Part shown: in pieces, positions 1-64,000 of the stretch | How positions within the stretch are numbered: the first letter of the stretch is position 1 | Layout: each line of letters opens with the position of its first letter | Source of the DNA: Promethearchaeota archaeon | Lineage (GTDB): Archaea; Asgardarchaeota; Lokiarchaeia; Sigyniarchaeales; SOKP01 | Assembly: GCA_019057795.1 (NCBI GenBank) | Contig: JAHLWS010000067.1 | Span: forward strand, 16,984-80,983 | DNA length: 64,000 nt | Direction of reading: 5' to 3' | Program-made: the position numbers and the translations under genes | Notes under the pieces: model-generated | Seen by the model: the letters and a program-made list of their open reading frames with translations, nothing else | Databases searched by the model: none | Told to the model about the DNA's origin: nothing

Positions 1-2232
1 TTTACTAAACCCTATACATAATAAACTATTGTTAATGTGGACACCATAATCTTCTAATCTATCCTTTAATAAAATACCATAAGCAGTGAGTTGTGGTAAT
101 GATCTATATATTTCATTCTCATCTTGTTTATAGTCGGCAATTATTAAGAACCCATTTATGAAAAGAATTATGTCAATATGACCAATATTAAATAAGCTTG
201 AATTTTCAATAGGCTTCCAAACTGGGGATTCAATTGCTATAGTATTATTATCATTTGTTATTATATAAGTCAAAATAGGTGGATGGTCTGGTTTTTTACC
301 TATTCTATTTTTTTTATAATGCTCAAAAACCTTTTGAACATATTTACACAAAAAAAAGGAAGAATCATATGCTTTTAATTCATCTTTAAAGAAATCTTCT
401 ATATATTCAAATTTTAAGTGCTCATCATAAGATCCATAAAATTTTAACATTGAGGCTCTGGGATTATCGTTAGACATGAATATATCACGAGGAAAGTTTT
501 CTCTCCAAAGATCATTAAGAAAGTTATAAAGCCCTAGTTTTAATTGATTATTATTAATGATATTTAAGCATTCTTCTTTCCATCTAAAAGGATATGTAAC
601 GCTTTGATGTTTAAAATCCCTTCGCTTTAATTCTTGTATATTATTAATCCAATCAATAAAGTATCTTTTATAATATTCTATATGATTTGCTCTTATAAAT
701 TCACGAATATTTTCAAAGGTATTAGGGTCACTGAATGATGTTTTATTTCGAATTACACGTAATACCCCGCTGGTTCCAGGTGTATTATGAATATATAATT
801 TATCTCCAAATTCTTTTGGCTCCATATCTAAAGATTGATATAATTCAAGTAAAAATTGAGTCTCAATATGATAAAATTCTTTTAAGGATTTTCTCATCAT
901 TTTAATAAAAGTTTCTCTACTATATATCTGCCCTTTATATCTTCCTAGATAATCTGCTATATAATCATATAACCGATTGCCGCTTCGATCATTCACATGA
1001 GTAAAATCAAATTCAGATCCAAAACATTGTTCTAATTTCATTGGCGTTGCCATATTCTCTAAGCCTTTCATCTTTTTAAATGTATAGTAAAGTAAAGAAA
1101 ATGCAAAATTCTGTGGAAAATAATAATCTATTTCGTTGTTTTTATTTATATCCAAAATTGGAAAATCGTTTACAATCGCATAATCAAAAATAGCCATTGC
1201 TTTTTCAATTGAATCATTAATATCAATTCTTAAATCAGAACTTAAATAAGATTCTAATATATTAATATATTGAGTTAAATAATTTTCTACCTTCTGTTGA
1301 TATTTATCTTGGTCTAAAACAAAATATTCTAACATAATTTGATGTAAAACCTCAGTAAAATTAGTACGCGGTATATTAAAGTTTTCATTTTCAAGTAACA
1401 AATCAAGAAAGTCCGTCTTGCTCAATTTAATATTTTTTTCATATTTTAAGAAAATAAAACACATAACCGCTGCCAGTATTTTTGGCTTCTTTTTTTTCAA
1501 ATCTGCAAAAAAATTCTGAAATTTATCAGCTCCTTCAATAGAATCAATAATGTCCCAAAGTGAATCAGAAATTTTTTCATAATCACCCTCCGAAAAGTTA
1601 ATTTCATATAGATTTCTACTATTCAGATAATTGATATATTTATCAATATATTTATTGGTTAATGCAAGATATTCATCTTCAGTTAACCTGTCTGCATTTA
1701 TTAGCTCAAGAATGAAATTATATTCAGGAATTCTTTTAAGATGGCTCGAAACTGTAGAACAAACTCGATTTAAACTTGATAAATTTAAATCCAATATATG
1801 TGCTAGCAATTTTCGCTCAATATTTTCACCTAATCTAGCAAAATTGAAGATAATTAAAGAAACGGCGACATAATTAGCGTTTTTAATATTACTGGGGCCA
1901 AAGCTCTGGTAGAAAAAAATAAATTTTTTATCTTCGTTGTCATATAAGATTGAATTTAAAATGTCGTCATACATTTGAATACATTCTTCTCGAAACACTT
2001 CATCTAAATTATATTTTAATTGTAAATTTAATGAACGCACATCTTTCGCAATAGAATCAAAAAGTTCATTTCTGTACTTCTGTGCATCGAGATTCTGGAT
2101 TTTTTGTGTTAATTTATCCTTTTGAATCAAAGTATTATCCCTATACAATTCAGAACCACATGAATTTATATTTTTACGACTAATTTTATTTCGATTTGGA
2201 TTTTGACAAGGAAATTTATCTTCTTTTCTCAT
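1..2232 (-). CDS. Large protein of at least 744 aa (3' end runs off the window): TFIIB/cyclin-like helical repeats plus a C-terminal RecB/Cas4-like PD-(D/E)XK nuclease
   Basis: Missing from the ORF track. Manual translation from ATG at 2232 (MRKEDKFPCQNP...) stays open to position 1. The C-terminal part reads AIESPVW...NIGHIDIILFINGFLIIADYKQ...SLPQLTAYG (E...GxID...DYK...QxxxY). N-terminal helices NANYVAVSLIIF / KPKILAAVMCFIF / FPQNFAFSLLYY resemble the TFIIB cyclin-box P..lAAa.lY helix. Confidence 0.7.
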   Translation of the reverse strand, partial: MRKEDKFPCQNPNRNKISRKNINSCGSELYRDNTLIQKDKLTQKIQNLDAQKYRNELFDSIAKDVRSLNLQLKYNLDEVFREECIQMYDDILNSILYDNEDKKFIFFYQSFGPSNIKNANYVAVSLIIFNFARLGENIERKLLAHILDLNLSSLNRVCSTVSSHLKRIPEYNFILELINADRLTEDEYLALTNKYIDKYINYLNSRNLYEINFSEGDYEKISDSLWDIIDSIEGADKFQNFFADLKKKKPKILAAVMCFIFLKYEKNIKLSKTDFLDLLLENENFNIPRTNFTEVLHQIMLEYFVLDQDKYQQKVENYLTQYINILESYLSSDLRIDINDSIEKAMAIFDYAIVNDFPILDINKNNEIDYYFPQNFAFSLLYYTFKKMKGLENMATPMKLEQCFGSEFDFTHVNDRSGNRLYDYIADYLGRYKGQIYSRETFIKMMRKSLKEFYHIETQFLLELYQSLDMEPKEFGDKLYIHNTPGTSGVLRVIRNKTSFSDPNTFENIREFIRANHIEYYKRYFIDWINNIQELKRRDFKHQSVTYPFRWKEECLNIINNNQLKLGLYNFLNDLWRENFPRDIFMSNDNPRASMLKFYGSYDEHLKFEYIEDFFKDELKAYDSSFFLCKYVQKVFEHYKKNRIGKKPDHPPILTYIITNDNNTIAIESPVWKPIENSSLFNIGHIDIILFINGFLIIADYKQDENEIYRSLPQLTAYGILLKDRLEDYGVHINNSLLCIGFSK

Positions 2233-2368
2233 GTTAATCTAACCCGTGTATATTAGGTATATCTAAATTAGAATGTATTAAGAACAAATCCTAATTCCTT
2301 ACGAAATTTTTATTCCTATTAATATTATTATCATGACCTTTTTAAATTTAAAGAAAGAATCTCAGAAA

Positions 2369-2623
2369 CTTATACTACTATAAACGATTACGATTTAATT
2401 TAAAATAATCTAACTATTTTATCTCTAATAAATTATAATTGCTTTATCTTTATAAATGTTTGCGTTATCCTTTTCTTCGATTTTGTCTTTAAATACAACT
2501 CAAAAAATTTAGAGAAAATCCAATTTTTACTAATATTCCGTAAAATAGGTAAATAGCTATAGCCAGAAAATACCTTATACTACTATAAACTATTTTAGCG
2601 TAAATATTTTATACTACTATAAA
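2369..2623. repeat. Three copies of the palindromic element TTATA-CTAC-TATAA(A)
   Basis: CTTATACTACTATAAAC at 2369-2385 and 2574-2590; TTATACTACTATAAA at 2609-2623. Confidence 0.85.
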
Positions 2624-2710
2624 GTATATTATATATTTTGAAAAATTATTTCAAATTAGAGATTTCAGAAAAGCTTTAAGGATTATAATATTGTTGTTTT
2701 CTTATAATTC

Positions 2711-3025
2711 TTATCTATACATACCTTCAAATTTCTTTTTATCAAATTCTTTAAGCCACTTTTCAGTTAACTCATTAACTGCGTATTTTAAATTCGATGA
2801 AATTTGACCTAAACTGAATCCATATAACATTGCATATCCTAGTAATTCAGGTAAGACAGTCTCGTGATTTTTTATTGAAAATTCCTTGAAATGATATATA
2901 TATTTTGAAAAGAATTGGTTTAATTGTTCCTTGGCGTTTTGGGGGATTTTATCTCTTATCAAAAGAAGAATATTATTAATAAATTGATTTTTAAGGTTTT
3001 CAAAATCAATATTAAATTCAGACAT
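2711..3025 (-). CDS. Hypothetical protein (104 aa, helical)
   Basis: ATG-started ORF with protein-like composition; no motif recognised. Confidence 0.6.
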   Translation of the reverse strand: MSEFNIDFENLKNQFINNILLLIRDKIPQNAKEQLNQFFSKYIYHFKEFSIKNHETVLPELLGYAMLYGFSLGQISSNLKYAVNELTEKWLKEFDKKKFEGMYR

Positions 3026-3267
3026 ATTTATTAATTTCTATAGTAAATAGTTAAGTTCTTAGGGAGATATGATTTATCAAAAAAAAAAATTTTTTTAAAT
3101 TAAATTTTTAAGATTAAATGTTATATTTTTTGTAAAAGAAATTAAAATGGTAAAAATTAAACATCTCTCATAATGAAGATTAGGAATCTATCGAAAAGAA
3201 AAATAATATAAGAAAATTTAGAAAAAAAGGTTATCTTTTTGGAGCATTCATCTATTCAAAAGGGGTT

Positions 3268-3756
3268 TCAAAAAGGTTTTTTTTCCAAGTCCAGGGCATC
3301 TGGGCTATCATGATTATGCATCTCTATTCCCAACCCTATATAAAGTAAACCCATGCCAAATAAGATATAATCGAATAAACCCCCCGTTTCCACATCAAGG
3401 TAAGTTATGTTTCCCGAATGGGTAGTAACTTGATGAAATCCCTCAATTAATTGTTGTGTAATTGGTGCTAGAAGCCCTCCTAAGAAAAATGTTGTTAAGA
3501 TCAGTATTCCTGAGAGAATGATCATTAGATCCGCTTTCACACATGTATGGTTTTGAAATTGATAGCGAAAAATGATTAATATTCCTGCGATAAAGGTAAG
3601 ATATGTTGGTGCTTTAAGGAATCCCCATAAAGTGCCTACATGATTAGATGGAGGTTCAATCTTATAAAATCCCAATGGAAGAATGAGTGCCATACATTGA
3701 AACACACCCATTAGAGTCACAATTCTTTCTGGATTTCTTTTCCCTGTCAATTTCAT
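3268..3756 (-). CDS. Hypothetical membrane protein (~4 TM)
   Basis: Four hydrophobic segments; GAGG-type RBS (GAGGGA) upstream of ATG. Confidence 0.7.
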   Translation of the reverse strand: MKLTGKRNPERIVTLMGVFQCMALILPLGFYKIEPPSNHVGTLWGFLKAPTYLTFIAGILIIFRYQFQNHTCVKADLMIILSGILILTTFFLGGLLAPITQQLIEGFHQVTTHSGNITYLDVETGGLFDYILFGMGLLYIGLGIEMHNHDSPDALDLEKKPF

Positions 3757-4016
3757 TTGTCCCTCATATAATTTATTTAATTCTAAATATCTTTGTAGTA
3801 AATATTATACCATCTCTATAAATGAACTTTCAAAATCTGGCATGATACTTCATATTTTAAAACGATTTTAATGTTAAGATTTCCCGTAATAATAATATTT
3901 ATTGAATTTATTTAATGTACAAATAACTTAACATTTAGTCATTTTTAATAAATAATCCTTTTTTTTTCTCATTAATCGCTTTCTCTCTCTGGTGTCCCAC
4001 CTTGGTGCACTCCTAA

Positions 4017-4628
4017 TTAATTAGTGGATTTACTAAACTTAACTTTTTTTTCCTTAAATAGAATAACTGAATGGTCAGCTTTCCAAGAAACTGTATCAAA
4101 CTCAACAATAATGATCTCTTCGCCCCCTTTCCCGTTCCAGTTGTTTATATCTTTCTTACGCTTATCTATGGATCTTTTGGTACCTAATATAACTTCAATA
4201 CCATTAGAATATTTCAAACGTGCATGAGTCTTAAACAATACTAGTTTTTTAAGATCTTCTTTTATATCATTCTTTGATCTGGTAGCTAACTTAAATTCAA
4301 TAACAGCGAGATTATTATCTGAATCTGGTGAGTGAATAATGAAATCTGGCGACTTCCCCTTCTTAAAATAATGTTGATATGTCTTATCCACTTCTGCTTG
4401 AATTATTGGTCCATCAAAATCCACATCACCATTTTGCATTAATTTTCGAAATTGTTGGTAAAACTCATAAGCGAAAGGTCTTTCTAAATGTTTGTCTTTA
4501 GATTTATCTTCAATAATAGGTTTTCGTTTTTTTTTTTTATTATAATCTATTTGTGACAATCTACAAGTATTTTTATCCATATTATCAAGAGCTAATTTAA
4601 TAGCTTCAACAACTTCTTTAATTACCAT
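4017..4628 (-). CDS. PD-(D/E)XK restriction-endonuclease-fold protein
   Basis: ERPFAYEFYQQ...EVDK...SPDFIIH...NLAVIEFK...EDLKKL motif series. Confidence 0.7.
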   Translation of the reverse strand: MVIKEVVEAIKLALDNMDKNTCRLSQIDYNKKKKRKPIIEDKSKDKHLERPFAYEFYQQFRKLMQNGDVDFDGPIIQAEVDKTYQHYFKKGKSPDFIIHSPDSDNNLAVIEFKLATRSKNDIKEDLKKLVLFKTHARLKYSNGIEVILGTKRSIDKRKKDINNWNGKGGEEIIIVEFDTVSWKADHSVILFKEKKVKFSKSTN

Positions 4629-5083
4629 TGGTTAACATCTCGAGTATATTTATAATGTATATTTTTGTCTTAATTTATAATAAACATAACAGAATATATC
4701 TTTTTCCCCCATTTTCTTCAATAATTGTTCTTTCGCTTCCCGTGTTACCCATCTAAATTACATATTCTTTATATCAGTTTATGTCTCATTTTATTATTAA
4801 AATTTAAAAACATTTCTAGAGTAGTTAAGTATATCTTAATATCAATTCTCTCCCCCGTGGTGCCCCCTCCTAAAAAATTAGGTTTAGAACGATCTCATTA
4901 ATAAAGAATAGATTAAAACATTAATAACCACTTTCGAATCTCTCAAGTATCGCTAAAACTATTAAATATATAATTCCTAATCTTGGACGGGATAAAGACA
5001 AGGAGAATATAGTTCAATATAATCCTGAGGAAGATAATGATTCTGAACAAATCTTTTTATACAAAAAGATCTAAATAATATAT

Positions 5084-5620
5084 ATGCCAAAAATTGATTT
5101 GGACAAATATCCAAAAATTGCTCAAATGCATGCATCAGCAGGTTGCATCCCCGTTAATATTGAAAATGCTCTGAAATATAATGGTGAAAAAGACTATGAT
5201 GAGCTAAAATTATTATTTTTTTGCCAAACTAGAAATATACCATTAGGTTTTAAAGAATTTGGTCCCGAACTAGCTAAAATCTTGAAAGGATTTAAAATTA
5301 TTTTCAAAAATATTGACGATTTTAATCACTCGATTGAGAAAGTTGTGGAGTATATTAAATCAAATATAGATGAAAAAATACCTGTATTGGTTTCCTTCAA
5401 ACAAGTAATAAAAGTTCCAATTATGGAGAAGAATAACCCTAAACCTATAGGATGGCAAGAAGCTGAAGTTGCTCATATCAGAACAGCAATCGAATATAAT
5501 GATTCTGAGTTATTCTTTTTTGATCCAGGAGATTGTGAAACGAAAAAGTATAGCTATTTAACTGATGAGTTTTCCAACATTATTAAGGGAGATTATCACA
5601 CCTTAGTTATCAAAAGATAA
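5084..5620 (+). CDS. Papain-fold C39-like cysteine peptidase
   Basis: AQMHASAGC (Q...C), PVLVSF, AHIRTAIEY (His), FFFDPG (DP): the usual C39-like catalytic layout. Confidence 0.65.
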   Translation: MPKIDLDKYPKIAQMHASAGCIPVNIENALKYNGEKDYDELKLLFFCQTRNIPLGFKEFGPELAKILKGFKIIFKNIDDFNHSIEKVVEYIKSNIDEKIPVLVSFKQVIKVPIMEKNNPKPIGWQEAEVAHIRTAIEYNDSELFFFDPGDCETKKYSYLTDEFSNIIKGDYHTLVIKR

Positions 5621-6093
5621 GATGAATGAAAATTGTTTATTTAATATCTTTTTTTTTATTTAATACTGAAAATAGGTCTACAGTATTCTTTCATTTCTTT
5701 TAGGAGGTCTGATGAGGGAAAAAATTTGTCCGTATCATAAAGTATAATTAATGAATTGAGAACTACAATGAATTTGTGATTTAAGATTTTAAACTCATCT
5801 TGAATCCTTACAAGATTTATGTTATATCATTGTAAGATAATTAAGTTTGAAATCATAATTCAATGATAATTTTGTATTTATAATAAAAAAAAATGAATCT
5901 AGTAATCAATAAATAAGATACATTATTAATTGAATATTTAGATTATTTAAGAGATATTAGCTATAAACTTCAACACCTAGATGCTAGAGTCAAGCAATCC
6001 GAAGCAGAAATGCTATTTCATAATACAATAAATATTATTAATATCCTTTATTTATAGACTACATTAATGATCATCTTCTTATCAAGATCTGCT

Positions 6094-9000
6094 TCATTTA
6101 ATTTCTTTTAATGAATCTGGGATTGAACAATTTGGAGCTACCTTAATAATGTAAAATTTTGGATTTAATAAAGTTAAATAATCATCTAATGAAATCTCAA
6201 TCTCCTTATCTGTATAGATTCTTAAATCAACGTTATTTTCATTAAATTTTTTAAGATCTTCTGGTAAAATTCTTAATTCTGGAAGCTCAACCCATAAATG
6301 TGTTAAATTGGATAACTCATGGAGGAAATCTGGAAATTTGCAATTAGGTTTTACCTTAATCTTGAAAGTACAAATATCTTTTGGATTCCAAAAATCATTT
6401 GAAAATTCAATAAATTTATCTGTTATGATCAATTGCTGTATTTGTTTGAAATGCATTAAATCTCTTGGTATTTGTTCAATAAACTCCATATTTACCTCAA
6501 GATAAATTAAATTTTTACATTCCTTAACAAAATAGGGAAAAAAATTATTGTTATCAATTCTTACATATGTAATTTTATCGAAATTACTCTCTAATAAATC
6601 AAAAAATCTACTTATTCTTGAACCTGAAACCCTTAAATGAGTAATGTTTTGAGTATTTGAAAATTGTATAGGTTTTCTATGCAAGATCGAAATTTCCATA
6701 CGATTATTTTTATTATCTTCCCAAAAATTTTCTTGGAAATCTTGAGAACCCCCGAATGAAATGTGTAGACACTTTACTTTTGGAAGATTTTTAATTAATT
6801 CTGGAATTTTATCTAATGGAGGATTTATCCAACGTATGTATGATAAATTTTTAAGATTCTCCCATGATTTTGGTAAGTCTTTTGCTGCTATATCATTTAT
6901 TTGAAGATGTGTTAAATTTTCTAATTTATTAAGCGATTCACTTAATATGCATCTTTCATTTACTCTAAGTTCTAATCTAAATTTAGTTTCTTTGATTCCA
7001 AATTCTCCAGTTAATTTACTTAATTCTTTAGATGTTATTAAAGTTTGATTAAATTGAGTCAAATTTCCAAGAAAATTTGGTAATTCTGTCAACTGAGAAA
7101 GAGAAATTCGAAGATGTGTTAACTTTTGCATGTAAATCTTATTTTTAGGGAATTTACAATCCTTTCTTACTCTTATCATAAAGTTCCCCTTATTATCATC
7201 ATCAAGAAAATTTTCTATAGGTGAAGGTAATTCTTTTTCTGTTATATATATCTTTTTAATATGAGATGAGGTAAATACCCATTCTTTTAAATCATTAATA
7301 GCAAGGTGATCTATTCTGAGGTTAATTAAATTTTTAAAATCATTTACTATATTCGGTAAAATAGTTTGGCCTCTTGAAAATCCGAATAAATATATTCCTT
7401 TCCCAGAAATCTTCCAAAAGTTTAATTTTTTAAAAAATTCTTTTGTAAGATTTTCTTGATTGGTGATTAGAAGCTTTTTTAATCTGCCATTAATTGATAC
7501 ATTTTTTGGGAATCTAGTAAGAACCTTAATCCATACTTTTTTAATATGAGAAGGAATAGTTAACTCATTTAATATGAATTGTGTATGGAGGTTAACTAGT
7601 ACTCGAGAACTATCTAATTGGTATTGATCCATATAATCATTGATATCTTCTAGATTTTGAGATATATTAATTAAAATGTTCTGAAACATTTCCCACTTAA
7701 ATACAATATCCGGTAAGATATTTGAGAATTGAGAATTGATGATTATCTCACTTAGTTTAGAGCAAGATTTTAAACTTTCAGGAAAATTAAATTTAAAGAA
7801 ATTTTCTATATAAATTGATTCAAGATTCTTTAATAAAGAAATTGATTCATGCAGATTCAGTACAAATTGATGACCTTTTACTAGAATATCAATTATTTTT
7901 AAATTTTTAATTGTAGAGTTTTTCCCAAATTTAATTAATTCTCCCTTAAGTTCTAAAGATTCTAATTCTTCTAAGGACCAAAATAGATCTTTAAATTCAA
8001 AATAGTTTTGCATTTCAAATATATTCAATAAACCCTTTGGTATTTTTAATGTTAAAGAACTAATATACTCATTAGAATTTGTAATCCCATAAGCAAATTC
8101 ACCAGAATAATCTTTTAAATGATTTAAATAATCAATAACAACAGCATCCTTAATTTTTAAATTAATTTTTTCTAGTTTTGGTGTTAATTGTCCTTTAATT
8201 TCTATTCTATCATCTACCATTAGTAAATTATCGTCAATATAATCAATAGATGGTAAAGTTTGCTTTTTTGGATGAAATGAAATATAAGTATTTTTCAATA
8301 AATTGACAAATTTAAGATCCTTGAATTCATGCCACCATGAGTTAATTGATTTTATATTGTTGTTTTGAATATTCATTCTATATAATCTGTCTAATTTTGT
8401 TAATGTATCTGGAAGTTCTTTTAATTCATTATATCCTAAATTTAGAATTTCTAAATTTTTTAATCTACCAATATCTTTAGGTAGTTTTGGTAATTCATTA
8501 TCTTGAAGATCTAATTTCTTTAAACCTATTAATTTATAAACCCCTTTGGGAATACTTTTTGTTTTCATATGATCTAAATATAATTCCGATACACGATCAT
8601 TAATATCAATCACATAACCTTGATGTCTCTTCAATTCTTCGAAATCTGAAAGATTTCTTAATCTATGATTTCCGATTTCAAATTCAATTTCTTCTAATGA
8701 ATTTGCATCGGATTTACAAATTTCAAATTCCTGAAATCTTTGTTTCAATTTAGAACTATAGTGTTCAATAAAACCTTGATATTCTTCTTGAAAGTAATAC
8801 TTAAATTGAGTCTTTGTTTTATCTATTTTTATAATACCACTAGAATAAATTACATCCCAACTTCCTTTTCTGTCATGTTTAAATTTACTAAGCTCATTAT
8901 CAAGAATGGGAGTATAAGGATCAGCAATAATACTAACTAAATCTTTGAAATCATTTTCTACAGTACCCACAATTCCCATTCTATTTAAAATAGTATTTTC

Positions 9001-10974
9001 ATTTTGGCGACTTTCGAAAAGATTATACCACTCATCTTCAGTTGGATTGAATTTTTTTTCGACTATATATACATTACTTTCAAATATTATTCTAATTATA
9101 AAAGGTTTCATCAATAATCTCTTTACAAGTTTATCCTTAACCTTTTCATAATTTATCCCATAATTTTCATTGATCTTTTTTAATCGTGCTAAATCTTTAA
9201 TATCTGAAAGAATATAACTTGTACCAGTAGGAATATCATTATCTTCAAAGTTATTGAATTTATCATTTTGAAAAATATACCGTTTATATTGTCTATAATT
9301 TCTGATTATTTCTTTAGTATTTATCCAATCTACTAATCTTGATGTTAATAATATAATTAGGTGCTCATAGTTCTTTTCTAAATCAATCAAATCACAGAGA
9401 TTATTTAGGAAATCTCCTCTCTCATCTTCAGTTAATTCCTCAAAACCGTCAAAGATTAGAAAGAGATCTCTTTTTTTTCTCTCATTAAATGCAAGTAATT
9501 TAGGTATTTTGCAAGAATCTTTATTAAATCCTCCTAATATATTTTCAAACCGATCTTCATATGAGCGAAGATGAAAATAAAAAGTTGGGATTTTCTTCTG
9601 CTTGATATATTCAAATGCGAGATATGATGCATTCCATGTTTTTCCCAATCCCATATGCCCTAATAATAAGAAAATTCTATTTTTTCCTTGGGGATTCTTA
9701 AGGGTTCTAAAAAAATTTTCAAAAATATTTTCAAGATCTGGGTCTTTTTCAAATAGATCTAGATTGAATCTAGTTTCGAACCTTGAAGCAAGATCTACTA
9801 ATTCTAACTGTTGTAAACAATAATTAAGTAAAACATCATCTTCAAATTCAATTATTTCATTATGATTTTTCGCTCTTAATCTCCATAAAGGTATCTTAAA
9901 ATTTTCAATAGTAAAATCAAGCTGACTCCTCCAATCTATGCTTTTTGTGTTTAAATTCCCTAATTTCGAAATCAGGCGTGAACTTATAACTTCAAAAAAT
10001 GAAGGATTTTTTTCATAATAGCCCTTAAGTAAACTTAATGTTTGAAATAATTTATCAAAAATTTTTTCTTTTTGAATAGTATTATCTTCATAAAAATTAA
10101 CTATCTCTGCTATAATTTGCGATACAATTTCTCTTAGTTCAGTAAGGCGGACTTTTTTAATTATTTCTTTTCTATTTGAGTCTTTTATCTTAATTTGAAG
10201 GAACTTGTCTAAATATTTATATAAGTTATTAATAAAAAGTATTTTATTATCTAAATTCAATGTGACTATGAAAATTATTGCCCATTCTACAGTATCTCGT
10301 AAATTTTTATCAAATTCTTCAAGAAATACTTGTTCTAAATTTATATTAAGAAAATCTTCTAATCCATTCTCAATTGTATTTGAATCCTTACAAAATAACT
10401 GATAATCATCTTCACCTATATTACTCTGTAATTTAATCTTTCTTATAGCACTTTTATATGCATTTTCAATTTTATTATTATTGCAAAAAACTTCATAAAA
10501 ACCTTCTGAAAATGTGATTGCGTGATTATCATAAATTTTCCGTTTGGTTCCCACCGAGCAAGGCAAAAATTCAGAGACTTTCTTGGCAATCTTTAAAGAT
10601 TCACAAGAATTAAAAATTACAATTTTAATATTATTTTTAAAATTTTTGAGGACATCAACAGTGTCTTCCAAAAGAAACTTAGAGTCATAAATTTCCTTAA
10701 AATGAACATCATCTTCAAAATAAAATCCACTGGATAATTCACCATGTCCAGCAAAATGGATCATTTGAGGTTGATATCGTGAGATATATTCAAAAAATTC
10801 ATTTCTTTCGGTGGCAAAAGCAGGTTCAAGATGAATAAATTCACGAAATGGTGACTTTTCTATTATTTTCTTAATTATCTTGAATTCTTTATCAATTCGA
10901 GTCTTAATCGTACTTTCTTTGAAATTTGCCGAAAGAAATAAAATGGTAAATTTCTTCTTTCTTAATGCCAACAT
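6094..10974 (-). CDS. NLR-like protein: CHAT (caspase-clan) protease - STAND/NACHT-like NTPase - leucine-rich repeats
   Basis: ILFLSAN...[10 protein letters not shown] (H77)...VIFNSCES (C124)...FSEGFY; Walker A [11 protein letters not shown] (G439, nt 9637-9660); Walker B [22 protein letters not shown] helical motif; LRRs from ~aa 795 ([38 protein letters not shown]) to the C-terminus. Confidence 0.9.
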   Translation of the reverse strand: [1626 protein letters not shown]

Positions 10975-11343
10975 TTTAATGATTTTTACATAAATAATTG
11001 AATGTAATCGACATTAATAAAATTCTAATAAATGTTTCTTATGTCTTTTGATTTTGAATTTCATTTATTAAAAATAATAATGACAATTTGCTTTATTATA
11101 TTAAATGATAATCTAACCTTATATATATTTAATTTTTAGAGGGAATTCATAGTTAATTTTTCTCTTTAATCGTTTTTAATAACGAACACATTATTCCTTT
11201 TTCAATTTTTCCTCAATAAATTTTAATCTAGGACAATGATGAACATCAGAAGCATAATCGCATTTTGGAAAAGAAATTTTTTCCGAGTCCTCAATTATTA
11301 TCATGGGATTAAAACAAATATATGTATGGATAGAAGTAGGTCT

Positions 11344-12672
11344 TTATACATCTAATTCTACTTTCTTTGAAAGGAATAACTCCCCAGTTCTTAATTTTAC
11401 AAATGCTTGTATTTTATATGGAGGTTTTACTTCTTCTGCATCTAAAAAATGAGTAAGTTGCATTTTATTAATCCTATGAAAAAATGATTTGGTGGGTTTT
11501 AAAAAATCATTTAGATTTTCATCAAGTTTAATATCAGAATTTATGTATATTCCAAATCTCCCCACTTCAAAAGGATAATTTCCAGTATTTTTAAATGCCA
11601 ATTCTAAAAAATCCAACAGTGATAAATGCATAGGTTCTAAAAAAGGAGAGGTTTTCAACATTTGTCTATATCCTTTTAGAGTTATCTCACAAAAAGGAAT
11701 CTCTCTTGGAATTTTTAGCTCATAACCATAAATAGAGAGGATATAATCTTTTAATTCCGTTAAAATTTCTACTATATGGCTGAAATTAGAATATAACAGT
11801 TTTTTACCTTCTTTTTGAATTTGGATTCTCGTACCTTCCATATATGAACTTGTCATGATAATATATTTTTCTCCAATGATGTCAATTTTATTAGAAAATC
11901 CTTTTCTTTTTTGAAAAATTTCTATACCAAAATAGATTTTCTCTTCAGAAAATCGCAAATCTTGTAATATTTGTTTTATCTCATCCACAGAGAGTCGATT
12001 TTTTGAAAGCTTGGATAAAAAGATTGCGAAACGATTGAAATAAGCTTGTAATTTAACATGTTGAGCTTCTGAAATAGAATCTCTAGGGTACGAAGAGCTT
12101 GTATCCTCTTTCCATTTGAGCTTGACTTGATTCAAGATTTCTTCGGCATAAGAGTAATTCTCAATCCATCGTATCTTTCTCTTGCCTTCTTTCTTAAGAT
12201 GTTGTAGTCGTTCTATGAACTCATATAGTCCCATTTGAGCTTTATATCCTAAATTAGAAAAATTTTCCTCTAAATAACCCTCATCATGTTTTCTGTGTTT
12301 ATGATACATTCCTGCTTGTGTAAAGGTATTCCGGTAAATGAATATCAAGATAGGTATATTTTCACGATGAGCTGTCATGAATTCTTCTTCGGTTATTGAA
12401 TATTTATAGGAACCATCAGGATATGTCTCGGAAGTATTATAAGGAATGCCATATCTCTCTTTCAAAACTAATATAAATCTATCGCATTTCTTTACATTTT
12501 CCAAGCATGTATCAAATGTATCCTCGTTTTCAACATCAAATCGTTTATGAAACCAAATAGGTTCATACTCTAATTCTGGTAATCGGCTTTCTAGGTGTTC
12601 TAATACATCCTTTACATCATCAGTACCTGCAAGAAAAACACATTCTTTTCTTTTTCTAGAATCATTCATCAT
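11344..12672 (-). CDS. DUF4062 (TIR/NDT-like) domain protein with an uncharacterised C-terminal region
   Basis: VFLAGT...YEPIWF...DTCLENVKKCDRFILVLKERYG...SITEEEFMTAHRENIPILIF is the DUF4062 signature, including the conserved Glu. Confidence 0.8.
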   Translation of the reverse strand: MMNDSRKRKECVFLAGTDDVKDVLEHLESRLPELEYEPIWFHKRFDVENEDTFDTCLENVKKCDRFILVLKERYGIPYNTSETYPDGSYKYSITEEEFMTAHRENIPILIFIYRNTFTQAGMYHKHRKHDEGYLEENFSNLGYKAQMGLYEFIERLQHLKKEGKRKIRWIENYSYAEEILNQVKLKWKEDTSSSYPRDSISEAQHVKLQAYFNRFAIFLSKLSKNRLSVDEIKQILQDLRFSEEKIYFGIEIFQKRKGFSNKIDIIGEKYIIMTSSYMEGTRIQIQKEGKKLLYSNFSHIVEILTELKDYILSIYGYELKIPREIPFCEITLKGYRQMLKTSPFLEPMHLSLLDFLELAFKNTGNYPFEVGRFGIYINSDIKLDENLNDFLKPTKSFFHRINKMQLTHFLDAEEVKPPYKIQAFVKLRTGELFLSKKVELDV

Positions 12673-12983
12673 TAGAACATAGAATTCTTGAATTTAACTT
12701 ATCTTTAAATTGCATATAAAATAAATTAGGAATATATAAACACTAATATATATCTATTGAAGTATTTTTTTTTTTAATCTTTATAAATTAGTAGGTATTT
12801 CAATGCTTCACACTACTATGAAGTTATATTTTTAATTATTTTTAAGGGTATTAATATTGGTTTCAACTTAATATTCTGGAAATGAAAATTAGTTTAATCA
12901 ACAATTCTCTCTAAAAATATCGATTATCCCATTTATATTCTTAGTTATTTCCCTGATATTTTTAGAAACTGCATAGATTAATG

Positions 12984-13787
12984 TTATTCCAGTGATGACC
13001 ATTCCAATTCCATATAAAAATTTTGAAGAATCGATTTGAGGTAATCGATTCCAAGTCGATTTTCAGGAAAACGAGGAATGATATCCTTTATATTATTAAA
13101 CAGATAAGAATATCTTGGTTGTTTTTGTGCTTTTCCTGCTTTTTCTCTTTGGTTTTTTTTATAAATAGTTAAATTTTCTTTAAATTTCTTCGCATGACCA
13201 TCTGTAGCAAGTACAATAATCCAGTTGTCTCCTTCTTTTTCTAAGATTTCGATGCCACTATTTTTTAAAGAATCCTCATTTACTTCAAATAGATCATTAC
13301 CTTTTAACTCTTGTTCAATAATATGATTCCTATCTCTAACGGTCAAACATAATTGACAAATTTCATGATCTTTATCCTCGGTACACTTATTAAAATCAAT
13401 TGTATAGAATTTGTCTATGGCAGGGAATTCTTCTAAGGAAATCTGTCCTTCAGGTTCGATATTCTCGTGAAATGCGTTGGTAGGGCAAACCACGACACAT
13501 AGCATGCAATAACAGCATTTATCGTGATCAATAAAGAGTTTAGGGTTAGAATCGTCTAAGATATTTTGGGCAATCTCCGGAATTGGTCCTAGCTCTATAG
13601 CATCAACGGGGCAGACGAGTTTACATAAACTACATCCAATACATTTTTTAATGTCATAAGTTAAAACTTTCTTAACATCCTTATATTTCCAATTTAGAAC
13701 TAATTGATCTATAGCAATATCTAAGGTTTTCTCGATTTCCTCTTCTTTATCCTCGTCTAGTTTTTCTTTTGCTGAAGATTCAGTAAT
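12984..13787 (-). pseudogene. Truncated 4Fe-4S polyferredoxin (FwdF-like) fused in frame to an unrelated S8-peptidase N-terminal-like fragment
   Basis: The frame extends upstream of the listed ATG (13505) to ATT at 13787 after GGGAG, and encodes CIGCSLCKLVCP and CCYCMLCVVVCP. A third motif (C...EICQLC) is left incomplete at ~13320, where the sequence switches to GIEILEKEGDNWIIVLATDGHAKKFKENL...LFNNIKDI...ENRLG. Confidence 0.65.
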
Positions 13788-13883
13788 TTTAATTCTCCCG
13801 AGAACTTTGTTAATATTATTCTAATTATCTTAAATCGTGTTAATTAATTAATTTTAGCTCTTAAAAAATTCAAAAAAAAGGAG

Positions 13884-14384
13884 TTATGAATAATAAGACT
13901 GGCTTTCTCTATCAAAACCATATACATATTCAATAGGCATGCCATCGGGTTGTTGTTCGGGTGGAACATACACAATTCTTAAATTAGGAATAAATGTGCC
14001 AATTCCATTTTTTGCGAGGATAATTACGGGATGGTCGGCTTCCCTAAAAATTTGTTCACTGATACTAAGAGTAATTGCTCTACATTGCCGCTCATCAATA
14101 ACTCCTAACGAATGAATGTATTCGTGAAGTAAGATGTGATAAGTGTATGCCCAGACGATTTCATAAGGTTGAGAATCCAAAATGATTTTTAAGGGAGATT
14201 TATTAATAACGATTTCCGTTCCAGGATGAAAATGCATCCCACCTATAAAACCTCCACGGATCATTCCCATTTCGACCAATCCTAAGCTTAATCCAGCTCG
14301 ATGTCGCCCTAATATTTTTCTTACGTCCTTCTTAACGCTCTCAAATATTTCGGGCATTTTTTTCTTTAATTCGCTTAGGTTCAA
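13884..14384 (-). CDS. Conserved archaeal HExxH zincin-like metalloprotein
   Basis: HILLHEYIHSLG motif; last gene of the heat-shock cluster. Confidence 0.75.
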   Translation of the reverse strand: MNLSELKKKMPEIFESVKKDVRKILGRHRAGLSLGLVEMGMIRGGFIGGMHFHPGTEIVINKSPLKIILDSQPYEIVWAYTYHILLHEYIHSLGVIDERQCRAITLSISEQIFREADHPVIILAKNGIGTFIPNLRIVYVPPEQQPDGMPIEYVYGFDRESQSYYS

Positions 14385-14452
14385 TATACCACCTTATTAA
14401 TTTCCTAATTTAAATTCTATGAATTGTAAAAAAAATCATAAAATGAATGATT

Positions 14453-15247
14453 TTAAAAGTCAAAAAACCAATCGTCGTCATCTTCCCATAGAAAATCCAT
14501 GAATGACGATAAGTCCCTTAATAGATTTGTTACGTCTAATTTATGTGTTGCGCGTTTGAAAGGGTCTAAGTCTGAAAAAAATAGATCTTTCATGAGGTTA
14601 TCAATATTAATCCTTTGACGGAATTGAGCAGGATTATAAAATAATGTATAAAAAATTTCTCTTTCTAAATTTTCTAATTCAGGTCGCTTTTTTAAAAAGT
14701 CCTTTTGATAAGTATCGTTAATAATATTTTTTAATTCCACAATATAACATTCTTTATTTTGCAGTAATTTCCTTCTTTCTACTTCGAATTCCCTAATTTT
14801 ATGTTCAATATCCTTGATCTGTTCGCCTAAAAATCTGATTTTTTTATTTGGAGATTTAATGTTCTCAAATTTAGTAGCACATCCGATATCTTTTAGGTTA
14901 ATAGATTTGGCATCTTCTTTAATCTCAGCCATACTATACTTGATATTGTAATAATCTGGAGAAATATTAATTCTGATTGAGAGATTGCTTTTTATTCGAT
15001 ATTTGCCACCGCGTTTTTCTTCACCGAACCTTTCAACTAGATTGTTAGTGCTTAAGAGATCTAACTGGCTATGTACTGCTTGCCTTGAGATACCTAAAAT
15101 TTTAGCTAATTCTGATGGGGAGTGGGGAACTTTTGCCAGTTTTGATAATATAATTCTTCTAGTGGGATTTCCTAGAATTACTAATAGGCTATCTAAACTA
15201 ATGAATTGTTTGGTCTGACTCTCTTTTTCCACTTCCATTTTTATCAT
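14453..15247 (-). CDS. ArsR-family wHTH heat-shock regulator (Phr/HSR1-like) with a coiled coil
   Basis: LGNPTRRIILSKL...PSELAKILGISRQAVHSQLDLL; co-located with hsp20 and cdc48. Confidence 0.8.
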   Translation of the reverse strand: MIKMEVEKESQTKQFISLDSLLVILGNPTRRIILSKLAKVPHSPSELAKILGISRQAVHSQLDLLSTNNLVERFGEEKRGGKYRIKSNLSIRINISPDYYNIKYSMAEIKEDAKSINLKDIGCATKFENIKSPNKKIRFLGEQIKDIEHKIREFEVERRKLLQNKECYIVELKNIINDTYQKDFLKKRPELENLEREIFYTLFYNPAQFRQRINIDNLMKDLFFSDLDPFKRATHKLDVTNLLRDLSSFMDFLWEDDDDWFFDF

Positions 15248-15272
15248 CTTTTTAATCTATTAATTTAAATTT

Positions 15273-17588
15273 TTATTTATACAGTTCTTCAGGTGCTTTT
15301 GAATATTGATCGTGAATTTTTTTGGCTCTATCTGCTCCTTTAAGGATTTTTTCAAGTGCCTCATCGAAATCTGCTTTTGATATTACTACTTCATTAACTA
15401 ATTGAGACCGAATGTGTTTAATTTTCTCTTCTAATTCTTTTATGTCTTTATTACTAGCTTTTTCTGATTGTAATTGTCCTAGTTGAATATTATAATCCTC
15501 TATTTCTTTCCTCTTTTCGTTAAAGGCTGGAATAGCTCTTCTGATTGTCAATAATGTCGCTTCTTCACAAAGGGCTTGGATATCTGCACCAGTATAGCAC
15601 TCAAAAGCTTCAACTAAGCTCTCAATATTAACATTGCTTGCCAGTGGTTTATTTTCAAGGTGAATTTTTAATATAGCTTTACGTGATTCTAAATCTGGCA
15701 TAGAAACCTCAATATGTCTTCCAAATCTTCCAGAACGCAATAATGCGGGATCAAGCATATCAGGTCGATTTGTCGCAGCGAGTAAAATAACATTTTTTAA
15801 ATCTTCTAAACCGTCCATTTCGGTTAATAGTTGGGAAAGGACTTGATCAGTCACTTCTGAACCTGCAGACCGCCCTCTCACCCCTGCAATTGCATCGATC
15901 TCGTCAAAAAATATAATGCACGGAGCTGCTGATCTCGCTTTTCTAAATGTTTCTCTTACTGCCTTTGAACTTTCACCAACCCATTTAGATAGAAATTCTG
16001 GACCTTTCACTGAGATAAAATTGATTTCGGTTTCATGAGCTAAAGCTCTTGCTAATAGAGTTTTTCCAGTACCGGGGGGTCCAAATAATAAAATTCCACT
16101 TGGCGGTTTTGAAGATAAATGTTTATATAATTCAGGATACTTCAATGGCCATTCAATAATTTCTCTTAATTGTAATTTGGCATCTTCTAGTCCTCCAACA
16201 TCTTCCCAAGTTTCTGTGGGTTGGGAAATAATTACTTCTCTTAAGGCCGAAGGTTCGATGTTATTTAACGCCAAAGTAAAATTTTCCATTTCTATTTTTA
16301 TTGAATTTAAAATTTCAAAAGGAATTGGCTTGTCTAAATCTATTTTTGGAAGGATTTCTCTAATAGATAGCATCGCCGCTTCTTTAGCTAATGCTTCAAT
16401 ATCTGCACCTACAAAACCATGAGTTTTTTCTGCAATAGTTCTAAGATCCACATCATCATCTAACGGCATACCACGCGTGTGAATTTGTAATATTTCATAT
16501 CGACCGTGCGTATCAGGTACGCCAATCTCAATTTCTTTGTCAAATCTACCAGGCCTTCTTAGTGCAATATCAATATCGTTTACTCGGTTTGTTGCTCCAA
16601 TGACGATAATTTCGCCTCTTCCTTCTAAACCATCGAGTAAAGAGAGTAACTGAGCAACTACCCTTCTTTCAACCTCTCCAGTGACTTCCCCTCTTTTTGG
16701 GGCTATCGAATCTAATTCATCGATAAATATTATTGAAGGAGCGTTATTCTTAGCGTCGTCAAAAATATTCCTAAGGTTTTGTTCACTTTGTCCATAAAAC
16801 TTACTCATAATTTCAGGACCGCTAATTGTAATAAAATGAGCGTCAGTCTCGAAAGCTACCGCCCTTGCTAATAAAGTTTTACCCGTTCCTGGAGGACCAT
16901 AAAGCAAGACTCCCTTAGGAGGATCTATTCCTATTCTTTTGAACAATTCAGGATGTCTCATTGGTAATTCGATCATTTCACGAATTCTCTGAATTTCATC
17001 TTCTAATCCACCAATATCCTCATAGCTTACTCTTGATTTTTCTCTTTCTACAAGTTCTTTATGTGTTTTTTCGCTTAATCTAATTTTTGTTCCAAGATGA
17101 ATTCTGACCGCAATAGCCTTTGGTTCAAAATCTACGATTATTAAGTCGTATTTTTTACGATAATTCCAAAAGCTTATAACATCATCTTTAGTTATTACTC
17201 TATTTTCTAGTAACCTATTTAGTTGTCTAGGGCTAATTATAACTGGCTCTGTTAAACTTGCGAATACTACTTTGTCAGCCAAAATCGCTTCAATTTTACG
17301 AATCTCTACGTAATCATCAATCGTTACTTGTATATTCCTTCTTAAAGAAGAATCGAGCCTTAAGACACCAGTCCCTTTGTCTTCGGGTTTACCGGGATAT
17401 AATAATGCGGCTGTCCTTGACTTAGTTAAGGGGGCATATATCTCAATCGCATCACCATTCTTTAAGTTTAACTTGCGGGTTATATCAGGGTCAATTCTTA
17501 CTCTACCTTTGCCAGAATCTTCTTTGAATGCGTCTTTTACTCTTAACCTATTTTCTTTTCCTTCATAACCACTTGAAATCCCACTCAT
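15273..17588 (-). CDS. cdc48: CDC48/VAT family AAA+ ATPase
   Basis: N-terminal double-psi barrel, two AAA modules (GPPGTGKT twice, DELD/DEID, ATNR), C-terminal LYK. Confidence 0.95.
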
Positions 17589-17592
17589 CTTT

Positions 17593-18231
17593 TTATACCT
17601 GTTTGTTTATTTTTCGCATAATAATAGATACAATTCCGTTGTTGATCTCTACAACATGGTCCTTCATAGTGGATTCAAACGGTAATTGTAGTTCCTTTTC
17701 AAAATTTTGGAAATTACTTTCAGTCATTATTTTCAGTTTTCTTCCATCCTCGCTTAAACTTAAAATAATATGGCCTTTTTCTATTCCTGGAAGTTCTATG
17801 ACAATTTCAGCGTAATCATCATACACATTTAATTCGTTATAAGGTTCTTTTTCCATGGAGTCTTCTCGCTCAAAATCCGGTTTTAAGGAAAGCGTACCTA
17901 CATCCATTACCTGTTTTTTTCCCGATTTTCTTAACATTTTAAATTGCGGGTATGATGAAAGGTTCAATTTCTTAAAATATTCTTGAAGTTTTTTCTCGTC
18001 AAAATCGCCTTCGATCTTTATCTCTGGTTTTTCCATTCCAGATTCAAAATGATATGTGACCTTAAATCCTTCTACTTTTTTATTTTGGAGATTTAAGTTT
18101 GGATCGAAATTTGATTCAGGCAAAAATAAAAAATCCACATTAAAAGTACCTTTATCTATTTTAAAGAATTCTTTAATCCGTTCTAAAAAATCATAATAAT
18201 CGTCATCAAACTCGTCTGACAAAAAGATCAC
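17593..18231 (-). CDS. hsp20: Small heat-shock protein (Hsp20/alpha-crystallin)
   Basis: EP...[10 protein letters not shown]...LQLP...NNGIVSI alpha-crystallin motifs. Confidence 0.85.
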
Positions 18232-18244
18232 CTTCTAGAAAATT

Positions 18245-18265
18245 ATGTCAACTTCTAATTGACAT
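18245..18265. promoter_or_regulatory. Palindromic operator ATGTCAA-N7-TTGACAT immediately upstream of the hsp20-cdc48 operon
   Basis: Perfect 7-bp inverted repeat 13 bp upstream of the hsp20 start. Confidence 0.6.
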
Positions 18266-18369
18266 TAGGTGCTTTACCTATTTTAATGTATCGATTTTTT
18301 AAAATAAGAGGTTAACACTTAAAAAAAAAAGATTTCTTACTTAAGCAATTTAAGAAAAAGAAGGAATAT

Positions 18370-18963
18370 CTATTCCATTAGAGAAATTAATTGCGATTTG
18401 TGTATTTTTTTAAATATTAAACCAATTAAATCTTCAAAAGACTCTACAACACCTACTCCTTGTATTGCGATAGTTTTTTTGATTTTAAAGTTCTTATGTT
18501 TAAAATAATTAATATTTTCTAAAAACTCAGAGGTATCAAATGTATCCGGTAAATCTTGTTTGTTAAACGCGAGGATTTTGGGCATTTTAATGAGATAGTC
18601 TCCGAAATAATTACATAATTCGTTCCAAGAAGTTAAATTTCTGTAGTAAACACTTTGCTGTGAGTCCGCTACAAAAATAATTCCATCGATAGCTTGTAGT
18701 GTAATTGGTCTTGTAATTATATAGAAATCTTGACCCGTTGTAGAATAAAGGTGTATTTTAAGGAGCCATTGTTGGTTTTTGAACGAAATGGTTCCGTAAT
18801 CAAAGAATAACGTTCTACCTACGCTACTCTCAATACTTAACACTTTATCCTTCTTTCCAAAATGATTAAAGAGCGATTTCATAGTGGTGGTTTTCCCTGA
18901 AAGTGCGGGACCAAAATAACAAATTTTTAATTGAATAGTTTGATTTAAATGATCTATTATCAT
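18370..18963 (-). CDS. MglA/Arf-like small GTPase
   Basis: GPALSGKTT, GRTLFFDY, TTGQDFY, NKQD. Confidence 0.85.
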   Translation of the reverse strand: MIIDHLNQTIQLKICYFGPALSGKTTTMKSLFNHFGKKDKVLSIESSVGRTLFFDYGTISFKNQQWLLKIHLYSTTGQDFYIITRPITLQAIDGIIFVADSQQSVYYRNLTSWNELCNYFGDYLIKMPKILAFNKQDLPDTFDTSEFLENINYFKHKNFKIKKTIAIQGVGVVESFEDLIGLIFKKIHKSQLISLME

Positions 18964-19076
18964 TTTCTACTTTTTTTAAATTGGTTTTTGTCTTATATTT
19001 TGATTAGAAGTATATTAATTTCTATTTTTTTTTTTCCAAAATAAATGTAATATTAATAGGAGATAAACGCAAGGAA

Positions 19077-20138
19077 TTAAGCATAACTTAGTCTTACTTC
19101 CTTAATGACTTGATAAGTTCTTCGCAATAATTCATATGCAACTTGTGGAGGATTCCATCCTTTAAGTCCACAATCGGGTCCTACAAATTTAAGTCGGTCT
19201 TCATAATGTTTAATAGCAAAAAGTAAATTCTTCTTGATGAATTCTTTTGAATCTATTAAGTTCATAGTTCCTTCAAATGTTTTAAGTCCATCAAGTGAGG
19301 CCCCTGCATCCAATTTTTCAGCCATTATACTATTAATATTCGTTCTCGTGATACCGACACGTATGAACTTATCATACTTTTCTAAGTCATTTTTTGGAAT
19401 GATATTAGAATGATCAGAGGCATATTCACAAGTGAGTACATCTATATTTTTTGCCTGAATAGGAATTGAGTATTTTTTTAAAGTGTGAAGGTGGATTTGG
19501 ATAATACCATCTATTCCTTCCACAGTTTTATCAAATGCTTTAATTAACGCATCTTCTTCAATGTTAAACATATCAACATACCCAAATGAAGGTTCATCTA
19601 TCGAGATGATGGAATTTTGAAGATATTTAGTGTTTTTTATTGATTGTTTCAATATGGTATTAAGGGACTTAGCAAAATTGAACGCTAAATCAGAATATAT
19701 CGTAAAACCATGCTTTTTTATGTATAATTCTATGGGTCCGGTAATACATACTTTTATTTTAAGCGCATTTCCAGTTCTCTCATAATAATCTTTCGCAAAT
19801 CGTTCTAAAATGAAAAGTTCGGGAATAATAGCTTTTTTAGAATCAATCAAAGATGGCTCCAATTCATAATCTTCAATAGGTTTTAAAAATTGGGTATACA
19901 TATCCATATGTTGGGGATAATTTATTATTTCTACCCCGGCGTTTAATTTTAGCTGAAACGATTGGAGAAAGGGATGGATGAAAAAATTATAAATTCCTCT
20001 ATTTTCAAATATATCTGCGTTATTTACAATTCCCTTGTATCCTGTCCAATAAAATTGCTTGAACTTCTCATAATCAATGTAATCTGGTAATGGAAAACTA
20101 CCAACATCGTCAAATTGGGGAAATTCAAATTCATCCAT
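19077..20138 (-). CDS. Core (catalytic-domain-only) cobalamin-independent methionine synthase, MesC-like
   Basis: FDDVGSFPLP, ITGP, IDEP, HLH, E, GPDCGL. Confidence 0.7.
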   Translation of the reverse strand: MDEFEFPQFDDVGSFPLPDYIDYEKFKQFYWTGYKGIVNNADIFENRGIYNFFIHPFLQSFQLKLNAGVEIINYPQHMDMYTQFLKPIEDYELEPSLIDSKKAIIPELFILERFAKDYYERTGNALKIKVCITGPIELYIKKHGFTIYSDLAFNFAKSLNTILKQSIKNTKYLQNSIISIDEPSFGYVDMFNIEEDALIKAFDKTVEGIDGIIQIHLHTLKKYSIPIQAKNIDVLTCEYASDHSNIIPKNDLEKYDKFIRVGITRTNINSIMAEKLDAGASLDGLKTFEGTMNLIDSKEFIKKNLLFAIKHYEDRLKFVGPDCGLKGWNPPQVAYELLRRTYQVIKEVRLSYA

Positions 20139-20198
20139 TAATCAAACACAAACTCTAATATCGTTAATCATAAATAATCTGTTATAACAGATATATTT

Positions 20199-21257
20199 AT
20201 GGAACAAGAGTTAATTAGTAAACAAATAAAAAGAAAGAAAAATCAGCAAATTGCTGAATTAGCGCTAGCTGCTAAAACTGCTAAGGAGAGAAATGGAAAG
20301 CCATTTATATTTCACTTTCTTACAACTTTAAAATGTAATTGCGATTGTGAAACTTGTCTTTGGAAAGATAATACGAAAAAAGATGAACTAACACTTGAGG
20401 AAATCAAGCGCATATATTTGGAAGCAAAGGAAGCAGGATTTTTAGTTACTATTCTCTGGGGTGGAGAACCTCTCCTTAGAAAAGATATTACTGAAATTAT
20501 TAAATTTGTTAAAAGGGAGTTAAAGTTTACAATTGTTGGAATAGTTACGAATGGCTGGTTCCTTCCAGATAAAATCAAAGAATTTGGAGATGATATAGAT
20601 TTTATTCTTATATCTCTGGACTCCCCTAGACCTGAAGAACATGATCAGATTAGAGGGTTGCCTGGATTGTATGATAAAATAATGGATTCTGTTACTATTG
20701 TTAAAGAAAGCTATCCATTGATTTCACTACAATTTAGCTTTTCAATTAGTAAATATAATATAAATCGTGTTGAGGAAATGATAATTTTATCTGATAAAAT
20801 GGGAATTCCCGTAGCTTTTAATGTAATAAATACTGTTCGCCATTATTCACATGGTGATGTAGATGAGAAAGGCATACTTTCTGCGAATGATAACGATATT
20901 AGTAAAGCATTTGAAAGAATTTTAGACGCTAAGAAGAACGGTTCGAAAATATTAAATTCAGAAATGTATCTAAACCATTTTATTGGTGGTAAAAAGCAAT
21001 ACCGATGCCACGCAAAAAAGGTTTTCATGTTTGTAAACTACAACGGAGACATTGAAAATTGTCTTCAGATTGATAAACCTATAGCTAATTTACGACAAAC
21101 ATCTGTTAGTGAAGTGTTACAACTTCCTCAATTTGTTAAATTCATTAAAGAGAGCGAGAAATGTTATAGCTGTAATTCTCCCACAATGATCGACACAAGT
21201 TATTTATGGGATGATCTGAGATTGTTAACAAAATCAGGAGGTATTTCATTTGGTTAG
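20199..21257 (+). CDS. Radical SAM protein with a twitch/SPASM-like C-terminal domain
   Basis: CNCDCETC (CxxxCxxC), GGEPLL, C...GDIENC...CYSC. Confidence 0.85.
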   Translation: MEQELISKQIKRKKNQQIAELALAAKTAKERNGKPFIFHFLTTLKCNCDCETCLWKDNTKKDELTLEEIKRIYLEAKEAGFLVTILWGGEPLLRKDITEIIKFVKRELKFTIVGIVTNGWFLPDKIKEFGDDIDFILISLDSPRPEEHDQIRGLPGLYDKIMDSVTIVKESYPLISLQFSFSISKYNINRVEEMIILSDKMGIPVAFNVINTVRHYSHGDVDEKGILSANDNDISKAFERILDAKKNGSKILNSEMYLNHFIGGKKQYRCHAKKVFMFVNYNGDIENCLQIDKPIANLRQTSVSEVLQLPQFVKFIKESEKCYSCNSPTMIDTSYLWDDLRLLTKSGGISFG

Positions 21258-21273
21258 ATTTTTATTATCTCAT

Positions 21274-23253
21274 CTAATAGTATTTCTCTATTAAAAGATC
21301 TATTTCTTTCTCTTCCAAACCAAATAATTCAAAAAGGAGTCTATCAATAATTTCTTGAACTGATTGTTGATTATTTTGTTCTATGAATTTGAATATTTCA
21401 TTTAATAGCTTCCTATTCCTGTCGTTAGAAAAAAGTTCTAATTCAAGAATTTTTTCCTTGATTTCTTTTAATTTCTGAGGTTTCTTGATATTGGTGAACT
21501 TAATCATCCATATAGCTAAGAGTTTTATTAAGGATATTTTAGAACCTTCTTCGTCAGATTGAAACATTTGTGAATTTGGAATATATAATTGGTCTTCTAA
21601 TTTCGTCTTACTTCTTTTGATTGAAATGTTATTCGCTTTAAATAAGAAATTAACTAATTTTGAATTTAAATAAGCAATAAGAAATAAAAAATCTACTCTC
21701 GTCTCGTCATCTTTCGGCCATAAGAAGTAGGTGTCGGAAGTCGCGTAATAAGTCTCTTCAGAATAGCCAAATATGTTCTCATTTGAGATGTATTTGAAGA
21801 AAATCTTTTGGTTTTTGTCATATAAGGGCTCAAGGTCTGTTATAATCCGCTTGGTGTCAATCCCATTCCTAATAATAAAACTGCCCCTTCGAGGAAAATA
21901 TAAATCTTTTACGTTTTCTTTTGCGTTTGTTAATATTTTTTCCAGTTCCTCTTTGTATTGATGTAGATAAGATGTTAGTGTGGGGTATTTTTTTTTTAAA
22001 AGCTCATTCCTTTTGTTCTTATCTCGATTTTTAAATTCTTCTTTATTGAAGTATACGATATATCCATGAAAATCTTCCATTTTATAACCATAAGACCTAA
22101 TGGATCTACTTTTATAAATTTTTTTTAGTCTTTTCTTTTCTTCCTCGTTTAATTTAACAAATTCACCGTTGATTTTGACGAATACTTCGTTATCTCTAAG
22201 TTTTAGATTTTCATTAAGATTTAAAATAAAAATCTCGTCTTTAATTAATATCAGTCCATTTCTAATAATAAAGTAATCTTTTAAGAAAGTTGTTTTACCT
22301 TTAATTATACAAAAGGACTTAATTTGATCAACAATTTTTTTTACTTCAATTGGATACAAAAGATTCCAGCTGCCTTTACTATTTAGCTCTCTGTTAGTTA
22401 AGGCTGATTGATATCGCGTAACAAAATTGTGATTTAAGGAGTGTTCCAAGGAACGGTTCAAAGCATCAAAAATAACATTATTGGCGTTGTCATTAAATTG
22501 ATTTTGGGGTTTAGAACTTGAAATTTGTACTACTTCTATTTTCCTATTTGTTTTTTTTAGCTTATCGTTTTCTGTCTTCTTTTGAAGTGAAAAAATACAG
22601 TTATGCTGTCCTTGGGCATCTCTAAATACTCTTATCCTCGATAAATCAATATATTGAATTAAAAAACACTCGTCTAATATGTGTGGTTTCAATAATTTAA
22701 TGCCTGTTTTCTTGGATTTGGTAATCCAATAATTTGTTGTGATATAAGAAAGAATTCCACCGGGTTTCAACTTAGCTATTCCAAGGTGGATAAAAAAATA
22801 AAACAAGTCCATATTGCCAACGAAGTATTCGCGACAAAAGGGATATTTCTTTATCAAGTTCTGAAAAACTTTTGCGTTATAATTTTGACCTAAGTAAGGA
22901 GGGTTTCCAATTATAACATCGAATTTTTCGTTAATATCTGAACCTAAAAAATTTTCAAAACGAAATTGAACGTTAGGATAATTTTTAACCAATTGCGATT
23001 TTAAACGATTATCAATTTCATACGCAGTTATGTTTGTGAGATTATATTCCAAGAGATATTTTAAAAAAACGCCTTCCCCTGTTGTAGGATCAAGAACCTT
23101 TAAATCGTTAATTTTAATATTAAATTTATCTTCATAGTTTAAAGTTTTAAGTAGCTCGAGAACATTTGAAACCATAAACTTAGCGATATAGTTAGGTGTA
23201 AAAATTTGTCCAATAACAGCGTTTTGTTCTTTTATATCCTTTTTTGTATCCAT
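21274..23253 (-). CDS. N6-adenine DNA methyltransferase (gamma class, TaqI/Eco57I-like) with a target-recognition domain
   Basis: GQIFTP, VLDPTTGEGVFL (motif I), IIGNPPY (motif IV), YLNSKL in the TRD. Confidence 0.85.
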   Translation of the reverse strand: MDTKKDIKEQNAVIGQIFTPNYIAKFMVSNVLELLKTLNYEDKFNIKINDLKVLDPTTGEGVFLKYLLEYNLTNITAYEIDNRLKSQLVKNYPNVQFRFENFLGSDINEKFDVIIGNPPYLGQNYNAKVFQNLIKKYPFCREYFVGNMDLFYFFIHLGIAKLKPGGILSYITTNYWITKSKKTGIKLLKPHILDECFLIQYIDLSRIRVFRDAQGQHNCIFSLQKKTENDKLKKTNRKIEVVQISSSKPQNQFNDNANNVIFDALNRSLEHSLNHNFVTRYQSALTNRELNSKGSWNLLYPIEVKKIVDQIKSFCIIKGKTTFLKDYFIIRNGLILIKDEIFILNLNENLKLRDNEVFVKINGEFVKLNEEEKKRLKKIYKSRSIRSYGYKMEDFHGYIVYFNKEEFKNRDKNKRNELLKKKYPTLTSYLHQYKEELEKILTNAKENVKDLYFPRRGSFIIRNGIDTKRIITDLEPLYDKNQKIFFKYISNENIFGYSEETYYATSDTYFLWPKDDETRVDFLFLIAYLNSKLVNFLFKANNISIKRSKTKLEDQLYIPNSQMFQSDEEGSKISLIKLLAIWMIKFTNIKKPQKLKEIKEKILELELFSNDRNRKLLNEIFKFIEQNNQQSVQEIIDRLLFELFGLEEKEIDLLIEKYY

Positions 23254-23341
23254 CTAATCTTAATATTAGTTTATAACCTCTAAAAAGGTGATGTTTTTCT
23301 AAAAAGAAAGGAAAAAAAAGATAAAGTTTTATTTATTACTG

Positions 23342-24868
23342 TTAATGGTCGTGATTATGACCGTGGTGCTCCATTTTTATGTTAACTGGTTTTAGAGAGC
23401 CGATAGCCCAGCCAGTGACTTCGTTTAATGAAGGATGAATAACCATGGATCTGTAAATAGGCATAAAAGATCCTCCTTCTGGACACGCGCGAGATAATTT
23501 AGGGATATCTTCCTCCCCAGAAGATTCTGGTAAGACACATGTAAACCCAGAGTTCATTAAATAGACGAAAGGTTGCACCAAGATCGCTGCGTGTGGTCCA
23601 ACAACATGAGCGCCTAAAATTCTATAGGATTTGTCGACAACTAATTTGACGAATCCATCGTCGTCATCGTTATTACTGAAGCCCATAGCGTAACCCTTTG
23701 CTACCGTGGAATATTGTTTTATAGCAACGTAAATTTCATAACCTTTCTCAATAGCTTCTTTTTCCGTCATCCCTACGTGACCAATTTGAGGATAAGTAAA
23801 AATTGCCCAGGGGACTGCCGAATAATCTACAGATTTTCTATGTTCTTTTGGAGAAAAAATATTATTATTACATATCTCTGCTTCGTAATTCGCTTTATGT
23901 CTAAACTGATAACGCCCATTAGCATCACCAATACACCAAATATTCTTTTTATTCGTTTCTAAATATTGATTGGTTGTTATCCATCCGCGTTTATCAGTCT
24001 GAACGCCAGTTTTTTCGACATTCAGGATGTCTGCGTTTGAGCGTCTCCCCGTAGCTATGAAAATTTCCTCGCCTTTAACTTCTTTCGTCTCACCTGTTTT
24101 AGCATTTTCTAGAACAACAACTTTTAAATTACCATCTTTTCTGACTTTAACTGCCTTGTGATTTACTAAAACGGTCATATGTTTTCCAAAGCTCATTTCG
24201 AGAAGCGCACTAATTTCTGGTTCTTCGGTTGCTACTAATCGTGGTAGCATTTCTACTATAGTAACATCAGTCCCCATAGCTGAGAAAATATGGGCGAATT
24301 CAGCAGCAATTACACCCCCTCCGATAATTATGAGACTGTTCCAAGGCTTTGCTGGGAATTTTTCGCCAAAAAAGCTTCTATTGGTTACATATCCTATTTC
24401 TTCTAAATCATCTATTGGAGGGATAAAAGACCGACTACCGGAAGCGATAACGAATCTTTCTCCTTTAAATTTTCCAAAGCTCTCCTTTCCATCAATCGAT
24501 TTTACTTCCATTTTGTAATCTCCAAAAAATTCGCCAACTCCACGATACAACTTAAGATTTGGAACATGTGACAATCCTTGCTCCATTTCCTTACTCTCGT
24601 CGATTTGCGTCCACATTCTTTTAGCTATTAAATCCCAATCTATTCTTTCTACTCTAAATTCTACCCCAACTTTGCTAGCATGTTGGGCTTCACGAATTAA
24701 ATCAGCTGGATGGACTAAAACCTTTGAGGGAATACAACCGCGCGTTAAACAAGTACCACCTAGTTTGGTATCTTCTATTAAAGCACATTTTAGCCCCATT
24801 TGCAGACCCGTGTTTAAGACGTTTAAACCGGCTCCTGACCCAATAACAACTAAATCATAATTCTCCAT
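23342..24868 (-). CDS. Class I pyridine nucleotide-disulfide oxidoreductase (dihydrolipoamide dehydrogenase family)
   Basis: GSGAG, GGTCLTRGCIPSK, GGGVIAAE, HPSLNE. Confidence 0.85.
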   Translation of the reverse strand: MENYDLVVIGSGAGLNVLNTGLQMGLKCALIEDTKLGGTCLTRGCIPSKVLVHPADLIREAQHASKVGVEFRVERIDWDLIAKRMWTQIDESKEMEQGLSHVPNLKLYRGVGEFFGDYKMEVKSIDGKESFGKFKGERFVIASGSRSFIPPIDDLEEIGYVTNRSFFGEKFPAKPWNSLIIIGGGVIAAEFAHIFSAMGTDVTIVEMLPRLVATEEPEISALLEMSFGKHMTVLVNHKAVKVRKDGNLKVVVLENAKTGETKEVKGEEIFIATGRRSNADILNVEKTGVQTDKRGWITTNQYLETNKKNIWCIGDANGRYQFRHKANYEAEICNNNIFSPKEHRKSVDYSAVPWAIFTYPQIGHVGMTEKEAIEKGYEIYVAIKQYSTVAKGYAMGFSNNDDDDGFVKLVVDKSYRILGAHVVGPHAAILVQPFVYLMNSGFTCVLPESSGEEDIPKLSRACPEGGSFMPIYRSMVIHPSLNEVTGWAIGSLKPVNIKMEHHGHNHDH

Positions 24869-25000
24869 AAATTCAATTTTACCTATATCACTTTTAAAGT
24901 TTTTACTAATTTTTTATTGATTACTCGAAAAATGAGACTTATTAGGACATCTTACTCCTATTTGAATAATTTTAAAATGGTAATAAAAGAAGATTATAAT

Positions 25001-26191
25001 TTACCTTCGCATTTTAATAAAACCGCCAGATTTCATTAACGCGCAAGGTTTAAGGTATTTTTTACCGCTTATTTTTACAAACTCTTCTAACATTTTAGAC
25101 CATTTTTCGTAATTTCTTTTTCCAGGACCAAAAGGTCCGGGGATGCTCGTTCCAGTCAACATTACATCATCAATAATTTTGTATCCAGACACAATACTCT
25201 CTTCTAAAAGCTTGCAACCTTCATTTAACATTATGGCCATTGACATTTCAGGACTATAGATGCCGGCTTTTCTATTTAAATTTATTTTTGGTTTCCCACT
25301 CGTCCAATTGTAAAAACCTCTTCCTGTTTTTCTTCCCAAATTTCCCTCCATTACGAGATTTGTTAGAACTTTACCAGGGCTAAAATCGGGAGAAAAAATT
25401 TTTTCATAACTTTTCAAGACATTATAAGTAGTATCTACGCCAAGATAGTCGGTTAACTCACATGGCCCCATTGGAACTAATTTTCTTGCCTCAGCATCGG
25501 CATCAATTTGTTCCCATGGAATACCTTTCTCGAAAGCTTGATCAAGCACCCAATTAAAATAAATAATTGGTGGAGTGAGTAATCTATTTGCAATAAATCC
25601 GGGGCTCTCTTTCTGAATTCGAACGGAAAGCCGTTTCCCTTTGAGACAAGGTAGCATTTTACCAATTAGTACTCCAATATCCAAAGCTTCTTCAGTTGTT
25701 TTTTCGCCTCTCATCACTTCAACGCAGCATTGAAGGATAACCGGGAGGAAAAAATGCATTCCAATAACTTTTTCTGGTCTATTTGAATCTTCGGCGATCT
25801 CTGTTATTCTAAATGTAGAAGTATTTGAGGCCAAAATACAGTGAGGAGGCGAGTTTTCCATAATAATTTTACAAACATTTTTTTTAATTTCTATTTTTTC
25901 AACGACCGCTTCAAATACGAAATCAACCCCTTTAACCGCAGATGTTAAATCTATTGATTTCTTGCATCTTGCCATGATATTCGAAACGGATGCTCCTTCT
26001 ACTAATTTGCCTTTTGCTTCAACTTTTTTTAAACCTTCTTCAATTTTAGCTAAGCCATTGTTAACAATATCGTCTTTAATATCAACTAAAGTTACATTAT
26101 ATCCAGCCATTAAAGCAACTTGGGCAATGCCATAACCCATAACACCCGCTCCAACAACAGCAATGTTTTTTATATTACTTATATCCACCAT
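25001..26191 (-). CDS. 3-hydroxyacyl-CoA dehydrogenase (duplicated C-terminal domain)
   Basis: GAGVMGYGIA, EAVVE, ASNTS, GMHFF, PGFIANR, LGRKTGRGFY. Confidence 0.9.
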   Translation of the reverse strand: MVDISNIKNIAVVGAGVMGYGIAQVALMAGYNVTLVDIKDDIVNNGLAKIEEGLKKVEAKGKLVEGASVSNIMARCKKSIDLTSAVKGVDFVFEAVVEKIEIKKNVCKIIMENSPPHCILASNTSTFRITEIAEDSNRPEKVIGMHFFLPVILQCCVEVMRGEKTTEEALDIGVLIGKMLPCLKGKRLSVRIQKESPGFIANRLLTPPIIYFNWVLDQAFEKGIPWEQIDADAEARKLVPMGPCELTDYLGVDTTYNVLKSYEKIFSPDFSPGKVLTNLVMEGNLGRKTGRGFYNWTSGKPKINLNRKAGIYSPEMSMAIMLNEGCKLLEESIVSGYKIIDDVMLTGTSIPGPFGPGKRNYEKWSKMLEEFVKISGKKYLKPCALMKSGGFIKMRR

Positions 26192-26451
26192 TTTTTTTGC
26201 TAACTCCTAAAAATGAGATGTCTATTTTAAATATACTCATTAATATTAAACATTTATGTTAACGAACTAAATCTGGGAAAGTTCTCTTTGAAAAATAGAT
26301 TAATGTTTATTTCCTCTTTTTTTTGAGAGAAAGTACACATATCTCAACATTAGTATTACCATTATGTCTTATAGAAAAATGCTGTTATATAATGATGAAA
26401 ATTAAAAAAAAGAATGAATAAGAGAAAAAAATAAGAGAAAATTATTAAATT

Positions 26452-27381
26452 TTATCTTCCAATAATATCCATTAGTTTAGGGAATATTCGAGGGTAATGT
26501 ACAGCCATACAATGGATTCCGTCAATAAGGCTTTTCTTTCTAAGCTCACCAATGAATGGTTTGAAAAGTTCATAATTATATTGGTCGTACAACTCCTTTT
26601 GCTGTTTTTTGTCAGTGATGTCCTTCTTTACGCTCTTCCACTTAGCCAGGATCTCCTTAGGGACGCTAACACCTGGAACAAAAGTGTCGAAACCTTTAGC
26701 AATTCCATATGACTTCATTGGAAAGATTCCGAGCAGGATAGGTACTTTATACTTCCTGATTCCTGTTAGAAATTCTATCGTACGATCAAGATCGTATACT
26801 ACTTGAGTTTGTATAAATTCACAACCTGCTTCTGCTTTTCTACCAATCTTCAAGACTTCTGGCTCCATTGGATCAGAATTAGGGTTTGCTGCACCCCCCA
26901 CGTGTAGTTTTGGAGGATCTTCAATCTCGTAGCCGTTGATAGAACCTTTATCAACCATTTCTCGCACAAGTTTAATTAAAGTTGCTGAATCAAGATCGAA
27001 AACGGGTTTAGATTCGGGCATGTCACCCATTGCCGTGTGATCTCCAGTGAGAGAGAGTATATTGTGAATCCCTAGAGCTTGCGCACCCATGATCATGCCG
27101 GCAATACCTAGTTTATTAACGTCTCTCACGGTCATCTGCCAGACGCATTCCAAGCCAGTAGCTTTTTGAATTAAATGCGTGGCTGCCATAGAATTTATTG
27201 TTACTATACCCAAAGGACTATCTGTTACATTTGCGGCAATAACATACGGAGCCATCTGTTTCGCTTCTTCGATCGTATGGGAAAGATCACAGGTTTTTTC
27301 TGGTTCAAGTTCGCCAGTTAATATAAACTCGCCCTTTGCAAGGGCTTCCCCTAATTTTGAATATGATTTTGCTTCTGTCAT
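26452..27381 (-). CDS. metF: Methylenetetrahydrofolate reductase MetF (paralog 1)
   Basis: TGELEP, NVTDSP, TVRD, LTGDH, IQTQ; start moved to ATG 27381 (MTEAK) downstream of GGAGG. Confidence 0.85.
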   Translation of the reverse strand: MTEAKSYSKLGEALAKGEFILTGELEPEKTCDLSHTIEEAKQMAPYVIAANVTDSPLGIVTINSMAATHLIQKATGLECVWQMTVRDVNKLGIAGMIMGAQALGIHNILSLTGDHTAMGDMPESKPVFDLDSATLIKLVREMVDKGSINGYEIEDPPKLHVGGAANPNSDPMEPEVLKIGRKAEAGCEFIQTQVVYDLDRTIEFLTGIRKYKVPILLGIFPMKSYGIAKGFDTFVPGVSVPKEILAKWKSVKKDITDKKQQKELYDQYNYELFKPFIGELRKKSLIDGIHCMAVHYPRIFPKLMDIIGR

Positions 27382-27389
27382 TTTCACAT

Positions 27390-28055
27390 CTACCTCCATA
27401 CTACTTCTCGTTGATGACCAGATTCGCTCCAATCTACTGGGTCTCTCAATTTAGAGAATTTGTCTAATTGTCCTAACTCTTTTAAACGGTTGTAAATTAA
27501 TACCCAACCACAATCTTTCTCGTAATTGCCAACTTCACATTTACCATCAACCATTCCTCCACATGGACCGTTCATGAGTGCCTTTGCGCAAGTGGTTATA
27601 GGACATATCCCTCCAGTTTCGTTCAACATACAATCACCGCACCCCCGACAGCGCATAAAGAAACGACCGATACGCTCCGTCATTCCCATGAACTCAGTAT
27701 TATTAGAGATAAAGACAGGGATGTGAGGATACTTGTCGTGTAAGACTTTATTAATGCTTGCAACTCCTAAACCACAACTTAACGTCAAAATTGCGTCGAT
27801 TTCGCCTAATTCTGCGTCGATTTTTCTCAATTCTTTCTTCATTACTCTATTATCGCAGGTTTCTTCAGGAACTATTATTGTTTTGATTTGAAAACCTTCT
27901 TTTTCCAATTTTTCTGCCATTTCTTGGGCTCCTTCTTCACCACCGGTCTGACACATTGCGGCACATGAACCACAAGAAACGATCCCTATTTTCTGAACAC
28001 CTTTTAAAGCGATAAGAACTTCTTCAAATGGTTTTTTAGTAGTAATTATTGTAAT
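27390..28055 (-). CDS. metV: MetV (MTHFR C-terminal-like Zn/Fe-S subunit), paralog 1, probable ATT start
   Basis: Frame extends upstream of the listed ATG to ATT at 28055: (M)TIITTKKPFEE...SCGSCAAMCQTGG; CRGCGDC, CPITTCAK, GPCGG, CGW. Confidence 0.85.
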   Translation of the reverse strand: MTIITTKKPFEEVLIALKGVQKIGIVSCGSCAAMCQTGGEEGAQEMAEKLEKEGFQIKTIIVPEETCDNRVMKKELRKIDAELGEIDAILTLSCGLGVASINKVLHDKYPHIPVFISNNTEFMGMTERIGRFFMRCRGCGDCMLNETGGICPITTCAKALMNGPCGGMVDGKCEVGNYEKDCGWVLIYNRLKELGQLDKFSKLRDPVDWSESGHQREVVWR

Positions 28056-28145
28056 TTATTATCCACCTTTTTTGCTTTTATAAAATTTAATACTTGTGAT
28101 AAATAAATTAATGAAATTATTAAAATTTAATTTTTTTAGATCAAA

Positions 28146-28226
28146 GGTAAACATTTACCATGACTAAATTTATTGTCATAATGATAATTATTATATTTTT
28201 AATGACGATTTTCTAAATAATCGTCA
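28146..28226. promoter_or_regulatory. Cluster of inverted repeats upstream of metV-metF
   Basis: GGTAA-N4-TTACC 28146-28159; ATGAC-N10-GTCAT 28160-28179; TGACGATT-N8-AATCGTCA 28203-28226. Confidence 0.4.
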
Positions 28227-28400
28227 AAAATATCAACATAATGATCAGATTTAAAAATTACTAATATTAAAATGGATGAATTTAAGAAAATAGACATTTG
28301 TAATGAAACAATGTAAAGTGTTATTAAAAAAATTTTGAAAGATAAAATAAGTAAAAAAAAAATTTTCTATTGTTAATTTAAACCCAAATAAAAAAGTCCG

Positions 28401-29891
28401 TTAACCCATCATGGATGGTAATATTTTTGCTAACGGAACCGCTAAACCACCAAGTAAAGAACCGATAGAGGTCAGTTTTTTCAAATAGGTTTTCATATCT
28501 TTAGTAACTTTTATTGTCCTTGTTTTTCCTTCGATAATCGTGCCGTCAGAAGACATTAAGAATATTTGAATCGTTTGTTCTCCCGTTTGTCTTGGCTCTA
28601 AAGTTAACCAAGTTGAGTCTCCGTTTTCTATCATGTTTGATAATACCCCTACGATATCAGTACCTTCAGAAGAGATTAAAGGAATGGGTTTCTCTGGGAT
28701 TAAAAAGCTCCCTCTTCCTTCAACCTTGATAGCTAAATTTAATTCGCTAGGTTCAAAACCTGGAGCGACTACTTTTATACTGTATTTTTTATCTTCTGGG
28801 GTATTGTTATAGAGAAAGATCATAATATTTAGTTCCGCATTCAAAAATACCACTTCTTGGGCTGAGGAATCCATATATATCGGATCCTTTGAAATGCGTT
28901 CTATATTATCGGCTAGTTCTAATTGAAGTCTATCGACGATTTTGAAGAAGCCAGGGTTGAATTTTTTGATGTAAGCAAATATTTTAAAGACATCGGCAGT
29001 AGAAAAATACCACGATGAATTCTCAATTAGTAGTCCCTTTTCAACATCAAAATCTTGTGAGTCAATGTTAACAATTTCTGCCAGTTCTCGTGTAAATTGT
29101 TCATCCGTTAAAACGCCTTGATATTTTAAATAATACAAAAACAAAAGAGATTCAATTGCAAAGGTTATTGGTAGCTCATCTTCTTCTTGCTCTTTGATTT
29201 TTTGTATAAAGGAGGGTGTCAAAATTTTGTTAATTCCTGCTAAATATTCGTCCCATTTGAGGAATGTAACAGGATCTAAATGATCGGAAAATACTTCCCC
29301 AAAGAAGTTGTCCAAAAATATCTGATGCGTGGTAGGCTTGTAAAAGTCTTGTAGGCCGTTTACATCGTGGATATTAAGGTTTAAACTACGAATAATAATT
29401 GCTAAGCCTAACCCAATTAGTGCAAGTCCTGCTGCTGCGAATCCTAAGTTCATATCTCCAAGTAATAACATTATCAAGAACAAAATAAGTGCTATAAAAC
29501 ATATTAAGGCAATAATCTTTAGCAAGTTAACAACGCTCTTTACGCTACTAAATAGTAAGTCAAACCCATCTAATGAATCAATTGGTCTCCCTCTCTTTCT
29601 TTCAACCTCTAATCGTAATTTTAGAGAAGAACTCGTACTACTCGCTCCGAGAAACAACATTATTGAATTGAAGGCATATATTCCTAAGATTACGAAGAAT
29701 ACGATTTTTAACGTGAAGTCCAATACTGAAATAAAAGCTAGAATGGTAACTATTAATAGAAGAATAGGAAGTACGAATAATAGAATTTTACCAACTCTGG
29801 AGACATATTTAACCATTTTGCCTTGAAACCGTTCCTTTTTAATAATTTTTGACAAGTCTTTTTCTAATTCTCTTTCCATTTTATAATTCAT
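28401..29891 (-). CDS. Hypothetical membrane protein (4 N-terminal TM, soluble domain, C-terminal hydrophobic helix)
   Basis: Hydropathy pattern; long ORF. Confidence 0.75.
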   Translation of the reverse strand: MNYKMERELEKDLSKIIKKERFQGKMVKYVSRVGKILLFVLPILLLIVTILAFISVLDFTLKIVFFVILGIYAFNSIMLFLGASSTSSSLKLRLEVERKRGRPIDSLDGFDLLFSSVKSVVNLLKIIALICFIALILFLIMLLLGDMNLGFAAAGLALIGLGLAIIIRSLNLNIHDVNGLQDFYKPTTHQIFLDNFFGEVFSDHLDPVTFLKWDEYLAGINKILTPSFIQKIKEQEEDELPITFAIESLLFLYYLKYQGVLTDEQFTRELAEIVNIDSQDFDVEKGLLIENSSWYFSTADVFKIFAYIKKFNPGFFKIVDRLQLELADNIERISKDPIYMDSSAQEVVFLNAELNIMIFLYNNTPEDKKYSIKVVAPGFEPSELNLAIKVEGRGSFLIPEKPIPLISSEGTDIVGVLSNMIENGDSTWLTLEPRQTGEQTIQIFLMSSDGTIIEGKTRTIKVTKDMKTYLKKLTSIGSLLGGLAVPLAKILPSMMG

Positions 29892-30127
29892 CTGTTCAGG
29901 TTTTGTAAAATATATATATTTAAAATAATAGAAATTGTGATTTAAAATTTTAATGAAAATATTTCGTTTGATTTCTTACAATATTATTTATTAAGGTATT
30001 GATCAAAAAAGTAAAAAAAGAAAAAGTCTCAATATAAAATCTATATTTACAATTATACTAGAATTATTTAGTATTTGTTTCTGTATCAACTTTATAGGAA
30101 TTATCTATCAAAAACAACAGCTAATTA

Positions 30128-31615
30128 CTATGCGCTCTTAATTTGTTTTTTTGCCTTTTTATTTCTTGAAATATTTCGTCTATGTCTATAGCGGAATATA
30201 ACTACGACTGAAATAGTCCCTATTATAAGTACTATTACAATGATAACTACTAATTCTATTGGAAATGGTAGAGTGGTAAGTCCATAAGCATAATATATGT
30301 CCATCTCAGCATTTCTTCCGTCCGACCAAACAACATGAGGTATATCATACTGATCGAGTTGAATACTCATGTATTCTCCAGGTCTCGTAAAGACGCTCGA
30401 TGTGTCTTCATTCGCTATAACTATTTCATCAGATAAAACAGGGTTGCTTTTCCCAGTCCCTGCAAAATTGATTGTTCGATAATATGGTCTGTAATTATCT
30501 CCTATTTCACTGTAATAGACAATATGGAGTCTTCCAGTTGGATCAATTACCATGTCAGGATTCCATTGGTTTCCCGCTGTTTGTGGGTTCACTCGTAATC
30601 GTTCGCTCCAAATCGAACCATGATTATCAGAATATCGCAAGTATACATCAAAGGTGTCTGTAGCTTGATCATATTTGTCTGCCCATAAAATATAGAGACG
30701 ATTGTCTTTATCAAATTTTATTACGGGTAAGGTAGCTTTACCAACTGAACCACCTGCTGGTTCGAAGGCTGAAAAGTTTCCGTCATTGTTAATTATCTGT
30801 GGAATATCAAATGTGATTCCCTTATTTAGACTTTTAGATAAATATAGATTCCCGCCACCATCAGGTACCCAACTCCAAGCAACAAAAGGATCTCCAGAAC
30901 CATTTAAGGTAATATAGGGTCCTACATAGAATTCATCTTCACCTATCACCGAAATTTCTTGATAGGAGTCGCCTCCATCAGTAGAGCGAGTCACACGAAT
31001 AGTTGCATTTCCATTAGGGTCTTCTACATCGACATCATCATAAACGAGATATACAGTGTTATTTTCACCAACGACAATAGTTTCTTTATCAGCAAAATGA
31101 ATACCATTTGAAGCTTGCACAGGAGTCCATGTTACTCCATAGTCGATGCTCTTTGCGATTGTAATTTGTGTCAGATAACCTCCACTAGGATCATTAAAGT
31201 AATCAGGTTCGAACTCAAGATAAGCATAATAAACAGTTCCATTGTACCAGTATAGCCAAGGATCAGATTGCCGTGTAAAGGAGTCACCAAACATTGGCAT
31301 ATCGTAAGGTTGAGTCCATGATTTACCGAGATCGAGAGACCTTACAATGCTCACGCGTGCCCCACCTCCGTTATGAGTTTCGGAATTCTTCCAGCCGACG
31401 AAGATTGCTCCATTATCACTTATTGCCATAGAAACTTCCACATGGTGGGCATAGTTGTTATCGTCTGTTGATAAAAGTTTATTACTTGAAAATCCTAAAA
31501 TGACTTCATCTGTCTCTTGAGAATTAGCTAAAATAAAAGTAGAAGGAGGGAGTAAAAATGCTAAAAAGAGCATAATTGATGTCATGAAGAGATACGATTT
31601 TCTAATTCTATTCAT
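30128..31615 (-). CDS. Exported, membrane-anchored Asp-box (BNR) beta-propeller, sialidase-like
   Basis: Signal peptide; SLDLGKSW, SIDYGVTW, STDGGDSY, SLNKGITF, SDNHGSIW; C-terminal TM plus basic tail. Confidence 0.85.
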   Translation of the reverse strand: MNRIRKSYLFMTSIMLFLAFLLPPSTFILANSQETDEVILGFSSNKLLSTDDNNYAHHVEVSMAISDNGAIFVGWKNSETHNGGGARVSIVRSLDLGKSWTQPYDMPMFGDSFTRQSDPWLYWYNGTVYYAYLEFEPDYFNDPSGGYLTQITIAKSIDYGVTWTPVQASNGIHFADKETIVVGENNTVYLVYDDVDVEDPNGNATIRVTRSTDGGDSYQEISVIGEDEFYVGPYITLNGSGDPFVAWSWVPDGGGNLYLSKSLNKGITFDIPQIINNDGNFSAFEPAGGSVGKATLPVIKFDKDNRLYILWADKYDQATDTFDVYLRYSDNHGSIWSERLRVNPQTAGNQWNPDMVIDPTGRLHIVYYSEIGDNYRPYYRTINFAGTGKSNPVLSDEIVIANEDTSSVFTRPGEYMSIQLDQYDIPHVVWSDGRNAEMDIYYAYGLTTLPFPIELVVIIVIVLIIGTISVVVIFRYRHRRNISRNKKAKKQIKSA

Positions 31616-31862
31616 TTACTGCCTCCAGTTTAAAATCATTTTGGTAAATTATATCTTCATAATTAATGTTTCATTTATACAAGTCAACTAATAAACATTG
31701 TTACCCAATTTGTTTTAATCCACATAATATTTTCTTTTCGAATATTTTCTTGAAAATTGAAGTGATTTAAAACATTGAAATTAACAATACACAATAAGAA
31801 TATCAATATTATTATTATTATTAAAAAATAAATATTTATTCAAGAAATCCTTTAAATAACTC

Positions 31863-32981
31863 ATGTCGGAAATTGATTATTATGAAATAGTTAGACAAAA
31901 GCTGATTCTCGGACCATTGTATGCGCCAAAGCATAAAAAAGTCTATGAATTGATGAAAATCTTATGGAGTAAAGAAGAAGTTAAGATTCTTTCCTATTTT
32001 GAAAATGCCGATAAATATAATACTTTAAGGGAATTAGAAAAAAAATCAGGAATTCCAAAAAAAGAAATTAAATCCGTTTTGGAGCGATTATGCTCAAAAG
32101 GTACTATCGCTAAAAGGGTAACAAAATATAGTCTTATTCCACTTCTTCCCGGTATATTTGAAAGATATTTCATTTATCGCAATGATACTGAAGAAAATTT
32201 GAAAAAAGTAGCAGAGCTTTATCGATGGTTTTTTAAAAATTTTTTACCTCCATTTTTAGTAGAGAGTAAATTAAAACTTTTTCGACCTCGATTACCTTTT
32301 GATGCTAAGGAAAAATTAATTGAAATTGATGAATCTCTTGATGTTGAATCTCAAATCCTTCCTTTAGAATTAGTATCTCAATTAATCGATAATTATGATA
32401 TGTTTACATATATTCCATGTCAATGTCGTTTAATAGCAGAATACACAGGAGAACCATGTGAGGTAGCTCCAGCAGAAATGGGGTGCTTTTTAGCGGGAGA
32501 AGGGGCGAGATCTGCAATAGAAGGAGGGTATCCGAATCTTAATAAAGAAGAAGCTATAGAATACTTAAGAAAAACTGAAAAAGCGGGATTAATCCATAGT
32601 TGTGTAGCAGATAGCAGTATTGAATCTACTTTATTCATATGTAATTGTTGTAGTTGCCATTGTGGGGCGTTAGTAGCAGCAAAAGAACATAAATACTACG
32701 CAACATTAGCATCTAATTACATACCGAAAATAAACAATGAACTCTGTACTAAATGTGAAATTTGTCTAAATAAATGCCCAATGGGCGTTATTTATCATAA
32801 ACTTCCTAATGAACCAGATTCTTCTGATGAACGTATGTTTATAAATGAAGAATATTGCTTAGGATGTGGAGTTTGTGCGACTAATTGTCCAAACAATGCT
32901 ATTAAACTAGTAAAAGTCAGAGATAATATTCCTACAGAAAAATATAAAATTGGTACAAAAACATTTACAGAACTAGTGTAA
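31863..32981 (+). CDS. 4Fe-4S dicluster protein with an N-terminal wHTH-like region
   Basis: CQCR...C...C, ICNCCSCHC, CTKCEICLNKCP, CLGCGVCATNCP. Confidence 0.85.
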   Translation: MSEIDYYEIVRQKLILGPLYAPKHKKVYELMKILWSKEEVKILSYFENADKYNTLRELEKKSGIPKKEIKSVLERLCSKGTIAKRVTKYSLIPLLPGIFERYFIYRNDTEENLKKVAELYRWFFKNFLPPFLVESKLKLFRPRLPFDAKEKLIEIDESLDVESQILPLELVSQLIDNYDMFTYIPCQCRLIAEYTGEPCEVAPAEMGCFLAGEGARSAIEGGYPNLNKEEAIEYLRKTEKAGLIHSCVADSSIESTLFICNCCSCHCGALVAAKEHKYYATLASNYIPKINNELCTKCEICLNKCPMGVIYHKLPNEPDSSDERMFINEEYCLGCGVCATNCPNNAIKLVKVRDNIPTEKYKIGTKTFTELV

Positions 32982-33543
32982 GTTAAAATACTGCATTTTT
33001 ACTTTTTATATTTTTTAATTCTTAAAAATTGAAACTTCTTAATTAATTAAAAAGAATTGAAGAGATTTAAGTATAAATTTAAAAGAATTAAAGGATTAAA
33101 TCACTTTCTTTGATATAAACTAATCTTATAAGTTAATTTGATCAAAAAAGAAAAATTAAAAAAAAGAATTAGTAAATAAGCTATAAAAAAACTTTAAGTT
33201 GTGAGTTTTTGATCATTTTTTACTAACATTTTTTGGTATTTTTATAACCTTTTCCTTACAATTATTTAACAATAGTGCGGAAAAAATCGTAAGAAATCTC
33301 GAAAATGTCAATTTTCAATCGTTTTTAAATCCTCAAAGTTAATAAAAGGGATTTTTTTCCCCCAAAAAGTAAGGATTCCTTTTTCATTCGTTATATGTTC
33401 AAAAAAAGTCAGATTTTCAAGGATTCACCCGATCTCGTAAAATGGGTTAAGGAAAATTTCCCATTATATTTATATAGTAAATTATTCTTAAAGTAATTAA
33501 TAATAAAAAAATAAAAATAAAACAAACTCGGAGTGAAAAAAAT

Positions 33544-33882
33544 ATGGAAATAATAAACCTTCAAGAAAAAGTTTTAGACCTTTCTGACGAACAGCTAAAA
33601 AGTATTTATTTAGCAGCTAGTAGAATAAGTCAAGATAGTATTGAGGAATTAACTCCTGTCCTGTTAAGAGTATGCTTAAACTGCGAAACAGGAGTTTTAA
33701 AAGACGAGCTCGGGCGAGTTATCTTTCATTTACAGAAGACAGAGAGATTAGATACTCGAATTGGTCTTGAAAAGCTTTTACATGGAGCTTTAAAAGTGAA
33801 CGCGAAGGAAGTATTTAAACTTCTTGAATCTGGTGCGCCAGATGCTAAAGATTTATCTGAAAAAATAAAATCAATTTTATAA
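33544..33882 (+). CDS. Hypothetical protein (112 aa)
   Basis: ATG with GGAGTGA RBS; helical composition. Confidence 0.7.
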   Translation: MEIINLQEKVLDLSDEQLKSIYLAASRISQDSIEELTPVLLRVCLNCETGVLKDELGRVIFHLQKTERLDTRIGLEKLLHGALKVNAKEVFKLLESGAPDAKDLSEKIKSIL

Positions 33883-33923
33883 TGAAAAAACTTTTTTTTT
33901 ACTAATCTTATTTTATTTTAATT

Positions 33924-34205
33924 ATGTCTAATAATGATAATCAATCTGATTTAGATAAAGCTTGGGAGCATTACGAGAAAATACGAGACGCTCTTATGGG
34001 TTTATACGAAATCTTGGATTTGAATTTGGAAAAGGATAATATTTTTTACCAATGTGCGATCGACAACTTAGAAAATTTAAAAGACACAATTATCGATTTA
34101 TTAAAAAAGGATTACAATCCCTCCGAAATCACGCTAAAATTGAGAGATCTAGAATTTTCTATGAAAAAAGAGCTTTTTTTTGAAAAAAAAGAAAAACAAA
34201 AATAA
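33924..34205 (+). CDS. Hypothetical protein (93 aa)
   Basis: ATG ORF co-oriented 41 bp after the previous gene; helical-bundle pattern. Confidence 0.7.
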   Translation: MSNNDNQSDLDKAWEHYEKIRDALMGLYEILDLNLEKDNIFYQCAIDNLENLKDTIIDLLKKDYNPSEITLKLRDLEFSMKKELFFEKKEKQK

Positions 34206-34394
34206 ATCGTTATAGAGAAAGAGTATTTTTATTTATCTCAGGTTTATTTTTGACAATTTTGTATTATATTTTAATAGTGCAATATATCAGATTCAATTTT
34301 ATTTATAAAGGCGGTTGAGCTAGTTTATATTAATATTTTTAAAATTTTATTATATGAAAATTAAAAAATTAAATTTTAATGAAGTGAATATGAA

Positions 34395-35099
34395 ATGCTT
34401 ATTCTAGAAGGATGGATCGATGGGATTACAGCCTCGGGTGTCGTTATTTTTGGCATTATTTTTGGCATATTCTTTTTATATAAATCGCGAAAATCTGGTG
34501 CTAAGATTTTAACAATTTTGGGGGTAGTAAATATTTTAGCGGGACTTATGTATTTAGGGGTTTTTACGGATTTTTTGGTGGTTCTTATGACGCAAAACAA
34601 TTTGGATAACACCTACGGTTTGGTGGGAATATTGAGTTACATCTGGTTCGCCCCCATAATCATACTCGCGATTTATATCGGTGCTGAACTCTTAGTACCT
34701 AAGAAAAAGTGGTACTTAATGATATTAATTATTATCTTAAGCGCTATATTTGAAGTTCTTTTCATCTTAGATCCACTGGGCACTTTTAATTTCGTTGATC
34801 CAGTAAATCCAGGAGAGATATTAATTGATTATAATGTTAACATGTTTACACCAGCAGGTCTTATTATGGCTGTTTTATTATTAACCGTTTTAATAATTCT
34901 TGGTTTTGGGTTTTTAATAAAAAGTTTTCAGTCTACCGGCATTTTAAAAAAGAAGTTTTTTCTCTTATCAATGGGATCTATATGCTTCTGTATATTCGGA
35001 TTATTGGAAGGGTTAACTGCTCCAGGATTGATGGTAATTTTCGTTAGAATCGGATATTTAACTAGTTTTTGGCTAATGTATTTCGGGCTAAAAACTTAA
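34395..35099 (+). CDS. 7-TM membrane protein (standalone sensor-like domain)
   Basis: Seven hydrophobic segments in 234 aa. Confidence 0.7.
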   Translation: MLILEGWIDGITASGVVIFGIIFGIFFLYKSRKSGAKILTILGVVNILAGLMYLGVFTDFLVVLMTQNNLDNTYGLVGILSYIWFAPIIILAIYIGAELLVPKKKWYLMILIIILSAIFEVLFILDPLGTFNFVDPVNPGEILIDYNVNMFTPAGLIMAVLLLTVLIILGFGFLIKSFQSTGILKKKFFLLSMGSICFCIFGLLEGLTAPGLMVIFVRIGYLTSFWLMYFGLKT

Positions 35100-35208
35100 A
35101 TTTACATTAAAAATATAACTATCAATTTTTTTTTCTTTTAACTATTTTAAAAGGCAAATTAAAAATTGCTTTCTTAATTTTTTCAAACAAGGATTAATTA
35201 TCGATTAC

Positions 35209-36243
35209 TTGGTACTAATTTTGTACAAATTTAAATCTGAAGTCAATAAAATTGATGATGTCTATCGAATTAAAATTGACGTTCCATTTGCCGTAAAGTT
35301 CGTTAGTCTTTACCTTTTTAAATTAGATGATCAATACATTCTAATAGATGCTGGTTTAAATATGGGAAATTGGAGTAAACTTCTTTTTTCAGCGCTTAAC
35401 GATTTAAATATAACAATTGGAGATATTGATTATTGTTTTATAACACATATTCATTTGGATCACATCGGGTTAGTAAAAACTCTTAAACGCAAAAACCCAA
35501 ATCTGAAAGTAGTGATGAACGATATAACCCATAAAATTCTGCGATGGGAAACAAACGATTCAACTATGGAAGAGTTAAAATCCGAAGCTAAAAAAGTTGC
35601 AAATCTGATGATAAAATGTGGAATTAACAAAGAACAAGGGAAAAGAGTGGTTCAATTTTTCACTTTTTGGCCGAGACTTCTGCGCTACCAAAAACCAGAT
35701 GTAATTGTGCGCGATAACGATAGATTTTTGGACGATTTAGAAATAATTTGGACTCCAGGTCACAGTTTTGGTCACACTTGTATCTTTAATGTTAAAAAGA
35801 AATATCTTTTTTCTGGAGATCACATCCTTTCGAGAATTACTCCACATATCGGGAATTTCTTGATTCCTAATACTCTTAAGGACGAATACGAGAAGTACGA
35901 TTTTGATAACATTTTAGAACATTATCTAAACTCGCTGGATCGAATTGAGAAATTAAATTCAAAAATAATTTTTCCTGCTCATCAAGATATCATATATAAT
36001 TCACACGAGCGTATTTTAGAGATAAAGAAACATCACGAGAAAAGGTTATCTGAAATTTCGAGTTTAATTAAAAACAAGCCTATGACGCCATTCAAAGTTT
36101 CTCAGGTTCATTTTGGAACTGATTTAGATGAAATGAATTCATTTATGGCTTTAAGTGAAGTATTAGGGCATCTTTTTTATCTGGAAAAGCAAGGAACTGT
36201 GCATAAATTTGAAAAAAGCGGAAAAATTTATTACAAAAGTTAA
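35209..36243 (+). CDS. MBL-fold metallo-hydrolase with a C-terminal wHTH
   Basis: THIHLDHIG, TPGHS, SGDH, PAH. Confidence 0.9.
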   Translation: MVLILYKFKSEVNKIDDVYRIKIDVPFAVKFVSLYLFKLDDQYILIDAGLNMGNWSKLLFSALNDLNITIGDIDYCFITHIHLDHIGLVKTLKRKNPNLKVVMNDITHKILRWETNDSTMEELKSEAKKVANLMIKCGINKEQGKRVVQFFTFWPRLLRYQKPDVIVRDNDRFLDDLEIIWTPGHSFGHTCIFNVKKKYLFSGDHILSRITPHIGNFLIPNTLKDEYEKYDFDNILEHYLNSLDRIEKLNSKIIFPAHQDIIYNSHERILEIKKHHEKRLSEISSLIKNKPMTPFKVSQVHFGTDLDEMNSFMALSEVLGHLFYLEKQGTVHKFEKSGKIYYKS

Positions 36244-36283
36244 ACGCTTAGTCAAAAAAGTAATTTGATGTAAAAAAATCTCT

Positions 36284-36745
36284 TTATATTGGCAACCTTG
36301 CATCTTGAGATTTTGTTTTTATCGGTTTCAAAACCACACAAATTCTTTCTACGCTCTTTACATCGTTACGCCCTCGAAAATTTTCAACAAGCGCATCTAA
36401 TTCGCTAATTTCTGGGACATTTACTTTTATTAAAACGCCACATTGGCCTGCGAGAAAATAAACTTCCTCACACTGAGGGATAATCTGCGTTTCTCTTATC
36501 AATTCTTTAATTTCTGATTCGTTATTGGGAATTACCGTAAGAAAAGCTATAATACATCTTTCATCCTCTCTACATATTTTAATCGTAAATTTTTCGATAA
36601 CTTTTTCATTTTGTAATTTAATAACGCGCTTTCTTACCGTTGATTCGGATAGGCCAACCTCTTCGGCAATTTCTCGATAAGGACGCCGTGAATCTTCGAT
36701 AAGCATTTCTAAAATACGTTTATCCTTCTCATCTAGGTTTTTCAT
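36284..36745 (-). CDS. Lrp/AsnC transcriptional regulator
   Basis: LDEKDKRILEML...DSRRPYREIAEEVGLSESTVRKRV. Confidence 0.9.
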   Translation of the reverse strand: MKNLDEKDKRILEMLIEDSRRPYREIAEEVGLSESTVRKRVIKLQNEKVIEKFTIKICREDERCIIAFLTVIPNNESEIKELIRETQIIPQCEEVYFLAGQCGVLIKVNVPEISELDALVENFRGRNDVKSVERICVVLKPIKTKSQDARLPI

Positions 36746-36839
36746 TTTAATTCTTTCCTATGGGTTTTTATGTTTACAAATGTATAAAAAAATTTTAATT
36801 AAAATTTTAAAAAAATTATATTATTAGTTTTACATTGAA

Positions 36840-37793
36840 TTATTCTACGTATTCTGGGTATTCTCCGAGTAACGGTGCGAAAAGTCTTTCGTACTCAACT
36901 GCCATACAATGAATACCTGCTGCTTTAGTAGATTTCTTGATCTCTGCAATGAAAGGCTTGAAAAAGTCAATATTTATCTTGTCAATAGCTGCATATTTGC
37001 CAGGCTTATTTCCTTTATTTTCCTTTTCTGCTTTTTTAAGAGCTTTCAATAGATCTTTTGGAACGCTAACTCCAGGGATATAGTTATCAAAATACCAAGC
37101 TATTCCGTGACTTTTTAATGGAAAGAGCCCAAGAAGCACTGGAACATTGTATTGTTCTAGTTCTTTTAGGAAGTCTTTTGCGTCGTCAATATCAAACGCT
37201 GTTTGAGTTTGGATAAAATCAATACCACGATCTACCTTACGACCAACCTTTAGGATTTCGGGTTCGCGAGGGTTACTGTTAGGGTTAGCAACGCAACCAA
37301 AATTCATTTCTATTTTGCCTCCCTTTAACTCGTTTCCTTCGTAGTCAGTTCCCTCATCAATCATAATAGAAAGCATTTCACAGAACTGTGTGCTATCAAT
37401 GTCATAAACTGCACGGGCTTTTTTATGATCTCCAAGAGCTGTATGGTCTCCTGTGAGAGTTAGAATGTTCTTCAACCCCAAAACTGCACCAGCTACTACA
37501 TCCCCAAAAAGTGCTACTCGATTTCGATCCCTAACTGTGACTTGCCATACTGCTTCAATTCCCGCTTCTTCTTGGATTTTGTAGCTTGGGACCAATGATG
37601 CCATGTAGGCATCGCCTTGTGGACCATCCGTTACATTTGCTGCTACGATTCTTTTAGTCTTTTTCATCTCCTTTGCGGAATGGATAATCTCGCTAAGATC
37701 CAGAATTTTCTTTGGCTCTAGCTCACCAGTGAAAACAAAATGGCCCGCTTCGATCGCTTTGCATAATTGGCTATACGCCTTTCTTTTTGCCAT
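36840..37793 (-). CDS. metF: Methylenetetrahydrofolate reductase MetF (paralog 2)
   Basis: TGELEP, NVTDGP, TVRDRNR, LTGDH, IQTQ. Confidence 0.85.
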   Translation of the reverse strand: MAKRKAYSQLCKAIEAGHFVFTGELEPKKILDLSEIIHSAKEMKKTKRIVAANVTDGPQGDAYMASLVPSYKIQEEAGIEAVWQVTVRDRNRVALFGDVVAGAVLGLKNILTLTGDHTALGDHKKARAVYDIDSTQFCEMLSIMIDEGTDYEGNELKGGKIEMNFGCVANPNSNPREPEILKVGRKVDRGIDFIQTQTAFDIDDAKDFLKELEQYNVPVLLGLFPLKSHGIAWYFDNYIPGVSVPKDLLKALKKAEKENKGNKPGKYAAIDKINIDFFKPFIAEIKKSTKAAGIHCMAVEYERLFAPLLGEYPEYVE

Positions 37794-38498
37794 TTAATTT
37801 TCCGCCTCCGTTTTTTCTTCTTCATTAGTATATTCCTTATTGATAACTAAGTATCCAGGACTGGTAGACGTGCGAAAGTCCCTTGGGGGTCTGTATTTTT
37901 TAAAGAGATCGAGTCTATTAAATTCTTTTAACCTCGTCCAAATGCGTACCCACGCGCAAGGAAGCGTATAACCACCTACTTCACACATCCCATCTACCAT
38001 TCCTCCACAGGGTCCGTTACTTAAGTGTTTAGCACATCCTGCTCGGGGACATAATCCCCCAGTCTCTCCAATTATACAATCTCCGCACTCCTCACAATAT
38101 TCAATGAAATTATTCTCACCACTGTCTTGTACGCCTCCAAACATGCTATCTTGGGCGGGGAAAGTTAACTTACTGGGAAGCACTTTATTCAGCATTACGA
38201 CACCAAGCCCACAAGCAAGAGAAACTATAGCTTCGCAGTCGTCGATGTAAGGTCGCACTGTTGTTGCTGCAACTCTATCGTCACACTGTCTTAATACCGT
38301 TATTGCTTTCCACGTTAACTTCTTACCTTCAGTTCGGGCTTTTAATTCTAAAAGTTGTCCAAGAACTTTTGCTTCATTTATGGAGCGTGGTGGTTGACAG
38401 CAACCATCGCATCCAGCTATTAATATCTTGTTATAGCTCTTAACCATTTCATAAATTTCGTTTATGTCTTTTTGTTGTGTAATTATCATATCATACAC
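37794..38498 (-). CDS. metV: MetV (paralog 2; start may be ATG 38489)
   Basis: MIITQQK, GCDGC, CEECGDC, CPRAGCAK, GPCGG, CAW; abuts metF. Confidence 0.85.
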   Translation of the reverse strand: MYDMIITQQKDINEIYEMVKSYNKILIAGCDGCCQPPRSINEAKVLGQLLELKARTEGKKLTWKAITVLRQCDDRVAATTVRPYIDDCEAIVSLACGLGVVMLNKVLPSKLTFPAQDSMFGGVQDSGENNFIEYCEECGDCIIGETGGLCPRAGCAKHLSNGPCGGMVDGMCEVGGYTLPCAWVRIWTRLKEFNRLDLFKKYRPPRDFRTSTSPGYLVINKEYTNEEEKTEAEN

Positions 38499-38572
38499 GC
38501 TTTTTATTCTTGATTTTTCAGATTTTATTAGATTTTTATTATTTGCTTAAATCGTAAAAAAAGTTTTTTTTA

Positions 38573-39457
38573 TTATATTTTTAATTTTTCCATTAATTTC
38601 GTTGGTTTTACACTTCGTTGCTTTAAAGCTAGCTTTGTTGTATCGACTCCCAAAGCGATTGCCATTAATTCTGCTAGATATAGAACTGGAATATCAAGTT
38701 CTTTCTCACTTTTTCTGGAGATCAATTTTTCTTTTCTATCGTATTGGGTAGCACAAGCGGGACAAACGGCAACCATTCCATCTACTTCTTTGTGGAAATT
38801 TTTTAAGTCTGTCATTTTTTCTTCGACTAAATTCATTCCTATTTCATCTTGTAATCTAGCGCAGTACCCACAGCATTCAAGTTTAGTAGCAAATTCTACG
38901 GGCGAAGCTCCTATAGCTTTTAGTATTTTATCCATGCTCTCAGGCCGTTCGGGATGATCAAATTGCATTATTTTTGAAGGTCTTATAAGATGACAACCAT
39001 AATGCGAAGCAATATTTAAACTATCTAACGGTTTAACAACTTTGCTTTTAATCTTTTCAAGCATCTCATCTTGGCTAAACAATTCCGCAAAATGAATAAC
39101 TTTTGAAGTCCCTTTATATTCGATGCCAAGCTTTCCTAGAACGGCATTTACTCTATCAAATGCTGCCTTATCTTCTTTTAATAAAACATGGACCGTTTTT
39201 AAGGTCTCATAACATCCAGAACACACGGTCATGATGTCTAATCCAAGTTTTTCGGCAATAGATAGATTTCTCGCTCCTAATGTTAACCAAGTATCAATAT
39301 TGAGCGATTGAGTTGCAACAGGATCGGGACAACATCCCGCACCCTCCATCTCCTTATACTTTATTCCTAAGATTTTAGAGATTTCTCGAAAGGCTTTTTC
39401 AAAATGTGGCATTTTCAAAGGGATTGTACACCCTAAATACAACGCATATTCCATCAT
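38573..39457 (-). CDS. hdrB: Heterodisulfide reductase subunit B
   Basis: YLGC, GCC, CSGC, HYGCH, ECCG, CPAC (CCG domains). Confidence 0.9.
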   Translation of the reverse strand: MMEYALYLGCTIPLKMPHFEKAFREISKILGIKYKEMEGAGCCPDPVATQSLNIDTWLTLGARNLSIAEKLGLDIMTVCSGCYETLKTVHVLLKEDKAAFDRVNAVLGKLGIEYKGTSKVIHFAELFSQDEMLEKIKSKVVKPLDSLNIASHYGCHLIRPSKIMQFDHPERPESMDKILKAIGASPVEFATKLECCGYCARLQDEIGMNLVEEKMTDLKNFHKEVDGMVAVCPACATQYDRKEKLISRKSEKELDIPVLYLAELMAIALGVDTTKLALKQRSVKPTKLMEKLKI

Positions 39458-39990
39458 TTTTCATCATCCTCTTCTTTTTTTATTAAATTCCCTAGTCCGG
39501 TCTCTTTTATTATGAATTGAATCTCATCTAAGTTAGGACCTACGATATTTGGTAAGTCCATTTTGTTTCTCCTTCTGTCTATAGTAGTTTTCATACCACC
39601 TGTATATGGTATTACAAAACCATTAGTATAAATCGTATTTATCGTAACAGAATATTCTATCGGCACATTTCCTTCTTTCACTGCCATGTTTCTTAGAAGC
39701 GCTAAGATAAACGAATAATCTACATTCTTTGGACATCTTTCTGTGCACCGATGGCATAGTGAGCACGTCCATATAGCGTTGCTCGATAAAACTTCTTCTC
39801 TCAATCCTAAAAGGCATGAAGCAACAACTCTATGAGGTTGTAAATCGACATATTCCGTTACTGTGCAACCAGAGCTACATACTCCGCATTGAATACACTT
39901 TAATAAAGATTTTGCCCCCACTTTTTCGCTAATTTCGTACCTAAAATTGTTATCTAAATCTTTAGCTTGTTTTACAACATTATCAGACAT
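39454..39990 (-). CDS. hdrC: Heterodisulfide reductase subunit C
   Basis: CIQCGVCSSGC, WTCSLCHRCTERCP. Confidence 0.9.
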   Translation of the reverse strand: MSDNVVKQAKDLDNNFRYEISEKVGAKSLLKCIQCGVCSSGCTVTEYVDLQPHRVVASCLLGLREEVLSSNAIWTCSLCHRCTERCPKNVDYSFILALLRNMAVKEGNVPIEYSVTINTIYTNGFVIPYTGGMKTTIDRRRNKMDLPNIVGPNLDEIQFIIKETGLGNLIKKEEDDEK

Positions 39991-39993
39991 TTT

Positions 39994-42900
39994 TTAAGCA
40001 CCCTCCTTAGCTTTTTCTTTTTTTTCAATTTTATCACCTGTTTTACTTAGTGGTCCAAGTTCTTTTACTTTATTAACGAATTCGGTAATGACTTGAGAGA
40101 AACGTTTACCTTCGCTAGCTGATATCCATTCAAGTCGGTAACGTTCAGGATTAATTCCTACACTTTCTAATGTTTCTTGAATCTCATTGTAACGCCTTAA
40201 CATGTCGTAATTGCCTTCTATATAGTGACAATCTCCAATGTGGCATCCGCCAATTAACACTCCGTCGGCACCTTCCAAAAATGCTTGTAATATGAAACTT
40301 TTAGGAATTCTTCCAGTACACATAACTCTAATAGGTCTAATATTAGGGGGATATTGAAATCTACTTACACCACAAGTATCTGCTCCCGCATAGCTACACC
40401 AATTGCATAAGAAAGCTACAATCCTAGGTCTTTCGTCTATAAAATCTCCTTTAACTGCTTCTGTAATCATTGGGTATATTTGATCGTCAGCAAAATGTTG
40501 CATAGTAATTGCCCCTGCAGGACACGCTGCCGAACAATCTCCACACCCTTTACACAATAAAGGGTTAGACTCTGAAACCAACACTTCGTTATCGAAATTG
40601 ACTCCAATAGCTCCGAAGTTACATACCTCCTCGCATTTTTGACAGGCTATACATAATGCCGGGTTAACAATTGAAACCAGTGGTTCGTTTTCTACCTCTC
40701 CAGAAATCAACGGGATTAGCGCATGAGCAGCAGCAGCTCGTCCTTGAGATATTGAATCAGCAATACCTTTTGGACCGTGAGCAGTACCAGCTAAATAAAT
40801 TCCATCAGTCGCAAAATCAACGGGTCTTAATTTTACATGAGCTTCTAAAAAGAACCCTTTTTGGTCTCTGGCGCACTTTATGAATTCTCCAAGTTTTTTA
40901 GTATCATAGGGTACTAAAGGCGTTGACAGGACTACCTTGTCGGCTTCGATGTTAAGAGTTATTTGAGTTAAAATATCGTTAACCTTGACATTAATTTTTC
41001 CATTAACGAGATCAACTTCGGGGTAATCGTTAAATCGAATGTAGTTGATATTTTCACGAGCTTTCCAGTAATATTGTTCTTCATCAGTTCCTACGCGTAT
41101 ATCTCTATAGAGAACGTAGATTTGCGAATTAGGGTAATTTTCTTTTATGTATAAAGCGTGTCTTATAGATTCAGAGCAACATATTAAGGAACAGTAAGTA
41201 ACTCCATTACCGCCTTCAGGTTGTCGCGAAGCAACGCAGTGAATAAAGACGAAAGTCTCGCCATCCTTTAGTTCATCGTCTCTTAACTTTTGAGATAGTT
41301 CTAGTTGAGTCATTATTCTCTCATCTTCCCCGTAATGGTACCAACCTTTTGGTTTATATTCGTAAGCGCCAGTAGCTGCGATTATAACTCCAACATTTAA
41401 ATCTGTGCTATTCTCATCAGTTAAATTTTTAACTTTGATGTTAAAATCTCCTATTGAACCCTTAACCTCTACAACTTCGGAATTTAAGTAAGCCGTGAGA
41501 TTTTTTAACCCGTTAAATTCTTTAAGCCTCTCTTCTAAAAACTGTTTTGAGTCAATTCTATCGAAATTAAGCTTATAAATAAGGTTTAATTGCCCACCTA
41601 ATTTGTCGTCTTTCTCTATAAGGTGTACTTTGAAGCCTTTTTTGGCAATTTCCATAGCAGCAGACATTCCAGCGATACCTCCACCGATTATTAACGCCTC
41701 TGGGACAACATCTCCCTTAATTCTAATTTCTGATTTTTGAAATCGTACACGCGCTACGCCCATTCTTATTAGATCTTTTGCTTTATCTGTCGCCTTTTCA
41801 TATTCCTTCATATGAACCCAAGAATCTAATTCCCGAATACTTACGAAATTAAATAAATATTCGTTTAGTCCTGCTTCTCGAATAGTTTTTTGAAATAATG
41901 GTTCGTGAGTTCTTGGTGTGCACGCAGCAACTATTACCCGGTTTAAGTCTAATTCCACAATCTTTTCCTTAATAATGTCTTGTGTGAGACTTGAACAACT
42001 ATATTTGTTGTCCATCGAGAAAACTACATTTGGAAGCGTTTTGGAATACTCAACAAGCGCCGGAATATCCATATAACCCCCTATATTTACTCCACACTTA
42101 CAAACAAATACTCCTATTCTTGGTTCGTCTCTGGGATTTACTACTTTTAAGGGAGGCAAAATAACCTCTAATTCTTCAGGACTTAAAGGAACGGCATGCA
42201 CAGCGCCTAAAGCCGCTGCCCCTCCAGCTTTTGCTACTGAATTAGCTATGTCGTCAGGGGATTGACAAGAACCAGATACATAAATCCCATCCCGAGTAGA
42301 CCGTAGATCTTCGGTCGAATTTTTTGTTTTAAAAAACCCTAATTCGTTTGTTTCAATCCCTAACATTTCGGCAAGCTTTTCGGTTCCCTTACGGGGGATC
42401 ACTGCGTTTGCCAACACAACCAAATCAAATTCACTAGTTTCAACGTCTCCCGTATCTAGGTTCGCGTGTTTTACAAAAAGGTTATGATTCTCGGGATTTT
42501 CTCGAATATCACCGGGAATGCCGCGATAATAAATTAATTTGTATTCATCTTTTGCTCTTTCAATGAATTCTTCTTGATTTTTTCCGATTACACGAGTATC
42601 GTTGAAAAATATCGTCACATTTGTGTCTGGAGCGTGTTCTCGAGTGACAACCCCTTCTTTGGCCATATACATACAACAGAATTTCGAACAATAAGCACAT
42701 AAATCCTCATTTCGAGAACCAACGCACCCAATAAAACCAATTTCGTGGGCGTGTTTTTTATCTGAGGGTCTAAGCAATTGTCCTTCAGTAGGACCAGATG
42801 CGCTTAATAAACGTTCATATTGCATTGCTGTAATAACATTAGGATACTCTCCGTAATGGTATCTATCTATTGGTGTTGGATCTAATAGGTCTATTCCTGT

Positions 42901-43479
42901 AGCAACAATAATTGATGCCACATTATACTCAACTACTTCGTCTTTCATATCCCAAGTAATAGCTTCAGCTTCACACTCTTTTTCGCATAATAGGCACGCA
43001 TCTTTCGTTAGATATAGACATTTTTCAGCATCAATGATTGCCTTTCTTGGTACGGCTTGTGGAAAAGGGATATATATTGCTGTGCGGTTTCCCATTCCTT
43101 CTTCGAACTCGCTCGAAATCTTTTTCATGGGGCACTTTTCCATACAAGCGCCGCAACCTGTACATTTATCCCAATCAACATATCGTGCTTTTTTAACGAT
43201 CTTTACTTTAAAATTACCTGCTTCGCCAGATACTTCTTGAACTTCCGAATACATGAGAAGTTCTACATTAGGATGTCTAGCTACTTCCACCATTTTTGGT
43301 GCTAAAATACAAATCGAACAATCTAAGGTTGGAAATGTTTTATCAAGTTGAGCCATACGTCCACCAACCGAGGATGTTTTTTCGACTAGAATTACTTTAT
43401 AACCTTGCTCACCCAAAGTAAGGCTGGCTTCAATTCCCGAAATTCCTGCTCCTATTACCATTATATTACTATTTGGCAT
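39994..43479 (-). CDS. hdrA: Large HdrA-like flavoprotein (two FAD modules) fused to MvhD
   Basis: GAGISG...DKTFPTLDCSICI; second module PRIGVFVCKCG...ACTPRTHE...GGGIAG; EAHVKLRPVDF; C-terminal MvhD FLCNWCSYAGAD...RVMCTGR...GCHIGDCHY...WISASE. Confidence 0.9.
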   Translation of the reverse strand: MPNSNIMVIGAGISGIEASLTLGEQGYKVILVEKTSSVGGRMAQLDKTFPTLDCSICILAPKMVEVARHPNVELLMYSEVQEVSGEAGNFKVKIVKKARYVDWDKCTGCGACMEKCPMKKISSEFEEGMGNRTAIYIPFPQAVPRKAIIDAEKCLYLTKDACLLCEKECEAEAITWDMKDEVVEYNVASIIVATGIDLLDPTPIDRYHYGEYPNVITAMQYERLLSASGPTEGQLLRPSDKKHAHEIGFIGCVGSRNEDLCAYCSKFCCMYMAKEGVVTREHAPDTNVTIFFNDTRVIGKNQEEFIERAKDEYKLIYYRGIPGDIRENPENHNLFVKHANLDTGDVETSEFDLVVLANAVIPRKGTEKLAEMLGIETNELGFFKTKNSTEDLRSTRDGIYVSGSCQSPDDIANSVAKAGGAAALGAVHAVPLSPEELEVILPPLKVVNPRDEPRIGVFVCKCGVNIGGYMDIPALVEYSKTLPNVVFSMDNKYSCSSLTQDIIKEKIVELDLNRVIVAACTPRTHEPLFQKTIREAGLNEYLFNFVSIRELDSWVHMKEYEKATDKAKDLIRMGVARVRFQKSEIRIKGDVVPEALIIGGGIAGMSAAMEIAKKGFKVHLIEKDDKLGGQLNLIYKLNFDRIDSKQFLEERLKEFNGLKNLTAYLNSEVVEVKGSIGDFNIKVKNLTDENSTDLNVGVIIAATGAYEYKPKGWYHYGEDERIMTQLELSQKLRDDELKDGETFVFIHCVASRQPEGGNGVTYCSLICCSESIRHALYIKENYPNSQIYVLYRDIRVGTDEEQYYWKARENINYIRFNDYPEVDLVNGKINVKVNDILTQITLNIEADKVVLSTPLVPYDTKKLGEFIKCARDQKGFFLEAHVKLRPVDFATDGIYLAGTAHGPKGIADSISQGRAAAAHALIPLISGEVENEPLVSIVNPALCIACQKCEEVCNFGAIGVNFDNEVLVSESNPLLCKGCGDCSAACPAGAITMQHFADDQIYPMITEAVKGDFIDERPRIVAFLCNWCSYAGADTCGVSRFQYPPNIRPIRVMCTGRIPKSFILQAFLEGADGVLIGGCHIGDCHYIEGNYDMLRRYNEIQETLESVGINPERYRLEWISASEGKRFSQVITEFVNKVKELGPLSKTGDKIEKKEKAKEGA

Positions 43480-44060
43480 AATTTTTTCTTCAGTTTTTGA
43501 TTATTTTTTTAATATTTTTTTATTAATTTTCGTTGCTTATCTAAAATTAATTGTCCTTTTTGAAAATAATTGTTTATATTATAAACTTATATTTTTATAA
43601 TTTACTTAATAGGTTAAGAATATATATAAATATTTCTCTGTTTGACGAAAATGACAAGTTTTTTGTTGAAGATTTACAAAAAAAAAGCTTTATTGATCAA
43701 AATTCTGAACAATTCTTTCTTATTTTAATAAATTTTTGCTCAAAAAGTGTCAATTTGGCAATAGAGCGTTTCTTCTCTAAGAAAATTGATGACATTTTCG
43801 TTAATTTTACGATTATTAAGATTTCAGATACCTAAATAGTTAAAAAAAATAATAAATAATAACAAGTTGATAGCGCTTATCAAAATGTTATAAAAATTAA
43901 TAGAAGATAGTAGAAATCGATTTAATTTTTTCTAAAAGTATAAAGTCATGTTATATAGATATTAATCAATATAATAAAATAAAACAAGTTAATAATCAAA
44001 TAATAAACAATTAATACAATAAGAATCCGACAAAAGCTTTATTGGTACCTGTAGGATTCT

Positions 44061-44759
44061 ATGAATGTGCTGAAAATCATGAAAATAGTTGTGTCTGGCC
44101 CTCTCCATTGCGGAAAGTCAAGTTTTATCAAATTTTTAGATGAAAAAGCCTTAAATGTCGAAGCAAAAGCTAGGGATAATAAGTTTTATACGGTTGGAAT
44201 GGACTTAGGTGTGATTAGATTAAATGGGTTTGATGTCTTTTTATTTGGAACACCTGGTTTATTAAGATTCAAAGTTATGAGAGATGTAATCATTCAAGGG
44301 GCTGATGGGATTATTTTCATTTTTGATGCGGCTCATCCTGAAAAAGATGAAGATGCATTAATCATATTAAATGCCCTTAGAAAAACAATAGGAGTTGGTA
44401 CGCCAATAGTTTATTTAGCAAACAAGCAAGATATTGCTGGTGCGAGACACTCTGAGATAGTAAGATCACAGAATTACTTACACGACGACGCTATGATTTT
44501 TTCGACAAGCACAAGGACAGGAGAAAATTTAAAAGAATCTTTGAAATATCTTGTAAATCTGATATACGATAATTATTCTTCCCTCCTCACAGTACTTCGT
44601 TCATATGAAACAAATATTGAAGGATTGGCTGAAAAGTTAGAAAAAAATCCTGTTGAGATGAGAGATTTGTTAAACAACCTTGAAATAAAGAGGTTTATTG
44701 AGGTTGACAGGCTCAGAAGAACTTACAAAGTAAAACAAGGGTTAAAACTCTTGTTGTAA
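44061..44759 (+). CDS. Small GTPase (ATP_bind_1/CvnD-like) with a C-terminal wHTH
   Basis: GPLHCGKSS, TVGMDLG, FGTPG, NKQD; C-terminal IEGLAEKL...LNNLEIKRFIEV. Confidence 0.8.
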   Translation: MNVLKIMKIVVSGPLHCGKSSFIKFLDEKALNVEAKARDNKFYTVGMDLGVIRLNGFDVFLFGTPGLLRFKVMRDVIIQGADGIIFIFDAAHPEKDEDALIILNALRKTIGVGTPIVYLANKQDIAGARHSEIVRSQNYLHDDAMIFSTSTRTGENLKESLKYLVNLIYDNYSSLLTVLRSYETNIEGLAEKLEKNPVEMRDLLNNLEIKRFIEVDRLRRTYKVKQGLKLLL

Positions 44760-44814
44760 AGTTTGGAGTTTATTTTTTAGCCATATAATCTGTTTTTTGA
44801 TAATTAATTTACTT

Positions 44815-46707
44815 TTACGCCAAATCAGAAGGCAAGATATCATCTTTACCGTATTTTTTCCATAATTTATTTAATTCTGATCTTTGTTTAGTATGAACTT
44901 CCCAGAAAAATCTTGGAATATCTTTTTCTGCCTTATACATTTCTTCCATGCGATCCAATTTATCAAGCAATTTTTTGATTTTTAACTTAAATTGCTCTGT
45001 GTAATCTTCTTGAGAATAATCTTTATCTAATTCTAATTTAAACAATGCTTTCAGATCTTTATATTTCGGAAGATATCCAATCGGTGTTTCAATCGCACCG
45101 AAGTCTCCTTGAGTACGGCCTTCCGCCCAAATAACCCATACTTTCTTATCCAACATGCCATTTAGATACTTACTTTCTTTATTTTTAAGAAAATAATTAG
45201 TAGAGAATACTTTTGGACAATGTTTTAATTTCTTGCCAAATTTTTGGTGATTTTTTAAGTACTTTCCCAATGGCACAACTAGAAAATCTAAATTTGCCAT
45301 TGGACTAGCTTTTCTAACGCCTACCGCACCAAGAGTAGCTGAAGTTGTTTCAGATTCAATAGTTGCCCCCATAAAAATTCCATATTCCCAACTTAAGCTT
45401 TCAACAACAGGAGGCATTGTATCCGAATCTCTACCACCATAGAGGATGCCGTGAATGGGTACGCCATTAGGGTCTTCTAATTTGGGATCGCAATTAGATA
45501 GGTCAGTAAGATTTATTGTATACCTGGCATTTGGATGGGCGAGAAGGATATTATTCCCATTTTCGTCAGTTTTTCCTTCAAACCAACTGCCAGAATAATT
45601 AAAGCCTTCTTTAGGGTGATCTTTTCCCATCCCAAGCCAATATGGTTTTCCGTCCTTTATGAGAACATTAGAATAAATTAATTCTCTTGGCGTTATAAGA
45701 GCTTCGTAAATTACGGGATCGTCTTTAGGATTTACATCTTTTATAATTCCAAATATTCCCTTTTCTATATTAACAGCATGTGTATAACCATCTTCCCAGC
45801 TACGAAGGTATGCAATATCGTCTCCAACAATTAGTTGTCCCGGAAGCATAGCTGTTGAAGTTTTTCCACAAGCACTTGGATAAGCCCCAGAAAAATAAGT
45901 AGTGCGATTTTTTCCTGTAGGACGAACCCCCAATATGAAATAATGTTCTGTAAGCCAATCTTCATTATTTGCCTTATTTATTGCTAATCGTAGAGCTAAT
46001 TTCTTTAATCCTAAAGAGTTGCCTGCGTATTGATTGTTTACGGACAAAACCCGATCTTCTTGTAAATCTACATATATGCGACGTTTATTGAAATTTTTAG
46101 TAACTGGAGGATCTCCATCGAGTTCACCGGCAGAATGGATGAAGTAAAAGAAGTCATCAGAACCATTAAGATCTTTGAATTCTTCGTAGCCGACACGATA
46201 CAAAAGGTCTTCTGAATGTGCGACATAAAACGAATCCGTGAGTTGTAGAGCTCCGATTGTAAATTTAGAATTTAGAGGACCAAGGCAGAAAAATCTTACA
46301 AGACATTCTTTTCCTTTCATACATCCATCCATAATTTCTAATACTTCTTTGAGTCCTTCATCCCTATCCATTGTATTTATCCAGGGACTCCTATATTCGC
46401 CTTTAGGAATTAGCACTTTAGTGTTTTCTTTATCTCTTGCTTGATCGTAAAAGCTATCGTAATGAATTGTATGTCCATTTATCTGAAGTTTAGTTTCTTC
46501 GTTGATGACGATGGCTTTTTGTCTCACATATTTGATATCTTCTTTAGAATCAGAAATTACTGTAACCTTACTAGGTTTACATAAGTCAACAAATTGCTTT
46601 ATAATCTTTAACACGTGTTCATTCTTCAAATTAAACAATTTTTCGACGTCATCTTGAGATATTAAATCTCTGTCCGCAAAATTTACAAAATCTTTTGTAA
46701 TGTCCAT
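44815..46707 (-). CDS. pckG: Phosphoenolpyruvate carboxykinase (GTP)
   Basis: YAGNSLGLKK, GAYPSACGKTSTAM, VGDDIAY, HPNARY. Confidence 0.95.
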   Translation of the reverse strand: MDITKDFVNFADRDLISQDDVEKLFNLKNEHVLKIIKQFVDLCKPSKVTVISDSKEDIKYVRQKAIVINEETKLQINGHTIHYDSFYDQARDKENTKVLIPKGEYRSPWINTMDRDEGLKEVLEIMDGCMKGKECLVRFFCLGPLNSKFTIGALQLTDSFYVAHSEDLLYRVGYEEFKDLNGSDDFFYFIHSAGELDGDPPVTKNFNKRRIYVDLQEDRVLSVNNQYAGNSLGLKKLALRLAINKANNEDWLTEHYFILGVRPTGKNRTTYFSGAYPSACGKTSTAMLPGQLIVGDDIAYLRSWEDGYTHAVNIEKGIFGIIKDVNPKDDPVIYEALITPRELIYSNVLIKDGKPYWLGMGKDHPKEGFNYSGSWFEGKTDENGNNILLAHPNARYTINLTDLSNCDPKLEDPNGVPIHGILYGGRDSDTMPPVVESLSWEYGIFMGATIESETTSATLGAVGVRKASPMANLDFLVVPLGKYLKNHQKFGKKLKHCPKVFSTNYFLKNKESKYLNGMLDKKVWVIWAEGRTQGDFGAIETPIGYLPKYKDLKALFKLELDKDYSQEDYTEQFKLKIKKLLDKLDRMEEMYKAEKDIPRFFWEVHTKQRSELNKLWKKYGKDDILPSDLA

Positions 46708-46868
46708 CTTAATTCATTTAAAAAATATTTTTAGTTTATGGATAAAAAAGTGAAATTTTTATTAAAAATCTTTTTGAAGTTAGTGAAAAATTGAAAAATT
46801 TTTAAATAATATTCTAAAATAAACGAAAAGAAGAAAAAAATTAAGAAAAAAATGAAGTAATTTACATT

Positions 46869-48455
46869 TTATAATCCAGGAAGTTTAGAGCCTTTAGCGC
46901 TGATAATTCTATCTACTCTTAAAATTAAATTTGCTAATTCACTTCCCGCTTTGATTACATGACTAATAAGAGCAGCGGGTTCAACTATCCCTTTTTCAAA
47001 ATTATCTTCGATCTTATTGGATATAGTATCAATTCCAACCCATTTTTCGTTATCTGTTTTGTGAGCAGCGCGTAATTCCGTCATATTCTCAATTTCATCT
47101 AACCCAGCGTTTTTGATCAGAGTTTTTGGAATTTCTTCTAATGCTATAGCAAAGGCGTTTACGGCAAGTTGTTCTTTACCGCTAATTTGATTCGCATATT
47201 CTCTTAGTCTCTTCGCAAGCTCGATATATATGGCGCCACCACCAGCAACCACGGCTTCTGTGTCCATTACTTTAGCAACTACTGAGAGAACATCGTGTAG
47301 GGTAATTTCTGCGGAATCTAGAATTTTCTCTAAGCCTCCTTTTAGTAATATTGATACTGACTTAGGGTTTTTACATCCACTAAATAAAACATAATCGTTG
47401 TTAGCAAGTTTTTCAAATTTTACTTTTTCTGCAAACCCTAAATCTTCTTCGGATAAGGAGTGGAGATCAACAATTTTTTTCGCTCCAGTAGCTTTTGTTA
47501 CGGCTTTTATGTCTGAATCACCGAGATTTTTTATCGCAACGATTCCTTCTTTCGCCAAATAAGCACCGAATTTATCGGAAATGTCTTGATTATTAACGAT
47601 CATATTCACTCCTAAATCTTTAAAGATTTTTAAGTAATCTAGCAGGATTTTTTCTTCTTGATCGAGAAACTTTTGAATGTCAGCGGGGTTAGATATTCTA
47701 ATTTGGGAATCGAATTCTGTTTTAACAACATCTAATTTTCTTTTAATAACAGCTATTTTCGCGTTTTTTACTACTTCGGGCATGGCGGGATTGACTCGTT
47801 CTTTCTCAATGTAGACTCCATTTATTAACTCTGATTCTCGGAGCGATTTTCCAGGTATCTTAATAATTAATACATTCCCTACTTTCGAAAAAGTATCTTT
47901 GGCGTCTCCCTTTACGTGTTTTATAGCTTGTAAAGTTAATTCTGAAAAATAATCTTTTACCCCTACAATATCTTTAGCATTCATAGCAGTTTTAGCGATA
48001 TTAATAAGAATTTTATCATCGTCTTGAGATATTTTAACAGCGATCTCATTTAGAATCTCTAAAGATTTATTTGCTGCCATGCGGAATCCTTGAGTAATAG
48101 GTTTTGGATGTATGCCTTGTTCAATTAATTCTAGAGCGTTTCCCAATAAAGAAGCTGAGAAGATGACAACTGTAGTAGTGCCATCACCGATATCGTCGTC
48201 AATCGATTTGGCTACATTTACCATCATATTCGCAGCAACATTATCAATATCAAGCTTCTTTAATATTTCGGCGCCATCATTCGTTATCGTTACGTCTCCT
48301 ACAGAATCTACAATCATTTTATTCATGCCTTTTGGTCCAAGTGTAGATTTTACGGATTCGGTAATCGCTAGAATCGCATTTATGTTTTGCATTCGAGCTT
48401 CTTTCTCTTTAGTTTCCTCAGTTCCTTCTTTTAATATAATTATTGGTACAGACAT
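46869..48455 (-). CDS. ths: Thermosome (group II chaperonin) subunit
   Basis: STLGPKGMNKM, TNDGAEIL, GDGTTT, GGGA, GIVEP. Confidence 0.9.
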   Translation of the reverse strand: MSVPIIILKEGTEETKEKEARMQNINAILAITESVKSTLGPKGMNKMIVDSVGDVTITNDGAEILKKLDIDNVAANMMVNVAKSIDDDIGDGTTTVVIFSASLLGNALELIEQGIHPKPITQGFRMAANKSLEILNEIAVKISQDDDKILINIAKTAMNAKDIVGVKDYFSELTLQAIKHVKGDAKDTFSKVGNVLIIKIPGKSLRESELINGVYIEKERVNPAMPEVVKNAKIAVIKRKLDVVKTEFDSQIRISNPADIQKFLDQEEKILLDYLKIFKDLGVNMIVNNQDISDKFGAYLAKEGIVAIKNLGDSDIKAVTKATGAKKIVDLHSLSEEDLGFAEKVKFEKLANNDYVLFSGCKNPKSVSILLKGGLEKILDSAEITLHDVLSVVAKVMDTEAVVAGGGAIYIELAKRLREYANQISGKEQLAVNAFAIALEEIPKTLIKNAGLDEIENMTELRAAHKTDNEKWVGIDTISNKIEDNFEKGIVEPAALISHVIKAGSELANLILRVDRIISAKGSKLPGL

Positions 48456-48564
48456 TATCTTATGTTTTTTTTTTATTTTTAATATATAGAAATATAAGAA
48501 GAATTCAATAATAATTTTATGATTTGGAGATCATTTAAATGTAAAACATTTCAATAACAAAAAT

Positions 48565-48629
48565 TATAAATTTTACAATAAATACTAAATTGTTGTAATA
48601 TAAATTTTACAATAAATATTGAATTGTTG
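48565..48629. repeat. Tandem 31-bp direct repeat (period 34), each unit containing ACAAT-N9-ATTGT; probable Lrp operators
   Basis: TATAAATTTTACAATAAATACTAAATTGTTG (48565-48595) and TATAAATTTTACAATAAATATTGAATTGTTG (48599-48629) lie between the divergent ths and Lrp genes. Confidence 0.75.
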
Positions 48630-48673
48630 AACAATTTTAAAGAATATATCGCTCTTTTTGGTTTTGTTTAAAA

Positions 48674-49132
48674 ATGAAAAAAGAAAAGATATTGGATGAT
48701 ATCGACAAGGAAATCTTAAAAATCTTGCAAGAAAACGCTAAAACATCTTATCGAGTTATTCAAGATAAGTTAAACATCTCTATCGGCACTATTCATAATA
48801 GAATAGCGAAACTCGAAAAAAATGGTATAATAGAGGGTTATACTCTTAAACTCAACAACGAAAAGCTCGGTTATAAGTTAACATTTTTAATAAGAATACA
48901 AATTGATGGTAAACACACAGCTGAAATTTTGGACCAAATATCAAAAATACCGGAGGTTTGTTCTGTCTTTCATACTACAGGGGAGCAATCCGCTGCTTTA
49001 ATTTGCCGTTTTAAAGAAGCAGAAGATGTCCATCATTTTATTAGGGTGTTGAATGAAAAAGAATATGTAACGAAGACTATTTCTAATATGGTTCTAAAAG
49101 AATACCGCCCTCGTTCAGGTATTCAATTTTAA
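48674..49132 (+). CDS. Lrp/AsnC transcriptional regulator
   Basis: LDDIDKEILKILQENAK...ISIGTIHNRIAKLEKNGIIEGY. Confidence 0.9.
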   Translation: MKKEKILDDIDKEILKILQENAKTSYRVIQDKLNISIGTIHNRIAKLEKNGIIEGYTLKLNNEKLGYKLTFLIRIQIDGKHTAEILDQISKIPEVCSVFHTTGEQSAALICRFKEAEDVHHFIRVLNEKEYVTKTISNMVLKEYRPRSGIQF

Positions 49133-49195
49133 GACTGTAAGGTATGTAAAAAATTCACAATTGTTATTCTTTAGTAAAAGTAAAGACTATAAGAT

Positions 49196-49603
49196 CTAAT
49201 CCTTTTTATCTTCTGGTTTAAAATCTAAAGAAATTGAATTAATGCAATATCGTAAGCCTATAGGTTTAGGACCGTCGTCAAATACATGTCCCAAATGACC
49301 TCCACATTTATTGCATAATACTTCCTCTCTTTCCAGGCCTAAACTGAGATCTGACTCTATATCGACGTCTTTATTGCTTATAGGAACTGAAAAGCTAGGC
49401 CAACCGCAACCAGATGCGAATTGGGCTTTAGAATCAAATAGAGGAACCCCACACCCAGCACAATAATAAACGCCTTTTTCGCGATTATTCCAATATTTTC
49501 CTGAGAATGGTCGTTCGGTTCCTTTTAACCTTAACACTTGATACTGTTCTTTAGTTAATTTTTGCTTCCATTCGTCTTCAGATTTAGAATCTTTCGCGGT
49601 CAT
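49196..49603 (-). CDS. msrB: Peptide-methionine (R)-S-oxide reductase
   Basis: GTERPF, CAGC, GCGWPSF, CGGHLGHVF, RYCINS; start moved to ATG 49603. Confidence 0.95.
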   Translation of the reverse strand: MTAKDSKSEDEWKQKLTKEQYQVLRLKGTERPFSGKYWNNREKGVYYCAGCGVPLFDSKAQFASGCGWPSFSVPISNKDVDIESDLSLGLEREEVLCNKCGGHLGHVFDDGPKPIGLRYCINSISLDFKPEDKKD

Positions 49604-49821
49604 AACAATAAAAGAATAAGATCTAGATTTAATATACTTAGCGGTTATATCCACTTAATTAAATCCATATTCTATTATCAAAAGGAAGCTAAAAATTGCA
49701 TAAAGTGTTTAAAATATTATTCGAGCACTTAAATAGTTCTTAAAGTATCAAAATTTTTATTTGGTTTCTATTCTTTTAATTATCAATAATATACCTAAAA
49801 AAGCAAAAAAGAGAATTAAAA

Positions 49822-50910
49822 ATGCTTGATCCCTGGGGTTCCTCTGGTCCTACAAAAGATGAGGATTACGAGAGAATAAAAAAAGAGTTTGGAATTGAAG
49901 AAATAGACGAAGTGATTCGCCAAAAATTAATTAAAAATAGATTTATTCGGAGAAAAATTATTTTTGGGCATCGTGATTTGGGTTTAGTAATAAGTGCAAT
50001 CGAAAAAAAACAACCATGGGCTGTAATGAGTGGAATAAAACCATCTGGGTCATTTCATCTAGGAACCTCAACTACTGCCTTAGAAATTATTGATTTTCAA
50101 AAAATGGGAGGGAAGGCGTATTATTGTATAGCAGATATTGAATCTTGGGAGGATAATGGAATTACGTACGAAGAGGCAGAACCAATTGCTGTTGATAATC
50201 TTGCAGACATATTAGCACTTGGTTTAGATCCTTCACCTGATAAAGCATATATTTGGAGGCAATCAAAAGAACCTATTGTTAAAGATGTATGCTTTAAAGT
50301 AAGTAGATTGGTAACTCAAAACATGTTAAACGCAATTTACGGAGAGAAGACATTTGGGCTTTATTTATCCGCGCTAGTTCAAACCGGAGATATCATAATT
50401 CCTCAGATTTTAGAGGGTCCACAGCCAGTTATAGTCCCCGTAGGGATCGATCAAGATCCACACTTAAGACTTACTAGGGATCTTACGCGACGATATTACA
50501 AAACATTTTTCTTACCAGGAGCGACTTATCATTACTTATTAGCAGGCATAGACGGATCAGAAAAAATGGCAAAAAGAAACCCTAATAGTTATTTTACATT
50601 TAACGAACCTTTAGAATCTATAGCGAAAAAGGTTAAAGGAGCTCTTACGGGGGGACGTAAAAACAAGAAAGAACAACAAGAACTTGGCGGTGAACCTAAA
50701 AAATGCATGATTTATAAAATGTTAATGTACCACTTTGAAGATGATGATGAGGTTTTAGCTGATGAATTTGAAAGATGCGTTAAAGGTGAATTAATGTGCG
50801 GAGAGCATAAAGCACAATGCATCGAAAAAGTTTTAAAATTTATTAAACAACATCAGAAGAAAAAGGAAAAACTAATTGATAAAGCTAGAGAGCTTTTAGA
50901 TATCGATTAA
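49822..50910 (+). CDS. trpS: Tryptophan--tRNA ligase (archaeal type)
   Basis: DPWG, FGHRD, PSGSFHLG, PVGIDQDPH, KMAK (KMSKS variant), TGGR, CGEHK. Confidence 0.9.
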   Translation: MLDPWGSSGPTKDEDYERIKKEFGIEEIDEVIRQKLIKNRFIRRKIIFGHRDLGLVISAIEKKQPWAVMSGIKPSGSFHLGTSTTALEIIDFQKMGGKAYYCIADIESWEDNGITYEEAEPIAVDNLADILALGLDPSPDKAYIWRQSKEPIVKDVCFKVSRLVTQNMLNAIYGEKTFGLYLSALVQTGDIIIPQILEGPQPVIVPVGIDQDPHLRLTRDLTRRYYKTFFLPGATYHYLLAGIDGSEKMAKRNPNSYFTFNEPLESIAKKVKGALTGGRKNKKEQQELGGEPKKCMIYKMLMYHFEDDDEVLADEFERCVKGELMCGEHKAQCIEKVLKFIKQHQKKKEKLIDKARELLDID

Positions 50911-50921
50911 TCGTTAATTCC

Positions 50922-50959
50922 CTACATCTACTTTTTGATGTAGATTTGATGGAAATCTA
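50922..50959. terminator. Overlapping hairpins between the convergent trpS and GTPase genes
   Basis: CTACATC-N8-GATGTAG (50922-50943) and TAGATTT-N5-AAATCTA (50941-50959). Confidence 0.35.
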
Positions 50960-50962
50960 TAA

Positions 50963-51892
50963 TTAAATTCGTAAAGTTTTCAAAATCTCTGTTAAATCAG
51001 AAAGGAAATCTGAAACTTTTTCTAAAAATTGTTCTTGTAATTTTTCTTTCATAACAACCGAGACAAATAACGATTCTTCATTGAGTTTTATTCGATGTAG
51101 ATATGATATTAATTCATTTCCAATTGATAAAAAGGTGGAATTCGTCTCATAAGATTCTTCTTGCATTCTTTTAAGTAAAAAGAGGTGTTCCTTAATCGAT
51201 TCGAGAAGCTCAATGTATACTTCTGGTTCTATAAAATCGTGGTAGAACTCACACATAATAATACCGTTTTTATCGAATACTATTAACGATTTACTGTCGA
51301 ATTCCTTGAGGTACTTTTCTAAAAGCTCAGAAAGTTCAAAGAATTTTTCATCAAATACTGATAACCCATAAGAAATAAGTTGAACTATTGAAATTATATC
51401 GTAAATTGATGTTTGTTGGAATAATATTTTAAATGAGGGATATGTTTTTAGAATATTTTCTCTTAATTCTTCAATCTGATCAACCATTTCCTCGTTTCCA
51501 CGAAATTCGGGATCGAATTTATGAAAACTAATTATTAAAGGAACATCCATGTTATGCTCCTTGAAATTATGCATAATCATATCTAAATAAGCGAGAGAAG
51601 TTCCAATTCTTTTTGTATCTTGAATGTCAATGATATATACCATCAAATCAGTATCCCCAAAATAAAGCTCTTGTTTCTCTTGATATAACTTTCTATATTG
51701 CTCTTGCCCGCCCATATCCCAAAATACAATTTTGTTTTTTAGAAATTCGGTTGTTTGATATTCAACTCTAATCGTTGGTGTAAGGGAAATTATATCTTTA
51801 TGAAAGTCATATTTCTTATTTAACGCAGTTAATATCGATGTTTTACCCGCGTTATCTAAACCAGCTATAATAACCTTAATAAATCGTTCCAT
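50963..51892 (-). CDS. Arf/Rag-like small GTPase fused to a roadblock/longin-like domain
   Basis: GLDNAGKTS, PT, WDMGGQ, HKFD, TSIY; C-terminal LIVFDKNGIIM roadblock-like strand pattern. Confidence 0.85.
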   Translation of the reverse strand: MERFIKVIIAGLDNAGKTSILTALNKKYDFHKDIISLTPTIRVEYQTTEFLKNKIVFWDMGGQEQYRKLYQEKQELYFGDTDLMVYIIDIQDTKRIGTSLAYLDMIMHNFKEHNMDVPLIISFHKFDPEFRGNEEMVDQIEELRENILKTYPSFKILFQQTSIYDIISIVQLISYGLSVFDEKFFELSELLEKYLKEFDSKSLIVFDKNGIIMCEFYHDFIEPEVYIELLESIKEHLFLLKRMQEESYETNSTFLSIGNELISYLHRIKLNEESLFVSVVMKEKLQEQFLEKVSDFLSDLTEILKTLRI

Positions 51893-52141
51893 TATTGTGA
51901 ACCAATACTTATCCTTTTTGTAAACTCTTATTAAAAAAAAATAACGATAAAACCTTTTTTAAACGAAGTTTATAATGAAATTTTTTAATAGTAAGTGAAA
52001 TTCATTATTTTTAATCTTATGGTCTTTTTCTATTTTGCTTCCCAATATCTCAAATTTCTAATATTACATAAATGACACTTTAATTTTATAATGAGAACTA
52101 TTTTAATTTCATTAAATAGTAATTTATAAAAGTGGATTGAA

Positions 52142-52363
52142 TTGAACGAAGAGGAAAACCAATTTTTGGAATTTTTAAATTATCAAATAAATCAGAAAAA
52201 TAAATTTGAGAATGTAGTACGAAAGATTCCTATGTTTAAAAGCATGATACAAGAAGGTCATAAAACCATCTTAAAGATGATAGATAGATTCGAAAATATT
52301 CGCCGTCGAGAAGTATATGACATATTAGTACACGAATTTAATAATATGAACCAAAAGAATTAA
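52142..52363 (+). CDS. Hypothetical small protein
   Basis: TTG start with GTGGA upstream; fills an intergenic gap. Confidence 0.5.
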   Translation: MNEEENQFLEFLNYQINQKNKFENVVRKIPMFKSMIQEGHKTILKMIDRFENIRRREVYDILVHEFNNMNQKN

Positions 52364-52388
52364 TAATTTTTTACTTTTCTTATTTCAA

Positions 52389-52811
52389 TTATTCTCCTAT
52401 AATAGAACAGTAAATTTTTCTATGCCTACTTTTTTCGTCATTTTCTATGAAAATTACAGACTGCCAGGTCCCTAGGATTAATTCCTTGTTTTTAAATGGA
52501 AAAGTTTGAGATGTTTTAAGGAGAAAACTCCTTAAATGACCGGCTCCGTTATGATCGTGCCATGTTTTATGATGTGCATAATTTTTATCGTATGGAATTA
52601 GTTTTTCAAGTAGCTCCTTAATATCATGCTTAACTATTCCGGGCTCGTATTCAGTCGTGGAAATTGCTCCAGTAGATCCGGCAATGTGTACATTTACGAT
52701 GCCATCTTTCAGTCCACTTCTCTCAACCGCACTTTGTACTTGAGGGGTAATATTTATTACATCGCAATAAGCTTTCGTTTTAATTTCAAACATTTCTAAT
52801 ACAACTGGCAC
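52389..52811 (-). CDS. yjbQ: YjbQ/UPF0047 family protein
   Basis: GSTGAI, EYEPG, HNGAGHLRS, LGTWQSV. Confidence 0.9.
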   Translation of the reverse strand: MPVVLEMFEIKTKAYCDVINITPQVQSAVERSGLKDGIVNVHIAGSTGAISTTEYEPGIVKHDIKELLEKLIPYDKNYAHHKTWHDHNGAGHLRSFLLKTSQTFPFKNKELILGTWQSVIFIENDEKSRHRKIYCSIIGE

Positions 52812-52878
52812 GATTTCCTCTCCTTTTTCTTTCTTTTTAATAATAAATTTAATTAATTATCTTACTTTAACCTATTTA

Positions 52879-53298
52879 ATGAATGACAAGTTAAAGGAAT
52901 TTTTAAAAAAAATACACGATCCCAAAAATAATCTTTCAATTTACGCTACAATAATTGTACGTCCCGGCAAGAACATACTTGATTTAAAAATTAAAAAAGA
53001 AGAAGCAAATATTTTAAAAATAATTGTTCACGAAGAAAAAGGTACAGGCTGGTTTACTCATTCTTTTCATATTCCAATAAAAAATTTAGGACTTTCGGCT
53101 GACTCTAAAAATAAAGAGATTTTAGCAAAGTTTTCTAATCCAAATCAAATATCAAATAAAGCAACTAAAGCTTATGTTGAAGATATTCTAAGGAAATACG
53201 TTGATATTTTACCTGAGAAAAAGAAGCATTACTTTAAAACGCAGAGGTATAAGAAAAAGAAAGAGATGCAAACTGGCGTTAAATTAAAAGGATTTTAA
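52879..53298 (+). CDS. Hypothetical basic protein
   Basis: ATG ORF abutting the convergent neighbour. Confidence 0.65.
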   Translation: MNDKLKEFLKKIHDPKNNLSIYATIIVRPGKNILDLKIKKEEANILKIIVHEEKGTGWFTHSFHIPIKNLGLSADSKNKEILAKFSNPNQISNKATKAYVEDILRKYVDILPEKKKHYFKTQRYKKKKEMQTGVKLKGF

Positions 53299-53637
53299 TT
53301 ATTTTATCTTGCTCCCTGGTGGGATAACTTTTCCATTTCGCTCATCTATTTTTAACAAAAAAGGTTCGTTGTTAAAATCCGCAGCTAAAAGCATTCCTTG
53401 GCTTTCTAAGCCCATAATTTTTTTTGGTTGAAGATTCGTTAAGATAACAATCTTCTCGTTTATTAATTCCTCTGGGGAATAATAGCTAGAAATTCCTGTT
53501 ATAATCTGTCTCCACTTATCCTCTCCACAATCTACTGTTAGTCTATAAAGAGTCTTAGACTTTGTAATACGTTCACAAGTTTTAATTAATCCGACTTTTA
53601 AATCTAATTTAGTAAAATCTTTGTAATCTATTACCAT
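53299..53637 (-). CDS. tRNA-binding OB-fold protein (MetRS C-terminal/Trbp111/CsaA family)
   Basis: DFTKLDLKVG, RQIITGI, NLQPKKIMGLESQGMLLAA. Confidence 0.9.
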   Translation of the reverse strand: MVIDYKDFTKLDLKVGLIKTCERITKSKTLYRLTVDCGEDKWRQIITGISSYYSPEELINEKIVILTNLQPKKIMGLESQGMLLAADFNNEPFLLKIDERNGKVIPPGSKIK

Positions 53638-53643
53638 TATTTA

Positions 53644-54510
53644 TCAACCTCTTAAGGGCATTCCATTCAATTCGACAAATTCGTCTTGCTTTGGTTTCTT
53701 TTCTCGATATGGGTTTCTAACATCGTTGATTTTTCTGGCAAATGTCATGTAGCCCGTATGCCCAATCATTCGAACTTCTGGATGGGTTGCATTTTTTTTC
53801 ACTTGAAGTTTTCTTTTAATTAATTCGTATGAATTTATTTCATAAAATCCGTTTTCTTGTAGAGCAAAAGTTGTTTTTTTAACTTGTTCTATAGCAGGTG
53901 AAAATGACACAAAGGTTCCACTAAGTTTAAGATAACTCCTAATTTTTTCAACAGCCTTCCAAGGTTGTGGCATATCTAAAACGACTGAGTCAACGTTAGT
54001 ATGTCCAAGGTCGTCATTTAAAATATCTCCGAATTGAATTGAGACAAAATCTTGTAAATTTGCGTTAATAACATTCCTTTGAGCTCGTTTTAGACTTTTT
54101 TCTCTGATATCGTACGAAAATATATGTCCCTCGGGTCTTACATAATTTCCTAAAATACATGTTAATGCTCCCGAACCACACCCTGCTTCGATAACCTTAC
54201 TACCAGGACCAATCCCGGTATATATTAAAATTAACCCTGCGTCTTCCGGATAAATTATTTGAGTTTTACGGCTCATGTAAGTTACATAATCAGAAGGTAA
54301 AGGTTTAAAAATGTAGAATTTATATCCTTGAGTTTCATAAGGTCGAGAAAAGATTACAGAACCAAATGATTTTCCTATTAGATCGTCAAACTTTATGATC
54401 CCTTTATGTGTGTGAAATTCACCTCCAGATTCTACTCTGACCAACCACTTTCGCCGTTCATCAAGAATTAAGTAAATTAAATCATTTTCTTTTATTATCT
54501 CTTCGGTCAT
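53644..54510 (-). CDS. trmI: tRNA (adenine-N1)-methyltransferase TrmI/Trm61
   Basis: HTHKG, RKTQIIYPEDAG, EAGCGSG, LDMPQPW, GHTGY; start moved to ATG 54510. Confidence 0.92.
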   Translation of the reverse strand: MTEEIIKENDLIYLILDERRKWLVRVESGGEFHTHKGIIKFDDLIGKSFGSVIFSRPYETQGYKFYIFKPLPSDYVTYMSRKTQIIYPEDAGLILIYTGIGPGSKVIEAGCGSGALTCILGNYVRPEGHIFSYDIREKSLKRAQRNVINANLQDFVSIQFGDILNDDLGHTNVDSVVLDMPQPWKAVEKIRSYLKLSGTFVSFSPAIEQVKKTTFALQENGFYEINSYELIKRKLQVKKNATHPEVRMIGHTGYMTFARKINDVRNPYREKKPKQDEFVELNGMPLRG

Positions 54511-54704
54511 AATTAATCTCTTTTCCAAAACCCGAATTATTCCAATAATATCTAAATTTGTCTAATAATTTCGCTGTCATAAATTTTACAAAATTGTAAC
54601 TTTTTTATAACGTTTTAAATAAATATAAAATATATGTAAAATTGATTATAATCAATCATTGTTTATACAACCTTTTTTATAAATACTCGTTAATGATTTA
54701 ATCT

Positions 54705-55625
54705 ATGAGTAGTGCTAACAAAAATACAGCTCAAACTTCAAAAATCTCTTTTAAAGAACTTCAACTTCAAATTGAAGAATTTAGGCAAAAACGAGATGAT
54801 TTAAACAAAAAAACTAAAGAATTTATTACCAATTTACAAGAAATTGACGGTGAAATCGAGGACTACTTAAAAGTTGTGAAAGATGATTATAAGAAAAAGC
54901 GGGATTATTGGAACGATAAGGTAAAGAAATTAAAAGACAAAAAAATAGAATATAAGCAACTATTAGATAAATGCATCGATGATGGAAAAGCATTTTTGAA
55001 AACAAGCAAAAAGGGAAAAGATACAAAGAAATTTATCTCTATTAAACAAATTGATAAGAAAATCGACAATTTAGAAAGAAGAATTGAGATTGAAAATTTA
55101 GAGATTGTTGAAGAAAATGCAATTGTTGACAAAATTAGAGAATTAGTTAAAATTAAACATGACTTCTTGGATGAGCAACAGAACAATGATTACTTTAGAA
55201 TTGAGCGTAAAATCCAAATTGTTAAAATTAATTTAAATAAGATTTATGAGCAACTATCTAAATGGTCTAATAAATCTCAAAATTACCATACCAAAATGCA
55301 TGAAGCCTATGAAATAATTAACGAATTAAGAGAGAAAAAGAAAGCTCTTGAAGAAGAATTGATCGAAAATAAAAAAGCAGCAGATGCATACCACGAAAAA
55401 TTATTGCGAGTTATGAACAAGAGAAAAAAAATATCAAAAGGAAAACGACCATATAACTCCTCTCAAAGTAGGTCAAGAACGCCGTATATAAAGAAAACAA
55501 GAAAAAACGATGAGCTTCAAAAGTTAAAGCAAGAGAAATTAGCTGTTGCGTTGGAGAAACAAAAGGCGGGCAAAAAACTAAACCTATTTGAAGCTCGCTT
55601 AATCCTCGAACAACCGAAAGATTAA
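54705..55625 (+). CDS. Archaeal coiled-coil protein (COG1340-like)
   Basis: Long heptad repeats; EENAIVDKIREL, AD.YHE, GKKLNL.E C-terminus. Confidence 0.7.
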   Translation: MSSANKNTAQTSKISFKELQLQIEEFRQKRDDLNKKTKEFITNLQEIDGEIEDYLKVVKDDYKKKRDYWNDKVKKLKDKKIEYKQLLDKCIDDGKAFLKTSKKGKDTKKFISIKQIDKKIDNLERRIEIENLEIVEENAIVDKIRELVKIKHDFLDEQQNNDYFRIERKIQIVKINLNKIYEQLSKWSNKSQNYHTKMHEAYEIINELREKKKALEEELIENKKAADAYHEKLLRVMNKRKKISKGKRPYNSSQSRSRTPYIKKTRKNDELQKLKQEKLAVALEKQKAGKKLNLFEARLILEQPKD

Positions 55626-55847
55626 GTTAAGATTTAGGTTAAAAAATATTCCTTGTTATGATTACTTTTAATTGATTATTTCTTAATTTTCTTAATATGT
55701 TTTAGATAAATCTGATTGTAATATAATCCAAATTTCAAACATATAGATAAAATTCTTAGAAATTTGTCATAAGATTTAAAATTATTTGCATTTTATTATA
55801 ATGCAATAAGAACTTTAAAATTCCAAAAAAAAAAGATTTGATAAAAT

Positions 55848-57176
55848 TTGAAAAAGAAAGTCGAAGAAATTAGAAATATATTAATTAAACATGGTGAGTT
55901 CTTCCGAGAGGCAATCCCACTCATAGCTTCCGAAAATATCACAAGTCATGCTGTAGATGAGGCTTGTAATTCTGATTTTTCTCATAGATACGCAGAGGGG
56001 TGGGTTGGACAGCGTGTTTACGCAGGTTGTAAATATATCGATATGATTGAGGACATCTGTATGGAACTTGCAAAAGAATATTTCAAATGCGTTCATGCCG
56101 ATGTAAGGCCTATATCTGGCGTTGTTGCTAACCTAGCAATGTATAACGCATTTACATCAGAAAATAATGGTAAAATGTTAATAATGCCAATTCCAAAGGG
56201 GGGGCACATCTCTCACGCACCCAAATTCACAAAGAGTGGGATGGCAATTTATGGAACTGCGGGAACCGTACGAGGGTTGAATATTGAATACATGGCTTTT
56301 GATAACAATGAGATGAACATAGATCCTGATGCAACTTCAAAAATTATAAGGGAAGTTAAACCCGAAATGGTTTTATTTGGTGGTTCAGTGTTTCTTTTTC
56401 CCCATCCTGTCAAGGAACTTAGTGATGTAGCAAAAGAGGTGGGCGCTAATGTAGGTTATGACGCTGCTCATGTGGCAGGCTTGATTGGTTCAGGTTACTT
56501 TCAAGACCCTTTAAATGAAGGGGCGGATGCAATGACATTAAGCACGCATAAGACCCTTCCAGGGCCTCAACATGGCGCTCTTCTTTCAAATCGAGAGGAT
56601 TTAATCGATATATTAAGATCGTGTACTTTTCCTGCTTTATTATCTAACCATCACTTACATAACGTTGCTGGATTAGCCATAGCATTAGCAGAAATGTTAG
56701 AATTTGGTAAAGAATATCATAAAAACGTTATTAATAACGCTAAAGCTTTAGGTCAAGCTTTATATGAAAGGGGTATAAATGTACTTATGGAACATAAAGG
56801 TTTCACGGAATCTCATCAAATAGTTATTGATATAACTAATTTTGAGAAAATTATAGGTTTAGGAGGAGATATTGAAAGATTAGTAGAAGAAGCAAATATC
56901 ATCATTAATAGAAACCTCTTACCATGGGATATCGCGCAAGGTCGGCACTATCAAAACCCAGGCGGTTTAAGGTTAGGAACTTCAGAAGTTACCCGTCTTG
57001 GAATGGGCAAAAGTGAAATGGTTGATATCGCAGAATTTTTCAAAGATTTGTTGATTGACAAAAAGGATCCTAAGAAAGTTAAACAAGATGTATTGGAGTT
57101 TAGAAAGGATTTTCAAGAAATTAAGTATTGTTTTCAATCTCCAAATAAAGCGCATGAATACATGAAATTTTTTTAA
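55848..57176 (+). CDS. glyA: Serine hydroxymethyltransferase
   Basis: LIASEN, YAEG, GGHISH, YDAAH, STHKTLPGPQ, GLRLGT. Confidence 0.95.
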   Translation: MKKKVEEIRNILIKHGEFFREAIPLIASENITSHAVDEACNSDFSHRYAEGWVGQRVYAGCKYIDMIEDICMELAKEYFKCVHADVRPISGVVANLAMYNAFTSENNGKMLIMPIPKGGHISHAPKFTKSGMAIYGTAGTVRGLNIEYMAFDNNEMNIDPDATSKIIREVKPEMVLFGGSVFLFPHPVKELSDVAKEVGANVGYDAAHVAGLIGSGYFQDPLNEGADAMTLSTHKTLPGPQHGALLSNREDLIDILRSCTFPALLSNHHLHNVAGLAIALAEMLEFGKEYHKNVINNAKALGQALYERGINVLMEHKGFTESHQIVIDITNFEKIIGLGGDIERLVEEANIIINRNLLPWDIAQGRHYQNPGGLRLGTSEVTRLGMGKSEMVDIAEFFKDLLIDKKDPKKVKQDVLEFRKDFQEIKYCFQSPNKAHEYMKFF

Positions 57177-57271
57177 TTCATTTTTTTACTTTTTTTAACC
57201 TAAATAGTAAAATTTATCTTAAATTACATATTTCTACAAGTATTTATACAATATTTACAAAAGTATGATAT

Positions 57272-58120
57272 ATGAGTACTATGAGCCCTCTAAAACTCGA
57301 TGTTCTTAAAAAAAGTGAACATAAAATAGTATTTGTAACAGAAGGCGTTTCTATTGAAATGATTAATGCTATACGGCGAATAATACTAACTGAGGTTCCT
57401 GTTATGGCAATTGATGAAATAATCATCCTAAAAAATGATAGCCCGCTTTACGACGAGATTATTTCTCATAGGCTAGGTTTAATTCCTCTGAAAACAGATT
57501 TAGATGCATACAAGCTACCTCACGAGTGCGATTGTTTAGGATATGGATGTCCCTTATGCCAGGTCTCTTTAACTTGCGAAATTACAAATACAACTAATGC
57601 ACCATTAGAGATTTACTCGGGTGATTTAATTTCGAACGACCCTAAGATCGTACCAGTTGATCCATACATCCCAATTGTCAAGATTGATAAGAACGCAAAA
57701 ATAATTATTGAAGCTTACGCAATCTTAGGTTTCGCTAAAAATCACGCAAAATGGCAAGCAGTATCAAATGTGTCTTACAGACTTTATCCCATAGTTGAAT
57801 TTGATGCAAATGAGCTAAAAGACCCAGAGGAAAAAAAATTAATAGTTAAAATGTGCCCCGAAAAGCTATTTGAATTAATTAGCAATGATTCTTTAAAATT
57901 AAAAGAGGATTATTGGAAAACTTGCACTTTATGTATGGCTTGTGAGAAAAACAGTAATGGTAAGATTAAAGTAGTTCCAAAGAAAGGTGTATATATCTTT
58001 TCAATAGAGAGCGATGGTGTTTTACCTTTTGATGTATTAATCAGAAAGGTTTTCGAGATTTTTAACGAAAAAACTGATGAATTTGTTATGAAATTAGAGG
58101 AACTTGAGATAGAATCATAG
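57272..58120 (+). CDS. rpoD: RNA polymerase subunit D (Rpo3)
   Basis: NAIRRIILTEVP, DEIISHRLGLIPL, HAKW; CDC...GCPLC Zn motif and CP...CTLCMAC Fe-S insert. Confidence 0.95.
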   Translation: MSTMSPLKLDVLKKSEHKIVFVTEGVSIEMINAIRRIILTEVPVMAIDEIIILKNDSPLYDEIISHRLGLIPLKTDLDAYKLPHECDCLGYGCPLCQVSLTCEITNTTNAPLEIYSGDLISNDPKIVPVDPYIPIVKIDKNAKIIIEAYAILGFAKNHAKWQAVSNVSYRLYPIVEFDANELKDPEEKKLIVKMCPEKLFELISNDSLKLKEDYWKTCTLCMACEKNSNGKIKVVPKKGVYIFSIESDGVLPFDVLIRKVFEIFNEKTDEFVMKLEELEIES

Positions 58121-58316
58121 TTAATCAAGAATTTATTAAAATATCATAAATGTTACAGATTTATTTAAATAACTTTCTAATTCTTTTTTATTTTGATGTC
58201 GCATGTGTAGTCATCTAAGCCCTAATGTAAAAGACTTTCAAACAAATCGATAAAATATTTAAGTTTTGAGCAATTTTCAAGATTAATATTTTAAAATTTC
58301 AATAATTGAGCACAAA

Positions 58317-58673
58317 ATGAGCCATCGAATTACGGGACCAAGTAATTATTACAATCGGAAACTGATTAGAGAATTGTGGAAGACAAAAAGGCGAATTTGG
58401 AAAAAGGTTTCAAAAAAGCTATCAGGACCTAGGAGTAATAGAGTAGAAGCAAATCTCTACCGGATCAATAAAAAAACTAAAGAAAATGATGTTATAGTGG
58501 TTCCAGGCAAGGTATTGTCACTTGGCGATTTAGACCACAAATTAACTATTGCGTGTTTAGATTGTTCTAAACCTGCTCGAAAAAAAATTGAAATTTCAGG
58601 GAGCAAACTCTTGTCAATTGAAGAATTGCTTGAACAAAATCCTGAAGGAAAAGAAGTAAAGGTATTTTTCTGA
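58317..58673 (+). CDS. rpl18e: 50S ribosomal protein eL18
   Basis: IWKKV, NLYRIN, VVPGKVL, NPEG. Confidence 0.92.
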   Translation: MSHRITGPSNYYNRKLIRELWKTKRRIWKKVSKKLSGPRSNRVEANLYRINKKTKENDVIVVPGKVLSLGDLDHKLTIACLDCSKPARKKIEISGSKLLSIEELLEQNPEGKEVKVFF

Positions 58674-58697
58674 TAATTAAAAACGAGAGAGATTTAA

Positions 58698-59168
58698 ATG
58701 CAAGAATATCTGTTAATAGACGCAACAAATAAGATTCTAGGACGGTTTTGTAGTCAAGTAGCTAAGAAAGCGCTATTAGGTGAACAAATTGTTATAATTA
58801 ATGCTAAAGAAGCAATAATTAGTGGTACTAAACAAAATATTCATGAAAAATATTTATCTAAGCTCAATATTAGCACTGCTACAAACCCTAGAAGAGGACC
58901 TTTCTGGCCAAGGCGACCTGACACTTTCATGAGAAATATAATTAAAAAAATGCTCCCAACAAAGAAAATCCGAGGTAAAGACGCACTTAAAAGGGTTCAT
59001 GTGTATATCGGAGCTATTCCACACCGCTTCCAGAACAGGTATCAAAAGTTAATTCCTACAAAGATACCTAATGCGGATAAGCAAAGACTCTCGTACTATA
59101 ACAAATTTATTACCTTAGAAAACCTTTGTTCTCGAATTGGATGGAAAAATACACAAATTGAGGCTTAA
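58698..59168 (+). CDS. rpl13: 50S ribosomal protein uL13
   Basis: IDA...LGR, GPFWPRRPD, MLP. Confidence 0.93.
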   Translation: MQEYLLIDATNKILGRFCSQVAKKALLGEQIVIINAKEAIISGTKQNIHEKYLSKLNISTATNPRRGPFWPRRPDTFMRNIIKKMLPTKKIRGKDALKRVHVYIGAIPHRFQNRYQKLIPTKIPNADKQRLSYYNKFITLENLCSRIGWKNTQIEA

Positions 59169-59173
59169 ATACC

Positions 59174-59590
59174 ATGTCTGAAAGAACAAAAATAATTCAA
59201 TCTTCGGGTAAAAGAAAAACAGCGATTGCTCGAGCCGTATTAAAATATCCTGCGAAAGGACAGATTAAAATTAACAACGTACCTCTAAAAAATTATGAAC
59301 CGGATATTGCTAGAATGAGAATCCAAGAAGTTTTCGAAGTTATCGATCATCCCAAGTTAGAAAAATGTGATATCACTGTACGCGTAAAAGGTGGTGGAAC
59401 AATGGGTCAAACAGATGCCGTCCGTATTGCAATTGCTAAATCCATAAATAAATTTATTGGAACAAAAACTATTGAAAAAATGTTTAGAGAATATGACGAA
59501 TCTTTACTCTCGGGAGATTCAAGACGCACAGAACCAAAACATTTTGGTGGAAAAAAAGCTCGTGCTCGAAGGCAAAAATCATTTAGATAA
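59174..59590 (+). CDS. rps9: 30S ribosomal protein uS9
   Basis: GKRKTAIARA, GGG.MGQ, EPKHFGG, RQKSFR. Confidence 0.95.
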   Translation: MSERTKIIQSSGKRKTAIARAVLKYPAKGQIKINNVPLKNYEPDIARMRIQEVFEVIDHPKLEKCDITVRVKGGGTMGQTDAVRIAIAKSINKFIGTKTIEKMFREYDESLLSGDSRRTEPKHFGGKKARARRQKSFR

Positions 59591-59610
59591 TTTACAATTC
59601 TTTTTATAAT

Positions 59611-60933
59611 TTAGTTTAACTCTACTTTTGCTCCTAATTTTTTAATATCTTCAATAAAATTTGGATAAGAATCCTTCACAATTTCGATATCCAATATCTG
59701 AGAAAAGCCTTCAGCATATAAACACGCAACGGTAAACGCCATAGCAACTCTGTGATCGTTTTCGTGATTTATGTTAGCACCTTTTAAGTTATCACAATGA
59801 TATATAGTAAGTTTATCTTCTTTTTCCTCTACTGTAACTCCCATTTTACCTAATTCTCTAGCAATTATTAATATTCTATCGCTTTCTTTATCTCTTAGAC
59901 TTGAAGCATTAAATAATTCAGTCTTACCCTTAGCAAATGCGCCAATAATTGATAATATAGGGAATAAGTCGGGATTTTCGCGGATATCAATGGGCAAACC
60001 AATTAATGGACATTTTTTTAGATTGCCATTAACAGTAATAGAATTTTTATCTCGATTAACTTCGATATTTGCTCCCATCTCTTGTAAAATCTTAATTATT
60101 TTTTGATCCCCTTGAGGTTTGTCAAAATTAAGATTGGTTATAATGATCTTAGAGTCTTCGGGAGACAGTATAGCCGCAGCTATAATAAAAGAAATAGAAG
60201 AAAAATCACCAGGTATTTCGTAAGTTTGGGCTCTATATTTCTGCCCACATGTAATTAGGTATTTACCAACTTTCAGTTCGTCTAAACTTTCTTGAATGTT
60301 AATTCCAAATGAGTTTAAAACATCTAAAGTTATATTTATGTATGGATAGGAAATAAGAGGAGATGTAATTTCAACTGTAATATGATCATTTTTTTTACAA
60401 ATTAACAATGGGCACACCATCAATAGAGCTGAAACAAACTGAGAACTAACATCTCCTTGAATTTCTATTGTACTACATTTTTTACTTTTTCGCTTGATAG
60501 TTAACGTTTCTTCAGTTAAGTCATAGCTACCCCCAATACTTTCCAAAGCATTTAATAATGGAAGAAGTGGTCTCCTTCTTTTAATAAATTCACCCGAAAA
60601 AGAAAGACCCCCTTTAATCATCATAGCTAACGCGCTAAATATCCTAATAGAAGTACCTGAATTTTTGCAGTCGAATAATGGATTAATTTGTTTAATTAAA
60701 CCTTCATATCTCTTAACTATATACTTATCGTTTGATCCTTTCGTAATTTTATGGCCCAAAGACTTTAAGAAATCTATAGTAACTTTAACATCACCAGAAG
60801 TTAAAGGGTTTTTAATTATTGATACTCCTTCAGCAAGGCTCGCAGCTATAAAAGCACGATGAGAATAGCTTTTAGAAGGTGGCGCAATAATTTCACCTTG
60901 AAGTCTCGTTGTAGGGGATATTCGAAGTTTCAT
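59611..60933 (-). CDS. aroA: 3-phosphoshikimate 1-carboxyvinyltransferase
   Basis: PPSKSYSHR, NSGTSIR, SSQFVSALL, KESDR, DHRVAM, SYP. Confidence 0.95.
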   Translation of the reverse strand: MKLRISPTTRLQGEIIAPPSKSYSHRAFIAASLAEGVSIIKNPLTSGDVKVTIDFLKSLGHKITKGSNDKYIVKRYEGLIKQINPLFDCKNSGTSIRIFSALAMMIKGGLSFSGEFIKRRRPLLPLLNALESIGGSYDLTEETLTIKRKSKKCSTIEIQGDVSSQFVSALLMVCPLLICKKNDHITVEITSPLISYPYINITLDVLNSFGINIQESLDELKVGKYLITCGQKYRAQTYEIPGDFSSISFIIAAAILSPEDSKIIITNLNFDKPQGDQKIIKILQEMGANIEVNRDKNSITVNGNLKKCPLIGLPIDIRENPDLFPILSIIGAFAKGKTELFNASSLRDKESDRILIIARELGKMGVTVEEKEDKLTIYHCDNLKGANINHENDHRVAMAFTVACLYAEGFSQILDIEIVKDSYPNFIEDIKKLGAKVELN

Positions 60934-61124
60934 TTGGGATATTTCAACATTTAAAAGTATTAGTTATTAAATAAAAATAAAAGAAAACCTCGATTATAAC
61001 TTTATTTTTTTATAACTTAGAATTGCGATGGAGAAAGATTTATAAAAAATAATAAGTGAAAACTACTCTTAATATATTAATTATATCGTATAATTGATTG
61101 TATCCTTTAATTTTTATAGCTGAG

Positions 61125-62243
61125 ATGATAAAATTGGGAGATAACACATTTGGAAAAATATTTAAAATCACTTCGTTTGGAGAAAGTCATGGTATGTTAG
61201 TAGGTGTTATTATTGATGGAGCGCCTGCTGGGTTAGAATTTGATTTAGATATTATTCAAAGAGAATTAGATAAAAGAAGCCCTGGACAATCTCATTTAAC
61301 AACATCTCGAGCAGAATTAGATAAAGCCGAAGTTTTATCTGGAATTTTTAATAATAAAACGACAGGAGCTCCAATTTGTCTGATAGTCAAAAATGAGGAC
61401 GTAGATTCGTCAAAATATGAGCGATTTAAAGAATTGCTTAGACCGTCTCAAGTGGATTATGTTCTTTCGCAGAAATTTGGTGATTTCGCCGATTATCGCG
61501 GTTCTGGAAGATTTTCAGGAAGAATTACAGCAGGATTCGTAATGGCGGGAGCACTTGCTAAACAAATCTTAAGTAGGGTTAGTATTTCAGTCTTTGCATA
61601 TACAAGGAGTATTGGGAAAATTGAAGATTCAATAAATTATAATATTAAAGATATCAACACTTTTATCCAGAAACGAGAAATCTCACCTGTAAGAGCATTA
61701 AATCCAGATTTATCAAAAAAAATGGAACATGAAATTGAAGTAGTTCAAAAAGCTAACGATTCGATTGGAGGAACTATTAGTTGTATAATCAGTAACTTTC
61801 CCGTTGGAATTGGTGGACCTCTTTTCAATAGTCTTGAATCCAATATTAGCAAGGCTATTTTTTCTATACCCGCAATAAAAGGAATTGAGTTTGGTGCTGG
61901 GTTTAAGGCTGCAAAAATGAAAGGGTCTGAACATAACGACCCATGGACTATAAAAGAGGGGAAAATTAGAACCTTGAAAAATGATTCTGGTGGAATTATA
62001 GGAGGAATCTCTACAGGTATGCCAATTAAATTCACTGTTGCAGTCAAACCAACGCCTTCTATAGGATTAACTCAAAAAACAGTTAATGTTAAAACAATGA
62101 AAGAAGAGGAAATTAAAATAGAAGGGCGTCATGACCCGTGTATTGTCCCAAGAGCCGTTGTAGTTGTTGAGTCTATGGCGGCTATAGTTCTATTAGATTA
62201 TCTTTTAATTGAAGGAAAAATCCCTTCAGTGTTAAAAACTTAA
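61125..62243 (+). CDS. aroC: Chorismate synthase
   Basis: FGESHG, RFSGRIT, GSEHND, KPTPSI, GRHDPCI; start probably ATG 61125 or TTG 61134. Confidence 0.95.
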   Translation: MIKLGDNTFGKIFKITSFGESHGMLVGVIIDGAPAGLEFDLDIIQRELDKRSPGQSHLTTSRAELDKAEVLSGIFNNKTTGAPICLIVKNEDVDSSKYERFKELLRPSQVDYVLSQKFGDFADYRGSGRFSGRITAGFVMAGALAKQILSRVSISVFAYTRSIGKIEDSINYNIKDINTFIQKREISPVRALNPDLSKKMEHEIEVVQKANDSIGGTISCIISNFPVGIGGPLFNSLESNISKAIFSIPAIKGIEFGAGFKAAKMKGSEHNDPWTIKEGKIRTLKNDSGGIIGGISTGMPIKFTVAVKPTPSIGLTQKTVNVKTMKEEEIKIEGRHDPCIVPRAVVVVESMAAIVLLDYLLIEGKIPSVLKT

Positions 62244-62409
62244 ATATTTTTATTTTTTAAAAGAACTTAGATTTCCTTATGGACATTATAATTATCGCGT
62301 AATAATTAAAAATATTCTTAATTTTCTAAAAATATCTTGTATTATTGTAAAATTAATATATGTTATATTTATTCAAACAATTTATGATAAAAAAAGGAGA
62401 TAAAAAATA

Positions 62410-63852
62410 ATGAAGGGAGCAAAAGAAACTCTAACGGCAATTTTACTTGGTGCTGGTAATAGAGGAATGACTGTTTATGGTGAATATGCATTAAAATATC
62501 CAGAAAAGTTGAAATTTGTAGCAGTTGCTGAACCTATTAAGATCAGAAGAGAAAAATTTGCTCAACTTCATGAAATTCCACCTAATAAGTGTTTTATAAG
62601 TTGGGAGGATTTATTACAAGAAGAAAAATTAGTTGAAACTGCTTTTATTTGCACACAGGATCAAATGCACATTAAACCAACAATCAAGGCGTTAGAAATT
62701 GGGTACAATGTTCTATTAGAAAAACCTATGGCTCACACTTTAGAAGGTTGTATCAAAATTGTCAAAAAAGTTGAGGAAACTGGTAGAATACTAGGAATTA
62801 GCCATGTTTTAAGATATACAAATTTCTTTTCGACTATTAAAGATACTATTCAAAAAGGGTTATTGGGAAATCTTGTTAATATTTCACAACGAGAAAATGT
62901 AAGTTGGTATCATATGGCGCACAGTTTTGTTAGAGGAAACTGGAGGAATGTAAGAACATCATCCCCTATGATATTGGCAAAATGCTGTCACGATCTTGAT
63001 TTGTTATTTTGGATGGTTGGTGCTTTACCAAAAAAAATAAGTTCGTTTGGAAGTCTAATACATTTTAATTCAGTTAATGCTCCTAAGAATGCTCCAAAAT
63101 ATTGTGTTGAAGGATGTCCTATAGAAAATATTTGTTTGTATTACGCTCCAAGAATATATATCGATATAATTCCGATAATTCAAATATTAGAAAAAAGCGA
63201 TAAAAAAGGATTTAGGATTCTCGCTAATCTGAGAAAAAATCATATACAACTCTTAACTGGACTGAGCAAATTAATAAAACTTTTACAACGATTGAGATAT
63301 TGGAAGGATTGGCCTGTGGAACCTCTCTATTCCGGTCTTCCTGAAGAAAGCACCGAAGATTACTCTGATGAAACGAAAATGAAAATTCTAAAAACGAGTC
63401 CTTACGGTAGGTGCGTCTATAAATGCGATAACGATGTAGTTGACCATCAGGTTGTTAATATCGAATTCGAAAATAAAGTTACGGTTAATTTAACAATGCA
63501 TGGATTTAGCGAACGGGAGGGGCGTACATTAAGGATTGACGGAACTAAAGCTACGTTAATTGGACAATTCTCCGATGCGGGGCAGAAAATTACCTTATTC
63601 GATCATTTTTCAGGTACTGAAAAAGTAATTTTTTCTCAACAGCTCTCTCTTGATAGTTCTGGTCATGGCGGAGGCGATTTCTCGTTAATCGATGCGTTTT
63701 TAGAAACTTTAGTTGGTAAGAGCAAATCCCAACCTTTAACAAACGCAAACGAAACTTTAGAAAGTCATCTCATGGCTTTTGCTGCTGAAGAATCTCGCTT
63801 AAAAGGAAAAGTTATTGAGATGCGAGAGTTTCGTATAAAAGCACAAAAATAG
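62410..63852 (+). CDS. Gfo/Idh/MocA family oxidoreductase
   Basis: GAGNRG, LEKPMA, HSFVRGNW, KCCHDLD, GHGGGD. Confidence 0.9.
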   Translation: MKGAKETLTAILLGAGNRGMTVYGEYALKYPEKLKFVAVAEPIKIRREKFAQLHEIPPNKCFISWEDLLQEEKLVETAFICTQDQMHIKPTIKALEIGYNVLLEKPMAHTLEGCIKIVKKVEETGRILGISHVLRYTNFFSTIKDTIQKGLLGNLVNISQRENVSWYHMAHSFVRGNWRNVRTSSPMILAKCCHDLDLLFWMVGALPKKISSFGSLIHFNSVNAPKNAPKYCVEGCPIENICLYYAPRIYIDIIPIIQILEKSDKKGFRILANLRKNHIQLLTGLSKLIKLLQRLRYWKDWPVEPLYSGLPEESTEDYSDETKMKILKTSPYGRCVYKCDNDVVDHQVVNIEFENKVTVNLTMHGFSEREGRTLRIDGTKATLIGQFSDAGQKITLFDHFSGTEKVIFSQQLSLDSSGHGGGDFSLIDAFLETLVGKSKSQPLTNANETLESHLMAFAAEESRLKGKVIEMREFRIKAQK

Positions 63853-64000
63853 AAATTTCGGTTAATTTTACAAAGGAATGATTAATTATTAAATTTTCGC
63901 CTAACTCTCCATAATTTAATCGTTCTAACAAATTTTTTTCATCTTTCACCTAATTCCTTAAACAATACTATCGTGTTATCTGTGGATTCTTGTCAGTCAA

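What the first reader, a model, noticed from the sequence alone, without database searches (positions are those of the whole stretch)
6094..10974. Single-chain caspase-NTPase-LRR receptor (an 'inflammasome in one gene') in a probable Asgard archaeon
Seen: a tripartite protein with an N-terminal CHAT domain whose caspase-clan dyad is intact (HG at His77, NSC at Cys124), a ~200-aa helical linker, a STAND/NACHT-like P-loop (GHMGLGKT, LIFDGFEE, LTSR, KPF) and ~830 aa of LRRs. Known: effector-NBD-LRR is the layout of animal and plant NLRs, and animal NLRs activate caspases through adaptors. Prokaryotic STAND defence proteins (Avs, bacterial NACHTs) mostly use TPR/WD or other sensors, and LRR sensors are uncommon there. 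Inference: LRR ligand binding, possibly of a viral protein, drives NTPase oligomerisation and proximity activation of the fused protease, leading to cell death. That would be an NLR-caspase immune module in the archaeal lineage closest to eukaryotes.
Basis: partly seen in the sequence, partly recalled or inferred. Interest (0 to 1): 0.92.

Follow-up and report, generated by a model that had tools for sequence, protein, structure and literature searches.

The report
Asgard caspase-like STAND-LRR receptor gene
One intact 1626-residue gene of a Loki-type Asgard archaeon joins a caspase-like CHAT protease, an NLR-type ATPase switch and a long leucine-rich-repeat domain; this is a rare LRR-bearing archaeal version of the protease-armed "NLR-like" proteins already known from bacteria, probably a cell-suicide immune sensor, and there is no sign that it is an ancestor of eukaryotic inflammasomes.

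Summary
Window 6094-10974 (-) is one intact 1626-aa ORF.

- **Protease (residues 5-206):** caspase-fold CHAT domain. Z is 25 to the solved SAVED-CHAT protease and about 14 to caspases. His77 and Cys124 sit on its proven catalytic dyad.
- **NTPase (about 396-780):** STAND module (NBD-helical-winged helix). Z is about 15 to CED-4 and NLRC4. The Walker B motif DGFEE is NACHT-type.
- **C-terminus (781-1626):** modelled as one long LRR solenoid, but only 794-905 is canonical LRR by sequence.

The host is Asgard, in the same GTDB order as Promethearchaeum syntrophicum.

The NTPase belongs to a STAND family found so far only in Asgard: 34 of 400 species genomes, usually with LRRs. Only 3 of the 400 also carry the CHAT domain. 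The gene sits in an AT-rich island whose neighbours differ in a congener, so it looks like a one-gene module. PADLOC does not detect it.

The defence mechanism (ligand, then oligomer, then protease activation) is inferred by analogy and not shown.

CHAT-STAND-repeat proteins are long known in bacteria and NLR-type systems have been reported in Asgard. I therefore class it as a new variant of a known kind. Nothing indicates ancestry to eukaryotic NLRs or caspases.

Earlier agents of this scan noted caspase-STAND-LRR genes in two other Asgard genomes.

The parts
6094..10974 (-). Whole gene, 1626 codons plus stop: CHAT, helical region, STAND NTPase, LRR
   Evidence: ORF list and translation. The intact ortholog in G253 is 84% identical with dN/dS 0.30.
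10357..10962 (-). CHAT (caspase-fold, clan CD) protease domain, residues 5-206
   Evidence: phmmer to 8tl0 at E 1.2e-12. VIA Z 25.0, rmsd 2.3 over 194 residues to 8tl0; Z about 14 to caspase-3/6/7/8, MALT1 and legumain. Many relatives score above the Pfam CHAT cut-off.
10744..10746 (-). Codon of His77, predicted catalytic histidine (HFAGHG)
   Evidence: Aligns with H375 of SAVED-CHAT, whose H375A/C422A mutant is dead. His in 33 of 36 aligned homologs.
10603..10605 (-). Codon of Cys124, predicted catalytic cysteine (FNSCES)
   Evidence: Aligns with C422 of SAVED-CHAT. Cys in 40 of 44 aligned homologs.
9790..10356 (-). Family-specific all-helical region, residues 207-395 (about 8 helices), no recognised homolog
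   Evidence: AF2 secondary structure at high pLDDT. Conserved in relatives that lack CHAT (alignment A4). The PDB profile search returned only designed or coiled helical proteins. The Atlas feature search found nothing usable.
8635..9789 (-). STAND NTPase module (NBD, helical domain, winged helix), residues 396-780
   Evidence: Pfam NPHP3_N above cut-off; nSTAND3 and NACHT below. VIA Z 15.0-15.6 over 306-317 residues to CED-4 and NLRC4; Z 14-14.5 to Dark, NRC4 and EfAvs5. Family alignment A3.
9637..9660 (-). Walker A, GHMGLGKT, residues 439-446
   Evidence: G, G, K, T and W are invariant in the 23-member family alignment.
9436..9459 (-). Walker B, LIFDGFEE, residues 506-513 (family consensus DGFDE, the NACHT-type D-G-x-acid-acid form)
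9337..9339 (-). Codon of Arg546 (LTSR), sensor-1-like arginine
   Evidence: Invariant in family alignment A3.
8260..8595 (-). Canonical leucine-rich repeats, residues 794-905
   Evidence: Pfam LRR_14 at 58 bits and LRR_8 at 34 bits, both above cut-off. Strict LRR motif at 818, 841 and 864.
6097..8634 (-). Whole C-terminal LRR-type solenoid, residues 781-1626. Degenerate beyond residue 905, with a beta-rich insertion near 896-980.
   Evidence: AF2 model at pLDDT 78 with alternating short strands and helices. Foldseek matches to RGFR1, FLS2, TLR3/8 and SHOC2 over 630-950 columns at E 1e-10 to 1e-7.

Best explanation
This is a single-gene, NLR-like conflict (antiviral or abortive-infection) sensor.

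Shown:
- A caspase-fold CHAT protease with an intact His77/Cys124 dyad.
- A STAND NTPase with intact Walker A, Walker B and sensor-1 residues.
- A C-terminal LRR-type solenoid of about 850 aa.
- All three lie in one polypeptide that is under purifying selection.
- The gene lies in a variable AT-rich island of a Lokiarchaeial Asgard genome and has no conserved partner gene.

Inferred by analogy with Avs and bNACHT proteins, with the Apaf-1/CED-4 and NLRC4 assemblies, and with SAVED-CHAT (whose CHAT domain becomes active only on oligomerisation):
- The LRR domain holds the NTPase in an off state until it binds an invader-derived ligand.
- Nucleotide-dependent oligomerisation then brings the N-terminal CHAT domains together and activates them.
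- Proteolysis of host or viral proteins stops growth or kills the cell.

The substrate and the trigger are unknown.
For: - **Domains and catalytic residues:**
- **Functional gene:** the ortholog has the same length and dN/dS is 0.30. The NTPase is most constrained, at 0.17.
- **Patchy distribution, typical of defence genes:** CHAT plus NTPase occurs in 3 of 400 species genomes of the phylum and in 2 of the 42 genomes of its own genus, G000 included. The NTPase family occurs in 34 of 400 genomes and 24 of 85 genera.
- **One-gene module:** against congener G253 only the gene block 5854-11179 aligns (89.7% nt). The flanking genes are replaced. No neighbour is shared with two more distant loci.
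- **Island context:** GC is 25-28% over 1-12000, against 28-38% in the rest of the window. Neighbouring genes here and at the homologous loci carry nuclease, DUF4062, DUF4365 and metallophosphatase-TPR (PADLOC PDC-S60) domains.
- **Relatives of the CHAT domain:** they occur in bacteria fused to NACHT, NB-ARC, TIR, Roc-COR-LRR, kinases and effector-associated domains.
- **Precedent for activation by oligomerisation:** SAVED-CHAT (10.1101/2023.06.23.546230).
- **Precedent for caspase-like effectors in defence:** type IV Thoeris (10.1101/2024.10.24.620036, abstract) and proteases of bacterial gasdermin operons fused to NACHT, LRR, TPR or WD40 (10.1101/2021.06.07.447441).
Against: - There is no experimental or direct computational evidence for a ligand, oligomerisation, protease activity or toxicity.
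- PADLOC models do not recognise the protein, so it belongs to no validated defence family.
- The LRR region shows no excess of amino-acid change over the other domains (dN/dS 0.27-0.37), unlike many fast-evolving immune sensors.
- The CHAT domain is the least constrained part (dN/dS 0.60).
- Relatives without a CHAT domain exist (for example Promethearchaeum syntrophicum WP_147663738.1), so the protease is not essential to the family's function.
- Asgard genomes hold many LRR and GTPase signalling proteins, so a non-immune role is possible.
- Expression evidence is one contig of a 95%-identical allele in a metatranscriptome library. DNA carry-over is not excluded.
Confidence: 0.6

Rival explanations
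1. It is a non-immune regulated-proteolysis switch. The same architecture would sense an endogenous protein or stress signal through the LRRs and cleave a cellular target, for differentiation, cell-cell interaction or stress-induced death rather than virus defence. HetF-type CHAT proteases of cyanobacteria work this way.
For: The LRR region shows no sign of diversifying selection. Asgard genomes hold many LRR-bearing signalling proteins, and the NTPase family members are annotated only as LRR proteins. There is no PADLOC hit. No virus-derived trigger is known.
Against: The gene is present in only 2 of the 42 genomes of its own genus and 3 of 400 in the phylum. It lies in an AT-rich island with swapped cargo. 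A housekeeping or developmental regulator would be expected to be conserved and syntenic.
Confidence: 0.2
2. The CHAT domain is not the death effector. It would act on the protein itself (self-processing or release) or only modulate it, and the conserved helical region 207-395, shared with CHAT-less relatives, would be the real output domain, for example a membrane-active or adaptor bundle like the CC domain of plant NLRs.
For: CHAT-less relatives start directly with the helical region (P0008, P0009). The helical region is conserved across the family. CHAT is the least constrained domain (dN/dS 0.60). Kaur et al. 2020 propose auto-proteolytic effector release for caspase-fused conflict proteins (PMC7159879).
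Against: The helical region has no detectable similarity to any known effector or adaptor. The catalytic dyad is kept in all CHAT-bearing members. No cleavage site is known.
Confidence: 0.13
3. It is a direct evolutionary forerunner of eukaryotic NLR-caspase machinery (inflammasome or apoptosome) inherited from the Asgard ancestor.
For: It has the same functional layout (protease, NBD, LRR) and occurs in the archaeal lineage closest to eukaryotes. Leao et al. 2024 noted that some eukaryotic NACHT proteins may share ancestry with Asgard proteins (PMC11291487).
Against: The fusion occurs in 3 of 400 Asgard species genomes. The CHAT domain is closest to bacterial CHAT (Z 25) and far from caspases (Z 14, about 10% identity). 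The NTPase is equally distant from NACHT (NLRC4), AP-ATPases (CED-4, Dark), plant NB-ARC and even ORC/Cdc6-like ATPases (Z 14-15.6). In eukaryotes the caspase is recruited through adaptor domains and is not fused. Urbach and Ausubel 2017, as cited, conclude that NBS-LRR arose independently in plants and animals.
Confidence: 0.04

Closest known systems
Bacterial 'all-in-one' NLR-like proteins with an N-terminal CHAT or caspase domain, a NACHT or NB-ARC NTPase and TPR/WD40/HEAT repeats (Koonin and Aravind 2002; Leipe et al. 2004; Dyrka et al. 2020, 10.1101/2020.01.06.895854; Kaur et al. 2021, PMC8195603)
   Same: Same order of parts: caspase-fold protease, STAND NTPase, repeat sensor. The CHAT domain is homologous: relatives P0041 and P0052 (CHAT-NACHT) and P0070 (NACHT-HEAT-CHAT) were found with this protein as query.
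   Different: The sensor here is LRR, which Dyrka et al. say prokaryotic NLRs typically lack. The NTPase belongs to a divergent family found only in Asgard in my searches, and it scores below the Pfam NACHT cut-off. The host is an archaeon.
SAVED-CHAT of Haliangium ochraceum, a type III-B CRISPR-associated protease (PDB 8tl0; Steens et al., 10.1101/2023.06.23.546230)
   Same: It is the closest solved relative of the protease domain (E 1.2e-12; Z 25.0; dyad aligned). Its CHAT domain is activated by oligomerisation of an attached sensor.
   Different: Its sensor is a cA3-binding SAVED domain that forms filaments, not a STAND-LRR unit. It cleaves a dedicated partner (PCaspase) encoded nearby, whereas no conserved partner gene exists here.
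Avs (antiviral STAND) and bNACHT defence proteins of bacteria and archaea (Gao et al. 2022 and Kibby et al. 2023, from my own knowledge; EfAvs5 structure 9jap)
   Same: They are single-polypeptide STAND sensors: N-terminal effector, NTPase, C-terminal sensor. They are activated by ligand-induced oligomerisation and are patchily distributed in defence islands. EfAvs5 matches the NTPase at Z 14.4.
   Different: No PADLOC (Avs, NLR) model matches. Those sensors are mostly TPR-like or unique domains rather than LRRs. No trigger is known here.
Protease partners of bacterial gasdermin operons (CHAT or C14 fused to NACHT, LRR, TPR, WD40 or Roc-COR; Johnson et al., 10.1101/2021.06.07.447441)
   Same: A caspase-like protease is fused directly to sensor-type domains, LRRs included. 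The authors propose direct coupling of ligand recognition to cleavage. An LRR-Roc-COR-CHAT relative (P0097) is among the homologs of this CHAT domain.
   Different: No gasdermin-like or other conserved substrate gene lies next to this gene. The switch here is a STAND ATPase, not a Roc GTPase.
Animal inflammasome and apoptosome (NLRC4/NAIP with caspase-1; Apaf-1, CED-4 or Dark with caspase-9, CED-3 or Dronc)
   Same: The same logic of sensor repeats, STAND oligomerisation module and caspase-fold protease. The NTPase superposes on CED-4 and NLRC4 at Z 15-15.6 over more than 300 residues, and the protease on caspases at Z about 14.
   Different: The protease is fused rather than recruited through CARD or death-fold adaptors. 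It is a CHAT-type protease, not a C14 caspase. Sequence identity is about 10%. There is no evidence of common descent of the assembled architecture.

Membership tests
CHAT / clan CD caspase-hemoglobinase-fold proteases | Caspase-like alpha/beta fold | tested here: met
   AF2 pLDDT is above 90 over the domain. VIA Z 25.0 (rmsd 2.3, 194 aa) to SAVED-CHAT 8tl0; Z 13.8-14.5 to caspases-3/6/7/8, MALT1 and legumain.
CHAT / clan CD caspase-hemoglobinase-fold proteases | Catalytic His then Cys dyad at the ends of the conserved strands (H-G and x-C motifs) | tested here: met
   His77 and Cys124 align with H375 and C422 of SAVED-CHAT, whose double mutant is inactive. They are conserved in homologs.
CHAT / clan CD caspase-hemoglobinase-fold proteases | Score above the Pfam PF12770 gathering cut-off (24 bits) | tested here: inconclusive
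   19.9 bits in hmmscan of the protein. 23.3 bits, or 25.4 with neighbouring segments, in the genomic-frame search, which is flagged as over the cut-off. This short form of CHAT covers only profile positions 108-267.
CHAT / clan CD caspase-hemoglobinase-fold proteases | Proteolytic activity | not testable with these tools
   Needs a biochemical assay.
STAND NTPases | P-loop NBD with Walker A GxxxxGK[ST], Walker B and a sensor-1 arginine | tested here: met
   GHMGLGKT 439-446, LIFDGFEE 506-513 and R546. All are invariant in the 23-member family alignment.
STAND NTPases | NBD followed by a helical domain and a winged-helix domain, as in Apaf-1, CED-4 and NLRC4 | tested here: met
   VIA alignments span model residues 376-780 against CED-4 (Z 15.6), NLRC4 (15.5), Dark (14.2), NRC4 (14.5) and EfAvs5 (14.4). 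Caveat: Orc/Cdc6-like ATPases score nearly as high (14.6-14.7).
STAND NTPases | Fusion to C-terminal super-structure-forming repeats and an N-terminal effector | tested here: met
   LRR solenoid at the C-terminus and CHAT at the N-terminus.
NACHT clade of STAND | Walker B aspartate followed by a tiny residue and then acidic residues, D-[GAS]-x-[DE]-[DE] (Koonin and Aravind 2000, from my own knowledge) | tested here: met
   DGFEE here, and DG[FL]DE in nearly all family members.
NACHT clade of STAND | Score above the Pfam NACHT (PF05729) or related NPHP3_N (PF24883) cut-off | tested here: inconclusive
   NACHT scores 15.2 bits against 26.7 (not met). NPHP3_N scores 27.2 against 24.8 (met, but only profile positions 114-164 align). 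nSTAND3 scores 19 against 27.2. No NBD phylogeny could be made.
Avs / bNACHT ('NLR') defence systems as defined in PADLOC | Match to a PADLOC-DB v2 model | tested here: not met
   No PADLOC family matched at E up to 1.
Avs / bNACHT ('NLR') defence systems as defined in PADLOC | Protection against viruses, with a trigger-dependent response | not testable with these tools
   Needs a virus-host or co-expression assay.
EACC1-caspase two-gene system (Kaur et al. 2020, PMC7159879) | Co-oriented 5' gene for a small single-TM EACC1 protein directly upstream of the caspase-fused gene | tested here: not met
   The 369-bp upstream spacer holds no co-oriented ORF with a TM helix. The only minus-strand ORFs are 37 and 23 aa and lie outside the block conserved with G253. 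I did not run an EACC1 profile.
Bacterial gasdermin-protease operons | Adjacent gasdermin (substrate) gene | tested here: inconclusive
   No neighbour has a gasdermin-like Pfam hit and no neighbour is conserved across loci. Bacterial gasdermins are hard to detect by sequence, and I did not fold the neighbours.
Eukaryotic NLRs (NBD-LRR receptors), as a clade | NBD nested within the metazoan NACHT or plant NB-ARC clades | not tested
   No reference alignments were available for a phylogeny. Structural Z scores do not discriminate between the clades.

The most novel reading that the evidence does not exclude
The NTPase defines an Asgard-restricted, NACHT-like STAND family that habitually carries LRR sensors. 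That would be a further origin of NBD-LRR receptors, independent of plants and animals. Its CHAT-fused Lokiarchaeial subclade would be a self-contained 'apoptosome in one chain', in which ligand-driven oligomerisation directly switches on a caspase-fold protease in an archaeon.
Probability: 0.35. Interest if true: 0.7.

Novelty: new variant of a known kind. Interest (0 to 1): 0.5.

Why it matters
If the inferred mechanism holds, the gene shows that the receptor-switch-protease logic of animal inflammasomes and apoptosomes was assembled again in Asgard archaea, in one polypeptide and with an LRR sensor. The literature I read says prokaryotic NLR-like proteins typically lack LRR sensors.

The gene also marks a STAND-LRR family that current defence-finding tools do not detect: PADLOC misses it and NCBI names members only 'LRR protein' or 'hypothetical'. 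Published counts of Asgard immune genes may therefore be too low.

A CHAT-less member is encoded by the cultured Promethearchaeum syntrophicum MK-D1, which offers an experimental entry point.

The gene does not, on present evidence, bear on the origin of eukaryotic immunity.

Tried and rejected
- **PADLOC and NCBIfam:** PADLOC found nothing. NCBIfam gave only generic LRR similarity to Xop effectors, far below the cut-offs.
- **NTPase against PDB by sequence:** the NTPase alone gave no significant hit. The family profile A3 gave only marginal hits: ORC4 at 0.009 and NLRC4 at 0.07.
- **Helical region 207-395:** the PDB profile search returned designed helical proteins, which I treat as compositional noise. 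The Atlas feature search gave nothing usable.
- **Word-indexed search with the CHAT region among long proteins:** it found only two close relatives.
- **Conserved partner genes:** none were found. The DUF4062 gene upstream is absent from the homologous island of G253.
- **EACC1-like small upstream gene:** none.
- **N-termini of CHAT-less relatives:** no significant Pfam domain, so effector swapping within the family could not be documented.
- **Internal super-repeats in the LRR half:** self-BLAST found none.
- **Promoter and terminator scan:** at chance level, and the sigma-70 model does not apply to archaea.
- **Read laying:** only contigs were available. One metatranscriptome contig covers 8806-10194 at about 95% identity, which does not prove transcription. 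The parts without cover mean nothing.
- **Literature:** no paper held Asgard, NLR, CHAT and LRR together, and none held Lokiarchaeota, LRR, STAND and NTPase together. Kibby et al. 2023 is not in the library.
Full report
**The gene**

Window 6094-10974 on the minus strand is one uninterrupted ORF of 1626 codons. It lies in DNA of about 25% GC, where stop codons are frequent. A congeneric genome (G253) has an ortholog of exactly the same length with no gaps. It is 84% identical in protein, with dN/dS 0.30 overall: 0.17 in the NTPase, 0.27-0.37 in the LRR parts, 0.42 in the helical region and 0.60 in the protease domain. So this is a real gene under purifying selection.

**N-terminal domain**

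Pfam CHAT scores just under its cut-off (19.9 against 24 bits; 25.4 bits in the genomic-frame search). Residues 11-191 nevertheless match the solved SAVED-CHAT protease of Haliangium ochraceum (PDB 8tl0) at E 1.2e-12. In that alignment His77 and Cys124 fall on chain residues 355 and 402. The same offset of 20 places both on H375 and C422, the dyad whose double mutant is inactive.

An AlphaFold2 model of residues 1-780, built on a 50-sequence alignment, has mean pLDDT 91 and pTM 0.82. Residues 5-206 superpose on 8tl0 at Z 25.0 (rmsd 2.3 Å over 194 residues), and on caspases-3/6/7/8, MALT1 and legumain at Z about 14. The dyad is kept in nearly all aligned homologs.

A search of 1.84 billion representative proteins gave 8738 hits at E up to 1e-3, most of them to this domain. 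Many of these relatives pass the Pfam CHAT cut-off. They occur fused to NACHT, NB-ARC, HEAT, TIR, Roc-COR-LRR, kinases, pentapeptide repeats and effector-associated domains, mostly in cyanobacteria.

**Central NTPase**

Pfam gives NPHP3_N just above cut-off, with nSTAND3, nSTAND5 and NACHT below. In the model, residues about 376-780 form an NBD, a helical domain and a winged helix. They align over 306-317 residues with CED-4 (Z 15.6) and NLRC4 (15.5), and with Dark, NRC4 and the bacterial SIR2-STAND protein EfAvs5 at Z 14-14.5. Archaeal Orc/Cdc6-like ATPases score almost as high.

The family alignment has an invariant GK[T]W Walker A, a DG[FL]DE Walker B and an invariant sensor-1 arginine. From my own knowledge of Koonin and Aravind 2000, a Walker B of the form D, tiny residue, x, acid, acid is the hallmark of NACHT. 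I therefore call the NTPase STAND with confidence and NACHT-like with reservation. I could not make an NBD phylogeny.

**C-terminal region**

Pfam sees canonical LRRs only at 794-905. A strict LRR motif occurs four times and a relaxed one sixteen times. The AF2 model of 760-1626 (pLDDT 78, 12-sequence alignment) is nevertheless one long strand-turn-helix solenoid with an insertion near 896-980. Foldseek aligns 630-950 columns of it with the LRR domains of RGFR1, FLS2, TLR3/8 and SHOC2 at E 1e-10 to 1e-7. The statement 'about 830 aa of LRRs' is therefore right at the level of predicted fold. By sequence, most of the region is degenerate.

**Helical region 207-395**

The region is confidently modelled as about eight helices. 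It is conserved in relatives that lack the protease. It has no detectable homolog, so its role is unexplained.

**Organism**

The locus of genome G143 encodes, letter for letter, WP_147663738.1 of Promethearchaeum syntrophicum. The genome tool labels G143 'same order' as the window's genome. All named relatives of the NTPase family come from Promethearchaeota/Promethearchaeia, Njordarchaeia or Odinarchaeota, or from the Loki's Castle sediment metagenome. 'Asgard, Loki-type' is therefore confirmed, which agrees with earlier notes of this scan.

**Distribution**

- Among 400 species genomes of the phylum, the query 1-760 is covered end to end in only three: the window's genome, G253 (84% identity) and G212 (40%, another genus of the same family). 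All other matches cover either the CHAT part or the NTPase part alone.
- The NTPase profile finds the family in 34 of 400 genomes and 24 of 85 genera, in open frames of about 650-1600 aa.
- Of the 14 members I scanned with Pfam (the CHAT-bearing ones and CHAT-less relatives), all but P0021 carry LRRs, and one also carries TPRs.
- In the public protein sets the full architecture forms only about half a dozen clusters at 50% identity, all from sediment metagenomes.
- The window's genome has one member of the family, plus one other CHAT-like ORF on contig 65.

**Context**

Positions 1-12000 have 25-28% GC, against 28-38% in the rest of the window. Against G253, only three blocks align:

- the nuclease gene at 1-2625 (85% identity);
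- the NLR-like gene with about 200 bp on each side, 5854-11179 (89.7%);
- a ferredoxin-gene remnant at 13321-13749 (81%).

The genes between these blocks are replaced. In G253 a metallophosphatase-TPR gene (PADLOC PDC-S60) and an unknown 312-aa gene take the place of the four small ORFs and the DUF4062 gene seen here. Two more distant loci (G212 and an ENA contig) share no neighbour at all. One of them has a DUF4365 gene and a PD-(D/E)XK gene nearby. No small co-oriented membrane-protein gene lies upstream.

The gene therefore behaves as a self-sufficient module carried in a variable island. An earlier agent described what appears to be the same kind of island in another genome, as defence cargo inserted into a polyferredoxin gene.

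**Mechanism**

What is shown is the anatomy. The mechanism is inferred. By analogy with Avs and bNACHT proteins, with the Apaf-1/CED-4 and NLRC4 assemblies, and with SAVED-CHAT (whose CHAT domain becomes active only on oligomerisation), the most likely sequence has three steps:

1. The LRR solenoid keeps the NTPase closed.
2. A ligand, probably from an invader, releases it, and nucleotide-dependent oligomerisation clusters the CHAT domains.
3. The active protease cleaves cellular or viral proteins and stops the infected cell.

I give this 0.6. The main alternatives are a non-immune proteolytic switch (0.2) and a model in which the protease only processes the protein itself while the helical region is the output (0.13). 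Direct ancestry to eukaryotic inflammasomes is unlikely (0.04). The fusion is confined to a small Lokiarchaeial subclade, the protease is bacterial-CHAT-like, and the NTPase is equidistant from all STAND clades.

**Novelty**

- Caspase or CHAT domains fused to STAND NTPases and repeats are long known in bacteria.
- Proteases fused to NACHT, LRR, TPR or WD40 domains accompany bacterial gasdermins.
- NLR-type systems have been counted in Asgard.

New here are the LRR sensor on a prokaryotic STAND protein, which Dyrka et al. describe as atypical, the STAND family so far seen only in Asgard and missed by PADLOC and by NCBI naming, and the CHAT fusion within it. I found no paper describing this. 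Earlier agents of this scan had already noted caspase-STAND-LRR genes in two other Asgard genomes. I class it as a new variant of a known kind, with interest 0.5.

**Expression**

Near-identical or related DNA occurs in sediment and cold-seep metagenomes of several studies. One metatranscriptome library holds a 1392-nt contig covering 8806-10194 at about 95% identity. That is a weak hint that a close allele is transcribed, and no more.

Noticed in passing
window 1-2625, 5854-11179 and 13321-13749, against L021 (G253:C227): The island has a conserved backbone and swapped cargo. The backbone is a 744+-aa nuclease gene, the NLR-like gene and a ferredoxin-gene remnant. In G253 a 938-aa metallophosphatase-TPR protein (PADLOC PDC-S60, E 8e-24) and an unknown 312-aa ORF replace the small ORFs and the DUF4062 gene of this window.
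   Followed up: partly
window 11344-12672 (-): A 442-aa DUF4062 protein (Pfam E 1.8e-12) lies 369 bp upstream and is co-oriented. It is absent from the homologous position in G253, so it is probably separate cargo and not a partner of the NLR-like gene.
   Followed up: partly
L004 (G143:C1:2310692-2312377), equal to WP_147663738.1: The cultured Promethearchaeum syntrophicum MK-D1 encodes a 1083-aa member of the same STAND-LRR family. It starts with the helical region and has no CHAT domain, and is annotated only as an LRR protein. It is a possible experimental handle.
   Followed up: partly
G000:C65:148165-148644 (+): A second CHAT-like ORF in the same genome, in an 865-aa open frame (Pfam CHAT 23.1 bits, or 32.6 with neighbouring segments). 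I did not examine it.
   Followed up: no
window 4017-4628 (-) and 5084-5620 (+): The 203-aa ORF has a weak PADLOC PD-Lambda-3_A match (E 2e-5). The 178-aa ORF has a weak Peptidase_C39_2 match (23.3 against 24 bits). Neither is conserved in G253.
   Followed up: no
window 18370-18963 (-) and 15273-17588 (-): Core-genome neighbours outside the island are an Arf/Ras/Roc-like small GTPase (197 aa) and a CDC48-type double AAA ATPase (771 aa). The small GTPase fits an Asgard host.
   Followed up: no
L023 7401-7754 (-) and L024 354-707 (-): In the 41%-identical relative (P0159), a 117-aa orphan gene lies divergently just upstream in both independent contigs, and a 597-aa DUF4365 gene lies just downstream. 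This window has no counterpart to either.
   Followed up: no
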